Of a stretch of 64,000 nucleotides of DNA, positions 1-64,000 are shown piece after piece. The stretch's first letter is position 1. Each line of letters opens with the position of its first letter. Source of the DNA: Candidatus Tanganyikabacteria bacterium (GTDB taxonomy: Bacteria > Cyanobacteriota > Sericytochromatia > S15B-MN24 > VGJW01); the NCBI GenBank assembly GCA_016867265.1, contig VGJW01000015.1, forward strand, positions 1,056 through 65,055, given 5' to 3'. A program made the position numbers and the translations under genes. The notes under the pieces were generated by a model that worked only from the letters and a program-made list of their open reading frames with translations, was not told the origin of the DNA and did no database searches.

Positions 1-2
1 TG

Positions 3-701
3 GGCGTCTCGTGCTCGGCCGATCGCAACGTCAAGGCCAGAATTGATGCAGACGGCGTCTGGGTCGAGGACCTCGACCGGACGCCCGGACGCCTTCTGCC
101 GATGGCCGAGGCCGTCACGCCGCAACCCGTGGTGGCCATCGACCTGAACCAGGGCATGGATGCGGTCCGGGCGGAGCTCACCCGCCACCCGGTCGCCACG
201 GCACTGTCACTCTCGGGCACCATCGTCGTCGCCCGCGACATCGCGCATGCGAAGTTCAAGGAACTGCTGGATGCCGGTCAGCCCTTGCCCGACTACCTGC
301 TGCGCTACCCCGTCTATTACGCCGGTCCGGCCAAGACCCCGGAAGGCAAGCCATCCGGTTCATTCGGACCGACGACGGCCGGCCGTATGGACAGCTACGT
401 CGACCTGCTCCAACGCCACGGGGCCTCGCTGGTGATGATCGCCAAGGGCAACCGCAGCCCCCAGGTGACGGAGGCCTGCCAGCGGCATGGCGGCTTCTAC
501 CTGGGTTCCATCGGCGGCCCGGCGGCCATCCTGGCCGAGGAGAACATCCGCAGGGTCGAATGCCTGGACTATGCCGAACTGGGCATGGAAGCCGTCTGGA
601 AGATCGACGTGGTCGACTTCCCGGCCTACATCCTCATCGACGACAAGGGCCATGACTTCTTCCGGCAACTGCCGGGCAAGGCCGCCGCCACGGGGGCATG
701 A
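3..701 (+). CDS. fumA: class I fumarate hydratase (Fe-S hydro-lyase), C-terminal part; 5' end lies outside the window
   Basis: Frame is open from the window edge. The translation (...[22 protein letters not shown]...[24 protein letters not shown]...[11 protein letters not shown]...[15 protein letters not shown]...) matches the FumA/FumB C-terminal domain almost residue for residue. Confidence 0.85.
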
Positions 702-821
702 AGGCAGACTGTTAGCCCCCCGTGAAGAATACCGGCGAGCATGCCGGTTTTCGCAAGGTCCTGCGCGGCATCCCGGACGAATTCCGGGAACCCGCAAAGA
801 TGGCCCCGGAGGAGACAGCCC

Positions 822-1286
822 GTGCCCGACATTCAGATCCAGAACACCCTGCGGGCGCCTTGGCGTGCCCCCGCAAACCCCGATGTTCTCGACATGGTGG
901 TGGGACAGGCCTACGCCCCGGGCAAGGACCAGTACCTCGCCGCGCCCCGTCGAACCGGATCGGTAGCTGACAGGGGCACGGCTGGATTCCTGGGCGCGAT
1001 GGTCGGGGGCAGCATCGGCACCGGCGCCGCGCTGAAGTCACCCAAGTTGGTCGGCATCGGCATCGCGGCCGGGGCACTTTCCGGCGTCGCGGTATACCCC
1101 GCCCGTCGCGACTCGGTTCTGGGCCGCAACCCGCGCGCCGCTGTGGCTGGTGGCTGGCTTGGGGCCGGCGCCCTCGCGATAGGCGCGCTGCAGCTGGGCG
1201 TCGTGGCTGGACCGGCCATCGCCGCGGCCGGCTCCGTAGGTGCCGTTGCAGGAGCCTTGGGCTCGGCAAGGATCGCCGACCGTTAA
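822..1286 (+). CDS. hypothetical Gly/Ala-rich small membrane protein (glycine-zipper-like)
   Basis: GTG start at 822 preceded by GGAGGAG. The product is Gly/Ala-rich and hydrophobic (...GAMVGGSIGTGAAL...GIGIAAGALSGVAV...). The start is an inferred alternative to the ORF-track M at 741. Confidence 0.4.
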   Translation: MPDIQIQNTLRAPWRAPANPDVLDMVVGQAYAPGKDQYLAAPRRTGSVADRGTAGFLGAMVGGSIGTGAALKSPKLVGIGIAAGALSGVAVYPARRDSVLGRNPRAAVAGGWLGAGALAIGALQLGVVAGPAIAAAGSVGAVAGALGSARIADR

Positions 1287-1354
1287 GTCTTCATCAACCC
1301 TGACAGGGCACGGCCAACAGGCTTGGACAACCTTGTCAGAGGTGGCAACTTCCC

Positions 1355-2602
1355 GTGAGCGTCAAGAAGTCTTCTGGCAAGGCTCCAGCCGGTCGTCCGG
1401 CATCTTCGACCCGTCCGGCGGCCCCTGCGGCCAAGCGCCCCGGCACGGCCAAGCTCAAGCCGGTTCAGGACAGGCTGGATCTGCAGCGCGCGCAGGTGCG
1501 CCGTGACGCCGATGCCAGCTACCAGGACGCCAGGAAGAACGGCATCGGCGGGTCTGCCATCCGGTTCTGGGATGAGGCTGGCCGCAAGGCCAAGGCCGAC
1601 ACGGACAGCGGCCGCATCGCCAAGCCCTTGGGCCAGCTCAAGCAGGCCGGCGCCGGTGTCATGAAGTTCCTGGCGCAGATGTCGAACGTCGCCGAGCTCG
1701 AGGGCAGTGCCGCCAAGCTGGGCTACCTGTCCGGCTCCGGCGTCGCGACCCGCGGCGACCTGGCCAAGGCCTCGGCCGTGACGGCCCTCGATGCCGGACT
1801 CGCGGCCACCAACTTCATCGGTGTCGGCGGCATCGTCAAGGGCTCGGCGCGCCGCGCCGCTGCCCAGCAACTGATCCGGCAGGGCGAGGCGCGCTTCGGT
1901 GCCGCCGTCGCCAAGGACGCGGTCAAGGGCATGCTCAAGGCAAGGCCATCGGCCGCGGCCTCTGTCGCCGACGACCTGAAGCGCATCGTGGGCACCTTGC
2001 CCGATCAGGGCAAGCTTGGGGCGAAGGAGGCCGAAGCCTTCCTCGGCAAGCTCCAGCCGTTCGCTGCCCGCTACGGGATGGATTTCCAGTTCGGCAAGAG
2101 CATGTTGCCCGAGGTCCACGCCAGCGCAACCAAGGTGTCCATCAAGACCATGGGCGGCGGTACCGACTGGCACGAATATGTCCATGTGGTCCAGACGCTG
2201 CAGAACCGCGCCACGGCGCTGGCCTCGCAGGCCGAACGCCTCGGCAAGCCCATCGCCAAGCTGACGGGCAAGGAGGTGGATGAAGCGTTCACCTTCACGG
2301 CCAAGACCTTCGAGAACCAGGCTTACCGGCACTTCGAGGAAGGTGCCGTCAAGGCGACGGGATTCATGGCGGGGGCCTTGCGTCCCGACCACTGGAAGAA
2401 GGTCGTCGGCTCGTCGATCGACGCGCAGGCCAAGGCGCTCGTGGATGGGGTGATGCCCAATTTCCGGGTTGGCCTGGGGGGCAAGCTTTATGGCGACATG
2501 ACGGCTCTGGGCCAGAGCCAGGCCGAGATCCTGATGAACTTCGGTGCGCCAGCCACGAGCGTGGTCAACCACGTGGCCAGCAGCGGCCTCGGCAAGCGCT
2601 GA
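1355..2602 (+). CDS. hypothetical protein (415 aa), no recognisable domain
   Basis: Long ORF with GC-rich third positions and an SD-like GAGGTGG upstream of the GTG start. The overlapping minus-strand ORF 1283..2572 is judged an antisense shadow. Confidence 0.55.
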   Translation: MSVKKSSGKAPAGRPASSTRPAAPAAKRPGTAKLKPVQDRLDLQRAQVRRDADASYQDARKNGIGGSAIRFWDEAGRKAKADTDSGRIAKPLGQLKQAGAGVMKFLAQMSNVAELEGSAAKLGYLSGSGVATRGDLAKASAVTALDAGLAATNFIGVGGIVKGSARRAAAQQLIRQGEARFGAAVAKDAVKGMLKARPSAAASVADDLKRIVGTLPDQGKLGAKEAEAFLGKLQPFAARYGMDFQFGKSMLPEVHASATKVSIKTMGGGTDWHEYVHVVQTLQNRATALASQAERLGKPIAKLTGKEVDEAFTFTAKTFENQAYRHFEEGAVKATGFMAGALRPDHWKKVVGSSIDAQAKALVDGVMPNFRVGLGGKLYGDMTALGQSQAEILMNFGAPATSVVNHVASSGLGKR

Positions 2603-2603
2603 A

Positions 2604-2658
2604 GGCCCCCAGGCGAAACGACCGCCGGCTGGTCCGGCGGTCGTTTCGCCTGGGGGCC
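2604..2658. terminator. perfect 25-bp inverted repeat with 5-nt loop between convergent genes (putative bidirectional, U-tract-less terminator)
   Basis: ggcccccaggcgaaacgaccgccgg-ctggt-ccggcggtcgtttcgcctgggggcc begins 2 nt after the stop at 2602. There is no T-tract on either side. Confidence 0.5.
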
Positions 2659-2858
2659 ACAGGCCTCGCGATCACGGGCGCGCGTCGCCGACGCACGGGT
2701 CATCCCGTGCCCGCTACCCGGCGCCGGGAAGCTTGCCAACGGCAGCCGTCGCCACGGTAGCTTGCAGAAAACCCACGGCTGCACCAGCGCCCGGCTGCCG
2801 GTCCCAAGACAAGGATGCGGCCCGACCATCTGGGTCGGACCGCATCCCGGACCAGGCC

Positions 2859-3710
2859 TCAGTACCCCTTGTAGGCGCCGCCCCGCGCCATGCTGCGGAT
2901 GCCCGGCACGTTCTCGAGCGAACCGTAGCGGTTGAGGGCGTAGCGAACACCCGCGACGATGTTGTGGACTGGATTCAAGATCTGGTCCATGCCGGGCAGC
3001 TTCCATCGTTCGAAGGTCGGCCGGATCGTCTGCATGAGGCCCATCGAGGGCGTACCCTTGCGCGCGTTCGAATCCCAGTTGTTGACAGCCCTGGGATTGC
3101 CGCCCGACTCGTGCCGGATGATGGTCGCGATGGCCGACTCGCTCAGCTTCTCCACCGACACGCCGGCGCGGACCAGAATGTCCTTGGCCTGCGCAATCCA
3201 CTCCTTGACCGTCCCCGATACCTTGCCCAGCACGGACGCATCGACCGCTCCGCCGGTTGCGGCGCGCGCACTGCCGGGAATCTCCTCGAATGCCGGATCG
3301 ACCTTCAGGCCCGCGGCCGCGGACTTGCCCATCTTCTTCTCATAGGCTGCCATCGCGGCACGGGTGAGGGGACCCTTCAGGCCGTCGATGGGGCCGGGAT
3401 CGATGCCCGCGGCCTTCATCCGCTGCTGCATCGCCTTGACATCCTCGCTGTAGCCATCGACGTGGCTATGGGGCACGGCGCCGCCACGGGCCACCTTGGC
3501 CACCGGAGCCGCTTCTTCGAGCTTCATCTTCGAGGCGACGCCCGACTCGGCCGCGCGTCCCGCAACCTGGTCGCGGCCAGTCTGCAAGGTGGCAGAAGCG
3601 GTCGCACTGCCGGGCGCCGCGGGACGCCGCAGGGGCAAGGTACCCAAGCGAGGATCGGTCGCCACGCGCGTCGCCTTGAGTTGGTTCGTGCCGCCCACTG
3701 CCATTGCCAC
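2859..3710 (-). CDS. lytic transglycosylase (SLT domain) with N-terminal peptidoglycan-binding domain
   Basis: The SLT catalytic motif region (...IIRHESGGNPRAVNNWDSNA...GLMQTIRPTFERW...) plus a PG_binding_1-like segment (DGYSEDVKAMQQRMKAAGIDPGPIDGLKGPLTRAAMAAYEKK). The N-terminal start is uncertain. Confidence 0.8.
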   Translation of the reverse strand: MAMAVGGTNQLKATRVATDPRLGTLPLRRPAAPGSATASATLQTGRDQVAGRAAESGVASKMKLEEAAPVAKVARGGAVPHSHVDGYSEDVKAMQQRMKAAGIDPGPIDGLKGPLTRAAMAAYEKKMGKSAAAGLKVDPAFEEIPGSARAATGGAVDASVLGKVSGTVKEWIAQAKDILVRAGVSVEKLSESAIATIIRHESGGNPRAVNNWDSNARKGTPSMGLMQTIRPTFERWKLPGMDQILNPVHNIVAGVRYALNRYGSLENVPGIRSMARGGAYKGY

Positions 3711-3814
3711 GTCCCCCCTGCCGGCCGAGCGTCCGACCGTTCCACATCTGGTTCATCGGGCAGGGCGGCTGTTGCAAAGCTAGCTTTAATGGACGCGCAA
3801 CATTTGCAACGATT

Positions 3815-4390
3815 TCAACGCGGCAGCACACCCGGGAAGACCAGATCCACCAACGTCTCGTGCGTCCGCTGGGCCGCATCGAAGCCGGCCAGATGCTCAT
3901 AGCGGGTCAGGACCTCGAGGGCTTCCGCCCTGTCCTCGGTGTCGGTGGCCTCGAACTCGACGCAATGGACCTCGCGTCCGCCGCCGCGTGCGATGTAATG
4001 GACCACCTCGCAGTCGGGGAAGACCCAGACGCGGATGGTCTTGGTCAACGTGCCCGACCAGACAAGGCCCATATGGGCCACGAAGGCCTCGACGGTCGCC
4101 GCCTGATCCCCGGCGTGGTGGCCGAGGTCGAGGTTGATCTCGGCGCGAACTTCAGGATCATCCCCGAACGACTTGAGCGTCAGGTGATGCAATTCCTCGT
4201 CGAACCGATGCCTCAGAATGTAGCGCCGCGCCTGCCCGTCGGCCGTCAGGAAGTAACGGTCGGAGACCTCGAGGGCGATATGCCGGACGGGCCCGAGTCC
4301 TTCCATGCGCGCCGCGAGGGCCGGGTAGTCATAGGCACTGCCCACGACGAACTTGTGCTCGATCTCAACCGTCCGTGTCACAGCCACCAT
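3815..4390 (-). CDS. CYTH-domain protein (CyaB/thiamine-triphosphatase-like triphosphate tunnel metalloenzyme)
   Basis: An N-terminal EIEHKF (ExExK) CYTH signature. The ATG at 4390 has GGGGGAG 6 nt upstream and lies 9 nt downstream of the PLD stop. Confidence 0.75.
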   Translation of the reverse strand: MVAVTRTVEIEHKFVVGSAYDYPALAARMEGLGPVRHIALEVSDRYFLTADGQARRYILRHRFDEELHHLTLKSFGDDPEVRAEINLDLGHHAGDQAATVEAFVAHMGLVWSGTLTKTIRVWVFPDCEVVHYIARGGGREVHCVEFEATDTEDRAEALEVLTRYEHLAGFDAAQRTHETLVDLVFPGVLPR

Positions 4391-5529
4391 CGGAATCTCC
4401 CCCACCGCCGGATACGCTTCGCGAGTGGCCCGGGCCACGCGGCCAGGGTCTCCTTCGTGACCTCCTGGCGATCAGACATCGCCCGCAGCTCGTCGAAGAC
4501 CGAAAGTGCAGGTCCCACGGCACGCGCATCCCTGGAGACCAGCATGGCCTCGGCAAGGCGGTCGTGCGCCGGCTCCTCGAAATTGTAGCTGCCGAAGGCC
4601 GCCCAGGCGCGGTCGACCACGCAGATCTTCGAATGCTCGCCCGAAGGATGTTCGTGGATCCGCACGCCCGCCTCGAGCAACTGCGGATAGCGGACGGCCG
4701 CCGCCACCCAGGCAAGGTCCGTGGCCGAGAGGGACTGGCGATGGGAATGGTGGACCTCGACGTGGACGCCGCGGCGCGCCGCACGCAGGATGGCCGCCTC
4801 CAGCACGGGGGCCGGCTTGAAGTAGAACGAGCTAATCAGCAGTTCATGCTCCGCTGCTTCCACCATGGCCACCATGCGATCCGTGAGGGCATTTGTCCCT
4901 TGCCACAGCCACGGCCCGGCAGGTCCCTGATGCAGGTTGGGGTTGCAGAAACCGTAGGCCATGTCGATATCGCCGGGTGTCTCCCGGGCAAGCACGGCCA
5001 GGTGCAGGCTGTCACCGGGGTCCAGCACGCCACCAATCTTCTCCCAACTGGCCATGATGTCCGGAACCACCGCACCCGAGACGGCCACGGCATATTCCCG
5101 CCAATGGGAGAATGAGGTCCGCGTCAGGTTGCCGCTGGTCAAGATCAGGTTGCCTGCTTCCGAGACTTGGATCTTGACGTGCTGGCCTCCGCCGACCCGG
5201 CGCTGCAGCCATCGGGGCGGGTGGTAATGGGTCACCCTGCCACCCGCCCGACTCAGGGCATCGAGCGCACGTTCCAGCTCCGCGCGCTGATGCGGGGACA
5301 TCAGCGTGCCCCCGAGACGCTGGCCGAAACGGTCGATCAGCAGCGAAACCCGGACCCCCCGGCCCTGTGCGGCCAGCAGAAGGTCGAGCAACTCCGCCCC
5401 GTAGTCGTCGTAGTCCAGATAAAACGTCGAAAGGTAGATGAAGCGCTCGGCATCCCGGAGCATGGCACAGCGCATCGACCAGTCCGCTTGCCTGTCCCTA
5501 AGGGGCACGAAGTGCCGGGCCCAGGTCAT
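4378..5529 (-). CDS. cytoplasmic phospholipase D superfamily protein (two HKD motifs)
   Basis: Two HxK(x)4D motifs (HVKIQVSEAGNLILTSGN, HSKICVVDRAWAAFGSYN) and no signal peptide. Its ATG overlaps the upstream SDR stop (ATGA). Confidence 0.8.
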   Translation of the reverse strand: MTWARHFVPLRDRQADWSMRCAMLRDAERFIYLSTFYLDYDDYGAELLDLLLAAQGRGVRVSLLIDRFGQRLGGTLMSPHQRAELERALDALSRAGGRVTHYHPPRWLQRRVGGGQHVKIQVSEAGNLILTSGNLTRTSFSHWREYAVAVSGAVVPDIMASWEKIGGVLDPGDSLHLAVLARETPGDIDMAYGFCNPNLHQGPAGPWLWQGTNALTDRMVAMVEAAEHELLISSFYFKPAPVLEAAILRAARRGVHVEVHHSHRQSLSATDLAWVAAAVRYPQLLEAGVRIHEHPSGEHSKICVVDRAWAAFGSYNFEEPAHDRLAEAMLVSRDARAVGPALSVFDELRAMSDRQEVTKETLAAWPGPLAKRIRRWGRFRWWL

Positions 5530-6275
5530 CCGAGGCGATAGCCCCCGGCGACATCAAGGTTGACGCCCGTGACGTAGGGAGCATCCAGGAGGTACGCAAC
5601 GGCACCTTCCATGTCGGCCATGGTTCCGGCCCGACCAATCGGGATCTCGCGCTTCAGTTGTTCCGGGCCGGGCAAATCGACCGAATTGTCCAACTGGCCA
5701 GGGGAAACCATGTTGACCCGGATGCCCCGCGGCCCGCAGGCCAACGCGAGTGATCGCGTCAGGGAAAGCAGGCCGGTCTTGCTGACGTAGTAGTCCACGG
5801 CCAATCGGCTGGCGCGCGTCCCCTCGAGGCCCGCCATGCCGATGTTCACGATGGAGCCTCCGTCCGGCATCAGGCGCAGGGCATGGTAGGCCGCATAGTA
5901 GGCACCCGAGAGATTTGCGCCCAGCGTGGCATCCCAGGCCTCGGGATCCAAGGCCTGGATCGGCTGGGGATTGTAGTTGCCCACGTTGTTGATGAGCACA
6001 TCCACACGGCCCTCGACGCCAGCCACTTCGGCAAATGCCCGGGCAACGGCGTCCCTGTCCGCGATATCGAGGGCAAGCGCCCGAATATGGCCACCAAGGG
6101 CCTTCACCTCGGCCTCGAGCGAGGCCACGTCGGCACGAGAGGATCGATACAGGCAAACGAGCCTGTAGCCACGGCGGACCAGCATCAGGCCGAGATGCCG
6201 CCCGAGGCGCCGCGCCCCCCCTGTCACGACGGCGACAGGCGCCACCGCCCCTGCCTGGCCATGCTCGGCCGTCAC
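5526..6275 (-). CDS. short-chain dehydrogenase, FolM/PTR1-like pteridine reductase family
   Basis: The N-terminal VVTGGARRLG corresponds to the TGGxRRxG cofactor motif typical of FolM/PTR1 rather than classical TGxxxGxG. It also has SDR catalytic Y...K and NNVG. The GTG start at 6275 overlaps the folB-like stop (GTGA). Confidence 0.7.
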   Translation of the reverse strand: MTAEHGQAGAVAPVAVVTGGARRLGRHLGLMLVRRGYRLVCLYRSSRADVASLEAEVKALGGHIRALALDIADRDAVARAFAEVAGVEGRVDVLINNVGNYNPQPIQALDPEAWDATLGANLSGAYYAAYHALRLMPDGGSIVNIGMAGLEGTRASRLAVDYYVSKTGLLSLTRSLALACGPRGIRVNMVSPGQLDNSVDLPGPEQLKREIPIGRAGTMADMEGAVAYLLDAPYVTGVNLDVAGGYRLG

Positions 6276-6631
6276 GCGCGCTGCCGCTCGATCCGCACGA
6301 AGGAACATGCAGCCGCAGGAACGGCCGCCGGCTTCTCGATGCGGAGACGCACCGCCGAGACGGTCGGGAAGGCCTCGAAAAGCATCCGCACACCTGCCTC
6401 GGCCATCGCTTCCAACAGCTGGAAACGCCGCTCCTGCAGGAGGGCCGTCAGCCGAGAGGCAACGCCGTCATAGTCGAGCGCATCGTCGATCGCATCGGAG
6501 CCTGCCGCGGCGGCGAAGTCGTTGTCCAACTCGACATCCAGGTAGACCGTCTGCTCCGCGGCCCGCTCGTGGGGGTAGATGCCCACGATGCAGTCCACGC
6601 GCAGCTGCCTGAGACCTGTCGTACCCGTCAT
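6272..6631 (-). CDS. dihydroneopterin aldolase family protein (FolB or FolX-like epimerase)
   Basis: A 119-aa product (LRVDCIVGIYPHERAAEQTVYLDVEL...) fits the FolB/FolX fold family. Its ATG overlaps the methyltransferase stop (ATGA). Confidence 0.75.
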   Translation of the reverse strand: MTGTTGLRQLRVDCIVGIYPHERAAEQTVYLDVELDNDFAAAAGSDAIDDALDYDGVASRLTALLQERRFQLLEAMAEAGVRMLFEAFPTVSAVRLRIEKPAAVPAAACSFVRIERQRA

Positions 6632-7407
6632 GATTGCCCCTCCTTGCGCACCAGCCAGACCTGCTCCTCGGCCGACCCAAGGTCGAAGGGCGTCCGGTGG
6701 AAATCCCCCCAGCATCCCTCGATGACGAAACCCGCTTCGCGCAACAGGGCTTCGGCCTGCTCGGGCCGCTGCCACGAGAAGGTCAGCGGCCGGTACTGGC
6801 GGCGGAGCAACACCCCTTCGGAGTCGAGCGTGTCTTCCCACGTCACGGCTTCGATGCGCTGGGCGGCTTCATCCACGATGGACGTGACCCAGAAGAGCGT
6901 GTCCTGGCCGGCAGCATTGCGATAGCGCGCACGCAGCTGGACCTCGCGCATGCGATCGATGACGCTCGGCGTGATGATGAAGTCGTCAAAGAGGAAATGC
7001 CCCCCGGGACGCAGTTGGCTGTGGATCTGGCGCAGCGCCGCCAGCTTGGTGGCACGGTCAAGCAGGTGGGGCATCGTGTGGTACGGCATCGTGACGAGTG
7101 CGGCCGGCTCGGGCAACGTGAACGTGGTGAAGTCCGCATGAATCAGGACGAGGCGATCCAGGACACCGGCATCCGCCGCCCGAGACCGACAAACGTTCAG
7201 CATCGCCCCGGAACCCTCGACGCCGTGCATGGTCCGGCCGGCACGCGCCGCCTCGATGACGAGACGGCCATCTCCCACGCCCATCTCCACGACCGGACCC
7301 TCGGGCGCATGCGCATAGGCCTCGAGGTAAAAGGCCCGGTTCGCTGTCGTGGACTCCGCCGTCGCGGCCCAGACCCCGAAGACGCCGGCAAAGCGGTCGT
7401 ATTCCAT
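6628..7407 (-). CDS. class I SAM-dependent methyltransferase
   Basis: Rossmann motif I (VVEMGVGDGRLVIEAA) and a typical class I MTase layout. The start is the internal ATG (MEYDRF...) at 7407. Confidence 0.75.
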   Translation of the reverse strand: MEYDRFAGVFGVWAATAESTTANRAFYLEAYAHAPEGPVVEMGVGDGRLVIEAARAGRTMHGVEGSGAMLNVCRSRAADAGVLDRLVLIHADFTTFTLPEPAALVTMPYHTMPHLLDRATKLAALRQIHSQLRPGGHFLFDDFIITPSVIDRMREVQLRARYRNAAGQDTLFWVTSIVDEAAQRIEAVTWEDTLDSEGVLLRRQYRPLTFSWQRPEQAEALLREAGFVIEGCWGDFHRTPFDLGSAEEQVWLVRKEGQS

Positions 7408-7535
7408 CCGGTCATTATTGCAGATGCCGGGGCAAGTCCTGCCGCGGTGAACATGTGGTGACCGGGCTGCGGGATGAATCGGGTGTCTGGCGAACCTGCC
7501 CGGAGATAAGGCAGGCCTCACTAAGGAGGTTCCCC

Positions 7536-7655
7536 GTGGCCCCGATTGGCACCCTCGCGTCCTTGCACGCCCGGCTCGAGTTGGCTGGCTTGCTGACCGG
7601 TCCGAAGCACGCCCCCTGGCTCACGCCATCACCTGCGACGGCGCGCCAGGCCTGA
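7536..7655 (+). CDS. possible small ORF (39 aa) with a strong SD
   Basis: AAGGAGG sits 5 nt upstream of the GTG at 7536, in the promoter region between the divergent methyltransferase operon and convergent rocD. Speculative. Confidence 0.2.
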   Translation: MAPIGTLASLHARLELAGLLTGPKHAPWLTPSPATARQA

Positions 7656-7683
7656 GGCTGTCAGCAGGCCCGACCGCCGGTCT

Positions 7684-8898
7684 TCAGGCCGCTGCCAACA
7701 CCGCCGCGAACTGCTCGAGGCCCCAGAGCAGATCCGTATCCTCGATGACAAGTGGCGGTGCAAAGCGAATGACGGTCTCGTGGGCGTCCTTGCACAACAA
7801 GCCGCGGGCCGCCAGAGACTCGATGAAAGGTCGGGCCGGCCGATCGAGCTCAATACCGATCATCAAGCCCTTGCCGCGGACCTCGACGACCCGCGGACTC
7901 TCCAGAGCCCGGAGCCGGGCCATGGCCAAGGCCCCGAGGGCAGCCGAGCGTTCGGCCAACCTTTCGTCGACAAGGACATCGAGTGCGGCCATCGCCACGG
8001 CACACGCCAGCGGATTGCCCCCGAAGGTGCTGCCGTGATCCCCGGGACGGAAGACGGACATGACATCGCGGCGCCCCACGACGGCTGAAACAGGATAGAC
8101 ACCACCAGAGAGGGCCTTGCCCAGGATCAGGACATCGGGCTTCACGTCCTCGTGATCCACGGCCAGGAAACGGCCGGTCCGGCCCAGGCCCGTCTGGATC
8201 TCGTCCGCCATGACCAGGACGTCGTTCGCCCTGCAAAGCGCCGCGGCCTCTCGCAGATAGCCTTCCGGCGGCACGATGATGCCGGCCTCGCCCTGGATGG
8301 GCTCGACCAGAAAGGCACAGGTCCGCGGGCCGATCGCCGCCTCGAGGGCCGCGATGTCGCCATAGGGCACGATCCGGAAGCCCGGGGTGAATGGACCAAA
8401 ACCTCCGCGGTACTGGGGTTCGGTCGAAAAGCTGACGACTGTCGTCGTCCGGCCATGGAAATTGTTCGTGCAGCAGATGACCTCGGCCTCGCCATCCGGG
8501 ATGCCCTTGACCAGATATCCCCACTTGCGTGCCGCCTTGACGGCCGTCTCCACGGCCTCGGCGCCGCTGTTCATGGGCAAGGCGACATCCAGATTGGTCA
8601 ACTCCGTCAGCTTCCTGTAGAAGAGGCCCAGTTGATCGTTGCGGAACGCGCGGCTGGTGAGCGTCATCCGTGCGGCCTGGGTCACCAGGGCCTCGATGAT
8701 GCGGGGATGGGCATGACCCTGGTTCAGGGCCGAATAGGCCGACAACCCGTCGAGGTAACGCTTTCCGTCGACATCGGTGACCCAGGCACCCCTGCCCTCA
8801 CGCAGGACCACATCCAGCGGATGGTAGTTATGCGCCCCGTGCTCCTCCTCGAGGGCGATCAGGGAAGCTGCGGCCGACTGCTCATCAACGTGCAACAT
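7684..8898 (-). CDS. rocD: ornithine aminotransferase (class III PLP aminotransferase)
   Basis: Strong similarity to OAT/RocD throughout (IALEEEHGAHNYHPLDVV...LSAYSALNQGHAHP...TLTSRAF...) plus the PLP-lysine region. Confidence 0.85.
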   Translation of the reverse strand: MLHVDEQSAAASLIALEEEHGAHNYHPLDVVLREGRGAWVTDVDGKRYLDGLSAYSALNQGHAHPRIIEALVTQAARMTLTSRAFRNDQLGLFYRKLTELTNLDVALPMNSGAEAVETAVKAARKWGYLVKGIPDGEAEVICCTNNFHGRTTTVVSFSTEPQYRGGFGPFTPGFRIVPYGDIAALEAAIGPRTCAFLVEPIQGEAGIIVPPEGYLREAAALCRANDVLVMADEIQTGLGRTGRFLAVDHEDVKPDVLILGKALSGGVYPVSAVVGRRDVMSVFRPGDHGSTFGGNPLACAVAMAALDVLVDERLAERSAALGALAMARLRALESPRVVEVRGKGLMIGIELDRPARPFIESLAARGLLCKDAHETVIRFAPPLVIEDTDLLWGLEQFAAVLAAA

Positions 8899-8904
8899 AG
8901 ACCT

Positions 8905-9822
8905 TCATGATAGGCCCGCAGGGGCTTCGGGTGAACCCCCCCCGGGGGGTGCTGCGGCGAGGACATCCTCCACCCAGCCCAGCACAAGCGGCCAAAGGAG
9001 CCTGCCGACCCCCTCCGCGAAGTAGGCCACGTGGCCGATCGACGCGAGGCCCAACTCCCGGGGCACGACTGTGATGTAACGAACCGGGGCGGCCGTGAGA
9101 CCGGACATGAAAGCCCGGACCGAGGCGGGTGGCGCCCACGGGTCATCCTCGGCTGTCACGGCGACGACAGGTCTCCGGATGGCCGCAAAGCGCACGGTCA
9201 TGCCGGACTCCGGATCATCGAAGAAGTAGCGGGGCAAACCGCACCAACGTCGCCAGTCCCGGTAGACGCCTGCCGGAAGCGGCTCCCCCATGCCCAGCCA
9301 AGGGGACGGGAGATAACCCAGCAGGGCTACCAGCGGTGGCCCTAGCACGGTCCACAACAGATGCAGGCGAGGACGCTCGGACCAATGCATATAGCCCATC
9401 CAGCCCGCCCCGTACCAAAGGCCACGAGGCCCCGCCGTCCGATGGACCTGAGGCACCATGCCCCAGGCCTGCCCTCCGAAGCTGTGCCCGATCATCACGA
9501 CGCGGGGGTGCAGCGCCAGGGCGAGCTCGAGAACGGCCGCGAGATCCAGTTCGGCCCACGCGGTGAAGCTGGCCGGAAAGCCACGCAACACGGCCGGCCG
9601 TGACGCCGCGATGCCCCTGTAGTCAAAGGTCAGGACGGCCATGCCCTGCTCGGCGCACCAGCGTGCGAAGCGTCCGTAGTAGCGCTGGGGCGCGCCCGTT
9701 GCGGGTCCGACCACGAGCAAGGCCCGGGCGACCTGCAGGTCTTCGGGACCGAACAGGCGCGCCGAGAGGCGATAGCCGTCGGCGGCCACGACCTCGAGGG
9801 GTTGCTCAACCACCACGGCCAT
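8905..9822 (-). CDS. alpha/beta-fold hydrolase
   Basis: GHSFGG nucleophile elbow and alpha/beta hydrolase topology. The gene lies 6 nt upstream of rocD. Confidence 0.75.
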   Translation of the reverse strand: MAVVVEQPLEVVAADGYRLSARLFGPEDLQVARALLVVGPATGAPQRYYGRFARWCAEQGMAVLTFDYRGIAASRPAVLRGFPASFTAWAELDLAAVLELALALHPRVVMIGHSFGGQAWGMVPQVHRTAGPRGLWYGAGWMGYMHWSERPRLHLLWTVLGPPLVALLGYLPSPWLGMGEPLPAGVYRDWRRWCGLPRYFFDDPESGMTVRFAAIRRPVVAVTAEDDPWAPPASVRAFMSGLTAAPVRYITVVPRELGLASIGHVAYFAEGVGRLLWPLVLGWVEDVLAAAPPGGGSPEAPAGLS

Positions 9823-9825
9823 GAC

Positions 9826-11034
9826 TCAGGGCAACGACAACCTGAAGGTCACGCTGCGTAGCGGCAGGACTGCCACCAAGGCTTCCGTGAGGGCATCGAC
9901 CGCCACCTGTGGCCGATACTCGATGGGCTCGGACGTCGTGCACCCCGTAACGCTCGCCGTACCCGAATCCGAGCCCGCCACACCATCTAGGTTGCCCGCC
10001 GGCGCCGGCGCGCTGGGCGAGCTATCGGCTGAAGCCGCCTCGAGGGGAGAGGTCGTCGCGAGCCCGCCGGCTGAAGATGCGACATCGTCGGATACAGGCG
10101 CCAGCCGAGTCCCGTCGATCTGCCACCAAGACTTGCCGCCCGGCCCCTGCCGCAAGGTCAGCAACCACGTGCAGTCCTGGACCCGAACAGCCTTGAATAT
10201 CGGCTCACCTTCGACGACAAGCGAAGAGGTTGCGGGGGGACGGGGTGCCCCGTCCGTAGTCGCGCGGTAGCCGCTTGCGTAGGGCTGCAGGAGGGGTGCG
10301 TCGGCTTCCAGGATTTTGCCCGCCAGCGCCAGTGCCCGTTCCGGGGCAACGAGGGCCTTGGCGAGGTCGATCTCGACGAGGTTCGGCGCACCTCCCGAGG
10401 GCTGGTAACCCTCCAGCACATCCACGAAGGCGACGCTCTTGCCAAGCGTCAACCGCGCGTAGCCCTTCTGCTTGCCCAGGACGTGGACCTCGAGCAAGCC
10501 CGGTTCCGAACCGGACTTGCGCCATTGCACCCAGGCAACGCGCCCGAGGCCCAGCGCCCGCTGAACCTCGGCAACCTGCTCCAGCCTGGCCGGCCATGTG
10601 TCCCTGACCGGAAGGTCGGCACGTTGCCAGCCCTCCGCTTGGCTGAATGCGAAGGGAATCGAGGCAAAGCCCGGCTCGATTTCAATCAGGGCCCACTTTT
10701 CGAGTTCGACATCGGGAACCTTGCACGGCAGAGGACCCCGGGGCGACTCCACGCCGCCGGGGTCGGTAGTCTTGTTGAGGGCCGACGTGTTGTTGAGCGC
10801 GGAGGTGTTGTTGAGCGCGGAGGTGTTGTTGAGCGCGGAGGTGTTGTTCAGTGCCCACGTGTTGTTGAGGTCTGCCGGTCGGGCACCGACGACCAATTTC
10901 AGGCCACCACCCGTGCCGCCGATGCCGGTCGCGATCGCACCCTGCTGCAACACCGCGGGCGGCTTGGTCGAAACGTCGACGGCGACACAACCCGACATCA
11001 CGGCCAGACAAACCAGCAGACGAACGGGCTGCAT
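9826..11034 (-). CDS. lipoprotein with tandem NNTSAL hexapeptide repeats
   Basis: Signal peptide plus lipobox (LAVMSGC). The internal ATG at 11034 has GGGGGAG upstream. The product contains (ALNNTS)x5 encoded by an 18-bp DNA repeat. Confidence 0.65.
   Translation of the reverse strand: MQPVRLLVCLAVMSGCVAVDVSTKPPAVLQQGAIATGIGGTGGGLKLVVGARPADLNNTWALNNTSALNNTSALNNTSALNNTSALNKTTDPGGVESPRGPLPCKVPDVELEKWALIEIEPGFASIPFAFSQAEGWQRADLPVRDTWPARLEQVAEVQRALGLGRVAWVQWRKSGSEPGLLEVHVLGKQKGYARLTLGKSVAFVDVLEGYQPSGGAPNLVEIDLAKALVAPERALALAGKILEADAPLLQPYASGYRATTDGAPRPPATSSLVVEGEPIFKAVRVQDCTWLLTLRQGPGGKSWWQIDGTRLAPVSDDVASSAGGLATTSPLEAASADSSPSAPAPAGNLDGVAGSDSGTASVTGCTTSEPIEYRPQVAVDALTEALVAVLPLRSVTFRLSLP
10772..10875. 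repeat. 18-bp tandem repeat (~5.5 copies, gttgttgagcgcggaggt and variants) inside a lipoprotein gene
   Basis: A directly visible in-frame tandem array. End copies are degenerate and the boundaries are approximate. Confidence 0.8.
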
Positions 11035-11190
11035 CTGGATTCTCCCCCACCCTCCGGCCCCGGAGTTACCAGCAGCCTTGTACCGCAAGACGGACTGCAT
11101 CATTCAGCGCGCCGGGGTCCCCGTGTCGCGAAGCGCCACGAAGACCCCGGCCGGGACGTGCCCCATTCAGGACACGGCAGCAGACCCTGC

Positions 11191-13050
11191 CTAAGCGCCT
11201 GTCTTGGTGCCGGCCTCGGCTCCGCCTGCGGCACCTGCGTCACCACCCGTATCCAAGCCGTCGGGGAGAGGCTCCCCGCCATCCGGTCCGGCGGGTTCCT
11301 CAGCCACGGGCTCGCCAGTCGGCGGCTCCTCGGTCACGGGGTCCTCGGCAACCGGTTTCTCGACGACTGGGTCACCAGACGGCACTGGCTCCGTGGGCGG
11401 TTGCGGCTTGGGCTCCTCGGCCACCGGCGGCTCAGGGAAGACACAATCCTCACAAGGCGGTCCGAAAAGCGGCATCCGGTAGTAATAGGTCACCTGCCGG
11501 GGGAGCATGGCAGCCAAGACCTTGCCCGAGACGGCATCCACGGCCGCGGCAAACGGTTGGAGGTAGCTTGCCTTGCGAACTTCCCACCCCGTGATGGGGG
11601 CTCCCGGTCTCGTGACACCCACGGAGGGGGACGTCATGGTCGGCAGTGCCAACGGCACGTCCCGGACCGGGTAGACCGGAATGGAACCCTCTGCGTCGGC
11701 ATCGCCCGGGGCAGGCAAACCGACATAGCCTTCCTGGGCATCCGGGGCACCGGCATCGATGGGCATTGGCGCTTCGGACGACGTGTCGCCACCCTCCGCG
11801 GCCAAATCCTGAACCCGACGATAAACGGCCTCCTTCGTCACGGGGTAGGCACCATCGGAGGAACCCGAGCCGATGGCCGACTCCATCGCCTCATACGGGT
11901 AGGCGTTGACCAACCAGATGAGCTGACCGGATGCGGCCTTCTGCAGCGTGACGTGCCAGCCGGTACCGGCGGGCAACTCGCTAAGGACCGACTTGACCGG
12001 CTGCGGCAGGTCGGGCATGGGCGGCATCGTGACGCTCGGCGAATCCGTTCCGGAATCGGGTGGCAAGGGCCCCCAGATCGAGATGGGCTCACTTGGCATC
12101 GTGCTGTCGCCACCCTCCACGGTGCCGACGACGGCTTCACCCTGCACACGGCGCATCATCGGGACAGGCTTGCTGACAATGGCATCACCTGCGGGCTCCG
12201 ACCCGGTTGAACCGGACACGGCCCCGGGTTCGCCCTTGGGCATCGGGAACAGGTCATCGCCAAACGGCATGTCCTGCAACGATCCCTCGGCAAGGCGGGC
12301 CCGCAGGGCGGCAACGGCCTCCATCGGACTGACCTTGACGGCATCGAGGTCCAACGAGGCCTCCATCGGAACGACGGCGCCTGCCTGCTCCGCGACATAG
12401 GACAGATCGGCCCCGTCAGGCGTCACGACGACCTGGGCGAAGCCTCCCTTGGCACCGGCAAAGGCAAAGGACCAGACTGGATTGGGCTCCAGCTGGCCGC
12501 CCACGGCAAAGGGCCTCGCGTCATCGAGGACCGAAGCAAGCTTGCGGGCAATGAGCGAGGCCTCGCCAAAGTCCTTGGATCCGAAATCCAGGTGCATGCC
12601 CTGCCAGCTGTCCTCGAGAAGCGGCGGTGCAGGCATCGAAGCCATGGGTGGCAGGGCATCCGCCTCGGGCATGGGCTTGGGCGCGAAGCCGGGTTGAGGC
12701 AACCGGGAGGGAACGCCCGCATGTACCGAACCGTCCGCACCCGCCGGCAACGAGGCACCCCCATTGGGCTCTCTGCGGCCCGCCCCGCCCGCCGTCGGCG
12801 CCTGCAAGACATTGCCTGAGGGGCGCGCCACCTTGCCCACCTTGGCCGACACGTCCACGGCAGCAAGCCGGGCCAACAGGTTCGCGGCGATGTCCGACGG
12901 AGTCGCGGGACCCTTGTTCGCATCCGTCCCCGCCGCGTCGGACGCCTTGCCGTCGACCGCCGGATTGGTCGCCAGCAAGGCCTTGACCGCCTGGCCATCG
13001 CACCCCGTCAATGATGCCAGCAGAAGGGCCCTGACCACATGCCGTCTCAC
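11191..13050 (-). CDS. large secreted lipoprotein with Pro/Glu-rich repetitive C-terminus (hypothetical)
   Basis: GTG start at 13050 with GGAGG 8 nt upstream. The signal peptide with lipobox is (V)RRHVVRALLLASLTGC. The C-terminus has EPV/EEP periodicity. The ORF-track M at 13173 is unlikely. Confidence 0.6.
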   Translation of the reverse strand: MRRHVVRALLLASLTGCDGQAVKALLATNPAVDGKASDAAGTDANKGPATPSDIAANLLARLAAVDVSAKVGKVARPSGNVLQAPTAGGAGRREPNGGASLPAGADGSVHAGVPSRLPQPGFAPKPMPEADALPPMASMPAPPLLEDSWQGMHLDFGSKDFGEASLIARKLASVLDDARPFAVGGQLEPNPVWSFAFAGAKGGFAQVVVTPDGADLSYVAEQAGAVVPMEASLDLDAVKVSPMEAVAALRARLAEGSLQDMPFGDDLFPMPKGEPGAVSGSTGSEPAGDAIVSKPVPMMRRVQGEAVVGTVEGGDSTMPSEPISIWGPLPPDSGTDSPSVTMPPMPDLPQPVKSVLSELPAGTGWHVTLQKAASGQLIWLVNAYPYEAMESAIGSGSSDGAYPVTKEAVYRRVQDLAAEGGDTSSEAPMPIDAGAPDAQEGYVGLPAPGDADAEGSIPVYPVRDVPLALPTMTSPSVGVTRPGAPITGWEVRKASYLQPFAAAVDAVSGKVLAAMLPRQVTYYYRMPLFGPPCEDCVFPEPPVAEEPKPQPPTEPVPSGDPVVEKPVAEDPVTEEPPTGEPVAEEPAGPDGGEPLPDGLDTGGDAGAAGGAEAGTKTGA

Positions 13051-13131
13051 GTTCCGACCTCCTCGGCCATTGGCCTTTGAACCGCCTAGGTATTCCTGTA
13101 CCCGTCTCGTTCGTTTACAACACACAAGCAC

Positions 13132-13159
13132 TTGAAAATGTAAACTTTTCTTGTATACT
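13132..13159 (+). promoter_or_regulatory. sigma-70-like promoter TTGAAA-N16-TATACT giving a near-leaderless transcript for the HTH-TPR regulator
   Basis: An AT-rich island in a 70% GC background. The -10 ends 12 nt before the ATG at 13172, and there is no SD. Confidence 0.5.
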
Positions 13160-13171
13160 TCGTCAAGCACC

Positions 13172-14308
13172 ATGTCGGAATCCTTGGACCAAGAACCTGC
13201 GAGCGGCCCCGAACGGCCCTTCGGGGAGGCCTTGGTCGGCCTGATGGGGACACGAGGCCTGGACTACCGCACCCTGGGCAGACTCGTGGGCGTATCCCAC
13301 GCCCACCTCTGGCAACTGGTTCGCGCCTCCCGAGAAGCCGCACGGACCGGAACCGTGCCCGCGCGGCGGCCAACGAGCGACTTGATTCATCGTCTCTGCG
13401 AGGTCCTCGAGGTCACGGCCGAGGCCCTCGGGGGTGATCCCGAAGCGCCCGGCGACACTCGGAACAGGCAGTTGCCCCCGGTCCTCACCCACGCGCCCCT
13501 GCGGCCCGAGGCCCCGGGACGATTCGAGGCCGGCCTCGCCAGCCTGCGCCAAGGCCAGCCGGATCGGGCCATCCTGCTCCTCCGCAAGGCCACTCGGGAT
13601 GGGGAAGTCTCGCTGGCCCTCGCAGAGGCCGGGTTGGGTGTCGCCTACCTGAAAGCCGGTCGGCCGGTTGAAGCCGAGCGTGCCTTTACGGCAGCAATGG
13701 AACACCTTGAGGATCGGACGGAGGCATCCCCGAAACGTGCCGACCTCCTGTACGACCGCGGTCTGGCCCGCCAGGAACTGGGTCACCATGGCGCCGCCTG
13801 CGCAGACTTCAAGGCCGCCATCGCCGCAGGTCTCGACCAACCGGACCGTGCCCTTGCCGGTCATTGCTACAGCGGCTTGGCCCTCGGGCGCTGGCGCGCC
13901 GTAACGCGAGACGTCCTCGCCTGGACCGGGCGTCCCGAGGCCGAGCAGGTCCATGCGACCTCGTCGCTGGACCTGCGTGCCTACGGGGCCTATGCCATGA
14001 GCCGCCTCGGCCAGCATGCGGCGGCCCTCGCCATGGTCGACACCGTGGTCCTGCTCTGCCCGACCTACTGGTATGGCCTGTACGTGCGTGCCGCGGTGCG
14101 CGCGCGGGCAGCGGCGCGGGCACGCCCATCCGGTGTGGTGGCGCGCATGCTCGTCGAGAGTTGCCTTGCCGATGCCGTCCGAATCCTGCGAATCAATCCG
14201 GAGGCCCGGGACATCCTGCTCCGGGACGATGATGCCGACTTCACCAGCGTGGCGGCATTGCCGGCTTGGCAGAGCCTGCTCGAACGATCCGAGGTTCCCG
14301 ACCGATGA
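13172..14308 (+). CDS. transcriptional regulator, N-terminal HTH (XRE-like) plus TPR repeats
   Basis: An HTH-like N-terminus (LDYRTLGRLVGVSHAHLWQLV) followed by TPR-like helical repeats. The start was moved to ATG 13172 because the ORF-track TTG at 13151 would lie inside the -10 box. Confidence 0.65.
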   Translation: MSESLDQEPASGPERPFGEALVGLMGTRGLDYRTLGRLVGVSHAHLWQLVRASREAARTGTVPARRPTSDLIHRLCEVLEVTAEALGGDPEAPGDTRNRQLPPVLTHAPLRPEAPGRFEAGLASLRQGQPDRAILLLRKATRDGEVSLALAEAGLGVAYLKAGRPVEAERAFTAAMEHLEDRTEASPKRADLLYDRGLARQELGHHGAACADFKAAIAAGLDQPDRALAGHCYSGLALGRWRAVTRDVLAWTGRPEAEQVHATSSLDLRAYGAYAMSRLGQHAAALAMVDTVVLLCPTYWYGLYVRAAVRARAAARARPSGVVARMLVESCLADAVRILRINPEARDILLRDDDADFTSVAALPAWQSLLERSEVPDR

Positions 14309-14676
14309 CCAGACTCCGCGGCGGCGCGCTCATCGTCCTGCTGACCGGCTGCATCGTACGTGGGCCGGTCGAACCCATCGTGCCTGTCCTGCCAGCCCTG
14401 ACCGCAGGGAGCGGCGCCTCCGCGGCCCCCGAACGCCAGGCCCCCGCAGCCTCCGACAACCAGCAGGCAGATCCGGCCTCTGCCCGATCCGATCTGGCCC
14501 CGGGCGCAGGCATCCCCCTCGCCCACCCGGTGGCCGGCGGCGCAGCAGGTACACCGCTGGCCAGCCCCTCTGCGGAACCATCACCCTCAGCGAGGCCTTC
14601 ACCTTCCGCCCCCACGCCCGCACCCACCGACGAGACGCCACTTCCCTCTCCGACTCCCGGACCGGATGCGCCTTGA
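14305..14676 (+). CDS. small Pro-rich lipoprotein
   Basis: Its ATG overlaps the regulator stop (ATGA). The lipobox is LLTGC and the C-terminus is a PSPSAPTPAPT low-complexity tail. Confidence 0.5.
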   Translation: MTRLRGGALIVLLTGCIVRGPVEPIVPVLPALTAGSGASAAPERQAPAASDNQQADPASARSDLAPGAGIPLAHPVAGGAAGTPLASPSAEPSPSARPSPSAPTPAPTDETPLPSPTPGPDAP

Positions 14677-14690
14677 GGTAGGCTGGAGCC

Positions 14691-15146
14691 ATGCAAGCTC
14701 CCGACCTCGCCAAGTCCTGCCCACGCAGCCCCCTCGACCGTTTGGGCGACCTGCCGTGGCTGCCACGCCTCATCGACAAGGCGCGTGCCCATCTGGCCGG
14801 CACGATGGGCGATTATATCCCCTATCCCTGCGGCGGGGATCAGCGTTTCCTCGACACGTTCGGCCTCGATGCCAACGCATTGCTGGGGGTGATCGGACAA
14901 GGCCTGTCCGACGAGGCCGTGGCCGAGTGGGTCCGTCTTGAAGCCACCGAGGACCTGCAAGAAGGGGTCCGTGTCCTGCTGGCCCACTTCGAGGCACCCA
15001 TCCCCCCTGATGACGCCGATCGCCTGTTCCGTCTGCAGCAAGCCCGTGCCGAGTTGCAGCAGGCGCGACCAGACCTCGACCTAACATGGGTCGACAACTT
15101 CACCAAGCTGATTCTCGCCGAAGAGGGCCATCCCCGCTTGGCCTGA
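14691..15146 (+). CDS. DUF5069-family protein
   Basis: DLPWLPRLIDKAR...YPCG...FGLD motifs match my memory of the DUF5069 family. Confidence 0.6.
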   Translation: MQAPDLAKSCPRSPLDRLGDLPWLPRLIDKARAHLAGTMGDYIPYPCGGDQRFLDTFGLDANALLGVIGQGLSDEAVAEWVRLEATEDLQEGVRVLLAHFEAPIPPDDADRLFRLQQARAELQQARPDLDLTWVDNFTKLILAEEGHPRLA

Positions 15147-15151
15147 AGGAT

Positions 15152-15181
15152 TTTACAAAACCTAAACGAAAACACTACAAT
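15152..15181 (+). promoter_or_regulatory. putative sigma-70 promoter TTTACA-N18-TACAAT upstream of the yceI-like gene
   Basis: A 77-nt AT-rich intergenic island containing both hexamers. Confidence 0.4.
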
Positions 15182-15229
15182 TAGGTACGTCTTCCTTAGC
15201 CCGAGCGGGTCTGATTCGGAAACTTGCTG

Positions 15230-15967
15230 ATGCGCCATCTTTCGCCCGTACCCGTGCTCGCCACGGTCCTGTTTCCGCTCGTGGCCTGTGGCTCGGGCCT
15301 TTCCCCCCGACCAGGGACCATCGTCACCCCCGAGCAGCCTGCGGCGTCGCTACCGCCGCGCGCGGACCAACCCGGGCAACCGGCCGGCGATGCCTTCGTG
15401 TCGCGGCCGGGCGCTGAAAGCGACCTGCTGGTGCGCGTCTGGCGCGACGGCCTCGCCGGTGCGCTTGCCCATGACCACGTCATCGAAGCGACATCCTTTC
15501 GGGGCGATGTCGTCGTACCGCGACAACCCGGGGATATGGCCGCCGTCAGCTTCGACGTCGATGCCCGAAGCCTTCGCCCCGACCGTCCCGACCTGCGTCG
15601 CAAGGTCGGCCTTCCCGGTACTTTGTCGGAGGGCGATCGCAATACAGTCCTCGATCACATGCAGGATGCCAGCCAACTCGATGTCGCGCGCCACCCCTCG
15701 ATCCGATTCCGGTCGAGCCGCGTTCTGCCCCTCGGGAACGGCCTGTGGGATGTAGAGGGCAACTTCACGCTGCACGGCGTGACGAGACCGCTCCGCGCCC
15801 GGATGACGGTCGCCCAGGAGGGAGGCCGCCTGAGGGCTCGGGGCAGCTTCCGCCTCCTGACCAGCAACTACGGTATCCGGCCCTACGAGGCGTTGGGCGG
15901 CCTGCTCAAGAACAAGGACCAGATCGACATCCAGCTCGATCTGGCCCTGGATCCCGCAAGGCCCTGA
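15230..15967 (+). CDS. YceI-family periplasmic lipoprotein
   Basis: Lipobox LVACGS, and a YceI-like beta-barrel signature (AHDHVIEA...VSFDVDARSL...HPSIRFRS...FTLHGVTRPL). Confidence 0.75.
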   Translation: MRHLSPVPVLATVLFPLVACGSGLSPRPGTIVTPEQPAASLPPRADQPGQPAGDAFVSRPGAESDLLVRVWRDGLAGALAHDHVIEATSFRGDVVVPRQPGDMAAVSFDVDARSLRPDRPDLRRKVGLPGTLSEGDRNTVLDHMQDASQLDVARHPSIRFRSSRVLPLGNGLWDVEGNFTLHGVTRPLRARMTVAQEGGRLRARGSFRLLTSNYGIRPYEALGGLLKNKDQIDIQLDLALDPARP

Positions 15968-15968
15968 C

Positions 15969-16577
15969 CTACAGCGGCGCGTAGATACCGATGACGTGAC
16001 GGTTGCCCGGCGGGAAGTTGGCTCGGCCGCCGTAGCTCATCTCACCGTCGTTCAGGAAGCGGCCGCCCCCCATCGCCACGGCGATGTCGCCGGCCACCGG
16101 GTGCGCCGTACCCGGCGTTCCAGGCCGGACGACGACAATCGCGCCCTTGGGTGCGTCGTAAGGGTTGTCGATGGGCAGGAGCTGCATCCCGAGTCGTTTC
16201 GCATTGTCGCCGGCGTTCAGGTACTCGCCGAACTGGCGCGCATAGGCCGAATGCGAGTCGGGGATGCTTGACGGCGTCAGCTTGGCATAGCCGGACGCCA
16301 TCAGATGACCCCAGACCTCGCGGTAACACCAGCCATCGGGAGACTTTCCGCCCGCCCTGGAGTTGGCCACGCGGGCCAGACGCTCCATGTCGGCACGACC
16401 TTCCGGAGAGATGCCCGAAGCTGCGGCCTGCGACAGTTTCAAGCTGTCGGCAATCATACGCTCGATCTCCCGCTCGCCGCGCCCGGGGCCAGCCCCGGGT
16501 TGCTCACCAGGACCGAACGGCAAATGCACGAGCCGCGCCTTGAGTGCGCCTTGGTTGAAGCGATCCAGCGGTTCCAT
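15969..16577 (-). CDS. hypothetical protein; possible Cys/His hydrolase fold (CHAP/NlpC-P60-like), uncertain
   Basis: Conserved-looking GWCYREVWGHL ... GDIAV ... H...GIY spacing resembles papain-like PG hydrolases. There is no signal peptide. Confidence 0.45.
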   Translation of the reverse strand: MEPLDRFNQGALKARLVHLPFGPGEQPGAGPGRGEREIERMIADSLKLSQAAASGISPEGRADMERLARVANSRAGGKSPDGWCYREVWGHLMASGYAKLTPSSIPDSHSAYARQFGEYLNAGDNAKRLGMQLLPIDNPYDAPKGAIVVVRPGTPGTAHPVAGDIAVAMGGGRFLNDGEMSYGGRANFPPGNRHVIGIYAPL

Positions 16578-16693
16578 GAGACGCCCCCCTGCAGATAGAG
16601 ACCACGGTTTCCCCCCCCGGGAAACGGGGCCTGCCCAACGTGTCTATCGTGGAGAATGTCGTGTGGCTGGCGCGCCTCGACGCTAACTCATGT

Positions 16694-17392
16694 TTAAGGT
16701 TTGACGGCCTGGCCAACCGCTACAGGCAGCTTGTCGAAGACATAGCCACCCTTGCGCGCGCCCCAGACCTGCCGGCCAGATGCATCGTAGCCCCGGTCCC
16801 AGGAGATCACGCGGCGTCCGTCGACGGAGACCTCGCTGGTCGCATATGTGGCGCCGTTGATGTCGCTGCCGCAAGCGAGGCCTTCGGTCCCGCCGACATA
16901 GCCCGCGGCTGTGCGCGCCAGAAACACCCCGCAGCCCGCCCGGTCGTTCAGCGACGCAGGGTTCAGGGACGGCAAGGGGTTGGCAGACTTCCAAGCTCCG
17001 ATGGCCGCGTCCGGATCGGGCAGGGTGAAGATCGCACTCTCGAAACGGTCTGCGGCGACGCGCGTCAACCTGTAGACGCGCTGGCGGTAGGGCGCGTCCA
17101 AGTGGGTCGCCATGGCCTGCTCGACATAGAGCCAGACCGCGTCGCTGCGCCATCGCCAGATCCGGGCGATGTGCAGGCGCACGTCGAAGAACGCCGGGTC
17201 GGCGATGGATTGCGCCGTGCTGGCATAGGAGCCGGCCATCCAGCTGCCGAGCTTGACCAACTCCGCATCACGGACGGTCTCGCTGCCCGGCACGGCGGCC
17301 GCCGCTGGGGACCCGGCAGAGGCGGCGGCCAACGGGGCAGCAACGCCACATCCAACGAGCAGAACGGTAGGCAGGAAAGGAATTATGCGCAT
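16694..17392 (-). CDS. DUF1001 (CpcT/CpeT-like) lipoprotein
   Basis: Lipobox LLVGCG. GSYASTAQS...RIWRWRSDAVWLYVEQA...PYRQRVYRL matches the CpcT/CpeT bilin-lyase-like family. Confidence 0.6.
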   Translation of the reverse strand: MRIIPFLPTVLLVGCGVAAPLAAASAGSPAAAAVPGSETVRDAELVKLGSWMAGSYASTAQSIADPAFFDVRLHIARIWRWRSDAVWLYVEQAMATHLDAPYRQRVYRLTRVAADRFESAIFTLPDPDAAIGAWKSANPLPSLNPASLNDRAGCGVFLARTAAGYVGGTEGLACGSDINGATYATSEVSVDGRRVISWDRGYDASGRQVWGARKGGYVFDKLPVAVGQAVKP

Positions 17393-17440
17393 GATGGTTA
17401 AAGTCAACCATGCGCCGTCGCTGTTAAGGAATTGACAACC

Positions 17441-18673
17441 CTAGGGCTGATCGCCCGTGGGGTCCTCGACCTTGAGTTCCGGGTCCTTGGGCTTGAATGC
17501 CGGCGGACGATTGTTGCGCGCAGCGTAAATCAGGCGGCGGAACTCACGCTCGAAGCGCTGGGCAAGCCCTTGGTCGTTCTTGATGATCAAGAACGACTCG
17601 TTGTTCGCGTTCTCGGCATTCTTCGAGTAGTTGTAGGACCCGTTGATGATGGTCTGGCCATCCACCAGGATGATCTTGTGGTGCATCAGGGCCTCGTTGC
17701 CGTCCTTGACGACAGACAACCCGGACATCTTGAACGGGGCATACAGCGAGTACTGGCCGCCTGCGAGCCACCGATCGAAGACGCCGGAGACTTCGACGCC
17801 ATGCTTCGACTTCTGGACCAAGGTCTCGCCGATCTCCTTGTCCGTCAGGGAGAAAGTCATGAAGTGAATCGACTTTCTTGCCTTGCGCAGGACGTCGACG
17901 ACGGCATCGCGACCGCCCCCCTTGGGGGAGAAGTAGAGGCTGACTTCGGCGCCGCCGACGTGGAAGAGACCATCCCCCCCGATGCTGGTCAGCGTGCCCG
18001 CGGGTCCGAAGACGCCATCGACGAACATCGTGTTGAACGTGCGGCGGTAGCGGGACGCGAGCGACTCGCTCTCGAGAACCAGGGCGTTGTTGTTGTGCCG
18101 GAAGAGGCTGCTGGTCGTCAGATTGGTCGAGCCGGTCCATATCGTCTTCTCGTCGATGATCATGAACTTGTTGTGCATGATGGCCGACCGCTGGTCGTCG
18201 CGGATTCTGACGCCCGCCTGCCGCAGCTGGCCGATGGCGAGGCGCTGCTTGGCAGGATTGTCGTGCTCCACCATGTTGTCGCTGTCGGTCGTCAGGCGGA
18301 CCTTGACTCCGCGCTTGGCAGCCCGCACCAGGGCAGCAACGGCGTCGGCATCCGCGATGTCGTAGAACGAACCGTCAATCGACGTCCGGGCCTTGGCAAT
18401 CAGGTCGAAGAAGGACTTGTCGGTGTTCGTGGCGCTGCGGCGTGCCTTGGGTTCATTCGAGGCGATGGTGGAACCGTACGTGTCGTTGAAGTAGACCTGC
18501 AGGCGGCGACCTGCCTGATCCGGTTCGGCACCGAAGGCATCCAGCCCATCGGGTACGGCCACGCTGCCCATTCCCACCACCGAGGGGGTGGAACCGCAAC
18601 CCGCGAGGCCTGCCGTGAGACCCAGCAGGACTGCGATGGCGCGGACCCCGGGGCGAATGTGACGAACGTTCAT
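17441..18673 (-). CDS. secreted phospholipase D-family protein (two HKD motifs), lipoprotein
   Basis: Signal peptide plus lipobox (LAGCGS). HNKFMIIDEKTIWTGSTN and HHKIILVDGQTIINGSYN are the HKD motifs. Confidence 0.8.
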   Translation of the reverse strand: MNVRHIRPGVRAIAVLLGLTAGLAGCGSTPSVVGMGSVAVPDGLDAFGAEPDQAGRRLQVYFNDTYGSTIASNEPKARRSATNTDKSFFDLIAKARTSIDGSFYDIADADAVAALVRAAKRGVKVRLTTDSDNMVEHDNPAKQRLAIGQLRQAGVRIRDDQRSAIMHNKFMIIDEKTIWTGSTNLTTSSLFRHNNNALVLESESLASRYRRTFNTMFVDGVFGPAGTLTSIGGDGLFHVGGAEVSLYFSPKGGGRDAVVDVLRKARKSIHFMTFSLTDKEIGETLVQKSKHGVEVSGVFDRWLAGGQYSLYAPFKMSGLSVVKDGNEALMHHKIILVDGQTIINGSYNYSKNAENANNESFLIIKNDQGLAQRFEREFRRLIYAARNNRPPAFKPKDPELKVEDPTGDQP

Positions 18674-18718
18674 AGGACCTTTATCGCCAACCCGCCAGAA
18701 AAGTTGCCTATCTACGGG

Positions 18719-19303
18719 TTAAGAAACACCCAAGGCCGGAGTGGTGCGTCCCTGCTTCAAAAGCGTGGCCAGGCGAACGACCTCACGCCCCAGGGTCTGC
18801 AGTTGCTGGCCGACGGCGGGGTCGACGGGGACACCGGCGCCATCGAAGGCCTGCCACGCCCGGGAGATGGCCACCACGTAGGGAACGGTCAGGCCGCGCA
18901 AGGCCCGGACGGCGTATTCCATGGTGTTGATCGCCTGCATCCCCTGGGTACCGCCAGCGGCAGCAACCAGGCCGATGGGCACGTCCGAAAGGTAGGGGCG
19001 CGGGTCCTTGGCCAGCAACTCTAGCCAATCGAGTGCGTTCTTGAAGGTCCCGCTGACTGTTCCGTGATAGAGGGGACTGCACCACACCATGGCGTCGGCA
19101 GAGCGGACCTCGGCCAGCAGGCGGGCCACCGACGCATCCTCCTCGCGGTTCCTCGCATCGAAGGGAGGCAGGGCCAACACGTTGAGGTCCAGCAGGACGA
19201 TCGTGGCACCGGCAACCTCGGCCTCGGCCAGGACCTGACGCATCGCGGCCGACGTCACCGAGGCATCACCGAGAGCCCCACCCAGTCCGACCACCTTGAC
19301 CAC
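18719..19303 (-). CDS. NADPH-dependent FMN reductase (flavodoxin-like)
   Basis: KVVGLGGALG...LYHGTVSGTFKNALDWL matches the FMN_red family. The start was moved to the GTG at 19303, which has GGAGGAGG upstream, because the ORF-track TTG start abuts the tRNA. Confidence 0.75.
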   Translation of the reverse strand: MVKVVGLGGALGDASVTSAAMRQVLAEAEVAGATIVLLDLNVLALPPFDARNREEDASVARLLAEVRSADAMVWCSPLYHGTVSGTFKNALDWLELLAKDPRPYLSDVPIGLVAAAGGTQGMQAINTMEYAVRALRGLTVPYVVAISRAWQAFDGAGVPVDPAVGQQLQTLGREVVRLATLLKQGRTTPALGVS

Positions 19304-19342
19304 GACGACCTCCTCCGGGCCCCGCGACCTTGGAGACAAAAG

Positions 19343-19414
19343 CTGGGGCGGTAGGATTCGAACCTACGAATGTCGGCTCCAAAGGCCGATGCCTTACCGC
19401 TTGGCGACGCCCCA
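19343..19414 (-). tRNA. tRNA-Gln (anticodon TTG)
   Basis: On the reverse strand the sequence TGGGGCGTCGCCAAGCGGTAAGGCATCGGCCTTTGGAGCCGACATTCGTAGGTTCGAATCCTACCGCCCCAG has a cloverleaf very close to E. coli tRNA-Gln. The anticodon loop is CTTTGGA and the CCA end is not encoded. Confidence 0.85.
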
Positions 19415-19427
19415 CCAACAAGGGCCA

Positions 19428-19456
19428 ATGTTAGCGAGGGCCGGGGCCGGGGTCAA
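19428..19456 (-). promoter_or_regulatory. putative promoter for tRNA-Gln (TTGACC-N17-TAACAT on the reverse strand)
   Basis: Consensus-like hexamers lie 14 to 42 nt upstream of the tRNA 5' end. Confidence 0.45.
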
Positions 19457-19492
19457 TCCCGCAGCGCCCGTGATACGCTTGGGAGCATGCCG

Positions 19493-20602
19493 ATGGTGCC
19501 TGGCGTTCCCGCCGGCGGCGGACCCGCCATGGTGTTGGCGATCGTCCTGCTGCTGGCCTTGCTCATCTTGCTTCACGAGGCTGGCCACTACTTGGCGGCA
19601 CGGTCCATGGGCGTGCCCGTCCGCCAGTTCGGGATCGGCTTCGGACCCGCGCTCTGGTCGCGGGAGTGGGCCGGGACCCGGTTCAGGTTGAACGCGATCC
19701 CCTTCGGCGGCTACTGCGACCTCTCGCTTCCCCCCGCGGAGGGCAAGGAAGAGACTGAAGACGACGGGGGCATGCCCCGGGACGCCCTCGAGGGGCGCAG
19801 CATCCCCGTCCGCATGTGGGTGATGATCGGCGGCATCGTCTTCAACACGATCGGCGGCTGGCTCTGCGTCGTCGCCCAGCTTGGCCTGCAAGGGATACCT
19901 CACGCCACGCCCCGGGACATCGCGCGCGAGGGCATCGTCATCCAGCAGGTGGCATCCGCGCGGGCCCGCGAAGCCGGTCTTCAGGACGGCGACCGCGTCG
20001 TTGGCGTCGCCGGCAAGCCCTTCAAGGCCATCGAGGACTTCGGTTCGGGCCTGCTGCCTTACGCCGGGGCGACCGTCTCCCTCGAGGTGCGGCGCACGAC
20101 CAGCGGCCGCGATGCCACGCTCTCACTGACCGTCTTTCCGGACGCGCGCGGCAAGCTGGGCGTGGCCATCTCGCCGCCGATGGACATCCGCTACACGCCC
20201 GCCGGCGACCTGCTCGAGTTGCTTCGGGCAAGCGGGTCCCGTACCGTGGACATCGCGATCTCGATGGTCAAGGGACTGGGCATGCTCGTCACGGGCAAGC
20301 TGCCGCTCGACACCGTCGGCGGACCTGTCGCCATCGTGCATCTGGGGAGCCGCATGGTGCATGACTTGGCCCAGTACCTGTTCTTCGCGGCGCTGATCAA
20401 TCTCAACCTGGCCGTCGTCAACTTCCTGCCCCTGCCCGCACTCGATGGCGGACGTCTGCTGCTGCTGGCCATCGAGGCCGTAGTCCGTCGACCGCTGCCA
20501 CGGCGCCTCGAAGGTACCATCCACTCCGCGGGGATGGTCGCCATGCTCGGGCTCATCGCCCTCGTCACCCTCAAGGACATTCTGGAACTCTTCCGCCCAT
20601 GA
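19493..20602 (+). CDS. rseP: RIP zinc metalloprotease RseP (site-2 protease, M50 family) with PDZ domain
   Basis: HEAGH in the first TM segment, a PDZ region and a C-terminal LDGG motif. The start was set to the ATG at 19493 (7-nt spacer after GGGAG) because the ORF-track start at 19370 overlaps the tRNA. Confidence 0.85.
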   Translation: MVPGVPAGGGPAMVLAIVLLLALLILLHEAGHYLAARSMGVPVRQFGIGFGPALWSREWAGTRFRLNAIPFGGYCDLSLPPAEGKEETEDDGGMPRDALEGRSIPVRMWVMIGGIVFNTIGGWLCVVAQLGLQGIPHATPRDIAREGIVIQQVASARAREAGLQDGDRVVGVAGKPFKAIEDFGSGLLPYAGATVSLEVRRTTSGRDATLSLTVFPDARGKLGVAISPPMDIRYTPAGDLLELLRASGSRTVDIAISMVKGLGMLVTGKLPLDTVGGPVAIVHLGSRMVHDLAQYLFFAALINLNLAVVNFLPLPALDGGRLLLLAIEAVVRRPLPRRLEGTIHSAGMVAMLGLIALVTLKDILELFRP

Positions 20603-21903
20603 CCGCATCCGCCACGACCCGCCAAGCCCGCCTCTGGGATGAGGCCCGCACCCTGATGCCCGGGGGCGTCAACAGCCCCGTGCGTGCATTCCGGGCCGTC
20701 GGCGGTGATCCCGTCTTCGTGGCGAAGGCACAGGGCCCTTGGCTCTGGGACGAGGACGGCAACCGCCTAGTCGACTACATCGGGGCATGGGGGCCCGCCA
20801 TCCTCGGGCACGCCGACCCGGACGTGGTCGCGGCCGTGCAGGATGCGACCACCCGAGGCTTTGCCTTCGGCATGCCCAGCGCCGGAGAGAACGTGCTGGC
20901 CCGGATGCTCATTGACGCCGTCCCCTCGCTGGAACGGGTCAGGTTGGTCAACTCGGGGACCGAAGCGGCCATGAGCGCCGTACGCTTGGCTCGCGCCGGG
21001 ACGGGCCGTGAGCGCATCATCAAGTTCATCGGCTGCTACCACGGCCACGTCGATGCATTGCTGGTCCGTGCCGGGTCGGGCGTCGCCACGCTGGGGCTGC
21101 CCGACAGCCCGGGCGTCCCGGCCTCGACCGCGGCGGGCACGCTCGCCCTCCCCTACAACGACCTCGAGGCCGTTGCGGCCGCCTTCGCCGCACACCCCGA
21201 CAGCATCGCCGGCGTCTTCCTCGAACCCGTGGTCGGCAATGCGGGGCTGATTCCGCCCGCCCCCGGCTTCCTCGAGGGCCTGCGCGACCTGTGCACGCAG
21301 TACGGTGCGCTTCTGGTTTTCGATGAGGTGATGACGGGTTTCCGGGTGGCCTACGGCGGTGCGCAGGCCCGCTACGGCGTCACGCCCGACCTGACTTGCC
21401 TGGCCAAGATCGTCGGGGGCGGCGTCCCCTGCGGTGCCTACGGCGGCCGCGCCGACCTGATGGCGATGGTGGCTCCCGAGGGCCCGATGTACCAGGCCGG
21501 GACGATGTCGGGTAACCCGGTGGCCGTGGCCGGAGGCCTTGCCACGCTGCGCAAGCTGGCCGCGCCGGGCTTCTACGAGGCCCTCGAGGCGACTTCGGCC
21601 GCCGTAGAGGCCGCCATGACCGAGGAGGCTGCCCGGGCAGGCGCCACCGTCACGATTCAGCGCGTAGGCTCGATGCTGACTGTCTTCTTCGGCGATGGAC
21701 CCGTCACCGACTGGGACAGCGCCGCGCGCTCCGATACGGGCGCCTTTGCCCGCTTCCATCAGGCCATGCGGGCCCACGGCGTCATGCTGCCACCCTCGCA
21801 ATATGAATCCTGGTTCGTCTCGGCAACGCACGACGACGAGACGCTGGCACAGACCCGCAAGGCTGCGGCTGCAGCCTTCGAGGCAGTCGTGCGGAGGGCA
21901 TGA
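20599..21903 (+). CDS. hemL: glutamate-1-semialdehyde 2,1-aminomutase
   Basis: Full-length HemL similarity (GVNSPVRAF...KFIGCYHGH...). The ATGA overlaps rseP. Confidence 0.9.
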   Translation: MTASATTRQARLWDEARTLMPGGVNSPVRAFRAVGGDPVFVAKAQGPWLWDEDGNRLVDYIGAWGPAILGHADPDVVAAVQDATTRGFAFGMPSAGENVLARMLIDAVPSLERVRLVNSGTEAAMSAVRLARAGTGRERIIKFIGCYHGHVDALLVRAGSGVATLGLPDSPGVPASTAAGTLALPYNDLEAVAAAFAAHPDSIAGVFLEPVVGNAGLIPPAPGFLEGLRDLCTQYGALLVFDEVMTGFRVAYGGAQARYGVTPDLTCLAKIVGGGVPCGAYGGRADLMAMVAPEGPMYQAGTMSGNPVAVAGGLATLRKLAAPGFYEALEATSAAVEAAMTEEAARAGATVTIQRVGSMLTVFFGDGPVTDWDSAARSDTGAFARFHQAMRAHGVMLPPSQYESWFVSATHDDETLAQTRKAAAAAFEAVVRRA

Positions 21904-22595
21904 GTCGTCCTGACGCCGTCCGCGGCGAGGATCTGGTCCGCAGCTACGCCCAGGGAGAAGGCGCGGTCCATGCCCTTGCCGGCGTCAGCATGCGGATTCC
22001 CCACGGTGCCTGGGTCGCCATCACGGGTTCCAGCGGCTCGGGCAAGTCGACGCTGCTCAACCTGCTGGGCTGTCTCGACCGCCCGACGTCAGGCCACCTC
22101 GCCATCGACGGCAACGACGTCGCGGCCCTCGACGACGCCGGCCTCGCCCGCCTGCGGAACCGACACCTCGGCTTTGTCTTCCAACAGTTCCATCTGCTGT
22201 CAAGGACCTCGGCCGAGGAGAATGTCGCCCTGCCGCTCGTCTATGCCGGTGTTGCCCGCCCCGAAAGGCTGGCGCGTGCCCGGGAAGCCCTGGACCGGGT
22301 CGGTCTCGCCGACAGGCGGACGCACTGGCCCAGCCAACTGTCCGGGGGCCAGCAGCAACGCGTGGCCATCGCGAGAGCCCTCGTGACCCGGCCGACGCTC
22401 CTGCTGGCCGACGAACCGACAGGTGCCCTGGACTCCCGGACGAGCGAAGAGATTCTCGATCTGTTTGCCGACCTGCACCGTCAGGGCGCGACCGTCGTGA
22501 TGGTGACGCATGACCCGGCGGTGGCGGCCCGGGCGAGCCGACGCCTGGTGCTGGCGGATGGTCGGATCGCAAGCGACGACGGAAGCCTGTCATGA
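21900..22595 (+). CDS. ABC transporter ATP-binding protein (MacB/LolD/FtsE-type)
   Basis: Walker [10 protein letters not shown], the signature [15 protein letters not shown] and Walker [13 protein letters not shown]-coupled to hemL. Confidence 0.85.
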
Positions 22596-23893
22596 CCAAG
22601 CCCAGCCGCATCGCGGCGTTGACCCTGCTGACCTTCCTGTTGGCGACGGCCCGGGCTGTCGCCAACCCCGAAGCCCTGGACTTGGGCCGACTGCTCGACA
22701 GGGTACGCGCGACCCATCCGGAAGTGGCTCTGGCCCGGATCAGCCAACTGCGCGCGCAGTTGGAGCGCCAGGTCGCGACCGAAGGCCGCTGGACCGGCCG
22801 TGTCGGCCTCGACGGGTTCGGCGTGGCCAACCAGCGCCTGCCCTTGAGCGGCACGGCGCCCGACCCCTCGGGATTCAGCCAGGGCACGCTCTCGGCTGAA
22901 GGCCGCCTCGTGCTGCTCGACGGCGGTCGGCTCGGCTATGCCGATGCTGCAGCGGCCGCCGGGGAACAGGCCGCAGGGGCCCGCGCCGGGACAGCGCTCA
23001 GGGATCTTGCGGACGGCGTCATTCGTGGCTTCTGGGATCTGCGCCGTGCCGAACTGCTGCGGCAGGTCGCTCAGCAGCAGGTCCAGCAGGCCCGTGCCAC
23101 CTGGGAGGCAGGCCAGGCCGACCTGGCCCACGGCCGCAGGGCTGCGGGCGACGTGGCGGGACTCGAGGCGGCGCACCTTGCCGCCGAATCTGCGTGGCAC
23201 AGGCAGGATCAGACCGTCGCCGAATTCAGGGCGCGCCTTGCTGCCTTGGTGGGCCTGAGTGATGATGCGTGGACCCTCGCGGCGACACCCGTGGCCCCCG
23301 ACAGCCTTCCCGAAGCCTCGGGCAGCTGGCAAGCCAGACCGGAATGGCTGGCCCAGCGCGCCGCGGTCGAGCAGGCCCAGGCGCGACTCGGCGAGGCAGC
23401 CGCAGCGCTCGCTCCGACTGTCGGCCTGTCGGGACGCCTCGAGACCGGAAACGGCCTCGTGCGACCGGACATCCAGCTGCGGACGACGGACCCCTTGGCC
23501 TCGCAATGGAGCCTGCGCCTCGACGTGGCCTGGCCCTGGCTGGACAACGGACGTGCGGGCCGGGCGGCCGAGCGCGCGCGACTCGACCTGCTCGAGGCCG
23601 ACCAGCGAGCAGAACGCCTGCGACGCGATCTCGAACGGGACGAACGCCTGGCCCGCGAGCGCCTGCGCCAGGCGCTGCTGCGCCTGAAACTTCAGGACCG
23701 TGCGGTGGTGGTGGTCGGCCAGGCGCACGCGCTGACAGCCACCCGCTTCAGGCAGGGCCTTGCACTGCCCGTCGAGCTGGAATCGGCCCGCACCCGTCTC
23801 GCCCAGGCCCAGGCCGACCGGATCGATGCCGGCATTGAGGGCATGGTCGCCCATTGGGATCTGGCCCTCGCTCTCGGCAAGGAGAATCCATGA
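22592..23893 (+). CDS. TolC-like outer membrane efflux protein (OEP family)
   Basis: A signal peptide and long coiled/alpha-barrel repeats with OEP-like periodicity. ATGA-coupled. Confidence 0.7.
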   Translation: MTKPSRIAALTLLTFLLATARAVANPEALDLGRLLDRVRATHPEVALARISQLRAQLERQVATEGRWTGRVGLDGFGVANQRLPLSGTAPDPSGFSQGTLSAEGRLVLLDGGRLGYADAAAAAGEQAAGARAGTALRDLADGVIRGFWDLRRAELLRQVAQQQVQQARATWEAGQADLAHGRRAAGDVAGLEAAHLAAESAWHRQDQTVAEFRARLAALVGLSDDAWTLAATPVAPDSLPEASGSWQARPEWLAQRAAVEQAQARLGEAAAALAPTVGLSGRLETGNGLVRPDIQLRTTDPLASQWSLRLDVAWPWLDNGRAGRAAERARLDLLEADQRAERLRRDLERDERLARERLRQALLRLKLQDRAVVVVGQAHALTATRFRQGLALPVELESARTRLAQAQADRIDAGIEGMVAHWDLALALGKENP

Positions 23894-25140
23894 ACCGCAG
23901 CCTGCTGATCGCCGCAGCGCTCGTGCCCGTCGTCGGCGTGGCCGGATGGTTGCTGCGTCCGCGTCCTGACCGCGCCGGCAGCGCGGATGTCGTCACCGTG
24001 AGCCGGGGCAGCCTCAAGGTCGATCTGGCCGAGACGGGCACCGTGCAGCCGCTGGTCAAGGTCGACATCAAGAGCCGCATCGCCGGGCCGGTCGCGAGGC
24101 TCGATGTCGATGCGGGCAGCCGTGTCCGCAAGGGCGACATCCTGATGGTTCTCGACACCACCGACTTGGACCGCAACCGGGCCCAGGCCAAGGCCGACCT
24201 GGCTGCGGCACAGGCCCGACTGGACCGCCTGATGGCCGGTCCGAGGCCGGAAGAGATCGCGGCCGCGCGGGCCGAAGTGCGCGTGGCCGAGGCCGAGCTT
24301 GCCCGGGCCCATGACGAAGCCCAGCGCAGCAGAGCCGCCGCGCAGACGCAGACCCTGACGCCTCGGGAACTCGACATGGCCCAACGGGACCTCGATGCGG
24401 CCCGGGCGCGTCGGGACGCAGCCACGGCGCGTCTCGCGATGCTGACCAAGGGCAGCCGCGCCGAGGACATTCGTGAGGCGCGTGCCCAGCGGGACCGCAT
24501 GGGCGTCGTGGTGGCGTCGGCCGAGGATCAACTGCGTTACGCAACCCTGCGATCCCCGCTCGAGGGTGTCGTGATCCGGCGTGGCATCGAGGTCGGGGAG
24601 ATGGTCAGCCCGGGTGTCTCCGCCCTGGCGCAGAGCAATGCCATCTTGACCGTGGCCGACTTGCGCCGCCTGATCATCCAGAGCAACGTGGGCCAAGTCG
24701 ACGTCGGTCGCCTCCGCGTCGGCATGCCCGTGACCGTTCGCGTGGACGCCTTGGGTGACACGGGACTCGAGGGCCGGATCCACCGCATCGCCCCGGCCGC
24801 CGAGGCCCTGAAGGACGGCCTGCAGACCTTTGCCGTCGACACCCTCGTGACGGGTCCCGGGACGGCAAGGCTGCGCCCGGGGATGACGGCGGACCTCGAC
24901 ATCCATGTCGCCGTGCGCGACCAGGTGTTGCTGCTGCCTGTCGAGGCGTTGCTCGACCGCAAGGGCAGCAACGCGACCGTGCGCCTCGCCGACTCCGGCA
25001 AGAAGGGCGGGAAGGCCGGCAAGCGCGAGATTCGCCTCGGCCTCTCCAGCGACAGCGAGGTCGAGGTCTTGTCGGGCCTCGATGAAGGGACCGAGGTCCG
25101 CATCGCGCCGCCTGCGGTCGACAACGCCCTGAAGATGTGA
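23890..25140 (+). CDS. HlyD/MacA-family periplasmic adaptor subunit
   Basis: An N-terminal TM segment, a long coiled-coil (AKADLAAAQARLDRL...) and a C-terminal beta-barrel. The ATG at 23890 has AAGGAGAA upstream and overlaps the tolC stop. Confidence 0.75.
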   Translation: MNRSLLIAAALVPVVGVAGWLLRPRPDRAGSADVVTVSRGSLKVDLAETGTVQPLVKVDIKSRIAGPVARLDVDAGSRVRKGDILMVLDTTDLDRNRAQAKADLAAAQARLDRLMAGPRPEEIAAARAEVRVAEAELARAHDEAQRSRAAAQTQTLTPRELDMAQRDLDAARARRDAATARLAMLTKGSRAEDIREARAQRDRMGVVVASAEDQLRYATLRSPLEGVVIRRGIEVGEMVSPGVSALAQSNAILTVADLRRLIIQSNVGQVDVGRLRVGMPVTVRVDALGDTGLEGRIHRIAPAAEALKDGLQTFAVDTLVTGPGTARLRPGMTADLDIHVAVRDQVLLLPVEALLDRKGSNATVRLADSGKKGGKAGKREIRLGLSSDSEVEVLSGLDEGTEVRIAPPAVDNALKM

Positions 25141-26369
25141 TGGTCCTCGAACACATCCGGCAGGCCATGGCCCAAATGGCCGCATCCCGCGCCCGCACCG
25201 CACTTACGGTGCTCGCCATCGCCATCGGTGTCCTGTCCGTAGTGCTGCTGGTCAGCCTGGGCCAGAGTGCGCTGGTCTCGCTGACCCGGGGCATCGAGGC
25301 CATCGGGGGGACACGCATCGTGATAGTCTGGCCGGACGCGCCCCAGGTTGCGGCAATGAAGCAGGCCTCCTACACCGATGGTCTGACGCTCGCCGACGCG
25401 CGCGCCCTGCGCGCCAGACTGCCGCGTGTTGCCAGCGTGGCCCCTGTCGCTGGAGGCGGCGAAGACAGCGAGGCCGTCCACGCCGGCGGCGGCCGGATGG
25501 CACGCCTCGACATCGCAGGCGTCGACGAGGCCTACATCTCTGGCCACGCCCTGAAGGTACAGGAAGGCCGAGATCTCACGGCCGGGGACCTCGATCGCCG
25601 GGAGCACGTCTGCATCCTGGGCCGGCTGGCTGCGGACCGGCTGTTTCCTGACGGCCGGGCCGTGGGCCGGGAAGTCAGGGTCGCAGACACCCGCTACCGC
25701 GTCGTGGGCACGCTGGCGATGGCCCTGAAAGCCGGCATGCGTTTCGGCACGGACTGGAACGAAGTCGTCCTGCTGCCGCTGACCGTCGCCTCTCCGGAAG
25801 GGCGGCTGCGCATGATTTCGGTGACGACGACAGCCTCTCGCCACAATCCCGAGGTCGTGGCCCTTGCCAACAGTCTGCTGCTGCATCGCCATCGCCAGGT
25901 CGACGACTTCCAGTTCCTCGATCTGGGCACCATGATCGCGGGCTACTACAAGGCCTACGACGCGATGATCCTCGTGGTGGGCCTGCTCGCAGGCGTCAGC
26001 CTCGTCATCGGTGGCGTCGGCATCACGAACATGATGCTCGTCGGCGTCGTCGAACGGACCCGTGAGATTGGCCTGCGCATCGCCCTCGGGGCGCCTGCCG
26101 GCACCATCCGCCAACAGTTCCTGATCGAAGCCCTGGTGTTGGCGTGCGTCGGTGGCCTGGCGGGCCTTGGCGCGGGCGTGGGAATCGTTTCCCTTCTGGC
26201 GTCGATCGTGCCCCGGTTCCAGCCCGAGTGGACGGTGGTGCTGAGTTGGCCGGCCGTCGGTGCCGCGGTGTTCGCGACGCTCGCGACCGGCGTGGCCTTC
26301 GGCTGGATGCCCGCGCGTCGGGCGGCGGCACTGGACCCTGTCGCGGCGCTTCGCGGGGATGCGGCATGA
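25137..26369 (+). CDS. ABC transporter permease, FtsX/MacB-type (1 of 2)
   Basis: An MacB-like periplasmic domain followed by an FtsX 4-TM region. GTG/ATG-coupled to macA. Confidence 0.75.
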   Translation: MMVLEHIRQAMAQMAASRARTALTVLAIAIGVLSVVLLVSLGQSALVSLTRGIEAIGGTRIVIVWPDAPQVAAMKQASYTDGLTLADARALRARLPRVASVAPVAGGGEDSEAVHAGGGRMARLDIAGVDEAYISGHALKVQEGRDLTAGDLDRREHVCILGRLAADRLFPDGRAVGREVRVADTRYRVVGTLAMALKAGMRFGTDWNEVVLLPLTVASPEGRLRMISVTTTASRHNPEVVALANSLLLHRHRQVDDFQFLDLGTMIAGYYKAYDAMILVVGLLAGVSLVIGGVGITNMMLVGVVERTREIGLRIALGAPAGTIRQQFLIEALVLACVGGLAGLGAGVGIVSLLASIVPRFQPEWTVVLSWPAVGAAVFATLATGVAFGWMPARRAAALDPVAALRGDAA

Positions 26370-27604
26370 CGTGGGGCGACCAGTGGCAACTGGTGCTCGA
26401 GGCCATCGTGCGCCACCGCTTCCGCAGCCTGCTGACGCTGCTGGGGATCATTCTTGGAGTCGGCACCCTGGTGGCGTTGTCCAGTACGGTCCGCAGCGCG
26501 GAGCACTATCTTGCCCGCAGCCTGCAGCAAGCTTCGGGGGAGGATGTCTTCAGCCTGTCGCGCAAGTGGCAGGAGGACCCCGGAACTGCAGCGGCACCGC
26601 CCTTGTCCCGCCTGGACGCCCGCGCCCTTCGCGCCACGGAACGCCTGTCCGGAACCACCGTCTTGGGCCGGCACGTCAAGCGGGTCCGGTGGGGTGAACG
26701 CTTCGGCCAGGGCATCACGGTCGTGGGCACGCGACCCGAGGCCCTGGGCTTCTACAGGCTGGAGTTGCGCCGGGGCAGATTCCTGACGCCTCAGGACTTG
26801 GACGACAGGGCCCAGGTTGCCGTGGTCGGGGCCAAGGCGGCCCGGGGCCTTGCTGCGCGACAGGGACCGATCCGCGTCGGCGGCTGGATTCGCCTGGACG
26901 GACACCGCTACCGGGTCGTGGGCATCCTCGCGCGGAAACCGGCTGTCCAAGGCCAGAGCTTCTTCACTTGGGACGGATCTGTGCTGGTCCCGGAGACACG
27001 TTTCCAGGAACATTTCGCCAGCATCAAGGACCTTCGCGAGATCGTGGTGCGCGCAACGCAGGAGACGCTCGAGGCAAGGCCTCTGGCCAGCCTGGTGCAC
27101 GCCGCCCGGGCGATTGTCACGTGGCGCCACGGAGGCGTCCAGAATTTCAAGGTGACGGACCCCCGCGAGAACCAGTCCTCGGTGCGGCTGGCGTCGGCCA
27201 TCGGCCTCGGGCTCGAAGTCGTCATCGCCAGTGTCTGCCTGCTGGTAGGCGGCATGAACCTGATGAACGTGCTGCTGTTCTCGACGCTGCAACGCACGCC
27301 GGAAATTGCCCTCAGGCGTGCGCTCGGGGCGACGCGGCAGGATATCCTCGTGATGTTCCTGGGCGAGGCCATGCTGCTTGCCGTGCTGGGAGCCGTGGTG
27401 GGTGTCGGCGGCGGCCTGCTCGTGGCCGGGCTGGGCTCGTGGGTCCTCGGGCAGGTGCTGGGCTCCTGGACCTTCTCGTGGCCATGGACGGCCGTGGCGG
27501 CCGGAGTCGCCGCGGCCCTCGCCACCGGGGCCGTGTTCGGGGCAAGGCCGGCACTCTCCGCGGCCGGGCTCGATCCGGCGCAAGCCCTCAGGAGGGAAGG
27601 ATGA
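26366..27604 (+). CDS. ABC transporter permease, FtsX/MacB-type (2 of 2)
   Basis: A paralogue of the previous gene. Its ATG at 26366 overlaps the preceding stop (ATGA). Confidence 0.75.
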   Translation: MTWGDQWQLVLEAIVRHRFRSLLTLLGIILGVGTLVALSSTVRSAEHYLARSLQQASGEDVFSLSRKWQEDPGTAAAPPLSRLDARALRATERLSGTTVLGRHVKRVRWGERFGQGITVVGTRPEALGFYRLELRRGRFLTPQDLDDRAQVAVVGAKAARGLAARQGPIRVGGWIRLDGHRYRVVGILARKPAVQGQSFFTWDGSVLVPETRFQEHFASIKDLREIVVRATQETLEARPLASLVHAARAIVTWRHGGVQNFKVTDPRENQSSVRLASAIGLGLEVVIASVCLLVGGMNLMNVLLFSTLQRTPEIALRRALGATRQDILVMFLGEAMLLAVLGAVVGVGGGLLVAGLGSWVLGQVLGSWTFSWPWTAVAAGVAAALATGAVFGARPALSAAGLDPAQALRREG

Positions 27605-28491
27605 CGGTCCGGATCGTCGGGACGGCCCGGGAGTGGGCCACCCTTCGCCGCCCCGGTGCCCGAGTGGCGTTCGTGCCGACGATGGGCGCGCTGCATGAGG
27701 GCCATGGGGCACTGGTGCGCGCGGCGCGAGCCCATGGGGACATGGTCGTCGCCAGCATCTTCGTTAACCCGACGCAGTTCGGCCCGACGGAAGACCTCGC
27801 CCGCTATCCCCGCGATCTCGAAGGCGATCGAGCCAAGCTCGCAGCGTGGGGGTGCGACGTGCTGTTCCACCCGACGGCCGAGGCGATGTATCGCCAGGGG
27901 CTCGAGGCCTTTCGAATCCACCCGCCGGCGGGGCTCGGGGACTTCTGGTGCGGGCTCGCACGCCCCGGACACCTCGCGGGCGTCTGCACCGTCGTGGCGA
28001 AGCTGCTGGGCATGGTCCGTCCCGACGTGGCGCTCTTCGGCCAGAAGGACTTCCAGCAATGGCGCATCGTCGAGGCTCTGGTCGACGACCTCTGCCTCGG
28101 CACGCGCATCGTCCGCTGCCCGACCATCCGGGAACCGGATGGCGTCGCGATGTCCAGTCGCAATACCTACCTGTCCCCTACGGATCGCATCCGGGCCCGC
28201 GCCCTGTCCGGAGCCCTCGCCGCGGTGCTCGGCTGCTGGCGTTCGGGCGAACGGGACATCCTGGCCCTCGAGGCGGCCGGCAAGCAAGCCTGGATCCGAC
28301 TGCAGGGCAAGGACCCCGAACTGGGCGATCTGGCCTACCTCGAGGTCCGACACCAGGACCTGACGCGCCCCGCCCTCCTGACAGCGCCGGGCGTGGCGGC
28401 CATGGCGGCACAGATTGGCCCCGCGCGCCTGATTGACAACGTCCTCCTCGAGGATCATTCCCCCGACCTGCCGCTCCTGGAGCTTGCCTGA
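27601..28491 (+). CDS. panC: pantoate--beta-alanine ligase
   Basis: PTMGALHEGH motif and full-length PanC similarity. ATGA-coupled. Confidence 0.9.
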   Translation: MTVRIVGTAREWATLRRPGARVAFVPTMGALHEGHGALVRAARAHGDMVVASIFVNPTQFGPTEDLARYPRDLEGDRAKLAAWGCDVLFHPTAEAMYRQGLEAFRIHPPAGLGDFWCGLARPGHLAGVCTVVAKLLGMVRPDVALFGQKDFQQWRIVEALVDDLCLGTRIVRCPTIREPDGVAMSSRNTYLSPTDRIRARALSGALAAVLGCWRSGERDILALEAAGKQAWIRLQGKDPELGDLAYLEVRHQDLTRPALLTAPGVAAMAAQIGPARLIDNVLLEDHSPDLPLLELA

Positions 28492-29157
28492 ATGCCCCTC
28501 ATCGTGACCCTCGACGGCCCCGCTGGCGCCGGCAAGAGCACCCTCGCGCGCCATCTGGCGCAGCAGCTCGGCTGGACTTATCTGGACACGGGGGCCATGT
28601 ACCGGGCCGTGACATGGGCCGCAATGGATCGGGGTGTCGACATCGGGGACGCGACGGCGCTCGGTGCGCTCGCGCGGTCGTTGCGCCTCGCGCTCTTGCC
28701 CGGCCCGGACGGCGCGCGCGTCGAAGCCGACGGCAGGGACATCACCGAGGCCATCCGTTCGGCAGCCGTCACGGGCCGGGTCTCGGCCGTCGCCGCCGTG
28801 GCCGAGGTACGTGACGCCATGGTCGCGGAGCAGCGGCGCATCGGCGAGGCCGCCGACCTGGTGGCCGAGGGACGGGACATGGGCACGGTTGTCTTCCCGG
28901 ACGCTCCCCTCAAGGTCTACGTGACGGCTTCCCCGGGTGTCCGGGCGGAACGGCGTGCCGCCGAACTGGCCCGGGCGGGCCGGATGGTCGACGTTCGGGC
29001 ACTCGAGCAGGAACTGGTGGCGCGAGACGCGCTCGATTCAGGCCGCGAGGTCGCGCCGTTGCGCCCGGCCTCGGACGCGCGACATCTGCTGACCGACGGC
29101 GAAGACGTGCAGACGCTGCTCGGAAAGCTTCTGGGCTGGGTCGGTGAAATCCGCTGA
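28492..29157 (+). CDS. cmk: cytidylate kinase
   Basis: P-loop LDGPAGAGKST plus YLDTGAMYRAV. The start abuts the panC stop. Confidence 0.9.
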   Translation: MPLIVTLDGPAGAGKSTLARHLAQQLGWTYLDTGAMYRAVTWAAMDRGVDIGDATALGALARSLRLALLPGPDGARVEADGRDITEAIRSAAVTGRVSAVAAVAEVRDAMVAEQRRIGEAADLVAEGRDMGTVVFPDAPLKVYVTASPGVRAERRAAELARAGRMVDVRALEQELVARDALDSGREVAPLRPASDARHLLTDGEDVQTLLGKLLGWVGEIR

Positions 29158-29162
29158 TCCCC

Positions 29163-29191
29163 TTGAACAGAGCGCCTGTCGGCCTTATGAT
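29163..29191 (+). promoter_or_regulatory. putative sigma-A-type promoter (TTGAAC-N17-TATGAT) of the fla/che operon
   Basis: It sits in the 103-nt gap between cmk and flgB. The downstream SD GGAGG lies 6 nt before the flgB GTG. Confidence 0.45.
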
Positions 29192-29260
29192 GGCTCTCCG
29201 GGGGGTATGTACCTTCTGAGCGTGGCCTTGCCGGCGGCCGCGGGCCCCTGGAGGTAATGC

Positions 29261-29668
29261 GTGCTCGACGGACTCTTCGGCAAGAAGACCGCGATGTTCG
29301 AGGCCGCCCTGCATGGTCTGCAGGAGCGGGGCGAAGCCATTGCCGAAAACCTCGCGAACCTCGACACGCCCAGCTACAAGGCACGGCGCGTCGCCTTCGA
29401 GGAACAAATGCAGTTCGTGCGAACGCATCGTGCCGCCGACCTCGCGGCCACGACGCCCGCGCACTTTCGCCTCGGGCCCCGCAGCGCCTTCGAGGTCAGG
29501 CCCGTCGAATCCCGAGATCGCTCCTCGACCCTGCGCAACGACGGCAACAACGTCGACGTCGACGTCGAGATGACGGCCCTCGCCAAGAACCAGTTGTCCT
29601 ACAGCTACGTGGCCGAACTGACCAAGCGGCAGTTCGAGGGCCTCAAGTCCGTGATCCGGGGGAGCTGA
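29261..29668 (+). CDS. flgB: flagellar basal-body rod protein FlgB
   Basis: ...AENLANLDTPSYKARRV... is the rod-protein N-terminal motif, and the gene is first in the fla operon. Confidence 0.85.
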   Translation: MLDGLFGKKTAMFEAALHGLQERGEAIAENLANLDTPSYKARRVAFEEQMQFVRTHRAADLAATTPAHFRLGPRSAFEVRPVESRDRSSTLRNDGNNVDVDVEMTALAKNQLSYSYVAELTKRQFEGLKSVIRGS

Positions 29669-29670
29669 CC

Positions 29671-30060
29671 ATGGGAGCCTTCGACGGTCTCGACATCGCC
29701 GCCAGCGGCTTGACGGCACAGCGCTTCCGACTGGACGTCATCTCGGCCAACCTGGCCAACGTCAACACGACCCGTACGGACGCGGGCGAACCGTTTCGGC
29801 GCCAGATCGTCCATTTCAAGGCACGCCAGGGCAAACTGCCCGGTGTCGATGTCTTCGAGATCGCCCAGGACAAGACGCCCTTTCCGCGCATCTATGATCC
29901 TGGCAACCCTGACGCCGACGAGGCGGGCTACGTGCGGATGCCCAACGTCAACTCCATCACGGAAATGACGGACCTGATCTCGGCAAGCCGCAGCTACGAG
30001 GCCAACATCACGGCCGCAGGCGCCCTCAAGGAGATGGCGCGCAAGGCACTGGAGATCTGA
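29671..30060 (+). CDS. flgC: flagellar basal-body rod protein FlgC
   Basis: SGLTAQRFRLDVISANLANVNTTRT...SYEANITA matches FlgC. Confidence 0.9.
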   Translation: MGAFDGLDIAASGLTAQRFRLDVISANLANVNTTRTDAGEPFRRQIVHFKARQGKLPGVDVFEIAQDKTPFPRIYDPGNPDADEAGYVRMPNVNSITEMTDLISASRSYEANITAAGALKEMARKALEI

Positions 30061-30065
30061 GCCCC

Positions 30066-30476
30066 TTGGAACTCGGTCCTGTCGGCCCGCTGCCGGCATC
30101 CATCCATCGCCCCCGGACGGCCGTGCCCGCCGCGGGGTTCTCGGACTTCATCGACGGCCTGGCGCCGGTCGAAGGAAGCTCCGACGGGATTGCACCACCC
30201 GACCGCAGCGGCATCCGCCTCGGCCCGACGGCCGCAGCCTCGGCACGGGATGCCCGGGGGGCCCTGCTCAAGCCGCTCGAGGACTTCCTCGGCCAGGTCA
30301 ACACCTCGCTCAACGAGGCGGGTGAGATGCAGGAGCGTCTGGTTTCCGGCGAAGACGTGGACTTCCATGACGTGATGGTGGCTTCCGAGAAGAGCTCCGT
30401 TGCCTTGCAGCTGACGATGCAGCTGCGCAACCGCATCCTCGAGGCCTACCAGGAAGTTGCCCGGATGCAGGTATGA
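30066..30476 (+). CDS. fliE: flagellar hook-basal body protein FliE
   Basis: The C-terminal VDFHDVMVASEKSSVALQLTMQLRNRILEAYQEVARMQV is the FliE signature. A TTG start is inferred. Confidence 0.8.
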   Translation: MELGPVGPLPASIHRPRTAVPAAGFSDFIDGLAPVEGSSDGIAPPDRSGIRLGPTAAASARDARGALLKPLEDFLGQVNTSLNEAGEMQERLVSGEDVDFHDVMVASEKSSVALQLTMQLRNRILEAYQEVARMQV

Positions 30477-30513
30477 GCTGCCCAAGGCCACGGGCGACCG
30501 GGGTTGAACCCGC

Positions 30514-32094
30514 TTGAACGCCTTCATCAAGCGGGCCTGGATCGACCTCGTCCGGATCTGGGAGGGCCTCGGCCAGAGCCAACGCGTCATGCTTGGCGGT
30601 GTCCTCGCGGCATCCGTGGTCGGCCTCGTGGCCTTGGTCATCTGGTCCCAGGCCCCTGACTTCCAACCGCTGTACGCCAACCTCGAGGACGCCGACGCTG
30701 GCGCCGTCATCTCCGAGCTGCAAACGGCGCAGATTCCCTACCAGGTCAGTCCGGACGGCCGCCGCATCAGCGTACCGGCCGGACGCGTCGCCGAGGTCCG
30801 CCTGCAGATGGCGCAGAAGGGCCTGCCGACGGGCGGTGGCCAGCTGGGCTTCGAGGAACTCTTCGACAAGGGCGGCACCCTGGGCCAGACCGATGCCATG
30901 ATGCGGCTCAACGCCAAGCGGGGGCTGCAAGGCGAGTTGGCGCGCACCATCAAGCAGATGAGCGTGGTCGAGACGGCCCGGGTCACGCTGGCCCTGCCGG
31001 AGCCCTCGCTGTACGCGGACAATGATGCGGTCAACGAGCCAAGCGCGACCGTCCTCCTCAAGCTCAAGACCGGCAAGGCGCTCACGCCGGAACAGGCCCG
31101 CACCATCGTTCACCTCGTCGCCGGATCGGTGGAACGCATGAAGGCCCAGAACGTCCTCGTCGCCGATACGGCCGGGCACAACTACACCGAGGACCTCAAC
31201 CTCGGCGACGACAACGCCCTGATGAGCGCCGGCCAACTCGAGACCAAGCGCAACTACGAGGCTGTCATCCGAAAGAATCTCCAGGCCATGCTCGACCGGG
31301 TACTTGGCCTTGGCAACTCGGTCGTCCAGGTCCAGGCCGACTTCGACTTCAACCGTATCGAAGTGGACCAGGAGATCTTCCAACCCATCTTGCAGGCCCC
31401 GGACGGCACGCGGTCGGGCCTTTTGCGCAGCCAGCGGGAATCGGTCGAGGAGTACCAAGGCCGTGCACCGTCGGTGGCCGGCGCACCGGGCACGACCACC
31501 AACATCCCCAGCTACCAGGCCTCGGACTCGATGGGTGACAACGGCAACTACCGTCGCAGCGATGTCACCCGGAACTTCGAGATGAACAAGGAGATCAAGC
31601 GCCAGACCAAGCCTCCGGCTGAACTGCGCCGCCTGTCCGTATCGGTGGCGGTGAACGGCGAGATCCCCGAAGAGCAGCAGCAGAGCATGAAGGACATGAT
31701 CGCCGCAGCCTCAGGCATCGACCTGAACCGGGGCGACACGCTGGTCGTGGCGGCCATTCCCTTCAACGACAAGGCGGCCAAGGACGCCGAAGCCGAAATC
31801 CTGGCCGAAGGAGAGCGGGCCCAGCTCATCAACCTCGCCAAGATCCTCGGGGCCGTGCTCGTGGCGCTCGTCGCACTGTTCCTGCTGCGTCGCGGCTTGC
31901 GTGCCCGCGAGGATGAATTGCTGGCCACGTTGCAGACCCCTGCCGAGAAGGCGGGCATCAACGTGGCGGAGATTGTTCTGGGCGAGGAGGATCGACGCAC
32001 GCACTTGCAGCGGGAAATCTCGAAGGTCGTCAAGGCCCAGCCGCAGGAGGTCGCGAGGCTGGTACGAACTTGGATGCTCGAGGACGATCGCTAG
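30514..32094 (+). CDS. fliF: flagellar M-ring protein FliF
   Basis: Length and motifs are typical of FliF (two TM segments, a periplasmic ring domain), and it is positioned before fliG. A TTG start. Confidence 0.85.
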   Translation: MNAFIKRAWIDLVRIWEGLGQSQRVMLGGVLAASVVGLVALVIWSQAPDFQPLYANLEDADAGAVISELQTAQIPYQVSPDGRRISVPAGRVAEVRLQMAQKGLPTGGGQLGFEELFDKGGTLGQTDAMMRLNAKRGLQGELARTIKQMSVVETARVTLALPEPSLYADNDAVNEPSATVLLKLKTGKALTPEQARTIVHLVAGSVERMKAQNVLVADTAGHNYTEDLNLGDDNALMSAGQLETKRNYEAVIRKNLQAMLDRVLGLGNSVVQVQADFDFNRIEVDQEIFQPILQAPDGTRSGLLRSQRESVEEYQGRAPSVAGAPGTTTNIPSYQASDSMGDNGNYRRSDVTRNFEMNKEIKRQTKPPAELRRLSVSVAVNGEIPEEQQQSMKDMIAAASGIDLNRGDTLVVAAIPFNDKAAKDAEAEILAEGERAQLINLAKILGAVLVALVALFLLRRGLRAREDELLATLQTPAEKAGINVAEIVLGEEDRRTHLQREISKVVKAQPQEVARLVRTWMLEDDR

Positions 32095-32097
32095 TCC

Positions 32098-33111
32098 ATG
32101 CGCAACAAGATCGAACTGAACGGCCGCAAGAAGGCCGCCGCCCTCATGGTCGCGCTGGGGCCCGATGTCTCGGCCGATATCCTGCGCAATCTCGGCAGCC
32201 CCGAGGAAATCGAGCAGTTGACGCTCGAGATCGCCAACCTCGGCAAGATTCCGGCGGATACGACGGAAGAGCTGCTCGAGGAGTTCTATCACGTTCTGCA
32301 AGCCAACAAGTACATCACCCAGGGTGGTCTGCCCTACGCCAAGAACCTGCTCAACAAGGCGCTGGGTCAGGAAAAGGCCGACGAGATGCTCAGCAAGCTG
32401 GCTTCCTCGCTGACGAGCATGCCCTTCGAGTTCATCCGGCAGGCCGACGCGACGCAAATCCTGAACTTCATTCAGGCCGAGCATCCCCAGACCATCGCCT
32501 TGATTCTCAGTTACCTTAGGCCGGGCCAGGCAGCCTTGGTGCTATCCGGTCTGCCAGCGGAGATCCAGACCGAGGTCGCGACGCGCATCGCCGAGATGGA
32601 CCGGACGACTCCGGCCGTCCTCAAGGAGGTCGAACGCGTCCTCGAGCGAAAGTTCGCCTCCGTGGCCTCTCAGGACTTCAGCGCCGCCGGCGGCGTCAAG
32701 GCCGTCGTCGAGGTCCTCAACCGGGTCGACAGGGGTACAGAGAGGACCATCATCGAATCGCTCGAGGAGATGAACCCCGACCTGGCCGAGGAAATCAAGA
32801 AGCTGATGTTCGTCTTCGAGGACATCATCCTGCTCGACGACCGCTCGATCCAGCGCATCCTGCGGGATGTCGACGGCAAGGAGCTGGCCATGGCGCTCAA
32901 GGGCGCCAATGAAGAGGTCCGAGGCCGCATCTTCAAGAACATGTCCGAACGCATGGGCAAGATGATTCGGGACGAGCTCGAGTACATGGGCCCTGTTCGC
33001 GTCCGTGACGTCGAGGAGGTCCAGCAGAAGGTCGTCGCCCACATCCGGGCCCTCGAGGAGCGGGGCGAGATCGTCATCAGCCGCGGCGGCGGCGACGAGC
33101 TGCTGAGCTAG
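32098..33111 (+). CDS. fliG: flagellar motor switch protein FliG
   Basis: Full-length FliG similarity (KAAALMVALG...EIQ...MFVFEDI...). Confidence 0.9.
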   Translation: MRNKIELNGRKKAAALMVALGPDVSADILRNLGSPEEIEQLTLEIANLGKIPADTTEELLEEFYHVLQANKYITQGGLPYAKNLLNKALGQEKADEMLSKLASSLTSMPFEFIRQADATQILNFIQAEHPQTIALILSYLRPGQAALVLSGLPAEIQTEVATRIAEMDRTTPAVLKEVERVLERKFASVASQDFSAAGGVKAVVEVLNRVDRGTERTIIESLEEMNPDLAEEIKKLMFVFEDIILLDDRSIQRILRDVDGKELAMALKGANEEVRGRIFKNMSERMGKMIRDELEYMGPVRVRDVEEVQQKVVAHIRALEERGEIVISRGGGDELLS

Positions 33112-33115
33112 GCCG

Positions 33116-33928
33116 ATGGAAGGCTCGCCGTTCCGCTCGCCCAACGTCTTCCGGGACGTCTCCATGACGGAGCGCAGCCAGAATATCCCAGGGCCCAAGG
33201 TCATCTTCACGGCCGAGGACGGCGAGAAGCTCAAGGCAAGAATCACCGGGGAGGCCGAAGCCACCCGGCAACGCATGCTCGCCGAGGCCACCATCGAGGC
33301 CGCGCAGATCCGGGCCGAAGCCCACCGCGCCGGCCTCGAGCAAGCCCACGAAGAGGCCTTGGCCCAGGTACGCGGAGAATGGCAGGCGCAGTGGCAAGCC
33401 GCTTTGGATCAGGTCCAGGAAGCCGCTCGCCAAATCCTTGGGGCGCGAGTGCAGTTGGTCGAGGGCCTCGAGTCCGAGTTGTCCGCCCTCGCACTGGCCC
33501 TCGCAGCCAGAGTCATCGGCCGCGAGGCAGCCCAACCCGAAACCACTCGCCACTTGGCCGTGCAGGCGCTGGACCGATTGACGCGCGGTCACGCCGTCGA
33601 TATCCGCGTCGCGCCCCTGCTGGTCAACGCCTTGGGCGGTGAGGTGACCCATCCTCGCTGGGGCAGTATCCGGCTGCTCCCTGATCCCGAACTGCAGGCA
33701 GGTGACGTCCGGGTGACCTTCGACTGGTGCGTCGCCGACGCACGTCTCGATGCGATGCTGCAAGAGTTGGCGGCGGGGATGGACCAGACGGCCCCGGCGA
33801 TCCCGGAGCATCCGCTGGCCGTGCCTCCGCCACAGCCTACACCCCCTGCGGCGCCGGCAGAAGCCCAAGTCGAGGAGACGGCGACGCGCCGCGTCCCGGC
33901 GCGCCGCACCGGAGGCTGGTTGTCGTGA
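33116..33928 (+). CDS. fliH: flagellar assembly protein FliH
   Basis: A coiled-coil, Glu/Ala-rich FliH-like protein between fliG and fliI. Confidence 0.75.
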   Translation: MEGSPFRSPNVFRDVSMTERSQNIPGPKVIFTAEDGEKLKARITGEAEATRQRMLAEATIEAAQIRAEAHRAGLEQAHEEALAQVRGEWQAQWQAALDQVQEAARQILGARVQLVEGLESELSALALALAARVIGREAAQPETTRHLAVQALDRLTRGHAVDIRVAPLLVNALGGEVTHPRWGSIRLLPDPELQAGDVRVTFDWCVADARLDAMLQELAAGMDQTAPAIPEHPLAVPPPQPTPPAAPAEAQVEETATRRVPARRTGGWLS

Positions 33929-35247
33929 CCGAACCGCTGGCCACCCTGCTCGAAGGCTGGCGGCAGCAGGTCCTTGACACCGATCCCGTCCGCTTCGAGG
34001 GCACGGTCGTCCAGGTGGTGGGTCTGGTCCTGGAAAGTCAGGGACCACCGGCGCGGCTGGGTGAAGTCTGCTTGGTGGATGCCGGGCAGGGCCCCGCCAT
34101 TCCTACGGAGGTCGTGGGCTTTCGCGAGGGGCGCCTGCTCTTGATGCCCCTGGGACCGATGGAAGGTGTGGCGCCCGGTGCGCGTGTGCGCGGCACGGGA
34201 CGCGGCCTCAGGGTCCCGGTGGGCCCGGGCCTGCTCGGACGCATTGTCGATGGCCTGGGGCAGCCGATCGACGGCAAGGGCCCTCTGGCAGCGACCCAGT
34301 GGGCGCCCGTCGACCGCACGCCTCCCAATCCGCTCGAGCGGCAACGCATTCTGGAGCCCATGCCGACGGGGGTCCGTGCGCTGGACGCCATGCTGACCGT
34401 CGGCTATGGCCAACGCCTGGGAATCTTCGCCGGCTCAGGCGTCGGCAAGAGTACCCTCCTCGGCATGCTGGCGCGCCAGGCCGAGGCCGATGTCAATGTC
34501 ATCGCGCTCATCGGCGAGCGTGGCCGGGAGGTTCGCGAGTTCCTCGAGGAAGACCTCGGCGAAGCCGGTCTCGCCCGCAGTGTCGTTGTCGTCGCGACGA
34601 GCGACGCGCCGGCCCTCGTGCGTCTCAAGGGTGCGTTTGTCGCCACGGCCATGGCCGAGGCCTTCCGCGACGTGGGCGCCCGGGTGCTGTTGATGATGGA
34701 CTCGGTCACACGCTTTGCCATGGCCCAGCGCGAGGTGGGCCTCGCCACAGGCGAACCTCCCGCGACCAAGGGCTACACGCCAAGCGTCTTCGCGTTGCTG
34801 CCTCGCCTGCTGGAACGGGCCGGCATGGGGGCGGTCGGCGGCATCACCGGCCTCTATACGGTCCTCGTCGACGCCGACGACTTCAATGAACCCATCTCCG
34901 ATGCGGTCCGAGGGATCCTGGACGGTCACGTCATCCTCTCCCGTGCCCTCGCCGTCCAGAACCACTATCCGGCCATCGACATCCTCCAAAGCGTCTCGCG
35001 GGTGCAACCGCTGATCCAGCCTGCCGAACCGCTGGCGCACGCCGCGACACTCCGCGAGCGCATGGCCACGTGGCAGGAGAACAAGGACATCATCACGCTG
35101 GGCGCCTATGTGCCCGGCAGCGATGCCGCCATCGACCGGGCCGTCAGGCTGCGTCCCGACATCGACGCCTTCCTGCGCCAGGATCGCCACGAAGCCACGG
35201 CCTTCGCGGACACCATGGCCCTGCTTGGCGATCTGGCCACGCGCTGA
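33925..35247 (+). CDS. fliI: flagellum-specific ATP synthase FliI
   Basis: Walker A GSGVGKST and an F1-ATPase-like fold. The GTG start overlaps the fliH stop (GTGA), with GGAGG upstream. Confidence 0.9.
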   Translation: MTEPLATLLEGWRQQVLDTDPVRFEGTVVQVVGLVLESQGPPARLGEVCLVDAGQGPAIPTEVVGFREGRLLLMPLGPMEGVAPGARVRGTGRGLRVPVGPGLLGRIVDGLGQPIDGKGPLAATQWAPVDRTPPNPLERQRILEPMPTGVRALDAMLTVGYGQRLGIFAGSGVGKSTLLGMLARQAEADVNVIALIGERGREVREFLEEDLGEAGLARSVVVVATSDAPALVRLKGAFVATAMAEAFRDVGARVLLMMDSVTRFAMAQREVGLATGEPPATKGYTPSVFALLPRLLERAGMGAVGGITGLYTVLVDADDFNEPISDAVRGILDGHVILSRALAVQNHYPAIDILQSVSRVQPLIQPAEPLAHAATLRERMATWQENKDIITLGAYVPGSDAAIDRAVRLRPDIDAFLRQDRHEATAFADTMALLGDLATR

Positions 35248-35714
35248 TGGCCAAGGCTTTCCGCTTTCGGTTTGAGGGCTTGCTGAGGATCCGCAGCCGT
35301 GCCGAGGAAGCGGCCGAGCGGAACTATCTGGCGGCCTCGGCACGGGAGAGAGAGGCGGACAAGGCAGTCGAGGCGGCCCGGCAGGACCGTCGCCAGGCCG
35401 CTTCGGAAGCCCTGGCCCGCAGACAGGCAGGTACGCTCGACCTGCGTGCCGTTCAGGACGAGGGAGCATGGGAGCGGTCCCTTGACCTCCGGATCCTCGA
35501 TGCGGAGAAGGTACTTTCGGACGCCTGCCGGGGAACGGCCCAGGCCCGGGAAACCTGGCTGGCGGCGCGCCGTGCGCGCGAAATCGTGTCTCGCCTGAAG
35601 GACAAGCAGCACCTTGGCTGGTTGCAGGACCTCGAACATGCCGAGCGCGTCCTGCTGGACGAACTGGCCACCCAGGCCCATGCTCGGCGGGAAGGGCGAC
35701 CGGAGAGCCTTTAG
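35247..35714 (+). CDS. fliJ: flagellar export chaperone FliJ
   Basis: A 155-aa coiled-coil protein directly after fliI, with a FliJ-like Arg/Glu-rich pattern. Its ATG shares the A of the fliI TGA. Confidence 0.7.
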   Translation: MAKAFRFRFEGLLRIRSRAEEAAERNYLAASAREREADKAVEAARQDRRQAASEALARRQAGTLDLRAVQDEGAWERSLDLRILDAEKVLSDACRGTAQARETWLAARRAREIVSRLKDKQHLGWLQDLEHAERVLLDELATQAHARREGRPESL

Positions 35715-35766
35715 ATCGGCGTAATCCTGACGATGGAAGGCTATATCGCCATCCACGAGGACTTCC

Positions 35767-37311
35767 ATGACGCCGGTCGATCTGCGTGCGCACGCCGTTG
35801 TCGCGCCTTGGCAGCCTGCGCTGCCCGAAACTGCTGCCCCCGTTCCCGCACGCTCGAGCAAGGCCTTCCGCGAGGAAATCCGCAAGACTGCCCTGCAGGC
35901 CCCGGCCCGGCGCGGGTCCGAACGTCCCGGAACCCTGCGCGCGCGCCCCGATGACCTGCGTGTTCCGGCGGAGCGGCCCAAAAGCGCCGGCCCGGCGATC
36001 CGTGGCATGGCGACCACCAGAGACTCGGGACGGGCCGCCTCGCGGTCCGGTCCGGTCGTCGACAAGCGCCCGGGGCGCAACGAGTCCTGGGCGGCGTCGG
36101 CAACGAATGTTCGCGGGCCCGCACCTGCTCCTGACTCCGAAGCACGGTCCCTGCACCCTGCCGAGCCTGCGACCGAGGACTCGGCCCTCACGATGCCGGG
36201 AGATTCCGGTCACGCCCCACAGGAAACGACGGGCGATGCCGAGACGACCCTCGAGGTAACGGGGCGCGAGCCCCTCGATCCCCAGTTGCTGGCCCTGCTG
36301 GCTGCCACCATCGAAGTACGCACGAACGGCCCCGTTCCGGAGGTCGCCGCGGATAGAAGCCCGGATCCTGTCGCATCGCCAGGCCTGATCCAAGCCAGTG
36401 CCCAAGGAACCCTCCTGACGCCCGCTCCGGTCGGGGGCGTCGCGGCGCCGCAGCAACAGTCCGTTCCCCGGGCAACCACCGACACCAGCCCTGCCGGACG
36501 TGCGACAGGCCTTCCGACGCCGGGCGAGGCGGCCCGGTCCACCGCAGCCGCGTCTCCCGACTCGATTGCGGGAGCGGCCGGGCGGGCTGCACACGGCCCT
36601 GCGCAGGCCCCGGAGCCGGAGAGGGTGGCCAAGACCGAAGTCCGCCGAGAGGCGGACGCTCTACGCGTGACCTCGATGCCCGAGATGGGCCTCGCGGACC
36701 TCAGGCTCAGGCCCGCGACTGGCGGCCAAGGCGATCCGCATCAGGAAGGTGGCGCCGAGGACGCCATGCCGGATGCGCAGGCCGATCCCTTGCCGATGGC
36801 CGAGCGGCGCGAAGGTAGCTTCGAGGGTGTTGTCGGGTCGGGCGCCGTGGGGACCCGCGAGGGCGTCTCGAATCGGACGGCGCGCGAGGCCCCTGCCTTG
36901 ACCAGGACCTTGGCAGCCGAGGTTCAGGAGGCCGTCCGTACGGGCCCCCGCTCGATCCGCATGACGCTGAAACCCGAAGCACTGGGTGAAGTGCAGCTGC
37001 GCGTCGCCCTCGTGGGCGGCGGCGTTCGCGCGACACTTCACGTCGACCGTGAAGACGCCCGGGACCTCTTGGGGCGGCAACTCGACCAGGTCCGGCAGAC
37101 ACTCGTCGATCAAGGGATTCGGGTGGATCGTCTCGAGGTCGTCTGGCGTGGAGCAGAGACGGCCGAGGAACAAGGCCGGCAGGACTTCGGGCAGGGTCGT
37201 CACGAGCGCGAGCAACAGGAGCGCGACCAGCCGGCACGCCGTGAAACGGAAGCGTGGCAGCAAGCCCTCAATGAGGCGGGGCAACCTGCCGATATGTCCG
37301 ATATCGCGTAG
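35767..37311 (+). CDS. fliK: flagellar hook-length control protein FliK
   Basis: A Pro/Ala-rich N-terminus and a C-terminal Flg_hook domain (SIRMTLKPEALGEVQLRVALVGGGVRATLHVD...). Confidence 0.75.
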   Translation: MTPVDLRAHAVVAPWQPALPETAAPVPARSSKAFREEIRKTALQAPARRGSERPGTLRARPDDLRVPAERPKSAGPAIRGMATTRDSGRAASRSGPVVDKRPGRNESWAASATNVRGPAPAPDSEARSLHPAEPATEDSALTMPGDSGHAPQETTGDAETTLEVTGREPLDPQLLALLAATIEVRTNGPVPEVAADRSPDPVASPGLIQASAQGTLLTPAPVGGVAAPQQQSVPRATTDTSPAGRATGLPTPGEAARSTAAASPDSIAGAAGRAAHGPAQAPEPERVAKTEVRREADALRVTSMPEMGLADLRLRPATGGQGDPHQEGGAEDAMPDAQADPLPMAERREGSFEGVVGSGAVGTREGVSNRTAREAPALTRTLAAEVQEAVRTGPRSIRMTLKPEALGEVQLRVALVGGGVRATLHVDREDARDLLGRQLDQVRQTLVDQGIRVDRLEVVWRGAETAEEQGRQDFGQGRHEREQQERDQPARRETEAWQQALNEAGQPADMSDIA

Positions 37312-37326
37312 GAGGTCCGGAAACCG

Positions 37327-37863
37327 ATGCCAAGTGCCATCGCCAATGTGGCGCCCCAGGGCGGGCCCGCATCCTCCATCCCGAACCCCAAGCAGTTGGG
37401 CCAGGAAGAGTTTCTCAAGCTGCTCATCACGCAGCTCAAGTCGCAGGACCCGATGAAGCCCGTCGAGGACACGGCCTTCATCGCCCAGATGGCCCAGTTC
37501 AGCAGCCTGAACCAGATGCAGGCGCTCAACAAGAGCTTCGAGACCTTCAACCGCAACCAGGCGGATGCCCAGCAACTTCAGACCATGGCCTCCTCGGCCG
37601 CGCTCATCGGCAAGGTCGTCTATGCCGGACCGGACATGCCGAACCGTTCGATGGGCACCATCCAGGAAATTCGCCGCGTGGACGGAGACCTCAAGGTCGT
37701 GCTGCGTGGCGTGGACCGAGATGGCAACACCTTTACCGACAGGGCCTTCCCCCTCGGGCAGGTCCAGCAGATCGGCATGGCACCCGAGGAGGTCGAGCGC
37801 TTCCAGAAGGAAGTCGAGACCCGGATGGCCATCGCCGCAGCGACCTCGGGGACCAGCCTGTGA
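37327..37863 (+). CDS. flgD: flagellar hook assembly (capping) protein FlgD
   Basis: LGQEEFLKLLITQLKSQDPMKP...FIAQMAQFSSLNQM is the FlgD N-terminal motif. A Tudor-like C-terminal domain is also present. Confidence 0.85.
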   Translation: MPSAIANVAPQGGPASSIPNPKQLGQEEFLKLLITQLKSQDPMKPVEDTAFIAQMAQFSSLNQMQALNKSFETFNRNQADAQQLQTMASSAALIGKVVYAGPDMPNRSMGTIQEIRRVDGDLKVVLRGVDRDGNTFTDRAFPLGQVQQIGMAPEEVERFQKEVETRMAIAAATSGTSL

Positions 37864-38234
37864 TCGGCATGCCCGAGCCCATCGGCCCCGTCGGATCGGG
37901 GATGGCGCTGCCGGCCCCGGCCGTCGGTCCGCGATCGGGCCCGAGCTTCGCCGAGGTCCTTGGTGACCGCGCTCGCGTCCAGCCCGTCAAGCTGTCCAGC
38001 CACGCCGAAGCCCGCCTCAAGGCCCGCAACATTGCCTGGGACGAGAGCCGCCAGCGCCAACTGGACCAGCTGGTTCAGAAGGCCGCCGGCAAGGGTGCCC
38101 GGGAATCCCTCGTCCTGATGGACGACGTGGCCCTCGTCGTCTCCGTCCGCAACCATACCGTCATCACCGCCGTCGACCACCAGAGCCTCAAGGACAACGT
38201 GTTCACGAACATCGACTCCGCCATCATCGCCTGA
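37860..38234 (+). CDS. small flagellar-operon protein between flgD and flgE (resembles the TIGR02530 flagellar operon protein family of Firmicutes/spirochaetes)
   Basis: A 124-aa product whose position and ...KLSSHAEARLKARNI...ESLVLMDDVALVVSVRNHTVITAVD pattern are consistent with my recollection of that family. Confidence 0.5.
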   Translation: MIGMPEPIGPVGSGMALPAPAVGPRSGPSFAEVLGDRARVQPVKLSSHAEARLKARNIAWDESRQRQLDQLVQKAAGKGARESLVLMDDVALVVSVRNHTVITAVDHQSLKDNVFTNIDSAIIA

Positions 38235-38316
38235 CACCCCCCACCCTCGGGCCGGACCCCTCGGGGAGGCCCATCGCCGGGACTGAAGTTTCCCGGCATC
38301 CCCAAGAGGAGGTCCC

Positions 38317-40848
38317 ATGCTTCGTTCGCTGGATTCCGGCGTGTCCGGATTGCGCAACCACCAACTCAAGATCGACGTCATCGGCAACAACATCGCCAAC
38401 GTCAACACCGTCGGCTTCAAGAGCCAGCGCGTCGAGTTCCAGAACCTGCTGAACCAGACCCTTTCGGTCGGTACGTCGGGCGAAGGCGGACGCGCCGGCA
38501 CCAATCCGCAGCAGGTCGGTCTGGGCGTGGGTGTGGGCTCGATCACGAGCATCCATACCCAAGGCGCCTTGCAGGGCACCGGCAAGAGCACAGACCTTGC
38601 CATCCAAGGCGAGGGCTTCTTCGTCGTCAGCGACGGCAGCCGCAACTTCTACACCCGCGACGGAAGCTTCGACTTCGACAAGACGGGCAGCTTTATCCGC
38701 CCGGCCAACGGCCTCAAGGTCATGGGCTGGACCACGGCAAACGGCGTCATCGACACCACGGCCGAACCCGCTCCCATCCGTGTGGCCCGGGGCCAGAACC
38801 TGCAACCCAAGGCCACCGGTTCCGTGCGGATCAAGGGCAACCTGCGCTCCGACAGCGTCGACACGATGATCACGGGTATCCTCAAGGCGACGCCCAAGGG
38901 CGCGGCGGAGGCTGGCATGGTCGTCCTGCAGCATAACATCCTCAACTCGAAGAACCAGGTCATCCACGGCACGATCACGATGATCAATGACCCCGGGACG
39001 CTGACGTGGCAGGTCAGCTACCGGCCGCGTGCAGGCGACCTCGACGCCGACCAGCTGACCAACCCCAACGAACAGGGGCTCGGTACCTTGACCTTCGACA
39101 CCTCGGGCCGCCTCACCAGCAACACGCTGGGGGCCATCCGCCTCGCCTTCACGCAGGAGAGCGGTGCAAACGCCATCGAGTCCCAGGTCATCCCCAGCCA
39201 GTTGCAGATGAACTCCGAGGTCCCGCGCTCGCGCCTGGGCTTCGACAACATCGCGGGCCTGATCAGCGGCAACTTGCAGCCGGCGGTGCTCAAGGTACCC
39301 GCGACGCTGGGCGGCCTGTTGGCCCCTGCGGCGGTCGGACCCAAGGACGTCAGGCGGCCCATGAATCTGCGCGTCGCCAGCGGCAACACCATCGAAGGCG
39401 AGCTCAGCCTGCGCAACACCCAAGGCAGCAACACCTGGTCCGTCTCCTACCTGCCCAAGAGCGGCACAACGGGCCAGGACAAGCTTCGCTTTGCCGACGA
39501 GCAGAATCTGGGTGTCATCAACTTCGACCCCGTAACCGGGGAACCGGTCGGAACCATCAGCCTCAAGGACATCAAACTGCTGGCCAAGGACACCGTCACG
39601 CCCACGCTCGTCACGGTGACCGTCCCGACCCTCGCGACGGGCTCGGCCCTGAAACTGGGTGCAACGGACGCGGTAGAGGCGAACCTTGGTGCAACCGTCA
39701 GCGACGCCGTCGTCAAGGAGACGCGCTTCGACATCGCCAACGCCCGGACCTACAGTGCGGAGACCGGCCTTGTCGGTAGTCAGGTCGTCACGGGCAAGCT
39801 CGTCGTCCGCAACGCCCCCGGCGAGGCCACCTGGTCCGTAACCTACGTCCCGGACGACACGCCCGAGAACCGCGGTCTCATCAACTCGACGGGTGAGCAG
39901 CAGTTGGGATCGTTCAGCTTTGATACGGACGGCAAGCTGACCACCACCGACCTCGAGCCCATCCGGTTGCAGTACCAGAACCTGAGCACGCCCGACGTGA
40001 CGGCCCATCTGGACTTCGGCGACATCGGCTTCGACCCCAATGAGACCAAGGGTCTCGCGGAGGTCGTCCAGACCTCGGGCAAGACCGATGCCGGTTCGTA
40101 CACGATGTCGATGAACTTCTTCGACTCGCTGGGCAACTCGCACTCGGGGAACATCCTGTTTACCCGCGACCTGGAGCAACAGGCCGACGCCGACGGTCGT
40201 TCCAAGTGGCGGGTCTCGTTCGGCATCGTGGACCCCCAGGTCAAGAACGACCTGAAGGCCCTGCCCGGTCCGGGCGTGGGTGCCTTCCCCATCGACCTCG
40301 GCTACATCATCTTCGACAACGGCGGTCTTCCTGTCGACGTCAACCTGTCGCCACTCAAGCTCAACTACACTTCAGGCGCCGCGCCCTCGACGATCTCGTT
40401 CGACCCCGGCAAGCGCGGGGATACGCTGGGCCTGACGCAGTTCCTGACGACCTCGACGGCCATCATCGACGACCAGGATGGCTACTCCACCGGCACATTG
40501 CAGGGCTTCAACATCGACTCCAACGGCTATGTCTCGGGCGTCTTCACGAACGGCCAGATCCGGCAGTTGGCTCAGATTGCCCTGGCCTCGTTCAACAATC
40601 CGAACGGCCTCGTCAACGAAGGCAGCAACATGTGGTCGGTCGGCAACGCGTCCGGCGACGCGCAGGTCGGCACCGCCGGTTCAGCGGGACGCGGGCTGCT
40701 GGCCTCGTCCAACCTCGAGACGTCCAACGTCGATCTGGCGGCCTCGTTCTCGGAACTGATCATCTCCCAGCGCGGTTTCCAAGCCAACTCCCGCATCATC
40801 ACCACCTCGGACGAAGTTCTGCAGGAGCTGATGGGACTGAAGCGCTGA
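38317..40848 (+). CDS. flgE: flagellar hook protein FlgE, unusually long (843 aa) with four internal ~50-aa repeats
   Basis: An N-terminal rod/hook motif (IDVIGNNIANVNTVGFK) and a C-terminal ...ASSNLETSNVDLAASFSELIISQRGFQANSRIITTSDEVLQELMGLKR. The SD AGAGGAGG precedes it. Confidence 0.9.
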   Translation: MLRSLDSGVSGLRNHQLKIDVIGNNIANVNTVGFKSQRVEFQNLLNQTLSVGTSGEGGRAGTNPQQVGLGVGVGSITSIHTQGALQGTGKSTDLAIQGEGFFVVSDGSRNFYTRDGSFDFDKTGSFIRPANGLKVMGWTTANGVIDTTAEPAPIRVARGQNLQPKATGSVRIKGNLRSDSVDTMITGILKATPKGAAEAGMVVLQHNILNSKNQVIHGTITMINDPGTLTWQVSYRPRAGDLDADQLTNPNEQGLGTLTFDTSGRLTSNTLGAIRLAFTQESGANAIESQVIPSQLQMNSEVPRSRLGFDNIAGLISGNLQPAVLKVPATLGGLLAPAAVGPKDVRRPMNLRVASGNTIEGELSLRNTQGSNTWSVSYLPKSGTTGQDKLRFADEQNLGVINFDPVTGEPVGTISLKDIKLLAKDTVTPTLVTVTVPTLATGSALKLGATDAVEANLGATVSDAVVKETRFDIANARTYSAETGLVGSQVVTGKLVVRNAPGEATWSVTYVPDDTPENRGLINSTGEQQLGSFSFDTDGKLTTTDLEPIRLQYQNLSTPDVTAHLDFGDIGFDPNETKGLAEVVQTSGKTDAGSYTMSMNFFDSLGNSHSGNILFTRDLEQQADADGRSKWRVSFGIVDPQVKNDLKALPGPGVGAFPIDLGYIIFDNGGLPVDVNLSPLKLNYTSGAAPSTISFDPGKRGDTLGLTQFLTTSTAIIDDQDGYSTGTLQGFNIDSNGYVSGVFTNGQIRQLAQIALASFNNPNGLVNEGSNMWSVGNASGDAQVGTAGSAGRGLLASSNLETSNVDLAASFSELIISQRGFQANSRIITTSDEVLQELMGLKR

Positions 40849-40853
40849 CGTAG

Positions 40854-41825
40854 ATGAGCCTGGCTGCCCCCGGTCCCGTCGAGGGTCCCCGCCCCGTGGC
40901 GGAGTACTCCGGCGTGACCGGGGGCGTGCCGCCTGTATCCGGCCGCGCGGGGAGTCCCCAGGGCCAGGAAGACAAGCCCGTCCCCACCGCGGAAGGGCCA
41001 GACGGAGCCCGTCGCGCCCTCGAGGATGCGGGGCTGCCGACGACGCCCGCGACACGAAGCCTCGTCCAGGCCATGGCCCAGGCCGGCCTGCCGGCAACCC
41101 CCGCGATGCTGCGCCGCCTGGTGGCCAATTGGCCGGATATCCCTGCCGAGATGCGCGCCACGGCCCTCGGACTCGCGGCACGGGGCCTGGTGCCGACGGC
41201 CGCCCTACTGGCCCAGGGCCCGCCGGACCAGGGCCCGCCACGACCGGCCCAGACGATCCGGAGCTGGATGTCCCGACTTGGCCATCCCGCCCTGACGTTG
41301 CTCGCCGGCGAGGGGGATCCCCTCGCATCGCTCATGACGTGGATCGATCGCCTGACGCCGCCCGAAGCACGGCTCGCCCGACAGCTGCGCGACCCGTCTG
41401 CAGGCGACACGTTCCCGGATCCGGGGCCGAGGTCCGGCGAATGGCCGACGGAAGAGGCCTGGCCCCAGGGCTTCGCCCGAATGGTCGACCCTGCCGCACC
41501 TTGGACCATTCCGTTGGCGTGGGGGCCCTGGACCGGCACTTGGACCCACTGGGACCGGGATGCCCGCACTTCGGCAGGGCCGGCAGACGCGGAGCAAGCA
41601 TGGCGAACCGTCCTCGCCCTCGAGCATCCCGAATGCGGTCGGGTACGCCTGCATCTCGCCGGCGCAGGCAGGCAACTGGTCGTGCGCATCCAGGCCGAAG
41701 ACCCGGCGCTGCGCGAAGCCCTCGCGGCCCTCGTGCCCGAAGTCTCGGCCCGCGTCGCGGAACTGGGCTGGATCGGTCCGCCCTGGGCCGTCGACGCAAC
41801 GGACAAGGAGCCCCATGGCTCCTGA
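40854..41825 (+). CDS. hypothetical protein in flagellar operon (323 aa, Ala/Pro-rich)
   Basis: An ORF in an operonic position between flgE and the FlhB-C-like gene, with no recognisable domain. Confidence 0.5.
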   Translation: MSLAAPGPVEGPRPVAEYSGVTGGVPPVSGRAGSPQGQEDKPVPTAEGPDGARRALEDAGLPTTPATRSLVQAMAQAGLPATPAMLRRLVANWPDIPAEMRATALGLAARGLVPTAALLAQGPPDQGPPRPAQTIRSWMSRLGHPALTLLAGEGDPLASLMTWIDRLTPPEARLARQLRDPSAGDTFPDPGPRSGEWPTEEAWPQGFARMVDPAAPWTIPLAWGPWTGTWTHWDRDARTSAGPADAEQAWRTVLALEHPECGRVRLHLAGAGRQLVVRIQAEDPALREALAALVPEVSARVAELGWIGPPWAVDATDKEPHGS

Positions 41826-42132
41826 GGTTCCCGCCATCGGCGACAGTCGCGAACCGAGCGTCCAGCGCCGGGCCGTGGCCCTGCGGTACGACCCTGAACG
41901 GGATGCGGCACCTGTCGTGGTGGCCGCAGGGATGGGGGCGCTTGCCGAACGGATCATCGAGGCGGCCAAGGCCGCAGGCGTTCCGTTGCACCATGACATC
42001 CAGCTGGTGGCGGCCCTCGCGCAGCTCGATCTGGGCGAAAGCATCCCCGCCTCCCTGTATCCTGTGATCGCGGAGTTGCTGGTCATGGTCCAGCGCGCAG
42101 GCAAGGGCACGCAGGAAGGTCGGTCCCCATGA
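41815..42132 (+). CDS. FlhB C-terminal domain-like protein (EscU/YscU/FlhB family fragment, YlqH-like)
   Basis: AVALRYDPERDAAPVVVAAGMGALAERIIEAAKAAGVPLHHDIQLVAAL...IPASLYPVIAELLVMV matches the FlhB cytoplasmic domain without the NPTH site. The ATG at 41815 has AAGGAG upstream. Confidence 0.75.
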   Translation: MAPEVPAIGDSREPSVQRRAVALRYDPERDAAPVVVAAGMGALAERIIEAAKAAGVPLHHDIQLVAALAQLDLGESIPASLYPVIAELLVMVQRAGKGTQEGRSP

Positions 42133-42347
42133 TTCGCATGACGCGGCTGAACGACCAAGTCATCGTCGTGAATGCCGACCTGATCGAGAGTCTGGAGGCC
42201 ACCCCGGACACGGTCGTCACGCTCACCACCGACCGCAAATATGTGGTAAGAGAGTCGGTTGACGAGCTGATCAATCGCATCATAGCCTACCGTCGGGCCT
42301 GTGCCGTACCTTTGGGGCTCGGCTCCCGCGACCCTGGAGACACGTAG
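42129..42347 (+). CDS. flbD: flagellar protein FlbD
   Basis: MIRMTRLNDQVIVVNADLIESLEATPDTVVTLTTDRKYVVRESVDELINRII is the FlbD consensus. ATGA-coupled. Confidence 0.85.
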   Translation: MIRMTRLNDQVIVVNADLIESLEATPDTVVTLTTDRKYVVRESVDELINRIIAYRRACAVPLGLGSRDPGDT

Positions 42348-43130
42348 CTGGAAATCTCGACCCTGATCGGGCTCATTCTTGGCTGGGGCGGCATCATCAT
42401 CGCCTATGTCCTCGACGGTGGGCACCTGGGAGCCCTGGTGGTTCCGACTGCCGCCATGATTGTCTTCGGGGGCACCTTCGGGACGCTCTTCATCGCCTTC
42501 CCGATGAAGGATGTGCTCACGATCCCCAAGCTCATCGGCTTCACCTTCTCGAAGAATCCGCTCGAGCCTCACACGATCATCCCGCAGATGATCCGCTACG
42601 CCGAAAAGGCCCGCAAGGACGGCCTGCTGGCGCTTGAGGCCGATGTCCAGGCCGCCCCGGACGAGTTCCTCAAGAAGGGCATGCAGATGGTCTCGGACGG
42701 CATCGACATCAAGACCGTCCGCGAGATGCTGGAGACCGAGCTGGCCTTCATCGCGACCCGCCACGCGGGCGGTATCGCGATGTTCGAGGCCGCGGGCGGC
42801 TTTGCCCCCACAATGGGGATCATCGGCACGGTCATGGGCATGGTCCACATTCTGGGCAGCCTGGGCGGAGACTCGGACCCCGCGGCGCTGGCCCCCGCCA
42901 TCGGCGTCGCCTTCATCGCCACCCTGTACGGGGTGTTCTCGGCCAACCTTCTCTGGCTGCCCATGGGCACCAAGCTCAAGAAGCGTTCCGAAGAGGAAAT
43001 CCTGGTTCGCGAACTGATGCTGGAAGGCATCCTGTCGATCCAGGCCGGCGACAACCCGCAGATCGTCGAGGAAAAGCTCAAGGGCTACCTGTCGCCTGCG
43101 GTGCGCGCCACCATCACCAAGGAAGAATGA
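42348..43130 (+). CDS. motA: flagellar stator protein MotA; the N-terminus aligns to the codon immediately after the flbD TAG, which is a CTG with no canonical start
   Basis: LEISTLIGLILGWGG...AAMIVFGGTFGT aligns with the MotA N-terminus (MDxxSLIGIIL...). The nearest in-frame ATG (42438) would remove the first TM helix. Confidence 0.75.
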   Translation: MEISTLIGLILGWGGIIIAYVLDGGHLGALVVPTAAMIVFGGTFGTLFIAFPMKDVLTIPKLIGFTFSKNPLEPHTIIPQMIRYAEKARKDGLLALEADVQAAPDEFLKKGMQMVSDGIDIKTVREMLETELAFIATRHAGGIAMFEAAGGFAPTMGIIGTVMGMVHILGSLGGDSDPAALAPAIGVAFIATLYGVFSANLLWLPMGTKLKKRSEEEILVRELMLEGILSIQAGDNPQIVEEKLKGYLSPAVRATITKEE

Positions 43131-43134
43131 TTCC

Positions 43135-43899
43135 GTGGGCAAGAAGCGGGGTCACAAGGGCGGCAGCCACGCCAACCACGAGCGCTGGCTGCTGACGTAT
43201 GCCGACCTCATCACGCTGCTGTTGATCTACTTCATCATCCTGTTCTCGATGTCGTCGATCGACGCCAGCAAGTTCAAGAAGATGGCGGACGCAATGGCGA
43301 GCGTCTTCAACCCGACGGCCTCCTCGGGCGGCGGCAACGATGCGGTCTTGCCCCCCGCGAGCGACATGGTCATCCCGCCGGTGGCGCCCATGTATGCCAA
43401 GGAGGAATCCGAATTCGAGGAGATGGCCGACAAGGTCGAGAAATTGGCCGAACAACTGGGCGCCAGCGCTTCCTTCGACGTCCACATGGAGAAGCGCGGG
43501 CTCGTCATCTCCATCGCCGACTCGGCGCTGTTCGCCGCGGGCTCTGCCGACCTGGATCCGAAGACCCGCGAAATGCTCGGCAAGGTCAGCGGCCTGGCCG
43601 CCAAGACCGGCAACAGCCTGCGGATCGAAGGCCACACGGACAACACGCCCATACGTTCGGCCCGGTTCCCGAGCAATTGGGAACTCTCCACGGCCCGCGC
43701 CACCGCCGTGGTCCGGCACCTTGTCGACACGGGTGCCCTGCCTCCGTCACGGGTCTCGGCGGCCGGCTACGGCGACACCTTCCCCAAGGCCCCGAACGAC
43801 TCCCAGGCCAACCGTTCCCGGAACCGGAGAGTCGATATCGTGGTCCTGAGCGATGCTACAATGGCGCAGGAACCCATGAAGCCTGCTCCCGGAGACTGA
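43135..43899 (+). CDS. motB: flagellar stator protein MotB (OmpA-like C-terminal domain)
   Basis: A TM helix with conserved Asp (LLTYADLITLL) and an OmpA-like domain (RIEGHTDNTP...NRRVDIVV). GTG start. Confidence 0.85.
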   Translation: MGKKRGHKGGSHANHERWLLTYADLITLLLIYFIILFSMSSIDASKFKKMADAMASVFNPTASSGGGNDAVLPPASDMVIPPVAPMYAKEESEFEEMADKVEKLAEQLGASASFDVHMEKRGLVISIADSALFAAGSADLDPKTREMLGKVSGLAAKTGNSLRIEGHTDNTPIRSARFPSNWELSTARATAVVRHLVDTGALPPSRVSAAGYGDTFPKAPNDSQANRSRNRRVDIVVLSDATMAQEPMKPAPGD

Positions 43900-43905
43900 C
43901 CCCCC

Positions 43906-44478
43906 ATGGCCACCAAGAAGGGCGAGCCCAAGGCGGGCAATCCCGCCCTCTCCCCGAGAATCATCGTGGGCATGCTGGCGGTCGCGGTCATTGCCTCCGT
44001 CAGTTCGTTCATTGCCATCCGCCTGGCCCTGCCCAAGCAGATCATTGTTGAGCAGCGCACGATCGTGGAACACGAAACGGGTACGCACGAGGCGACCAAG
44101 TCGAGCGAACTGTGGACACTGACCGAGCCCTTCATCGTCAATCTCTCGGACCCCAAGCGGCGCTTCCTCAAGACCACTGTGACCCTGCGGCTCTCCAAGC
44201 CGGCCCCGCCCGCAGGCGAACACGGCGCCGAGGGCGGCGAGGGTGGCCATGGCGCACCCGCCAAGGGCCCGAGTCCCTTCATCCAGTCCCTCGCTCCCTT
44301 CCAGCCGGTTTTCCGGGACACCATCATCCGCACCCTGCGCAAGCAGACGACGGTCACGCTTCAGGATCCGGACCGCGTGAAGTCGGAAATGAAGGTTGCC
44401 CTCAACTTGATGCGGCGTGATGACGAAGGAATTCCGGAGACCCTTGAGGTCTACTTCGGAGAATTCGTCGTCCAGTAG
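43906..44478 (+). CDS. fliL: flagellar basal body-associated protein FliL
   Basis: A single TM segment followed by the FliL domain (...FIVNLSDPKRRFLKTTVTLRL...ETLEVYFGEFVVQ). Confidence 0.8.
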   Translation: MATKKGEPKAGNPALSPRIIVGMLAVAVIASVSSFIAIRLALPKQIIVEQRTIVEHETGTHEATKSSELWTLTEPFIVNLSDPKRRFLKTTVTLRLSKPAPPAGEHGAEGGEGGHGAPAKGPSPFIQSLAPFQPVFRDTIIRTLRKQTTVTLQDPDRVKSEMKVALNLMRRDDEGIPETLEVYFGEFVVQ

Positions 44479-44483
44479 CTTCC

Positions 44484-45500
44484 GTGTCAGACATCCTCAG
44501 CCAGAACGAAATCGACGCCCTGATGGCCGCCCTGGCCAAGGGCGAGGTGGCTGCCGATCGTCCGGGTGATGCCGCGGAGAGCGACGAGTCCGGCGTCAAG
44601 GCCAAGGCGGTTTGGGCCTATGACTTCCGGCGCCAGAGCAAATTCTCCAAGGACCACATCCGCACCCTGTCGATGCTGCACGACGGCTTCGCCCGGCTCG
44701 TGTCGACGCTCTGGGCAGGCATGTTCCGCGTGATGGCGACCTGCGAGGTCGTATCCGTCGAGCAGATGACCTTTGACGAATACTCGCGGTCGCTGCCGGG
44801 CCCAACCATCATGACGACCTTCTCGATGAAGCCCCTCGTCGGCTCGGCCCTGCTCGAGATCAACCTCGACCTCGCATCGATCATGATCGACCGGCTGCTG
44901 GGCGGCCCCGGCAAGGTCAGCCGTATCCGCCGCGACCTGACGGATATCGAGCGTCAGCTCATCACCAACATCTCCAACCGGACGCTTTCGGCCCTGCAAG
45001 AGTCCTGGGTCAGCCTGGTGCAGTTCGATCCTGTCATCGAGAACATCGAGACCAATCCCCGGTTCGTCCAGCTCGTACCTGCGACGGACCCCGTCGCCCT
45101 CGTGACGCTTGAGGTCAAGCTCGGCGAGAATACGGGCCCCGTCAGCATCTGCCTGCCGTACATGGTCCTCGAGAAGGTCATGACCAACCTGGGCTCCCAG
45201 TACATGTTCGCGACCCAGAAGCTGGCACAGACCGACGATTTCCGTCTCAGGCTGAACGAGCGTGTCGTGCAGACGCAGGTGCCGCTTACGGCAGTGCTGG
45301 GTTCCACGGTCCTGTCGGTGCAGGACGTCCTGCAGTTGCAGCGTGGCGACGTCGTGGCGCTCGAGCAGGGTCACGATCGGGACATCGAGGTGAGGGTGGG
45401 CGACCGCACCAAGTTCAAGGCCAGACCGGGTACGTGCCGCAGCCATATGGCCGTCCACATTACCGAAGTCGTCCTCGAGGAAGGCGAACCCCATGACTGA
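44484..45500 (+). CDS. fliM: flagellar motor switch protein FliM
   Basis: MSDILSQNEIDALMAAL... (the CheY-P binding N-terminus) plus the FliM middle domain and a C-terminal SpoA domain. GTG start. Confidence 0.9.
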   Translation: MSDILSQNEIDALMAALAKGEVAADRPGDAAESDESGVKAKAVWAYDFRRQSKFSKDHIRTLSMLHDGFARLVSTLWAGMFRVMATCEVVSVEQMTFDEYSRSLPGPTIMTTFSMKPLVGSALLEINLDLASIMIDRLLGGPGKVSRIRRDLTDIERQLITNISNRTLSALQESWVSLVQFDPVIENIETNPRFVQLVPATDPVALVTLEVKLGENTGPVSICLPYMVLEKVMTNLGSQYMFATQKLAQTDDFRLRLNERVVQTQVPLTAVLGSTVLSVQDVLQLQRGDVVALEQGHDRDIEVRVGDRTKFKARPGTCRSHMAVHITEVVLEEGEPHD

Positions 45501-46653
45501 CGCCATGTCGCGCGACCAGCAGGACGCCCTCGTCGAGATCATGGGCAATGCCCTGGGCGCGGGCGGATCCACCCTGTCCATTCTGCTCAATCGCCAGGTC
45601 GAGATCCGCCAACCCCGGACCCGCATCATCACCGTCAACGAGTTGTCCGGCATCCTGTCCGGCCCGGCGGTGGCCGTCGAGATTCACTTCGAGATCCAGG
45701 GCGCTATCGTCAACTGCTTCTACTTCGTCAAGGAAGACGCCGCGCGCATCACCGACCTGATGATGGGTGGCGAGGGCTCCCCGCCAGATTTCGAGATAGA
45801 CGAACTGCGCCAGAGCGCGATGTCCGAGGCCGTCAACCAGATGATGGGCATGGCCGCCAACGGCCTGACGGGAGCGTACGGTACCAAGGTCGACATCAGC
45901 CCGCCCGTGACGACCGTCGTGGATTATCCCGCGGACCTGTCCCTGCCGCCCGACTTCGGGTCCGGGCCATGGGTCCTCGTCACCAGCTCATTCGAAATCG
46001 AAGGCCTGGTGCAGTCGGAGTTGCAGCAGTTGCTGCCTGTTGCCGATGCCGTTCGCATGACGGAGCGCCTGAGGCCGGAGCCCCGGGCGTCGGCGCCGAC
46101 GGCCCGGGCCGTGGACCTCGACACCCAGAATATCGCGGCAGCCATCCCTCACGTGCCGGCACCGCCCCTGGGTGCCCAACGTCCGGACGCCGGCGGACAG
46201 GATCTGGCAGCCATGTTCGGCATTGGCCAAGGCGCGCAAGGCATGCCGCAGGGAATGCCCCAAGGGATGCCCCAGAGCGTCCCGATGGGCTATCCGGCAG
46301 CCGCCGCAACCCGCGAGCCACCATCGGTTCATCCCGCGCAGTTTGCGCCGCTGACCCAAGGCCAGCTGGGGGCCCAGATTCCTTCGAGCCTCGACCTGAT
46401 CCTCGACGTGCCGCTCAAGGTCACGGTCGAGCTCGGTCGGACGCGGATGCAGATTCGCGAGGTCCTCGACCTGGCCAACGGCTCTGTCGTCGAACTGGAC
46501 AAACTCGCCGGCGAACCCGTGGACCTGCTAGTCAATGGTAAGCTGATTGCCCGGGGCGAGGTCGTCGTGATCGACGAGAACTTCGGCATTCGCGTCACCG
46601 ATATCGTCAGCCAGGCCGAGCGCCTGAGCGGCTTCCGCAAGTCGGATTTCTGA
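45493..46653 (+). CDS. fliY: flagellar switch protein FliY (CheC-like domain fused to FliN/SpoA domain)
   Basis: An N-terminal CheC-like region and a C-terminal FliN domain (LDLILDVPLKVTVELGRTRMQIREVLDL...GEVVVIDENFGIRVTDIV). Contains a GMPQ x3 repeat. Confidence 0.85.
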   Translation: MTDAMSRDQQDALVEIMGNALGAGGSTLSILLNRQVEIRQPRTRIITVNELSGILSGPAVAVEIHFEIQGAIVNCFYFVKEDAARITDLMMGGEGSPPDFEIDELRQSAMSEAVNQMMGMAANGLTGAYGTKVDISPPVTTVVDYPADLSLPPDFGSGPWVLVTSSFEIEGLVQSELQQLLPVADAVRMTERLRPEPRASAPTARAVDLDTQNIAAAIPHVPAPPLGAQRPDAGGQDLAAMFGIGQGAQGMPQGMPQGMPQSVPMGYPAAAATREPPSVHPAQFAPLTQGQLGAQIPSSLDLILDVPLKVTVELGRTRMQIREVLDLANGSVVELDKLAGEPVDLLVNGKLIARGEVVVIDENFGIRVTDIVSQAERLSGFRKSDF

Positions 46654-46657
46654 AGTC

Positions 46658-47017
46658 ATGAAGAACATCCTGATCGTAGATGATGCAGCGTTCATGCGCC
46701 TGATGCTGAAGGACATCCTTACGGCACACGGCTTCAACGTGGTCGCCGAGGCCAAGACCGGCGTCGAGGCCGTCGCGTTTTACGAGCAGCACCAAGTGGA
46801 CCTCGTGACGATGGACATCACCATGCCCGAGATGGATGGCCTGACAGCCACGCGCCACATCCTGAACAAGGACCCCAAGGCCAGGATCATCGTCTGCTCG
46901 GCCATGGGCCAGCAGGCCATGGTGCTCGAGGCCATCCAGAGCGGGGCCAGGGACTTCATCGTCAAGCCCTTTCAGGCCGACCGGGTCGTGGACGCCGTCA
47001 AGAAAGCCCTGCGCTGA
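46658..47017 (+). CDS. cheY: chemotaxis response regulator CheY
   Basis: A single REC domain (DDAAFMR...DITMPEMDG...KPF). Confidence 0.9.
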   Translation: MKNILIVDDAAFMRLMLKDILTAHGFNVVAEAKTGVEAVAFYEQHQVDLVTMDITMPEMDGLTATRHILNKDPKARIIVCSAMGQQAMVLEAIQSGARDFIVKPFQADRVVDAVKKALR

Positions 47018-47022
47018 CCGCC

Positions 47023-47577
47023 GTGACGGCCAAGACCCTTGCCTGCGGCCTGCTGGTGCTCGTCGCCCTGGCTGTCGGAGGCTCCTTGCCGGCGCAAGCC
47101 GAACCGGATAGCCTGCCCAGCGCCGCGGTTGCCGGAGTCGGGGGTGCGACGGGGTCGACGGTCACGGTCGACGCCTCGGAAGATGCCTTCGTCTGGCGGG
47201 ACTATGGCGATGAGGCCGAGACCGGCCAGCACGTCCCATGGTGGCGTGCCCTCGGTCGCTTCCTCGTACGGTTCGTCTTCGTCCTTGGGCTGCTGGCCGC
47301 CACGCTCTTCGGGCTGCGCCGCTTCATGGCCATGAGGGCCCCGCTCGGGGATGGTCGCATCCTGGTGCTGGAGCAGACACGCTTGGCGGGCACGCAGAGC
47401 CTCTGCCTCGTCCAGGCGGGCGCAAACGTCCTGCTGTTGGGCACCAACGGTGCCGGGCTGCTGGTCAAGCTGGCCGAATGGCCCGTGGATCAGGCGCCCC
47501 CCTCCGTGGCCGAGGCGATGTTCCGCCAATCCGTCAGCCAAGCGGCGCGTACCGGAGACCAGGGCCGGGATGCCTGA
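47023..47577 (+). CDS. fliO: flagellar biosynthesis protein FliO (FliZ of Bacillus)
   Basis: A signal/TM protein immediately upstream of fliP, with a second hydrophobic segment. GTG start. Confidence 0.65.
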   Translation: MTAKTLACGLLVLVALAVGGSLPAQAEPDSLPSAAVAGVGGATGSTVTVDASEDAFVWRDYGDEAETGQHVPWWRALGRFLVRFVFVLGLLAATLFGLRRFMAMRAPLGDGRILVLEQTRLAGTQSLCLVQAGANVLLLGTNGAGLLVKLAEWPVDQAPPSVAEAMFRQSVSQAARTGDQGRDA

Positions 47578-48331
47578 AGTCATCAAGCCGGTTGTCCGCA
47601 TGCTGCCGCTGCTGGCAGCCTGCCTTGTCGCGTGGCTGCTCGGGGATGCCCCGGCCCACGCCCAGCTGCGCGTGCCGGCCATCCCCCTGACCGAGGACCG
47701 GCAGTCCATCTCGACCTCGTTGCAACTGCTGGCGCTGCTGACCGTCTTGTCGCTCGCCCCGGCGATTCTCGTGATGATGACGGCCTTCACCCGCATCGTC
47801 ATCGTCCTTTCCTTCACCCGTCAGGCGCTGGGCACCCAGGCCATGCCCCCGAACCAGGTCATGGTCGGGCTGGCCCTGTTCCTGACGCTGTTCGTCATGA
47901 CGCCGACCCTGCAACGGATCCAGAAGGAAGCCCTGGAGCCCTACCAGTCAGGCCGCATCACGCAGGGTCAGGCACTCAAGGCCGCGGAAGGGCCCATCCG
48001 GACCTTCATGCTGCGCCAGACCCGCCAACGGGACCTCGGCCTTTTCGTCCGCATGGCCAAGATCGAGCGCCCGCGTCGCCCCTCGGACATCCCGACGTGG
48101 GTCGTGGTGCCCGCATTCGTCACCAGCGAGCTCAAGACGGCCTTCCAGATGGGCTTCACGCTCTACCTGCCCTTCCTGGTCATTGATCTCGTCGTCAGCA
48201 GCATCCTGATGTCGATGGGCATGATGATGCTGCCGCCGGTCATGGTCTCGTTGCCCTTCAAGCTGATCCTCTTCGTCCTCGTGGATGGCTGGCACCTGCT
48301 GGCCCGCGGCCTCGTACAGAGCTTCCAATGA
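47570..48331 (+). CDS. fliP: flagellar export apparatus protein FliP
   Basis: FliP motifs (ALLTVLSLAPAILVMMTAFTRIVIVLSF...GFTLYLPFLVIDLVVSSILMSMGMMMLPP). Confidence 0.9.
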   Translation: MPEVIKPVVRMLPLLAACLVAWLLGDAPAHAQLRVPAIPLTEDRQSISTSLQLLALLTVLSLAPAILVMMTAFTRIVIVLSFTRQALGTQAMPPNQVMVGLALFLTLFVMTPTLQRIQKEALEPYQSGRITQGQALKAAEGPIRTFMLRQTRQRDLGLFVRMAKIERPRRPSDIPTWVVVPAFVTSELKTAFQMGFTLYLPFLVIDLVVSSILMSMGMMMLPPVMVSLPFKLILFVLVDGWHLLARGLVQSFQ

Positions 48332-48597
48332 CCCGCGAGGCCTTTCTCGAGCTGACGCAGCACGCGCTCTTGACGGCTGTCATGCTCGGCGGCCCCCCGC
48401 TCTTGGTCTCGCTCGTCGTCGGTCTTGTCATCAGCCTGATCCAGGCCGTGACCCAGCTCAATGAATCGACGCTGACCTTCATCCCCAAGGTTGCCGCCAT
48501 CCTGGCCATCCTGGTCCTGCTGGGCCCGTGGATGCTCGAGTCGATGCTCGACTTCGCCCGTTCGATTCTGGTGGCCCTGCCGCGCATGGCGAAGTAG
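48328..48597 (+). CDS. fliQ: flagellar export apparatus protein FliQ
   Basis: An 89-aa two-TM protein with the FliQ consensus. ATGA-coupled. Confidence 0.9.
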   Translation: MTREAFLELTQHALLTAVMLGGPPLLVSLVVGLVISLIQAVTQLNESTLTFIPKVAAILAILVLLGPWMLESMLDFARSILVALPRMAK

Positions 48598-48605
48598 GCA
48601 CTTCC

Positions 48606-49391
48606 TTGGAGCTGACGGGCCTGATGCAGCTCCCCGGTCAGGGGATTCTGGTCTTCGGCCTGCTGATGACGCGCTTCGGTGCCTTGGCCTTGACGGCACC
48701 CATCCTGTCGGCCCCGCAGGTGCCCATCCGGGTCCGCGTCGGCCTGGGTGCCCTGATGGCCCTGATCCTGGTCCCCCTCGAGCTGGCCCGTCCGGGTCTG
48801 GACCTGCCCGGTGGCCCCGGTGGCCTCGCGACGGCCCTTGCCGGTGAAGCCTTCATCGGCCTTGTCCTGGGCGTTCTGGGGATGTTCATCCTCTACGGCG
48901 TCCAGTTCGCAGGCTATCTGATCGGCCTGCAGATGGGCTTCGGGATGGATCAGGTCTACGATCCGATGTCCAACCAGCAGCTGCCTTCCCTGGCCCTTTT
49001 CCTGGGCTCGCTCGCGTTGCTCGTGCTGCTCCTGACAGACGGACACCTCGCCATTCTCGAGGCCCTGAGCGGCACGCTCGACCAGATACCGCTCGGCCAC
49101 AACCCGTTCACGCCGGCCTTGCTGGACCGGGTCCTGAGTGCGCTTGACGCGCTCTTCACCATCGCCTTCGCCCTGCTCTTCCCCATCCTGGGCGTCCTGC
49201 TCGTCGCCGAGATCGGCTTGGCCGTCATGAACCGCATGATGCCGGCACTGAATGTCTTCTCTGCTGGTTTCGCGCTCAAGATCGCCATCGGCATGGGCAT
49301 CCTGCTGACAGGCCTGCCGTCGATCACGCACTTTCTGGAAAGCGTGATCGCACGCTGGCTGCCCCGGCTCTCGGGGTTTTTCGGATCCTGA
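48606..49391 (+). CDS. fliR: flagellar export apparatus protein FliR
   Basis: A polytopic membrane protein following fliQ. The start is TTG at 48606 or ATG at 48624. Confidence 0.8.
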   Translation: MELTGLMQLPGQGILVFGLLMTRFGALALTAPILSAPQVPIRVRVGLGALMALILVPLELARPGLDLPGGPGGLATALAGEAFIGLVLGVLGMFILYGVQFAGYLIGLQMGFGMDQVYDPMSNQQLPSLALFLGSLALLVLLLTDGHLAILEALSGTLDQIPLGHNPFTPALLDRVLSALDALFTIAFALLFPILGVLLVAEIGLAVMNRMMPALNVFSAGFALKIAIGMGILLTGLPSITHFLESVIARWLPRLSGFFGS

Positions 49392-49394
49392 CGG

Positions 49395-50444
49395 ATGGCC
49401 GAACCCGAGAAGACCGAGGAGGCGACCCCCAAGCGTCGGCAGGACGCCCGCAACAAGGGTCAGGTCCTGCGCAGCAACGACGTGGGCATCGCCGCCACGC
49501 TCGCCGTGGCCCTTGTCCTGTTTCGCCTGAACTGGGCCTCGGCCTCCGAGGCCCTGGGCCAGATGATGGAACGACGGCTCGGTCAGCTCAAGGGACCGGA
49601 CATGACAGCGGAATACCTGGGCACGCTTCTGCTCGAGGACGGCGGCACGCTGCTGGCCGTGGCGGCACCTTTCGCGCTTGGCCTGTTGGTGACGGGCCTC
49701 ATCGTGCAGCGGGCCATGGTGGGCCAGTTGCTGACGACGGAGCCGCTGCGTCCCGATCTCAAGCGCATCGATCCAATTTCCGGCCTGAAGCGCCTGTTTT
49801 CGGGCCGGGCGGTGATGGAGCTGGTCAAGAACCTTGCCAAGATGGCCGTACTCGGAACCGTGGCGTGGCAAGTCGTCCGGCAATATGGCCCTGGGCTGGT
49901 CGTGGCACTGGGCTCGGATCCGCGCATCTTCGCACCCCGCATCGGCGAGGCGCTCTGGACGCTCGGCATTCGCATCGTCATGGTCCTCGCGGCCTTTGCC
50001 GCCTTCGACTGGTGGTGGCAGAAGCGGACTTACGAAAAGTCGCTCAAGATGTCCAAGCAGGAGGTCAAGGACGAAAACCGCAACAGCGAGGGTGACCCGC
50101 TGGTCAAGGGCGAGATCCGCAAGCGCATGCGGCAGGCGGCCCGGCGCCGGATGATGCAGCAGGTACCGCTCGCCAGCGTGGTCGTGACCAACCCGACGCA
50201 CTTCGCTGTGGCCCTGCGCTACCACCCGGTCGACATGCCCGTGCCCATTGTCGTCGCCAAGGGCACGGACGAGATTGCCCGCCGCATCAAGGAATTGGCC
50301 CGTCTCCACGGTGTCCCCGTCGTCGAGAACCCCCCTCTGGCCCGGCAGATGGTCCGGCAAGTCGACCTCGGGGAGAGCATCCCTGCCGAACTCTATCAGG
50401 TGGTGGCCGAGATTCTGGTCTCGGTCCAGCGCGCCGGGGTATAG
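49395..50444 (+). CDS. flhB: flagellar export apparatus protein FlhB
   Basis: Four TM segments plus a cytoplasmic domain with the NPTH autocleavage site (VVTNPTHFAVALRY). Confidence 0.9.
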   Translation: MAEPEKTEEATPKRRQDARNKGQVLRSNDVGIAATLAVALVLFRLNWASASEALGQMMERRLGQLKGPDMTAEYLGTLLLEDGGTLLAVAAPFALGLLVTGLIVQRAMVGQLLTTEPLRPDLKRIDPISGLKRLFSGRAVMELVKNLAKMAVLGTVAWQVVRQYGPGLVVALGSDPRIFAPRIGEALWTLGIRIVMVLAAFAAFDWWWQKRTYEKSLKMSKQEVKDENRNSEGDPLVKGEIRKRMRQAARRRMMQQVPLASVVVTNPTHFAVALRYHPVDMPVPIVVAKGTDEIARRIKELARLHGVPVVENPPLARQMVRQVDLGESIPAELYQVVAEILVSVQRAGV

Positions 50445-50453
50445 AGCGTTTCC

Positions 50454-52559
50454 ATGGCCAGCCAGTCGACCGCCCCCGCCGGAAGCGCTGCTCCGGGCGG
50501 CCTTGCGGCCTTGGCGCGAAACTCGGACATCGTGCTGGCCGTCATCATGGTGTCCGTCGTCATCATGATGATCCTGCCGATACCGGCGGCCATCCTCGAT
50601 TTCCTGCTGGTCGTCAATATCACGGCCAGCCTGCTGATGTTGCTGCTGGCGCTCTACGTGATCGAGCCCGTCTCGCTCAACACGTTTCCGACGCTGTTGT
50701 TGCTGCTGACCTTGTTCCGGCTGGCACTCAACGTCTCGACCACCCGGGTGATCCTGCTCGATGCCGACCACGTGCCCAAGGTCGTCGAGGCTTTCGGCAA
50801 GTTCGTCATCGGCGGCAACTATGTCGTCGGTCTGGTCGTGTTCCTGATCCTCGTCATCATCCAGTTCGTCGTCATCACCAACGGCGCAGGCCGCATCTCG
50901 GAAGTCTCCGCGCGCTTCACGCTGGATGCCATGCCCGGCAAGCAGATGGCCATCGACGCCGACCTCAACAGTGGCCTCATCCAGGAACAGGAGGCCAAGG
51001 AGCGCCGGCAGGCCATCCAGCGCGAGGCCGACTTCTACGGCACGATGGACGGTGCCAGCAAATTCGTCCGTGGTGACGCCGTCGCAGGTCTCATCATCAC
51101 GGCCATCAACCTGGTCGGGGGCATCGTCATCGGTGTCCTGCAGCAGGGACGACCGCTCGTCGATGCGGCCGGAAGGTATACCGTCCTGTCCATTGGTGAT
51201 GGCCTGATCAGTCAGATTCCCGCCCTGCTGATCTCGACCGGTACCGGCATCCTGGTGTCGCGGGCCGCCAGCACCACCAGCCTCGGCGAGACCATCGCGG
51301 GCCAAATCACGGCCAGCCCGCGACCGCTGCTGATCGCGGCCGGCATGCTCGGGTTCCTCGCCGTCGTGCCGGGCTTGCCCGGGCTGCCCTTCCTGCTCGT
51401 GGCCGGCATCGTCGGCGGAATCGGCTATACGATGGTGCGCCAGGACCAGGCAGGCAAGGCTGCCGCTGCCGCCATCGAGATGACGGACGAGGCCGGCATC
51501 GAGGCCCCCAAGGGACCCGAGAACGTCATGAGCCTGCTCAAGGTTGACGCCATGGAGCTCGAGGTCGGCTACCGGCTGATCCCCCTCGTGGATACGAGCC
51601 AGGGTGGGGACCTTCTTGAGCGCATCACGATGATTCGCCGGCAGATGGCCCTCAAGATGGGGCTGGTGGTCCCCCCCATCCGGGTCCGTGACAACCTGCA
51701 GCTCAAGCCCAAGGAATACCGCATCAACATGCGGGGTATCGACATCGCGCGAGGCGAGGTGCAGATCGACCACTTCCTCGCGATGGACTCAGGCCTCGCC
51801 GTTGAGCCCGTGGACGGCATCGCGACGGTGGAACCGGTCTTCGGGCTGCCCGCGACGTGGATCACGGAAGACCGCAAGGAACAGGCCGAAATGGCCGGCT
51901 ATACGATCTTCGACGTGGCCTCGGTGATCGCGACGCACCTCATGGAAGTGCTCAAGGCCCATGCGCCCGAGATCCTGACCCGCGCCGACACCCAGGCCCT
52001 TCTGGACAACCTCAAGCAGGAACAGGAAGCCCTCGTCAATGCCGTCGTGCCCGAGTTGTTGCAAGTCTCGGATGTCCAGCACGTCCTTCAGAACCTGCTG
52101 CGGGATCGTGTCAGCATCCGGGACCTGATTCCGGTCATGGAGAGCCTGGAGACGCATGCTCGCCTGACCAAGGACATCGACACGCTGACGGAATATGCCC
52201 GGCTTGCCCTTGCGCGCTCCATCTGCAAGGCCAGCCTGGGCCCCGATGGTGCCCTGTCCGTCCTGACGCTGGACCCCGACCTCGAGAATCACATGGCGCA
52301 AAATATCCAGCAGACGGATCAGGGCGCTTTCGTCAGCCTCGAACCCGGCCTTGCCGGCATCATCCGCCGCAACACCCGCACCCTGGTCGAGCAGCAATTG
52401 GCCTCGGGCATCTCGCCCGTCGTCCTCTGCTCCAGCAAGGTCCGCCTCGTCTTCCGCCGCCTGATGGAGCGGGACCTGCCCCAGATTCCGGTCATGGCCT
52501 ACAACGAGGTCGTCCCGACCAGCACCGAGGTCCGCGCACTCGGGGTCATCCAGACATGA
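50454..52559 (+). CDS. flhA: flagellar export apparatus protein FlhA
   Basis: A 701-aa product with the FHIPEP family N-terminal TM region and a conserved cytoplasmic domain. Confidence 0.9.
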   Translation: MASQSTAPAGSAAPGGLAALARNSDIVLAVIMVSVVIMMILPIPAAILDFLLVVNITASLLMLLLALYVIEPVSLNTFPTLLLLLTLFRLALNVSTTRVILLDADHVPKVVEAFGKFVIGGNYVVGLVVFLILVIIQFVVITNGAGRISEVSARFTLDAMPGKQMAIDADLNSGLIQEQEAKERRQAIQREADFYGTMDGASKFVRGDAVAGLIITAINLVGGIVIGVLQQGRPLVDAAGRYTVLSIGDGLISQIPALLISTGTGILVSRAASTTSLGETIAGQITASPRPLLIAAGMLGFLAVVPGLPGLPFLLVAGIVGGIGYTMVRQDQAGKAAAAAIEMTDEAGIEAPKGPENVMSLLKVDAMELEVGYRLIPLVDTSQGGDLLERITMIRRQMALKMGLVVPPIRVRDNLQLKPKEYRINMRGIDIARGEVQIDHFLAMDSGLAVEPVDGIATVEPVFGLPATWITEDRKEQAEMAGYTIFDVASVIATHLMEVLKAHAPEILTRADTQALLDNLKQEQEALVNAVVPELLQVSDVQHVLQNLLRDRVSIRDLIPVMESLETHARLTKDIDTLTEYARLALARSICKASLGPDGALSVLTLDPDLENHMAQNIQQTDQGAFVSLEPGLAGIIRRNTRTLVEQQLASGISPVVLCSSKVRLVFRRLMERDLPQIPVMAYNEVVPTSTEVRALGVIQT

Positions 52560-53332
52560 CGACCGACCTCGCCGCATTGAAACAGGCCGTGGCCAGCGTC
52601 TTGCCGTTTCCAATTGACCGGTATCGGGATGATGCGGTTGACCGCCGGCTGGCCTCGTGGCTCTCGGGACGCCCCGAGCAGACCCGTGAGGCCCTTCTGG
52701 AAAGATTGCAGCGGGACATTGACCTGCAGGACGACCTGATTGCCGGGCTGACGATCCACGTGACGGGCTGGCTGCGGGATCCCGAGGGCTTCTCGGCACT
52801 CAGGGACCGGATCCTGCCTGAGCTCGCGACACGCTTCGGGACGGTCCGCATCTGGAGCGCCGGTTGTTCGGACGGGGCCGAGATCCTCTCGGTGGCCGCG
52901 ATGGCCGAGGCCGCCGGCCTGCTGGATCGCTGCGTCCTGACGGCGTCGGACATCAGCCGGCCGACACTCGCCCGCGCAGGCCGCGGCGTCTTCCGGCCCG
53001 AGGCCCAGCAGGGCTTGCCGGAATCCTGGCGGGACAGCAAGGGCACCGTCGCGGCCGACGGTACCTGGACGGCGCCTGCGACATGGCTCGGGGGGATTCG
53101 GTTCGTGGCTCACGATCTGCTTGGCGAACTGCCCCTGCAGGGCCAGCACCTGATCCTGTGCCGCAACGTCACCATCCACATGGTCGACGAAGCCCGGGAC
53201 GAGGTCTGGCGCAAGCTGGGGAGGGCGCTGCCTTCAGGGGGTATGCTGTTCGTAGGTTCGGCGGAACATCTTCCCGCCGGCGGGGAGCACGGCTGCCGCC
53301 CCTTGCGGCCGTTCTTCTACGAGAAGGCCTGA
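52556..53332 (+). CDS. cheR: chemotaxis protein methyltransferase CheR
   Basis: A CheR N-terminal helical domain plus a SAM-binding domain (IWSAGCSDGAE). The ATGA overlaps flhA. Confidence 0.8.
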   Translation: MTTDLAALKQAVASVLPFPIDRYRDDAVDRRLASWLSGRPEQTREALLERLQRDIDLQDDLIAGLTIHVTGWLRDPEGFSALRDRILPELATRFGTVRIWSAGCSDGAEILSVAAMAEAAGLLDRCVLTASDISRPTLARAGRGVFRPEAQQGLPESWRDSKGTVAADGTWTAPATWLGGIRFVAHDLLGELPLQGQHLILCRNVTIHMVDEARDEVWRKLGRALPSGGMLFVGSAEHLPAGGEHGCRPLRPFFYEKA

Positions 53333-53335
53333 CGC

Positions 53336-55387
53336 GTGGACAACGACCAGTACCTGAGCATCTTCCTCGACGAGGCACGGGAGATGCTGCAGCTGCTCAA
53401 CGATCGGCTGCTGCAGCTCGAGGCGAAACCGGACGACCGCAAGTCCGTCGACGAGATCTTCCGGGCAGCCCACACGCTCAAGGGCATGTCGGCCACGATG
53501 GGCTATGCCGCCCTCGCCGACCTCACGCACAAGATGGAGAACCTGCTCGACGCCATCCGCGTGGGCAAGCGCCAGGCCGACAGGACAGTCGTCGATGCCT
53601 TGTTCGCCTGCCTCGACACCATCTCGGGGATGCTCGACGCCATCATCGAGGAACGCTCGGGCCCCGACCACAGGGCACTGGCCCAGCGCCTGACGGCCAT
53701 CCTCGAGCACGCGACGCCCGCTCCGCCCCCCGTGGCCGTGCAGGCCATCGTGCCGGCCGCGGCCGCCTCATCCGGCTGGCCCAGTGTCGCCGACTACGTC
53801 ATGACGGTCATCTTGGAGGGCGAATCCCAAGGGTTCCAGGCGCACTGGATCGAGGTCACGCTCGCCGCCGACTGCATGCTCAAGGGTGTCCGCTCCTACA
53901 TGGTGATGTCGGCGCTCGAGGGGCAAGGCGAGCTGCTCCAGGCGAGCCCCGAGGTATCCGAGCTCGAAGAGGAGCGCTTCGACCGCAGCTTCTCGCTCCT
54001 TGTCCTGTCCAAGGAATCCGTCCAGGACCTGGAAGCCCGCATCCGCGACGTCTCCGAGGTCACCTCGGTCCGGCACGCGCCGTTGTCCGGGCAGCGCACG
54101 GCCGCGGCGCCACCGCCCACGGTCTCGTCGCCACCGGAACTGCCGCCCCCGGCCGCGGCCCAGCCGGTATCCCCGGCACCGCCTGCTCCTGCCTCACCGG
54201 CCAAGGGCGGTCAAGACCAGAGGGGGGACGAGGGCAAGGCCAAGGTCGCCCAGACCGTGCGCGTCGCCACGGAGCGCCTCGATGCCCTGGTCAATCTGGT
54301 CGGGGAACTCGTCATCGATCGAACGCGGCTGCAGGAAATCGTCCATCGCTACGAATCCGACGATGTGAAGGAAGTCATCCGCCACGTCGGCTCCGTGATC
54401 TCGGATATCCACGGCGTGATCATGAAGCTGCGCATGATGCCGGTCGAGCGGGTTTTCAGCCGATTCCCCCGCATGGTGCGCGACCTCGCGCGCGAGCTCA
54501 ACAAAGAGGTCCAGCTGGTCGTCGAGGGTCAGGAAACGGAACTGGACCGCCTGATGATCGACGAAATCGCAGACCCGCTGCTGCATCTGCTGCGCAACGC
54601 CGTCGATCACGGTCTCGAGCCCGGTGACGACCGCGAACTGATGGGCAAGCCCCGTGTGGGCACCATCCGCCTGGCAGCCAGACACGAAGGCAGCCACGTC
54701 ATCATCGAGGTGCAGGACGATGGCAAGGGTCTGGACCCCGAACGCATCCGTCGCAAGGCCGTCGAGAAGGGACTGATCGGCCAGGAAGAGGCGCAGCGGC
54801 TGAACGACAAGCAATGCCTGGACCTGCTCTTCCTGCCCGGCTTCTCGACCCGTGACGAGGTCACGGACATCTCGGGCCGGGGCGTCGGCATGGATGCGGT
54901 GAAGGCCAAGACCCTGGCGCTCGGGGGCGTGCTCGACATGACGAGCCAGGTCGGACGCGGCACCCACGTGACGGTCATCCTACCGCTGACGCTGGCCATC
55001 ATCCAGTGTATGCTGACGGAGGTGGGCGAAGAAATCTACGCCATCCCCATCAGCTTCATCGAGGATGCGCACGACCTCGTGGACATGTCGCTGCAGTCTG
55101 TCCAGGACGAGGAGATGGCGATGCTGCGCGGCCAAAGCCTGCCCCTTCGGCGGCTGCGCGAGGCCCTCGACGTCCCCGGCGGCATTGCAGGCCAGGAGGC
55201 ATCGGTCGTGATCGTCCGGGTCGGTTCTCGCCGCACGGGCTTCCTCGTGGACCGCCTGCTGGGTCAGCAGGAAGTCGTCATCAAGCCCATCAGCCGGCTT
55301 GCAGGCGGCATCGGCCAAGTCAGTGGCGCCTCGATCCTAGGCGACGGACGCATCGCGCTCATCCTCGATGCGTCGGCGGTGGCCTGA
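53336..55387 (+). CDS. cheA: chemotaxis histidine kinase CheA
   Basis: HPt (AAHTLKGMSATMG), a dimerisation domain, HATPase (...DDGKGLD...) and a CheW-like C-terminal domain. GTG start. Confidence 0.9.
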   Translation: MDNDQYLSIFLDEAREMLQLLNDRLLQLEAKPDDRKSVDEIFRAAHTLKGMSATMGYAALADLTHKMENLLDAIRVGKRQADRTVVDALFACLDTISGMLDAIIEERSGPDHRALAQRLTAILEHATPAPPPVAVQAIVPAAAASSGWPSVADYVMTVILEGESQGFQAHWIEVTLAADCMLKGVRSYMVMSALEGQGELLQASPEVSELEEERFDRSFSLLVLSKESVQDLEARIRDVSEVTSVRHAPLSGQRTAAAPPPTVSSPPELPPPAAAQPVSPAPPAPASPAKGGQDQRGDEGKAKVAQTVRVATERLDALVNLVGELVIDRTRLQEIVHRYESDDVKEVIRHVGSVISDIHGVIMKLRMMPVERVFSRFPRMVRDLARELNKEVQLVVEGQETELDRLMIDEIADPLLHLLRNAVDHGLEPGDDRELMGKPRVGTIRLAARHEGSHVIIEVQDDGKGLDPERIRRKAVEKGLIGQEEAQRLNDKQCLDLLFLPGFSTRDEVTDISGRGVGMDAVKAKTLALGGVLDMTSQVGRGTHVTVILPLTLAIIQCMLTEVGEEIYAIPISFIEDAHDLVDMSLQSVQDEEMAMLRGQSLPLRRLREALDVPGGIAGQEASVVIVRVGSRRTGFLVDRLLGQQEVVIKPISRLAGGIGQVSGASILGDGRIALILDASAVA

Positions 55388-55398
55388 GGCACGCGTCC

Positions 55399-56022
55399 AT
55401 GACGGAACCCCGGCGACTGACAGAGCTGCAACTCGACGCCCTGCGCGAGATGGGCAACATCGGCTCCGGGCATGCCGCGGCCTCGCTGTCCACCTTGCTC
55501 GGTCACCCGGTCCGGATGGACGTGCCCGCGGCCAACTTGAGCGACCTCGGGCAGATCGGGGCCCTGCTCGGCGGGCGAGAGGCCATGGTCTGGGCCGTCT
55601 ATCTCACGGTCTCCGGCGATCTCGAGGGCCACATGGCCCTCTTGATCCGCGAAGCCGAGGCCCGACGCCTCGTCGGCGTCCTGCTGCCGAACCGGGGCGC
55701 GGCCAGCGCCATGGACGAGCTTGCCGAATCGACGCTGGCGGAGATCGGCAACATCCTGACTTCGGCCTATGTCGGGGCGTTGACCCAATTGACGGGTTTC
55801 GACTTGCGACCCAGCCCGCCGTTGCTGGCCCACGATCAAGCAGGAGCCGTCCTGGACTCGCTGGCCGCGGAGATTCACTTGGCCGGCCAGACGATCGTGA
55901 CGCTCGAGGGGCGCCTCGAGGTGCCCGCCATACCGGGCTGCGGCGTGCTGCTGGTGTTCCTGCCGCCCCCCGCCATCCTCCCGAGGATGTTCGAGGCCTT
56001 GGGACTGGATGCGCTGCGGTGA
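55399..56022 (+). CDS. cheC: CheY-P phosphatase CheC
   Basis: LDALREMGNIGSGHAAASLSTLLG and a second repeat ...EIGNILTSAYVGAL match the CheC duplicated motifs. Confidence 0.8.
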   Translation: MTEPRRLTELQLDALREMGNIGSGHAAASLSTLLGHPVRMDVPAANLSDLGQIGALLGGREAMVWAVYLTVSGDLEGHMALLIREAEARRLVGVLLPNRGAASAMDELAESTLAEIGNILTSAYVGALTQLTGFDLRPSPPLLAHDQAGAVLDSLAAEIHLAGQTIVTLEGRLEVPAIPGCGVLLVFLPPPAILPRMFEALGLDALR

Positions 56023-56033
56023 GGGACGTGCCC

Positions 56034-56528
56034 ATGGCCACGTGGATGACCTCGGATGCCGTTGCGGAGACCTTGCGCATCGTCGGTCTGGGCAGCTGCG
56101 TGGCCGTGGTCCTCAGGGCCGTCCGGAAGCCGCTCGTCGGTGTGGGCCACTTTATGCTGCCTGCGCGGTCCCAGGGCGTTCCCGAGGATGACAGGGACAA
56201 ATTCGTGGACTCGGGCATCGTGGCGATGGCCGAGGCGCTGGGTGCAAGGGGCGTGCCTCCGGCCGCCCTCGAGGCCCTCGTGGCGGGTGGGGCAAGGATG
56301 TTCCGGGGCTTCGGCGGGGGTCCGGCCATCGGTATCCGCAACGTGGCGGCTGCGCGGGAAACCCTGGACTTACTCGGCATCGCCGTCGTGGCTGGGGATG
56401 TGGGCGGCGTCAGCAGCCGCAACCTCCTCGTGGCCCATTGCGGCCAGGCCGTTTCCGTAGCCTACCCTGGCCAGACCGGACACCCCGTGGTCGCGTGGCG
56501 AGACGCGGCGGAGACCACGAGCCCATGA
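56034..56528 (+). CDS. cheD: chemoreceptor glutamine deamidase CheD
   Basis: LGSCVAVVL...GHFMLP...GGARMF...IGIRNV matches CheD. An alternative GTG start at 56019 overlaps the cheC stop. Confidence 0.8.
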   Translation: MATWMTSDAVAETLRIVGLGSCVAVVLRAVRKPLVGVGHFMLPARSQGVPEDDRDKFVDSGIVAMAEALGARGVPPAALEALVAGGARMFRGFGGGPAIGIRNVAAARETLDLLGIAVVAGDVGGVSSRNLLVAHCGQAVSVAYPGQTGHPVVAWRDAAETTSP

Positions 56529-56761
56529 TGCATCGGGACTGGACGCTAGTTCTGGGAGCAGGGGCCTTGGTGGTGGTCGGGGGACTCACGCTCATCGGGG
56601 GCGCCACGCTCGGCACCGCAGCCTACCGAGGTCTGCTGGCCTCGCTGATGGGAGGTCTGCTGGGCTTCGCGCTCGACGTGGTTCTGGCCCAGGTTCCGCC
56701 CCCGGAACTGCTGGACCAGAAGGGCGCCAAGGGTCCCGAGTCCGGGACGCAGGGCGAGTGA
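56525..56761 (+). CDS. small Gly-rich membrane protein (78 aa) between cheD and fliA
   Basis: ATGA-coupled to cheD, with two predicted TM helices. No known family. Confidence 0.45.
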   Translation: MMHRDWTLVLGAGALVVVGGLTLIGGATLGTAAYRGLLASLMGGLLGFALDVVLAQVPPPELLDQKGAKGPESGTQGE

Positions 56762-56829
56762 ATGCGGTTGCCCCGTGACGCGTGACCGGGCTATGATGGA
56801 GCGTATCAAGACATCGCAAGTGAGGTGGG

Positions 56830-57627
56830 ATGGCCGTAAGCCCGGCTCCTGAGCTTTGGTCGCGGTTCATCCGGACGGGTGACAGCAAGGATCGGGAGCA
56901 GCTCATCATCCACTACATGCCGCTTGTCCGGTATGTGGTAGGGCGCCTTGCCCTGACGTTGCCGGCGACGTTGGATCCCGAGGATCTCTGCGGCTACGGG
57001 CTCATCGGCCTGATTCAGGCGGTCGAGAAGTTCCAGCTCGACCGCGGCGTCAAGTTCGAGACCTATGCGGCGACCCGTATCCGTGGCGCCATCCTCGACG
57101 AGCTGCGCAGTCAGGATTGGGTCCCGCGTTCGGTCCGCAGCCGGGGGCGGGAGATATCCGAAGCGATGGTCCAGCTGGAGGGCAGCCTGGGTCGACCCGC
57201 CACCGACGAGGAGCTGGCGAACAGGCTCGGCATGACCGTGACCGAGCTGGGCCACGCGATGGCGCGCGAAACCAGCCCATTCCTGTCCCTCGACGAGATG
57301 ATCCAGGGCAGCGAAGACGGCCAGACCATGACTTGGCTCGACACCATGGCCGACGACCGCCCCGGACCGGCCCATGTCCTCGAGGAAGATGAATTCCGGC
57401 AGGAGCTTGCGGATGCCATCGACCGCCTCCCTGAGCGCGAGCGGCAGACGCTTGCGCTCTACTACAAGGAAGGGCTGACCCTGAAGGAGATCGGGCAGGT
57501 CCTTGGCGTCACCGAGTCCCGGGTTTGCCAGATCCACACCCAGGCCGCGATGCGCCTTCGTGGGCATATCAACCGCTACCTGGGCATCTCGACCGATGGC
57601 GCGGCCCCCCGCAGGAGCCGCAAGTGA
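56830..57627 (+). CDS. fliA: flagellar sigma factor FliA/SigD (sigma-28)
   Basis: Regions 2, 3 and 4 of the sigma-70 family with FliA-type spacing (...LIGLIQAVEKFQLDRGVKFETYAATRIRGAILDELR...LKEIGQVLGVTESRVCQIH...). GAGGTG lies 5 nt upstream. Confidence 0.85.
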   Translation: MAVSPAPELWSRFIRTGDSKDREQLIIHYMPLVRYVVGRLALTLPATLDPEDLCGYGLIGLIQAVEKFQLDRGVKFETYAATRIRGAILDELRSQDWVPRSVRSRGREISEAMVQLEGSLGRPATDEELANRLGMTVTELGHAMARETSPFLSLDEMIQGSEDGQTMTWLDTMADDRPGPAHVLEEDEFRQELADAIDRLPERERQTLALYYKEGLTLKEIGQVLGVTESRVCQIHTQAAMRLRGHINRYLGISTDGAAPRRSRK

Positions 57628-58106
57628 ACGCCACGGGCAACACGAACCGGCCACGGTCCGTCGATGGCAAGCTGCAACTCGTCACATTCAAGCTGGGTGA
57701 AGAGGTCTATGGCCTGCCCATCGGCCATGTGCGCGAAATCATCACCTCGCGCAAGCCGACACGCCTGCCGGGATCCGCGCCTCATGTGTCCGGACTCATC
57801 AATCTCCGCGGCGAGGTGATCCCCGTCTTCCAATTGCGGGTCTGGTTCGGCCTCAAGGACGAGGCCCCCGCGGCATCGGCCACCATCATCACCGAATGGA
57901 AAGACGAGCGTTTCGGCTTCCAAGTCGATTCCGTGCAACAGGTCGCTTGGCTCGACCGGAGCCAGATCGACCCGCCCACCGCGCAATTCCAGCAGCATGC
58001 CCCCCATATCTCGGGATTGGGGAAGCACGAGGGACGCCTGATCATCTTGCTGGATCTCGATGCACTCTTCCGGGACAGCGATGAGGATGCCCACGGCCGT
58101 GCCTGA
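57624..58106 (+). CDS. cheW: chemotaxis coupling protein CheW
   Basis: LQLVTFKLGEEVYGLPIGHVREII...GLINLRGEVIPVFQLR is the CheW domain. The GTG start overlaps the fliA stop (GTGA). Confidence 0.85.
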   Translation: MNATGNTNRPRSVDGKLQLVTFKLGEEVYGLPIGHVREIITSRKPTRLPGSAPHVSGLINLRGEVIPVFQLRVWFGLKDEAPAASATIITEWKDERFGFQVDSVQQVAWLDRSQIDPPTAQFQQHAPHISGLGKHEGRLIILLDLDALFRDSDEDAHGRA

Positions 58107-59361
58107 CGCCTGGGTGCGTCTTGGCCATGTCGAGATCCCTGTGCCGCCCCCCGAGGCGTTGGCGCAGGGCCTTGAAGCGTTGCTGCCGGTCTCCGAGGCG
58201 GGTGCAACATGCCTGCACGCTGCCGTGATCGGAGTCGCGGGCGGTCGCTGGCAAGTCGAGACCTTCGAGGCCGGGCCCGACCTGACATTGCCGCCCCTGC
58301 CCCGGAACGGCGGGCCTGCCGCAGCAGGGCAGGCCTGGACCGTGACGTTCCTCGCCCCGACGGGATTGGGCCTTGCGACCGGCGGCTTCGCCGGAGATGC
58401 CAATCCGGCCGTCAGCCTGCTTGCCGCCACGGCCGATCGCTGCGTCACCCATCCCAATGCGATCAATGCCGCTGCGCTCAACTGGGCGCGACCGGGTGTG
58501 GCCTACGTCGAGGGTGGCTTGCTGGACGGATGGCTGGCCGGACGGTGGGACCTCCTGCCGCAACGCGCCCATACGCTGGGCCTCCTGATCGATGGAGGCC
58601 TTCCCCGCCGGGCGCAGGATGCCCTCGATAACGCGATCGCGGCCTTTCGCACGGTGGGGGGCGGGCGGGTGATCCGCGAGGAGATGGCCGTTCCCCTGCG
58701 CATGACGCTCACACGGGACGGACGCGGACGCAGCGCAGGCACCATTGCCGACGCCTCGGCCCTGCTCGAGGCCGGCCACCGTTTGATGGCCCGGGGCGCG
58801 ACGGCCATGGCCATCGTCAGCGACATGACGCACCTGGCCTTGCATGACGAAGCCTATGCCTCGGGACAGGGGCCCGATCCCATCGGCGGACTCGAAGCCA
58901 TGCTCTCCCGCGTCCTCGGACGGGCGCTCGGAATGCCGGTGGCCCATGCCCCTTGGCTGCCGGTGTCCTGCGACCCGGTCGATCCACGCGGAGCCGCCGA
59001 GGAACTGGGGCTGGACTACCTGCTGTGCGTGCTTCGGGGCCTGCAGCGCGCGCCCGTGCCCGTGGCGCCCGGCACCCGGGGCGCCTGGCCGGCCGAGGGG
59101 ATTGTCGTCGTGCCGAGGACCGCGGCAGGAGGCAGCGGCACGCTTGCCGCCGCGGGACGCGGGCTGGCCCTGGTCGCCGTGGACAATCCGGGCGTCCTCG
59201 ACATCACGCCGGCCGCGCTCGGCATCGAGGCGTGGCACGCGCGCTCGTGGGCCGAGGCTGCAGGCCTGAGCCTCGCCCTGCGCGAGGGCCTCGCTCCCGA
59301 GACCCTGGAACGTCCCCTTGCACGAAACCTTGCGCGACCTGCCGGGGTCATGATCGGGTGA
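58081..59361 (+). CDS. conserved hypothetical protein (about 426 aa) coupled to the downstream ECF sigma factor
   Basis: A long ORF with conserved-looking GGFAGDANP...THPNAINAAALNW motifs. The start is ambiguous (58060, 58081 or 58087) and overlaps the cheW 3' end. Confidence 0.5.
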   Translation: MRMPTAVPDAWVRLGHVEIPVPPPEALAQGLEALLPVSEAGATCLHAAVIGVAGGRWQVETFEAGPDLTLPPLPRNGGPAAAGQAWTVTFLAPTGLGLATGGFAGDANPAVSLLAATADRCVTHPNAINAAALNWARPGVAYVEGGLLDGWLAGRWDLLPQRAHTLGLLIDGGLPRRAQDALDNAIAAFRTVGGGRVIREEMAVPLRMTLTRDGRGRSAGTIADASALLEAGHRLMARGATAMAIVSDMTHLALHDEAYASGQGPDPIGGLEAMLSRVLGRALGMPVAHAPWLPVSCDPVDPRGAAEELGLDYLLCVLRGLQRAPVPVAPGTRGAWPAEGIVVVPRTAAGGSGTLAAAGRGLALVAVDNPGVLDITPAALGIEAWHARSWAEAAGLSLALREGLAPETLERPLARNLARPAGVMIG

Positions 59362-59941
59362 ACCTCACGCAACAGGCCCGACCGGGTGCCGGCCCCAGCC
59401 GGACAGCCCTCGTTCGGGCGGCACAGCGCGGGGATGAGCGGGCGTTCCGCGCGCTTGTCGCCGATATCCAGCAACGACTGTGGCAAGTTGCGCGCCGTCT
59501 GGCCGGGGACGACGACAGGGCAGCCGACCTCGTGCAGGAGAGCCTGATGCGTGCCTTCCGGGCCCTGCCTCGGCTCCGGGACCCCGAACGCTTCATGTCG
59601 TGGCTGTTGCGCATCCTGAATCACGTTGCGACCGATACGCTCGGGGCGCGCCAGCCGGAATCCCTCGAGGACCTCGCCGAAGCCGGCATCGAGCCCATGG
59701 CCTCGGAGCTCGAGGGACCCGAGGCGCGGGCCGAAGCCGCAGGCACCGCCGAAGCGATCGATCGCGCACTGGCCGCCATGCCGATGATCTATCGCCAGCC
59801 CTTGGTCCTGCGGCACGTCCTCGACCTGACTTACGACGATCTGGCGCAGATCCTCGACCTGCCGCTGGGCACGGTCAAGACCCGCCTGTTCCGGGGCCGG
59901 GAGATGCTGCGCGAACACCTGCTGCGGGAGGGGATCCGGCC

Positions 59942-59945
<4 letters not shown>
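59358..59945 (+). CDS. ECF (sigma-70 family group 4) sigma factor
   Basis: Region 2 (DLVQESLMRAFRALPRL) and region 4 HTH (LTYDDLAQILDLPLGTVKTRLFRGREML). GTGA-coupled to the upstream gene. Confidence 0.8.
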
Positions 59946-62494
<2,549 letters not shown>

Positions 62495-62630
62495 TCAAGG
62501 CGTACACAAGGCGTTAACTGTTTTTGAAATGACCGTCAAGATTCCACAGGGACGCCCCCACCGGACCTTAACCGCGGTATGAACTTCTTGGTGGAGGCTT
62601 CACCCCACGTTTTCGGAGGCTCTGGTCCAG

Positions 62631-63869
62631 ATGTTCCGTCGTTCCCTTCTCGCGCTTGCCGCCGTGCTCGTTGCCGGCTGCGGTGGCCAGCCCGGCGCGA
62701 GCATCGCCCCGCTCGGCCGGTCCACCATGTCGACGGCGGACGTGGTGCAGGCCAAGGCCGTGCAATCGATCCTGCAGCCAGCCATGGGTCAGCCCGTCAC
62801 GTGGAACAACAGCCTGTCGGTGCATCCCGACCGCGAGGCGTTCCCCGTCCTGATCGACCTGCTGCGCGGCGCCCGCAAGACCCTGTGGATGGAAACCTTC
62901 GAGTTTGCCGACAACGACAAGGCCCGCCAACTCACCGACCTGCTGATCGCCAAGAAGAAGGAAGGTGTCGACGTCCGCGTGATCATGGACAACATCGGCG
63001 CCAAGTCGATCGGGACCGCCACGGCCAAGGTCCTGCGCAACAACGGCGTGCCGACCATCGTGTACGGCCCGTTCCCGTTCGTCCGCAAGACCGGCCACGG
63101 CCTCAACATCACGCACCGCAAGCTGTACCTCGTCGATGGCGACCAGGGCATGACCGGCGGCATGAACCTGGGTGACGAGTACTTCGATCACGCCCACGAC
63201 ATGCTCTGGAAGGTCCGGGGCCAGGCCGCTCACCAGCTCCACCAGGAGTTCAGCACGGACTGGGCCTTGGGCAAGGGTGGCCGGCTCGAGGTGCCCGCCG
63301 CGCCAACCGGCGCCTACGGCAACGAGCCCATCGGCATGTGCGTCACGAGCCCGCGCCAGACGGGTCGCGAGGAAGAGATCCGCGGCGTCCTGCTTCGGGC
63401 CCTCGACAGCGCCAAGAGCCGCATCGACATGGCCTATCCGTTCTTCTCGGACGACCGGGTCGTCGACCGCCTGATCAAGGCCGCCAAGCGCGGCGTCGAC
63501 GTCCGGGTCATCCTGACGAAGGAATCCCACTCGGCCATCGAGAAGTTGGCCATCTGGTCCGCGAAGCAGGCGATGCCCAAGGGTGTGAAGTTCCACTGGT
63601 GGAACACCGGCTATGCCCACATCAAGTACACGGCGGTGGATGGGGCCTTCCTGCTGGTCGGTTCGTCGAACGCCGACACGCTGACCTTCGAGAACAACCA
63701 GGAGCTCGACTTGATTCTGACGAACCCGCAGACGGTAGCCGACTTCCGGGGCAAGGTCTGCGACCCGGACTGGGCGTCGACGCCGGCCGTCACCGAGGCC
63801 GAGATCAACGTGCCTTGGACGCAGAAGCCCTGGATCGCCCTTCTCGAGCTCATCGATCGCTACATCTGA
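62631..63869 (+). CDS. secreted phospholipase D-family lipoprotein (two HKD motifs)
   Basis: Lipobox LVAGCGG. HRKLYLVDGDQGMTGGMN and HIKYTAVDGAFLLVGSSN are the HKD motifs. Confidence 0.8.
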   Translation: MFRRSLLALAAVLVAGCGGQPGASIAPLGRSTMSTADVVQAKAVQSILQPAMGQPVTWNNSLSVHPDREAFPVLIDLLRGARKTLWMETFEFADNDKARQLTDLLIAKKKEGVDVRVIMDNIGAKSIGTATAKVLRNNGVPTIVYGPFPFVRKTGHGLNITHRKLYLVDGDQGMTGGMNLGDEYFDHAHDMLWKVRGQAAHQLHQEFSTDWALGKGGRLEVPAAPTGAYGNEPIGMCVTSPRQTGREEEIRGVLLRALDSAKSRIDMAYPFFSDDRVVDRLIKAAKRGVDVRVILTKESHSAIEKLAIWSAKQAMPKGVKFHWWNTGYAHIKYTAVDGAFLLVGSSNADTLTFENNQELDLILTNPQTVADFRGKVCDPDWASTPAVTEAEINVPWTQKPWIALLELIDRYI

Positions 63870-63884
63870 AGCGACCTGGCGCGT

Positions 63885-63926
63885 GCGCCTCCCGAGGCCC
63901 CCAAGGGCCCCGGGAGGCGCTTTGTT
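63885..63926 (+). terminator. rho-independent terminator (10-bp perfect GC stem with inner GC-rich extension, then TTTGTT)
   Basis: gcgcctcccg...cgggaggcgc followed by tttgtt, 16 nt after the PLD stop. Confidence 0.7.
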
Positions 63927-64000
63927 CAGATTCTGTTAAAAGTTGTACGAAAGAATGGACCTTCATCTGGGCATAAACCATACTTGAGACCATCTTGAGG

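Follow-up and report, generated by a model that had tools for sequence, protein, structure and literature searches.

The five genes at positions 3815-7407 of a 64,000-nucleotide stretch of Candidatus Tanganyikabacteria DNA (the whole of which we refer to as the window) form a conserved and self-contained cassette. We propose, with roughly even confidence, that it is a horizontally mobile operon for an accessory (non-folate) pterin, which would be reduced and otherwise modified, usually by methylation, along a so far undescribed route. The gene structure and domain identities of the cassette, its intact motifs, and its conservation and autonomy are established by the analyses below.

Gene structure and coupling

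The cassette consists of five ORFs, all on the minus strand, in the order methyltransferase (MTase), FolB-like protein, SDR, phospholipase-D-superfamily protein (PLD) and CYTH protein. The genes and the two associated sequence elements are as follows.

7414..7422, minus strand: extended -10-like element TGCAATAAT, 6 nt 5' of the MTase ATG; candidate operon promoter
7407..6628, minus strand: MTase, 259 aa, ATG start; heads the operon
6631..6272, minus strand: FolB-like protein, 119 aa, ATG start
6275..5526, minus strand: SDR, 249 aa, GTG start; alternative in-frame ATG upstream at 6308
5529..4378, minus strand: PLD, 383 aa; ATGA overlap with SDR at 5529-5526
4403-4396, minus strand: Shine-Dalgarno-like GGGGGAGA, within the PLD 3' end and 5 nt 5' of the CYTH ATG; read directly from the sequence
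4390..3815, minus strand: CYTH protein, 191 aa; closes the operon

Consistent with the original prediction of a single co-transcribed unit, the genes are joined by 4-nt overlaps and one 13-nt overlap. Three of the predicted junctions stand as described: the FolB-like ATG shares an ATGA with the MTase TGA (6631-6628), the SDR GTG shares a GTGA with the FolB-like TGA (6275-6272), and SDR and PLD share the second ATGA. The fourth, described as a 9-nt gap with a Shine-Dalgarno sequence, does not. The TTG at 4368, which lies 9 nt past the PLD stop, does not share the reading frame of CYTH. The junction is an overlap, in which the in-frame CYTH ATG at 4390 lies 13 nt inside the PLD 3' end and the Shine-Dalgarno-like element is internal to PLD. 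The arrangement of GGGGGAGA and the 13-nt overlap is consistent with translational coupling. In a relative that is 93-94% identical, the NCBI calls give the identical 191-aa CYTH start and 13-nt overlap, and the cassette gene calls of close relatives match those of the window.

A consensus promoter scan that required a -35 hexamer found no promoter. In each of the four Sericytochromatia loci the element TGCAATAAT is kept as TGC(A/C)ATAAT, whereas the rest of the intergenic region has diverged. It is a candidate for the operon promoter, in which case the mRNA would be leaderless or near-leaderless.

Identities of the five proteins

Profile, motif and fold tests upheld all five domain calls, including the claim that two of the proteins are pterin-type enzymes. 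The FolB-like protein matches Pfam FolB (E=2e-27) and carries all four DHNA catalytic residues (E21, Y53, E73 and K100 in its own numbering), which are kept in at least 98% of 70 orthologues; E73 lines up with the Glu that is conserved in E. coli FolB. Its earlier FolX-like label has to be abandoned, because it scores 73.1 bits against the NCBIfam model TIGR00525 (folB), just over the cutoff of 72.15, and 49 bits against FolX, for which the cutoff is 152. Comparison with PDB sequences gives the same order, with FolB structures at 51-59 bits, headed by the gammaproteobacterial 3o1k and 2o90, and FolX behind at 23-26. By sequence, this T-fold protein is a member of the FolB family, of the dihydroneopterin aldolase/epimerase type.

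The second pterin-type enzyme, the SDR (Pfam adh_short_C2, E=1e-42), had been called FolM-like, and this description survives in part. Its top NCBIfam match is the FolM-like TmpR model NF012208 (175 bits over the full length, under the cutoff of 325), compared with 134 bits for FabG, and it contains the motif TGGARRLG, in which R23 is present in 70/70 orthologues. The pattern TGX3RXG is described as specific to pteridine reductases (PMC13259868, PMC1971073), and genes of the folM-like type are known to group with those of the pterin branch (PMC1971073). However, the SDR resembles FolM by motif and is not its orthologue: it falls under every NCBIfam pteridine-reductase cutoff, shares just 21% identity with E. 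coli FolM, and lies closer to a generic SDR in pairwise comparison. Y162 and K166 of the YX3K motif are likewise invariant; the canonical catalytic Ser is missing (IGMAGLEG), and an acidic residue occupies position 151 in 68/70 orthologues. The pterin assignment is thus backed by two independent enzymes, the FolB-like protein and the SDR.

The CYTH protein matches Pfam CYTH (E=2e-8) and no NCBIfam model. Its ExExK motif (EIEHK) and R60, R62, K73, R82, E84, K117, E145 and E147 are invariant in a 22-sequence alignment, and the set stays invariant in relatives of 25-34% identity, except for R62, which is nearly so. The AF2 model (pLDDT 92.8) has as its top Foldseek matches small archaeal and bacterial TTMs, class IV adenylyl cyclase and thiamine triphosphatase. 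Motif and model together mark it as a genuine triphosphate-tunnel fold whose catalytic residues are all present. A CYTH enzyme can also have inorganic triphosphate, thiamine triphosphate or a nucleotide as its specific substrate. The remoter relatives of this subfamily lie in unrelated gene contexts, including phage-like contigs, so that context is uninformative about the ancestral substrate.

PLD contains two PLDc_2 domains (Pfam, E=2.5e-28), and its nearest NCBIfam model is ClsB (82 bits; cutoff, 281). Both HKD motifs are intact, with H117/K119/N134 and H299/K301/D306/N316 invariant in 69 orthologues. Foldseek matched the AF2 model (pLDDT 90.6) best to the bacterial PLD 7e0m, vaccinia F13, PssA (TM 0.70) and PLD3/4, and hydropathy analysis found no transmembrane-like segment (maximum KD(19) = 1.36). 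On this evidence PLD is predicted to be a soluble, ClsB/PssA-like two-HKD enzyme of the phospholipase D superfamily. The usual substrates of the superfamily are lipid or nucleic-acid phosphodiesters, so a role as a simple phosphomonoesterase would be chemically atypical; we know of no HKD enzyme that acts on a pterin.

The MTase is a class I SAM-dependent enzyme (Pfam Methyltransf_25, E=4.5e-13, and also Methyltransf_11/23/31) with motif I as VEMGVGDGR. Its top NCBIfam match, daptide MTase, is under cutoff at 66 bits. The closest solved structures are amine N-methyltransferases: 9sot (85 bits), a structure that a myxarylin biosynthesis paper cites, CcbJ, MtfA and CypM.

Conservation and spread of the cassette

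From a scan of 185,579 species, 80 loci were kept, and 84 loci were fetched. The cassette is intact in more than 70 soil and freshwater bacterial genomes, which bears out the predicted five-gene linkage, and each of the 84 fetched loci with enough sequence has FolB-SDR-PLD-CYTH colinear. One contig, L078, carries the PLD-CYTH pair only. Catalytic motifs are intact and invariant in 57-81 orthologues (for the FolB-like tetrad, at least 98% of 70). The MTase is an optional member, present in 57 loci and absent from 11 despite room for it, and its translational coupling to FolB recurs in about 80% of loci.

Around the locus only the five cassette genes are conserved: none of the 84 loci revealed a conserved flanking gene, the next commonest neighbour occurring in 20/84, and the flanks are unrelated between Vicinamibacterales, an 'Elusimicrobia'-labelled MAG and Sericytochromatia. 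The arrangement is not due to chance, since its gene order and close coupling reappear where the genomic surroundings are unrelated. Carriers are mainly Vicinamibacterales (Acidobacteriota), and Sericytochromatia account for only three species genomes among the 80 loci kept. The Sericytochromatia copies, including that of the window, nest within acidobacterial diversity, which suggests horizontal transfer of the cassette. In agreement with the prediction that the folate core genes lie outside the window, we found no folE, folK, folP or other pterin or folate gene among the predicted genes of the window that were scanned, several ORFs having no Pfam match. Together with the few Sericytochromatia carriers and the nesting of their copies, this points to an accessory rather than a core role.

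A proposed pterin route and its alternatives

The probable starting substrate is 7,8-dihydroneopterin triphosphate (H2NTP), which GTP cyclohydrolase I universally makes and which is, to our knowledge, the sole triphosphate intermediate of pterin pathways; the cyclohydrolase would be encoded elsewhere in the genome. We infer the steps that follow, their order and what CYTH, PLD and MTase do chemically. CYTH would act on the 3'-triphosphate by hydrolysis or, like CyaB-type CYTH cyclases, might form a 2',3'-cyclic phosphate by expelling pyrophosphate; that it accepts H2NTP at all is purely conjectural. PLD, the tightest partner of CYTH, would perform the phosphoryl step that comes next, by way of a phospho-histidine intermediate, either opening or removing the remaining phosphodiester or phosphoanhydride or, possibly, moving the phospho-pterin to an alcohol. 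The solitary PLD-CYTH pair of L078 fits two enzymes that use a universally available substrate. The FolB-like protein would then epimerise dihydroneopterin to dihydromonapterin, or cleave the side chain, and the SDR would reduce the 7,8-dihydropterin to a tetrahydropterin. Finally, the optional MTase may decorate the product, probably on nitrogen; its dispensability in 11 loci is as expected of a late decoration.

Other readings deserve weighing. It is unlikely that the early folate pathway has been non-orthologously replaced, with CYTH as H2NTP pyrophosphatase (a FolQ/NudB analogue), PLD as a "non-specific" phosphatase, the FolB-like protein as a housekeeping aldolase, the SDR as an alternative dihydrofolate reductase and the MTase as a passenger. 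The FolB-like protein, over the folB equivalog cutoff and with a full aldolase catalytic set, would suit this, as would an MTase that 11 loci do without. A 2007 survey found the DHNTP pyrophosphatase gene missing in most genomes and the last dephosphorylation unassigned, and dihydrofolate is reducible by FolM (PMC1971073). However, folK, folP and folC are unlinked to the cassette in all 84 loci, the patchy, acidobacterial-nested spread is not expected of an essential pathway, the MTase is coupled to FolB in most loci, and a two-HKD enzyme would be an odd phosphomonoesterase. Less probable again is a pterin phosphodiester or lipid, in which PLD would put phosphatidyl from PG, PE or CDP-DAG on the trihydroxypropyl chain of neopterin or monapterin or on a hydroxymethyl group, or pterin phosphate on an alcohol, after CYTH had freed or activated the 3' position; the product would be a membrane-anchored or conjugated tetrahydropterin. 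The ClsB and PssA resemblances of PLD, its structural likeness to PLD transphosphatidylases and its two intact HKD motifs favour this, and the neopterin side chain is an analogue of glycerol, which Cls-type enzymes naturally release or use as acceptor. The two other, distant PLD genes of the window (merely 23-29% identical to that of the cassette) could serve housekeeping lipid roles. Yet we know of no pterin lipid, and L078 lacks the acceptor-making enzymes, unless they are encoded elsewhere. The missing membrane segment also counts against it, although ClsB and PssA are peripheral proteins too.

Least probable is a non-pterin small-molecule pathway (for a natural product or nucleotide-derived signal), in which the FolB fold and SDR would use a different heterocyclic or sugar-like substrate, CYTH would be a cyclase of nucleotides or a triphosphatase, and PLD would be the phosphodiesterase to match; a variant of this reading is an anti-phage or signalling module. 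The class IV adenylyl cyclases among the structural neighbours of CYTH, its distant relatives on phage-like contigs, the pairwise position of the SDR no nearer to FolM than to generic SDRs, and generic PADLOC matches (PLD to DISARM DrmC models, MTase to the 'mad2' model) point this way. By contrast, the pterin-specific features, E73 with the full FolB-like tetrad and the diagnostic Arg of the SDR, are conserved, PADLOC models match neither CYTH, SDR nor the FolB-like protein, viral contigs lack the cassette, and no defence or sensor genes adjoin it in the 84 loci.

The accessory pterin route that we favour most resembles the tetrahydromonapterin branch, which in E. coli and Pseudomonas runs FolE, FolX, a phosphatase and FolM; in Agrobacterium, the PruA pathway yields H4-monapterin and a proposed 2'-O-methylmonapterin. 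The cassette and this branch both pair a T-fold enzyme with a TGX3RXG-bearing SDR, in an accessory role beside folate synthesis. The cassette was predicted to be undescribed, and it is absent from the literature, curated families and defence models searched; its proposed route shares with the monapterin branch a dephosphorylation and a methylation step, to which a 2026 review assigns no enzyme in model organisms (PMC13259868). Unlike that branch, the cassette has a FolB-type rather than FolX-type protein, an SDR far from E. coli FolM, no linked folE or phhA, and the added CYTH and two-HKD PLD, two enzyme types for which we know of no precedent among pterin pathways. Its MTase resembles N- rather than O-methyltransferases, which weakens the analogy to 2'-O-methylmonapterin.

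In archaeal methanopterin synthesis, the FolE2-type cyclohydrolase MptA yields dihydroneopterin 2',3'-cyclic phosphate, which the HD-domain cyclic phosphodiesterase MptB opens ahead of the aldolase MptD. One variant of our model similarly has a dedicated phosphodiesterase and then a T-fold aldolase, but the families are entirely different, methanopterin genes are unlinked, and the cyclic phosphate is here conjectural. CYTH is a candidate for the phosphate removal performed by the H2NTP pyrophosphatases FolQ/NudB (Nudix) and FolQ2 (HDIG), with an unrelated triphosphate-tunnel fold and a putative activity on H2NTP. PLD shares two intact HKD motifs and the lack of a membrane segment with the soluble transphosphatidylases ClsB and PssA; unlike them, it scores far under the equivalog cutoff and is encoded with CYTH and pterin enzymes (in L078, with CYTH only), in a window that holds two other PLD paralogues.

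Gene organization and enzyme types of the cassette

The five genes of the cassette lie on the minus strand and are arranged in the following order.

7407..6628, minus strand: methyltransferase (MTase), 259 aa
6631..6272, minus strand: FolB-like protein, 119 aa
6275..5526, minus strand: SDR, 249 aa from a GTG start, with an in-frame ATG at 6308 as an alternative start
5529..4378, minus strand: PLD-like protein, 383 aa
4390..3815, minus strand: CYTH protein, 191 aa

Pfam agreed with the domain identity originally predicted for each of the five proteins. Three of the four gene junctions are 4-nt start/stop overlaps, as had been read from the sequence (ATGA at 6631–6628, GTGA at 6275–6272 and ATGA at 5529–5526). 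The fourth, between PLD and CYTH, had been misread as a 9-nt gap: the TTG located 9 nt past the PLD stop is out of frame, and the in-frame CYTH ATG at 4390, which is preceded by GGGGGAGA (4403–4396), lies within PLD and gives a 13-nt overlap with its 3' end. Two Sericytochromatia relatives have identical gene lengths and an identical 13-nt PLD/CYTH overlap in the NCBI gene calls. No membrane-like hydrophobic segment was detected in the five proteins (maximum Kyte–Doolittle 19-residue mean ≤1.36).

Upstream of the first gene, an extended −10-like element, TGC(A/C)ATAAT (7414–7422, minus strand), is located 6 nt 5' of the MTase ATG and is retained in all four Sericytochromatia loci compared (the window, L085, L086 and L006), in a spacer that has otherwise diverged among them. 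Its conservation in this context suggests a candidate promoter belonging to the cassette itself, from which the first gene, MTase, would be read without a leader or nearly so. A promoter scan returned no sigma-70 match, and its terminator-like matches were at chance level; no Rfam riboswitch or regulatory RNA family was found over 3000–9000 at E ≤ 1.

The FolB-like protein scored above the folB cutoffs, clearly for Pfam FolB (PF02152; 96.3 bits, cutoff 31.8) and marginally for TIGR00525 (73.1 bits, cutoff 72.15), whereas it fell well short of the FolX equivalog PRK11245 (49.4 bits, cutoff 152). Its closest solved relatives are the FolB proteins of Vibrio, E. coli and Yersinia (50–59 bits), ahead of the FolX structures 4aey (26 bits) and 1b9l (23 bits). 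The residues E21, Y53, E73 and K100 align with the four catalytic residues of E. coli and Vibrio FolB (E21/Y53/E73/K98 in E. coli), and among 70 orthologues each is retained in 98% or more. Given the folB cutoff, the ranking of the structures and the conserved catalytic residues, the FolB half of the earlier FolB/FolX-like assignment holds and the FolX half does not: the protein is a predicted FolB-type aldolase/epimerase.

The SDR carries the motif TGGARRLG, in which R23 is invariant (70 of 70 orthologues), as are Y162 and K166 of the YX3K motif. An arginine in TGX3RXG, in place of the usual SDR glycine, sets pteridine reductases (FolM, PruA and PTR1) apart (PMC13259868, PMC1971073). The top NCBIfam match is to the FolM-like TmpR model NF012208, at full length (175 bits, with FabG at 134) and below its cutoff of 325; the score against PRK09135 is also below cutoff (128 bits, cutoff 288). 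In pairwise comparison, the SDR is closer to the generic SDR HdhA (29% identity, 59.7 bits) than to E. coli FolM (21%, 38.5 bits). The canonical catalytic Ser is absent, and an invariant IGMAGLEG stands in its place; two positions beyond the Ser site is an acidic residue (E/D in 68 of 70), 11 residues before the catalytic Tyr instead of 13. In PTR1 and FolM an Asp replaces the catalytic Ser, and the Glu/Asp of the SDR is reminiscent of this Asp, at a different spacing. The proposed FolM/PTR1-like identity is thus borne out by the invariant TGX3RXG arginine and YX3K motif and weakened by the pteridine-reductase cutoffs and the proximity to HdhA. We treat the SDR as putatively pteridine-reductase-like in function and not as a FolM orthologue.

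The CYTH protein exceeded the cutoff of Pfam CYTH (34.5 bits, cutoff 23.2), and no NCBIfam model matched it. EIEHK (the ExExK motif), R60, R62, K73, R82, E84, K117, E145 and E147 are invariant in a 22-sequence alignment, and these tunnel residues remain invariant in relatives of 25–34% identity, except for R62, which is nearly so. A sequence search of the PDB, including a profile search, found no match. The AF2 model (pLDDT 92.8) fits the eight-strand tunnel fold and has triphosphate tunnel metalloenzymes (TTMs) as its top Foldseek matches (probability 1.00), with small archaeal and bacterial TTMs, class IV adenylyl cyclase and thiamine triphosphatase as fold neighbours; its structural neighbours span hydrolases and class IV cyclases.

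In the PLD protein, both HKD motifs are invariant (H117/K119/(E/D)124/S132/N134 and H299/K301/D306/G313/N316), and the two HxK(x)4D(x)6G(G/S)xN motifs occur in a single chain with the bilobed PLD fold. Its model (pLDDT 90.6) matched bacterial PLD, PssA, vaccinia F13 and PLD3/4 among the top 50 Foldseek hits (E of about 4e-21 to 6e-16). The closest sequence family is ClsB, for which the protein scored below the cardiolipin synthase equivalog (NF008427; 82.5 bits, cutoff 281). The MTase is a class I SAM enzyme whose nearest solved relatives are 9sot, CcbJ, MtfA and CypM, which are amine N-methyltransferases; its top NCBIfam match is daptide N-methyltransferase. The 9sot entry is cited in a paper on myxarylin biosynthesis.

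Distribution and ancestry of the cassette

Hundreds of homologues of the CYTH protein were found, at about 60% identity. A species scan (one genome each of 185,579 species) gave 131 relatives, of which 80 loci were kept; among these 80, nearly all are labelled as Vicinamibacterales or other Acidobacteriota, and three are Sericytochromatia. Carriers include the complete Vicinamibacterales chromosomes OY282382.1, OZ244051.1 and OY760734.1 and the Sericytochromatia MAGs GCA_035286125.1 and GCA_035285865.1. The order MTase–FolB–SDR–PLD–CYTH was present in the called genes of three long contigs, with overlapping or abutting boundaries and unrelated flanks. When the five window proteins were used as tblastn queries, FolB–SDR–PLD–CYTH was colinear in every locus with enough sequence. 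The five-gene linkage, whose conservation in related genomes had been set as a test of the original prediction, is therefore clearly conserved. The MTase is absent from 11 loci with room for the gene, and no replacement gene was found in them, their upstream content being unrelated and differing from locus to locus.

One acidobacterial locus, on a 7-kb contig (L078, 1962–3731), has the PLD–CYTH pair alone: neither the 1.9 kb upstream of it nor the 3.4 kb downstream contains FolB, SDR or MTase. The pair is followed, in convergent orientation, by an AmmeMemoRadiSam-like radical SAM gene, and several Vicinamibacterales loci have a similar radical SAM gene downstream of the cassette, at a distance of about 8 kb. 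Clustering of the ORFs of 84 loci revealed no conserved sixth neighbour, the commonest other gene occurring in 20 loci. The clade-specific neighbours (Abhydrolase_10, GATase, a metallophosphoesterase and a radical SAM protein) mirror local synteny only.

Other labels on a few cassette MAGs may reflect binning errors. The record titles of L023, L024, L026, L033, L038 and L051 (fetched loci) name Bifidobacterium/Bifidobacteriaceae, Alphaproteobacteria, Thiodictyon or Chloroflexi. Four of these loci, L024, L026, L038 and L051, were placed in a tree and group with acidobacterial sequences, so these labels are probably MAG binning or labelling errors and not true hosts. In the same neighbour-joining tree (concatenated PLD, CYTH and SDR, without bootstrap support), the Sericytochromatia clade nests within acidobacterial diversity. 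The window sequences are 52–61% identical to the acidobacterial sequences, which diverge among themselves down to 53%. The nesting, and the fact that no more than three of the loci kept come from Sericytochromatia species genomes, are moderate evidence for horizontal transfer of the cassette. A phage-borne auxiliary gene was considered as an identity and rejected, as the viral contig collection held no relative.

A candidate accessory pterin branch and its alternatives

On the most economical reading, the cassette most likely encodes an accessory pterin branch that starts from 7,8-dihydroneopterin triphosphate (H2NTP); the pterin assignment derives from the presence of two independent pterin-type enzymes, the FolB-like protein and the SDR. 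This substrate is made by GTP cyclohydrolase I, which is present in every folate-making bacterium, and we know of no other triphosphate in pterin metabolism. The CYTH protein would process the 3'-triphosphate, either by hydrolysis or by a CyaB-like cyclisation that releases PPi and leaves a 2',3'-cyclic phosphate, and the PLD would carry out the next phosphoryl step through a phospho-histidine. The FolB-like enzyme would then epimerise or cleave the side chain, the SDR would convert the dihydropterin to the tetrahydro form, and the MTase would act late and optionally, plausibly by methylating a nitrogen. It has been reported that folM-like genes cluster with pterin-branch genes (PMC1971073).

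The PLD step is the least certain part of this model. HKD enzymes act on phosphodiesters, and a role as a plain phosphomonoesterase would be unusual; the pathway must therefore include a phosphodiester. Either a cyclic phosphate or a conjugate could fill this role, the former in parallel with the logic of archaeal MptA/MptB. The 13-nt overlap, which makes PLD–CYTH the tightest pair of the cassette, fits a PLD–CYTH unit, as do the lone PLD–CYTH locus and the dispensable MTase; together they make a thin case that the two proteins might work jointly on a universally available substrate.

It seems improbable that the PLD–CYTH pair instead keeps the 3'-phosphate of dihydroneopterin or monapterin as a phosphodiester. 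The product, N-methylated in most carriers, would then be either a membrane-anchored tetrahydropterin in the form of a phosphatidyl-pterin or a pterin-phospho-alcohol conjugate. Its formation by a ClsB/PssA-like enzyme would be chemically attractive, as neopterin has a side chain analogous to glycerol. If true, this reading would give the first known case in which cofactor biosynthesis uses a triphosphate tunnel enzyme and HKD chemistry for phosphoryl transfer, and the pair would make an undescribed class of pterin metabolite. Non-orthologous replacement of early folate steps, with the CYTH protein as a plausible FolQ/NudB analogue, is disfavoured by the absence of folK/folP linkage, by the patchy and apparently transferred distribution and by the coupling of the MTase to the cassette.

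We likewise disfavour a non-pterin small-molecule, signalling or defence module, given that the pterin-specific residues are invariant, that three of the five proteins (CYTH, SDR and FolB) have no PADLOC match and that the cassette is absent from viral contigs. A defence system was rejected as an identity: PADLOC returned only generic DrmC/MkoB PLD matches and one MTase match.

Returning to the accessory pterin branch, the cassette is best described as a putative FolB plus pteridine-reductase pathway with two unprecedented components, CYTH and HKD-PLD, families for which we know of no precedent in pterin metabolism. Beyond domain identity, we infer its functions from sequence comparison and gene linkage. 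This gene combination was not found in the literature searched, and the source annotations of the relatives are generic ('cardiolipin synthase family', 'hypothetical' and 'adenylate cyclase class IV'). A June 2026 review still marks as unidentified both the enzyme that dephosphorylates dihydroneopterin/monapterin triphosphate and a pterin methyltransferase; for the monapterin signalling pathway it also lists the methyl and side-chain decorations as unknown (PMC13259868). Because CYTH, HKD-PLD and the MTase are genetically tied to FolB-type and pteridine-reductase-type enzymes in numerous uncultured Acidobacteriota from soil and freshwater, as well as in a few Sericytochromatia, the cassette supplies concrete, clonable candidates for the unassigned dephosphorylation and methylation steps. 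There is also a hint that a major soil lineage makes a pterin derivative not yet described, and the CYTH family, which is large and poorly annotated, gains a small-molecule substrate that can be tested.

The wider CYTH family and the surrounding window

A profile search of 1.84 billion representative proteins outlined a modest family around the cassette CYTH protein, with 280 representatives at E ≤ 1e-3 and 92 at the stricter E ≤ 1e-30. Most members by far are stand-alone proteins of about 185–200 aa; one family protein, P0243, has 359 aa. Relatives at 25–40% identity occur in unrelated contexts, one of them after pyruvate kinase and PS decarboxylase. The linkage to PLD, SDR and FolB is thus a trait of one CYTH subfamily, confined to members at about 50% identity or more, and is uninformative on CYTH proteins in general. 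Three loci hold CYTH relatives (about 25–30% identity) in phage-like single-strand arrays of hypothetical genes (L088 at 7001–7573; L089 and L090 at 7001–7555), directly after, or one gene downstream of, a gene with an RNase_H_2 domain. Many metagenome contigs carry one of them again (24 read; 57 index blocks), and these relatives may represent a phage-encoded triphosphate tunnel enzyme.

The loci closest to the window come from Candidatus Sericytochromatia MAGs (94, 82 and 79% protein identity) and share with it a synteny of class III aminotransferase, cassette, SLT transglycosylase and fumarase. As noted from the sequence, no folate core gene turned up: folE, folK, folP, PTPS, phhA and other pterin genes were not among the predicted genes scanned in the window. 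Other features of the window are as follows.

16694–17407, minus strand: CpeT/CpcT-family gene (phycobilin lyase family, DUF1001; E = 3.5e-46)
17441–18673, minus strand: PLDc_2 (two-HKD) gene
about 30066–55387, plus strand: flagellar/chemotaxis cluster (FliE, FliF, FliG, FliI-like ATPase, FlgE, FliK, MotA/B, FliL, FliM, FliN, CheY-like, FliP, FliR, FlhB, FlhA and CheA)
56830–57627, after the flagellar/chemotaxis cluster: sigma-70-family factor
62631–63869, plus strand: PLDc_2 (two-HKD) gene

The two PLDc_2 proteins are 23–29% identical to the cassette PLD, which brings the PLD-superfamily paralogues in the 64-kb window to three. The CpeT/CpcT-family gene occurs here in Sericytochromatia, a non-photosynthetic sister lineage of Cyanobacteria. 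A MacAB-like exporter and a DNA ligase are also encoded. In the ORF at 9826–11103 (minus strand), whose 425-aa product has no Pfam match, an 18-nt tandem repeat (10772–10869; 5.4 copies, 88% identity) encodes an (ALNNTS)n peptide.

Follow-up and report, generated by a model that had tools for sequence, protein, structure and literature searches.

Translation table 11 lists CUG, AUU, AUC, and AUA as rare near-cognate start codons. Like GUG and UUG, CUG pairs with the anticodon of the initiator tRNA at positions 2 and 3. The AUU start of infC in Escherichia coli has an established role in autoregulation through IF3, and as in other near-cognate starts, a conserved codon other than AUG, GUG, or UUG is combined there with a normal Shine-Dalgarno (SD) sequence on an ordinary conserved protein. 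CUG is the weakest of the NUG starts in E. coli, reaching about 1% of the initiation obtained from AUG, and it constitutes 0.024% of annotated bacterial starts (PMC11497404; 10.1101/063800). Translationally coupled gene pairs, such as trpE-trpD, galT-galK, and rplK-rplA, have adjacent stop and start codons in packed operons, with the SD sequence of the downstream gene inside the upstream gene, and in the classical cases the downstream starts are canonical (PMC12548453). Programmed read-through fusions form a further class, in which a single UAG divides two open reading frames (ORFs) of the same frame and the second lacks a canonical start.

The locus described here shares features with each of these systems. 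The window, by which we mean the whole stretch of 64,000 nucleotides (nt) that was analyzed, derives from a member of the Sericytochromatia (group "Ca. Tanganyikabacteria"), an uncultured and nonphotosynthetic relative of the cyanobacteria. Its plus strand carries a tightly packed and intact flagellar operon encoding FlgE, a hook-length-type protein, the C-terminal domain of FlhB (as a stand-alone protein of 105 amino acids [aa]), FlbD, MotA, MotB, FliL, FliM, and FliN. The motB gene, whose product contains a plug and an OmpA-like peptidoglycan-binding domain, adjoins motA, confirming that this is a stator operon (Table 1). This order from FlgE to FliN, including flbD-motA-motB with an flbD of the FlbD/SwrD family (PF06289), is the same as that in flagellar operons of spirochetes and Firmicutes, whereas the CTG start of motA looks specific to the lineage of the window.

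As an earlier reading of the sequence alone had described, flbD and motA occupy one reading frame with a single TAG between them, and a CTG lies directly 3' of that stop. The frame opened by this CTG reads LEISTLIGLILGWGG..., and its translation, LEISTLIGLILGW..., extends for 260 aa. A scan of the window sequence detected no ATG, GTG, or TTG between the flbD TAG and codon 31 of motA. The same reading had placed the first in-frame ATG at position 42438 and had argued that initiation there would delete the first transmembrane (TM) helix. The codon at that position is in fact a GTG, with the first ATG only at codon 37, but the consequence stands, in that either start loses the first 30 to 36 residues, TM helix 1 included. 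A shared frame has by itself a one-in-three chance of occurring; what goes beyond chance at this junction is that the CTG is exactly homologous to orthologous start codons and is conserved.

Table 1. Features at the flbD-motA-motB junctions, in coordinates of the window
Feature	Positions	Strand	Basis or remark
flbD coding sequence, 72 aa	42129..42347	+	PF06289 (E = 1.1e-27), ORF listing; stop TAG at 42345-42347
Shine-Dalgarno core GGAG, 8 nt upstream of the CTG	42336..42339	+	Read from the sequence
CTG, putative motA initiation codon (residue 1)	42348..42350	+	Adjoins the flbD TAG; aligned with ATG/GTG/TTG of orthologs
Full-length motA coding sequence, 260 codons plus TGA (43128-43130)	42348..43130	+	MotA_N and MotA_ExbB domains
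30 N-terminal motA codons (LEISTLIGLILGWGGIIIAYVLDGGHLGAL), encoding TM helix 1	42348..42437	+	Omitted by most gene callers
ATC, motA codon 7	42366..42368	+	NCBI start for two sibling genomes, 254 aa (P0001, P0128)
GTG, motA codon 31, first canonical in-frame start	42438..42440	+	Choice of Prodigal-type callers, 230 aa
First in-frame ATG, motA codon 37	42456..42458	+	Start of 224-aa gene calls (P0131)
motB, GTG start 4 nt past the motA TGA	43135..43899	+	MotB_plug (E = 2.7e-20), OmpA (E = 7.8e-20)

That the N-terminal alignment of MotA begins at the CTG, as had been proposed from the sequence, is supported by domain profiles, solved structures, and ortholog starts alike. The Pfam domain MotA_N (PF20560) matches residues 6 to 74 against profile positions 1 to 70 (E = 6.8e-09, above the gathering score), and MotA_ExbB (PF01618) matches residues 102 to 221 (E = 4.7e-32). 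Residues 2 to 250 align with residues 2 to 247 of the solved MotA chain 9lu9 (E = 1.5e-63), and residue 2 pairs with residue 2 in most solved MotA or PomA chains, including the two best matches (examples are 9lu9, the PomA of 8bri, and 6ykm); the Bacillus subtilis chain 6ysl aligns residue 4 to residue 4. This full-length collinearity with solved stators, TM helix 1 included, requires translation to start at the CTG. Many orthologs open with M-E-[ILF]-[SA]-T exactly at the codon homologous to the CTG, which in their DNA is ATG, GTG, or TTG followed by GAA.

An SD sequence is also present at a functional distance from the CTG. The final codons of flbD double as the ribosome-binding site of motA, and the spacer between GGAG and the CTG, ACACGTAG, contains the flbD stop codon. 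In every CTG locus for which SD sequences were tabulated, the CTG is preceded either by GGAG or AAGGAG at 8 nt or by a G-rich SD-like motif at 9 to 11 nt, and a locus outside that tabulation, L106, has AGGAG at 8 nt. SD-like motifs occur upstream of 18 of the 46 genes in the window, as opposed to 12% of random positions.

Related genomes also bear on the nature of this codon, and their junction DNA was examined wherever public MotA homologs had short or unusual N termini. Codon 1 is CTG in 15 verified related loci of the Sericytochromatia, down to approximately 58% identity in MotA. The spacing between the flbD stop and this CTG varies among them. As in the window, the two adjoin (0 nt) as TAG-CTG in L018, L019, and L020 and in L064, L065, and L010; they adjoin as TAA-CTG in L103, and 1 nt separates TAA from CTG in L013. 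The remaining junctions have spacings of 11 to 54 nt: 11 nt after TAG in L106; 12 nt after TAA in L014, L021, and L024 and likewise in L102; 23 nt after TGA in L105; and 54 nt after TAA in L030. In 14 of the 15 loci there is an in-frame upstream stop with no canonical start before the CTG, the exception being L030, where a GTG lies six codons upstream. (The 70-nt gap between motA and motB in L014 raised suspicion, but it is an ordinary spacer followed by a motB with an ATG start.)

At this very codon, the start in other relatives is ATG, GTG, or TTG (L022, L023, L025, L027 to L029, L067 to L069, L084, L085, L101, and L107), and among the clade members examined, none has CTC, CTT, CTA, or any other non-NTG codon at this site. 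CTG accounts for 41% of the internal leucine codons in the same genes (n = 478), and the probability that all seven lineage groups would show CTG at an ordinary leucine position is approximately 0.0008, assuming independence. In a deeper clade, where an ATG or GTG occurs 1 to 4 codons upstream and the homologous codon is internal, that codon varies among TTA, ATT, TTG, and CTG. To judge from these comparisons, codon 1 behaves as a start codon would, constrained to NTG at the level of nucleotides. On a neighbor-joining tree of MotA, parsimony requires CTG and canonical starts to have been exchanged 6 to 7 times, a result obtained in all 100 bootstrap replicates; the count is based on DNA-verified start states only and, coming from a single-gene tree, is approximate.

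The sequence-only reading had left four explanations for the junction, namely, initiation at the CTG, programmed read-through of the flbD stop, a sequencing error, and inactivation of motA, and had suggested comparison with related genomes as one check. The comparative evidence strongly supports the first of these. The motA CTG is a heritable feature conserved within the class Sericytochromatia, rather than a lesion, and very probably a genuine start codon.

The rarity of CTG starts is all that speaks for an ATG miscalled as CTG during sequencing or assembly, and the data refute such an error, leaving it next to no probability. The exact FlbD protein is present on at least 22 public contigs, and a 191-nt stretch spanning the junction matches the window at 100% identity in eight separately assembled contigs, which represent at least four JGI samples plus Logan and ENA assemblies, from Lake Tanganyika. 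The same CTG recurs in other species that differ from the window at synonymous sites nearby; the related species-level genomes L018, L019, and L020, for example, keep TAG-CTG despite many synonymous differences from the window.

These same comparisons bear on whether motA is damaged, such that only a truncated MotA lacking TM helix 1 is made, from the GTG at codon 31 or the ATG at codon 37, or that the gene is decaying. Prodigal-type callers do choose these starts, and in this genome the GTG has its own GGAG 6 nt upstream. However, between the window and L018, codons 2 to 30 of motA contain 10 synonymous codon differences and 1 nonsynonymous difference, and the corresponding values for the 30 N-terminal codons in the comparison with L019 are 3 and 0. 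This excess of synonymous differences indicates that these codons are translated and under purifying selection, and their G+C content at third positions (0.80) is typical of coding sequence. The helix that they encode is present in all solved stators. L020, at 94% identity, lacks both the codon-31 GTG and its GGAG, and clade X likewise lacks the GTG. The CTG arrangement is kept in species whose MotA proteins diverge by over 30%. Both the 260-codon motA ORF and the flagellar operon around it are intact. Inactivation is refuted on these grounds, and a truncated or decaying MotA as the sole outcome is highly improbable; a truncated side product from the GTG, without TM helix 1, is possible in this genome.

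Initiation could also occur slightly downstream of the CTG, at a near-cognate ATC at codon 3 (position 42354) or codon 7. ATC is permitted as a rare start in table 11, and the PGAP pipeline chose codon 7 for MEB3298252.1 and MEB3203494.1. However, codons 3 and 7 are not kept as AUH across the CTG-bearing loci but vary among CTT, CTC, TTC, and TTT, with CTC, TTT, or TTC at codon 7 in relatives; the conserved SD sequence is 14 nt from codon 3 and 26 nt from codon 7, as opposed to 8 nt from the CTG; and codon 1 is where every ortholog with a canonical start begins. From these alignments, the ATC at codon 7 is probably not the real start, and initiation at either ATC seems unlikely. The CTG is left as the only usable start for full-length MotA.

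Public databases hold five N termini for the one gene (224, 230, 240, 254, and 260 aa). Those of 224, 230, and 240 aa come from JGI, Logan, and ENA calls. GenBank entry MBM3260023.1 is the protein of the window, annotated from the CTG at 260 aa with Met at position 1, and NCBI likewise annotates MEB3237720.1 and P0002 (the product of L064) from the CTG codon at 260 aa, so an automated pipeline reached the same call by homology. Gene callers restricted to ATG, GTG, and TTG systematically miss the motA start here, and most metagenome gene calls for the lineage delete TM helix 1 of the stator, a loss that would mislead analyses of topology, structure, and pangenomes. A literature search found no publication on the motA CTG start or on start codon usage in the Sericytochromatia.

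Truncated calls can also serve as an indication of how widely the CTG start is distributed. N-terminally truncated calls occur in 12 of the 60 closest MotA hits, in addition to P0002, for which NCBI places the start at the CTG, but in only 1 of 62 more distant hits, most of them from other phyla. Being common in close hits and rare in distant ones, they suggest that the CTG start is lineage specific. Where the DNA behind truncated calls was checked, a CTG was hidden in 9 of 10 cases; the rule that every truncated call conceals a CTG fails for P0005 (L107), which has TTG at codon 1 and is truncated nonetheless.

Among the genes compared, the unusual start is specific to motA. In 33 related loci, codon 1 of flbD, motB, and fliL is always ATG, GTG, or TTG and never CTG, and of the 46 crude gene models made for the window, motA alone combines a coding-like upstream extension, an SD sequence, and a near-cognate codon. 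A genome-wide laxity toward CTG starts was rejected on this basis. No gene for tRNA-fMet was found in 50 loci examined for features of the initiator tRNA.

The arrangement in the window, two ORFs in one frame around a single UAG, the second without a canonical start, is also that of a programmed read-through fusion, and it was asked of the data whether read-through at the flbD UAG, programmed or leaky, could be the main source of MotA bearing TM helix 1. The N terminus of MotA is cytoplasmic, so an FlbD-MotA fusion is topologically possible. The two genes are in frame across a single TAG not only in the window but also in L018 to L020, L064, L065, and L010, and six of nine CTG junction classes are in frame, above the expected one in three. 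The in-frame bias, however, extends to canonical-start relatives (with +3 spacing), which need no read-through, and is attributed to shared ancestry. The CTG-bearing relatives conserve neither a shared frame nor a leaky stop: L013, L106, and L105 keep the CTG with flbD out of frame, the flbD stop is TAA in five CTG lineage groups (six loci), and in some loci the stop is well removed from the CTG, at the longer spacings given above. Moreover, a fusion would make codon 1 an internal leucine codon, and unlike such a codon, it is fixed as CTG.

Searches for the components of read-through were likewise negative. With a synthetic fusion as the query, none of the top 120 hits combined FlbD and MotA domains in one protein, and the one long hit, P0072 at 419 aa, is a MotA with an internal duplication, probably artifactual. 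The stability of the junction RNA fold does not exceed that of shuffled sequence (z = 0.02), providing no sign of a stimulatory or sequestering structure. TAG serves as an ordinary stop, ending 9 of the 46 window genes; the window has a single tRNA, Gln-UUG, and no suppressor tRNA, and an Rfam scan of the window returned nothing else. Reassignment or suppression of TAG was rejected on these data from the window. Read-through is thus disfavored as the mechanism, and it is very unlikely to be the main source of full-length MotA; some fusion may arise as a low-level by-product of UAG read-through in this genome and in other in-frame lineages.

Initiation at the CTG itself is the reading best aligned with these data: full-length, 260-aa MotA is probably translated from the CUG at 42348 with the initiator tRNA. 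The GGAG within the last codons of flbD would position a ribosome on the CUG, and a ribosome ending FlbD at the UAG would likely reinitiate in place on the adjacent CUG. Such coupling of termination to reinitiation could offset the intrinsic weakness of CUG. The N-terminal peptide expected from CUG initiation is fMet/Met-EISTLIGLILGW.... Coupling is probable because the flbD stop directly precedes the CTG and short distances between stop and start favor translational coupling (PMC12548453). The junction resembles the classical coupled pairs in its adjacent stop and start (0 nt in the window), its packed operon, and its SD sequence inside the upstream gene; it differs from them in its CUG start and in the 11- to 54-nt spacing of some relatives, and the coupling of motA is putative. 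With the flbD stop 11 to 54 nt upstream of the CTG in L105, L030, and L106, coupling is not the whole story.

The stator requires MotA in a 5:2 excess over MotB, and with motB starting at GTG in this genome, a weak CUG for motA is counterintuitive. Three possibilities present themselves: the context rescues the CUG, the initiation machinery of these bacteria is less selective against it, or a low rate of initiation at motA is tolerated or even favored. An enabling context might consist of the strong SD sequence together with, in many members, a stop directly before the start; the alternative may be a lineage-specific change in the initiator tRNA or in discrimination by IF3. It is conceivable, though we consider it doubtful, that CUG in the Sericytochromatia is effectively interchangeable with AUG, GUG, and UUG at motA only, which would imply that local context makes CUG efficient for a protein needed in many copies.

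The CTG start of motA adds a new, lineage-conserved, and well-supported case to a phenomenon that is known but rare. It differs from infC in having no known regulatory role, and from near-cognate starts in general in being kept across a whole class for a multicopy structural protein. That CUG is retained and repeatedly exchanged with canonical starts across the class suggests either rescue by context, in the form of the SD sequence and adjacent termination, or selection for low initiation of MotA. If CUG is indeed interchangeable with the canonical starts at motA, the junction would offer a natural model for how termination-reinitiation relaxes start codon selection, or it would be a device that sets the ratio of FlbD to MotA.

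The motA gene of the window (42348-43130) has been given five different N-termini in public databases (proteins P0001 and P0124-P0133), which are listed in the table together with two further genes of the flagellar operon. Short calls are found elsewhere in the lineage as well. In L107, a related Sericytochromatia locus (protein P0005), codon 1 of MotA is a canonical TTG (positions 356-358), yet the gene caller placed the start at an ATG 15 codons downstream, indicating that CTG is not the cause of all truncated MotA calls in the lineage.

Database calls of motA and further flagellar genes of the window
Feature	Coordinates	Strand	Source	Start or match
motA calls of 224, 230 and 240 aa			Prodigal/JGI	
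motA call of 254 aa			NCBI	ATC, codon 7
motA call of 260 aa			NCBI	CTG
FlgE hook protein gene	38317-40848	+		
FlhB C-terminal-type gene	41815-42132	+		PF01312, profile positions 262-335

At 42345-42350 of the window and at the L010-L107 junctions of related genomes, motA is in frame with flbD in 6 of the 9 classes of CTG junction, which is above one in three. The same holds for 9 of the 12 relatives with canonical starts, where the arrangement is mostly a stop, 3 nt, and a start. We tentatively attribute this excess of in-frame junctions to shared ancestry.

Among the MotA homologues, P0072 (ENA, 419 aa) contains a tandem duplication of residues ~10 to 190. This tandem-duplicated MotA is probably an assembly artefact rather than a real fusion.

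The crude GC3-based gene model of the window placed no gene in 22595-23692, 52559-53336, or 57627-60344, and these stretches may represent non-coding features or genes missed by the GC3 filter. Over its full length the window yielded a single RNA gene, a tRNA-Gln (19342-19414).

At 843 aa, the FlgE of the window is about twice the usual length and appears to carry a big repeat-like insertion between the rod/hook domains that are conserved at the N- and C-termini of the protein. Between a hook-length-type gene and flbD lies a stand-alone gene encoding 105 aa, whose PF01312 match is restricted to the C-terminal part of FlhB and whose stop overlaps the start of flbD in an ATGA. Related loci also carry this 105-aa FlhB C-terminal-type gene.
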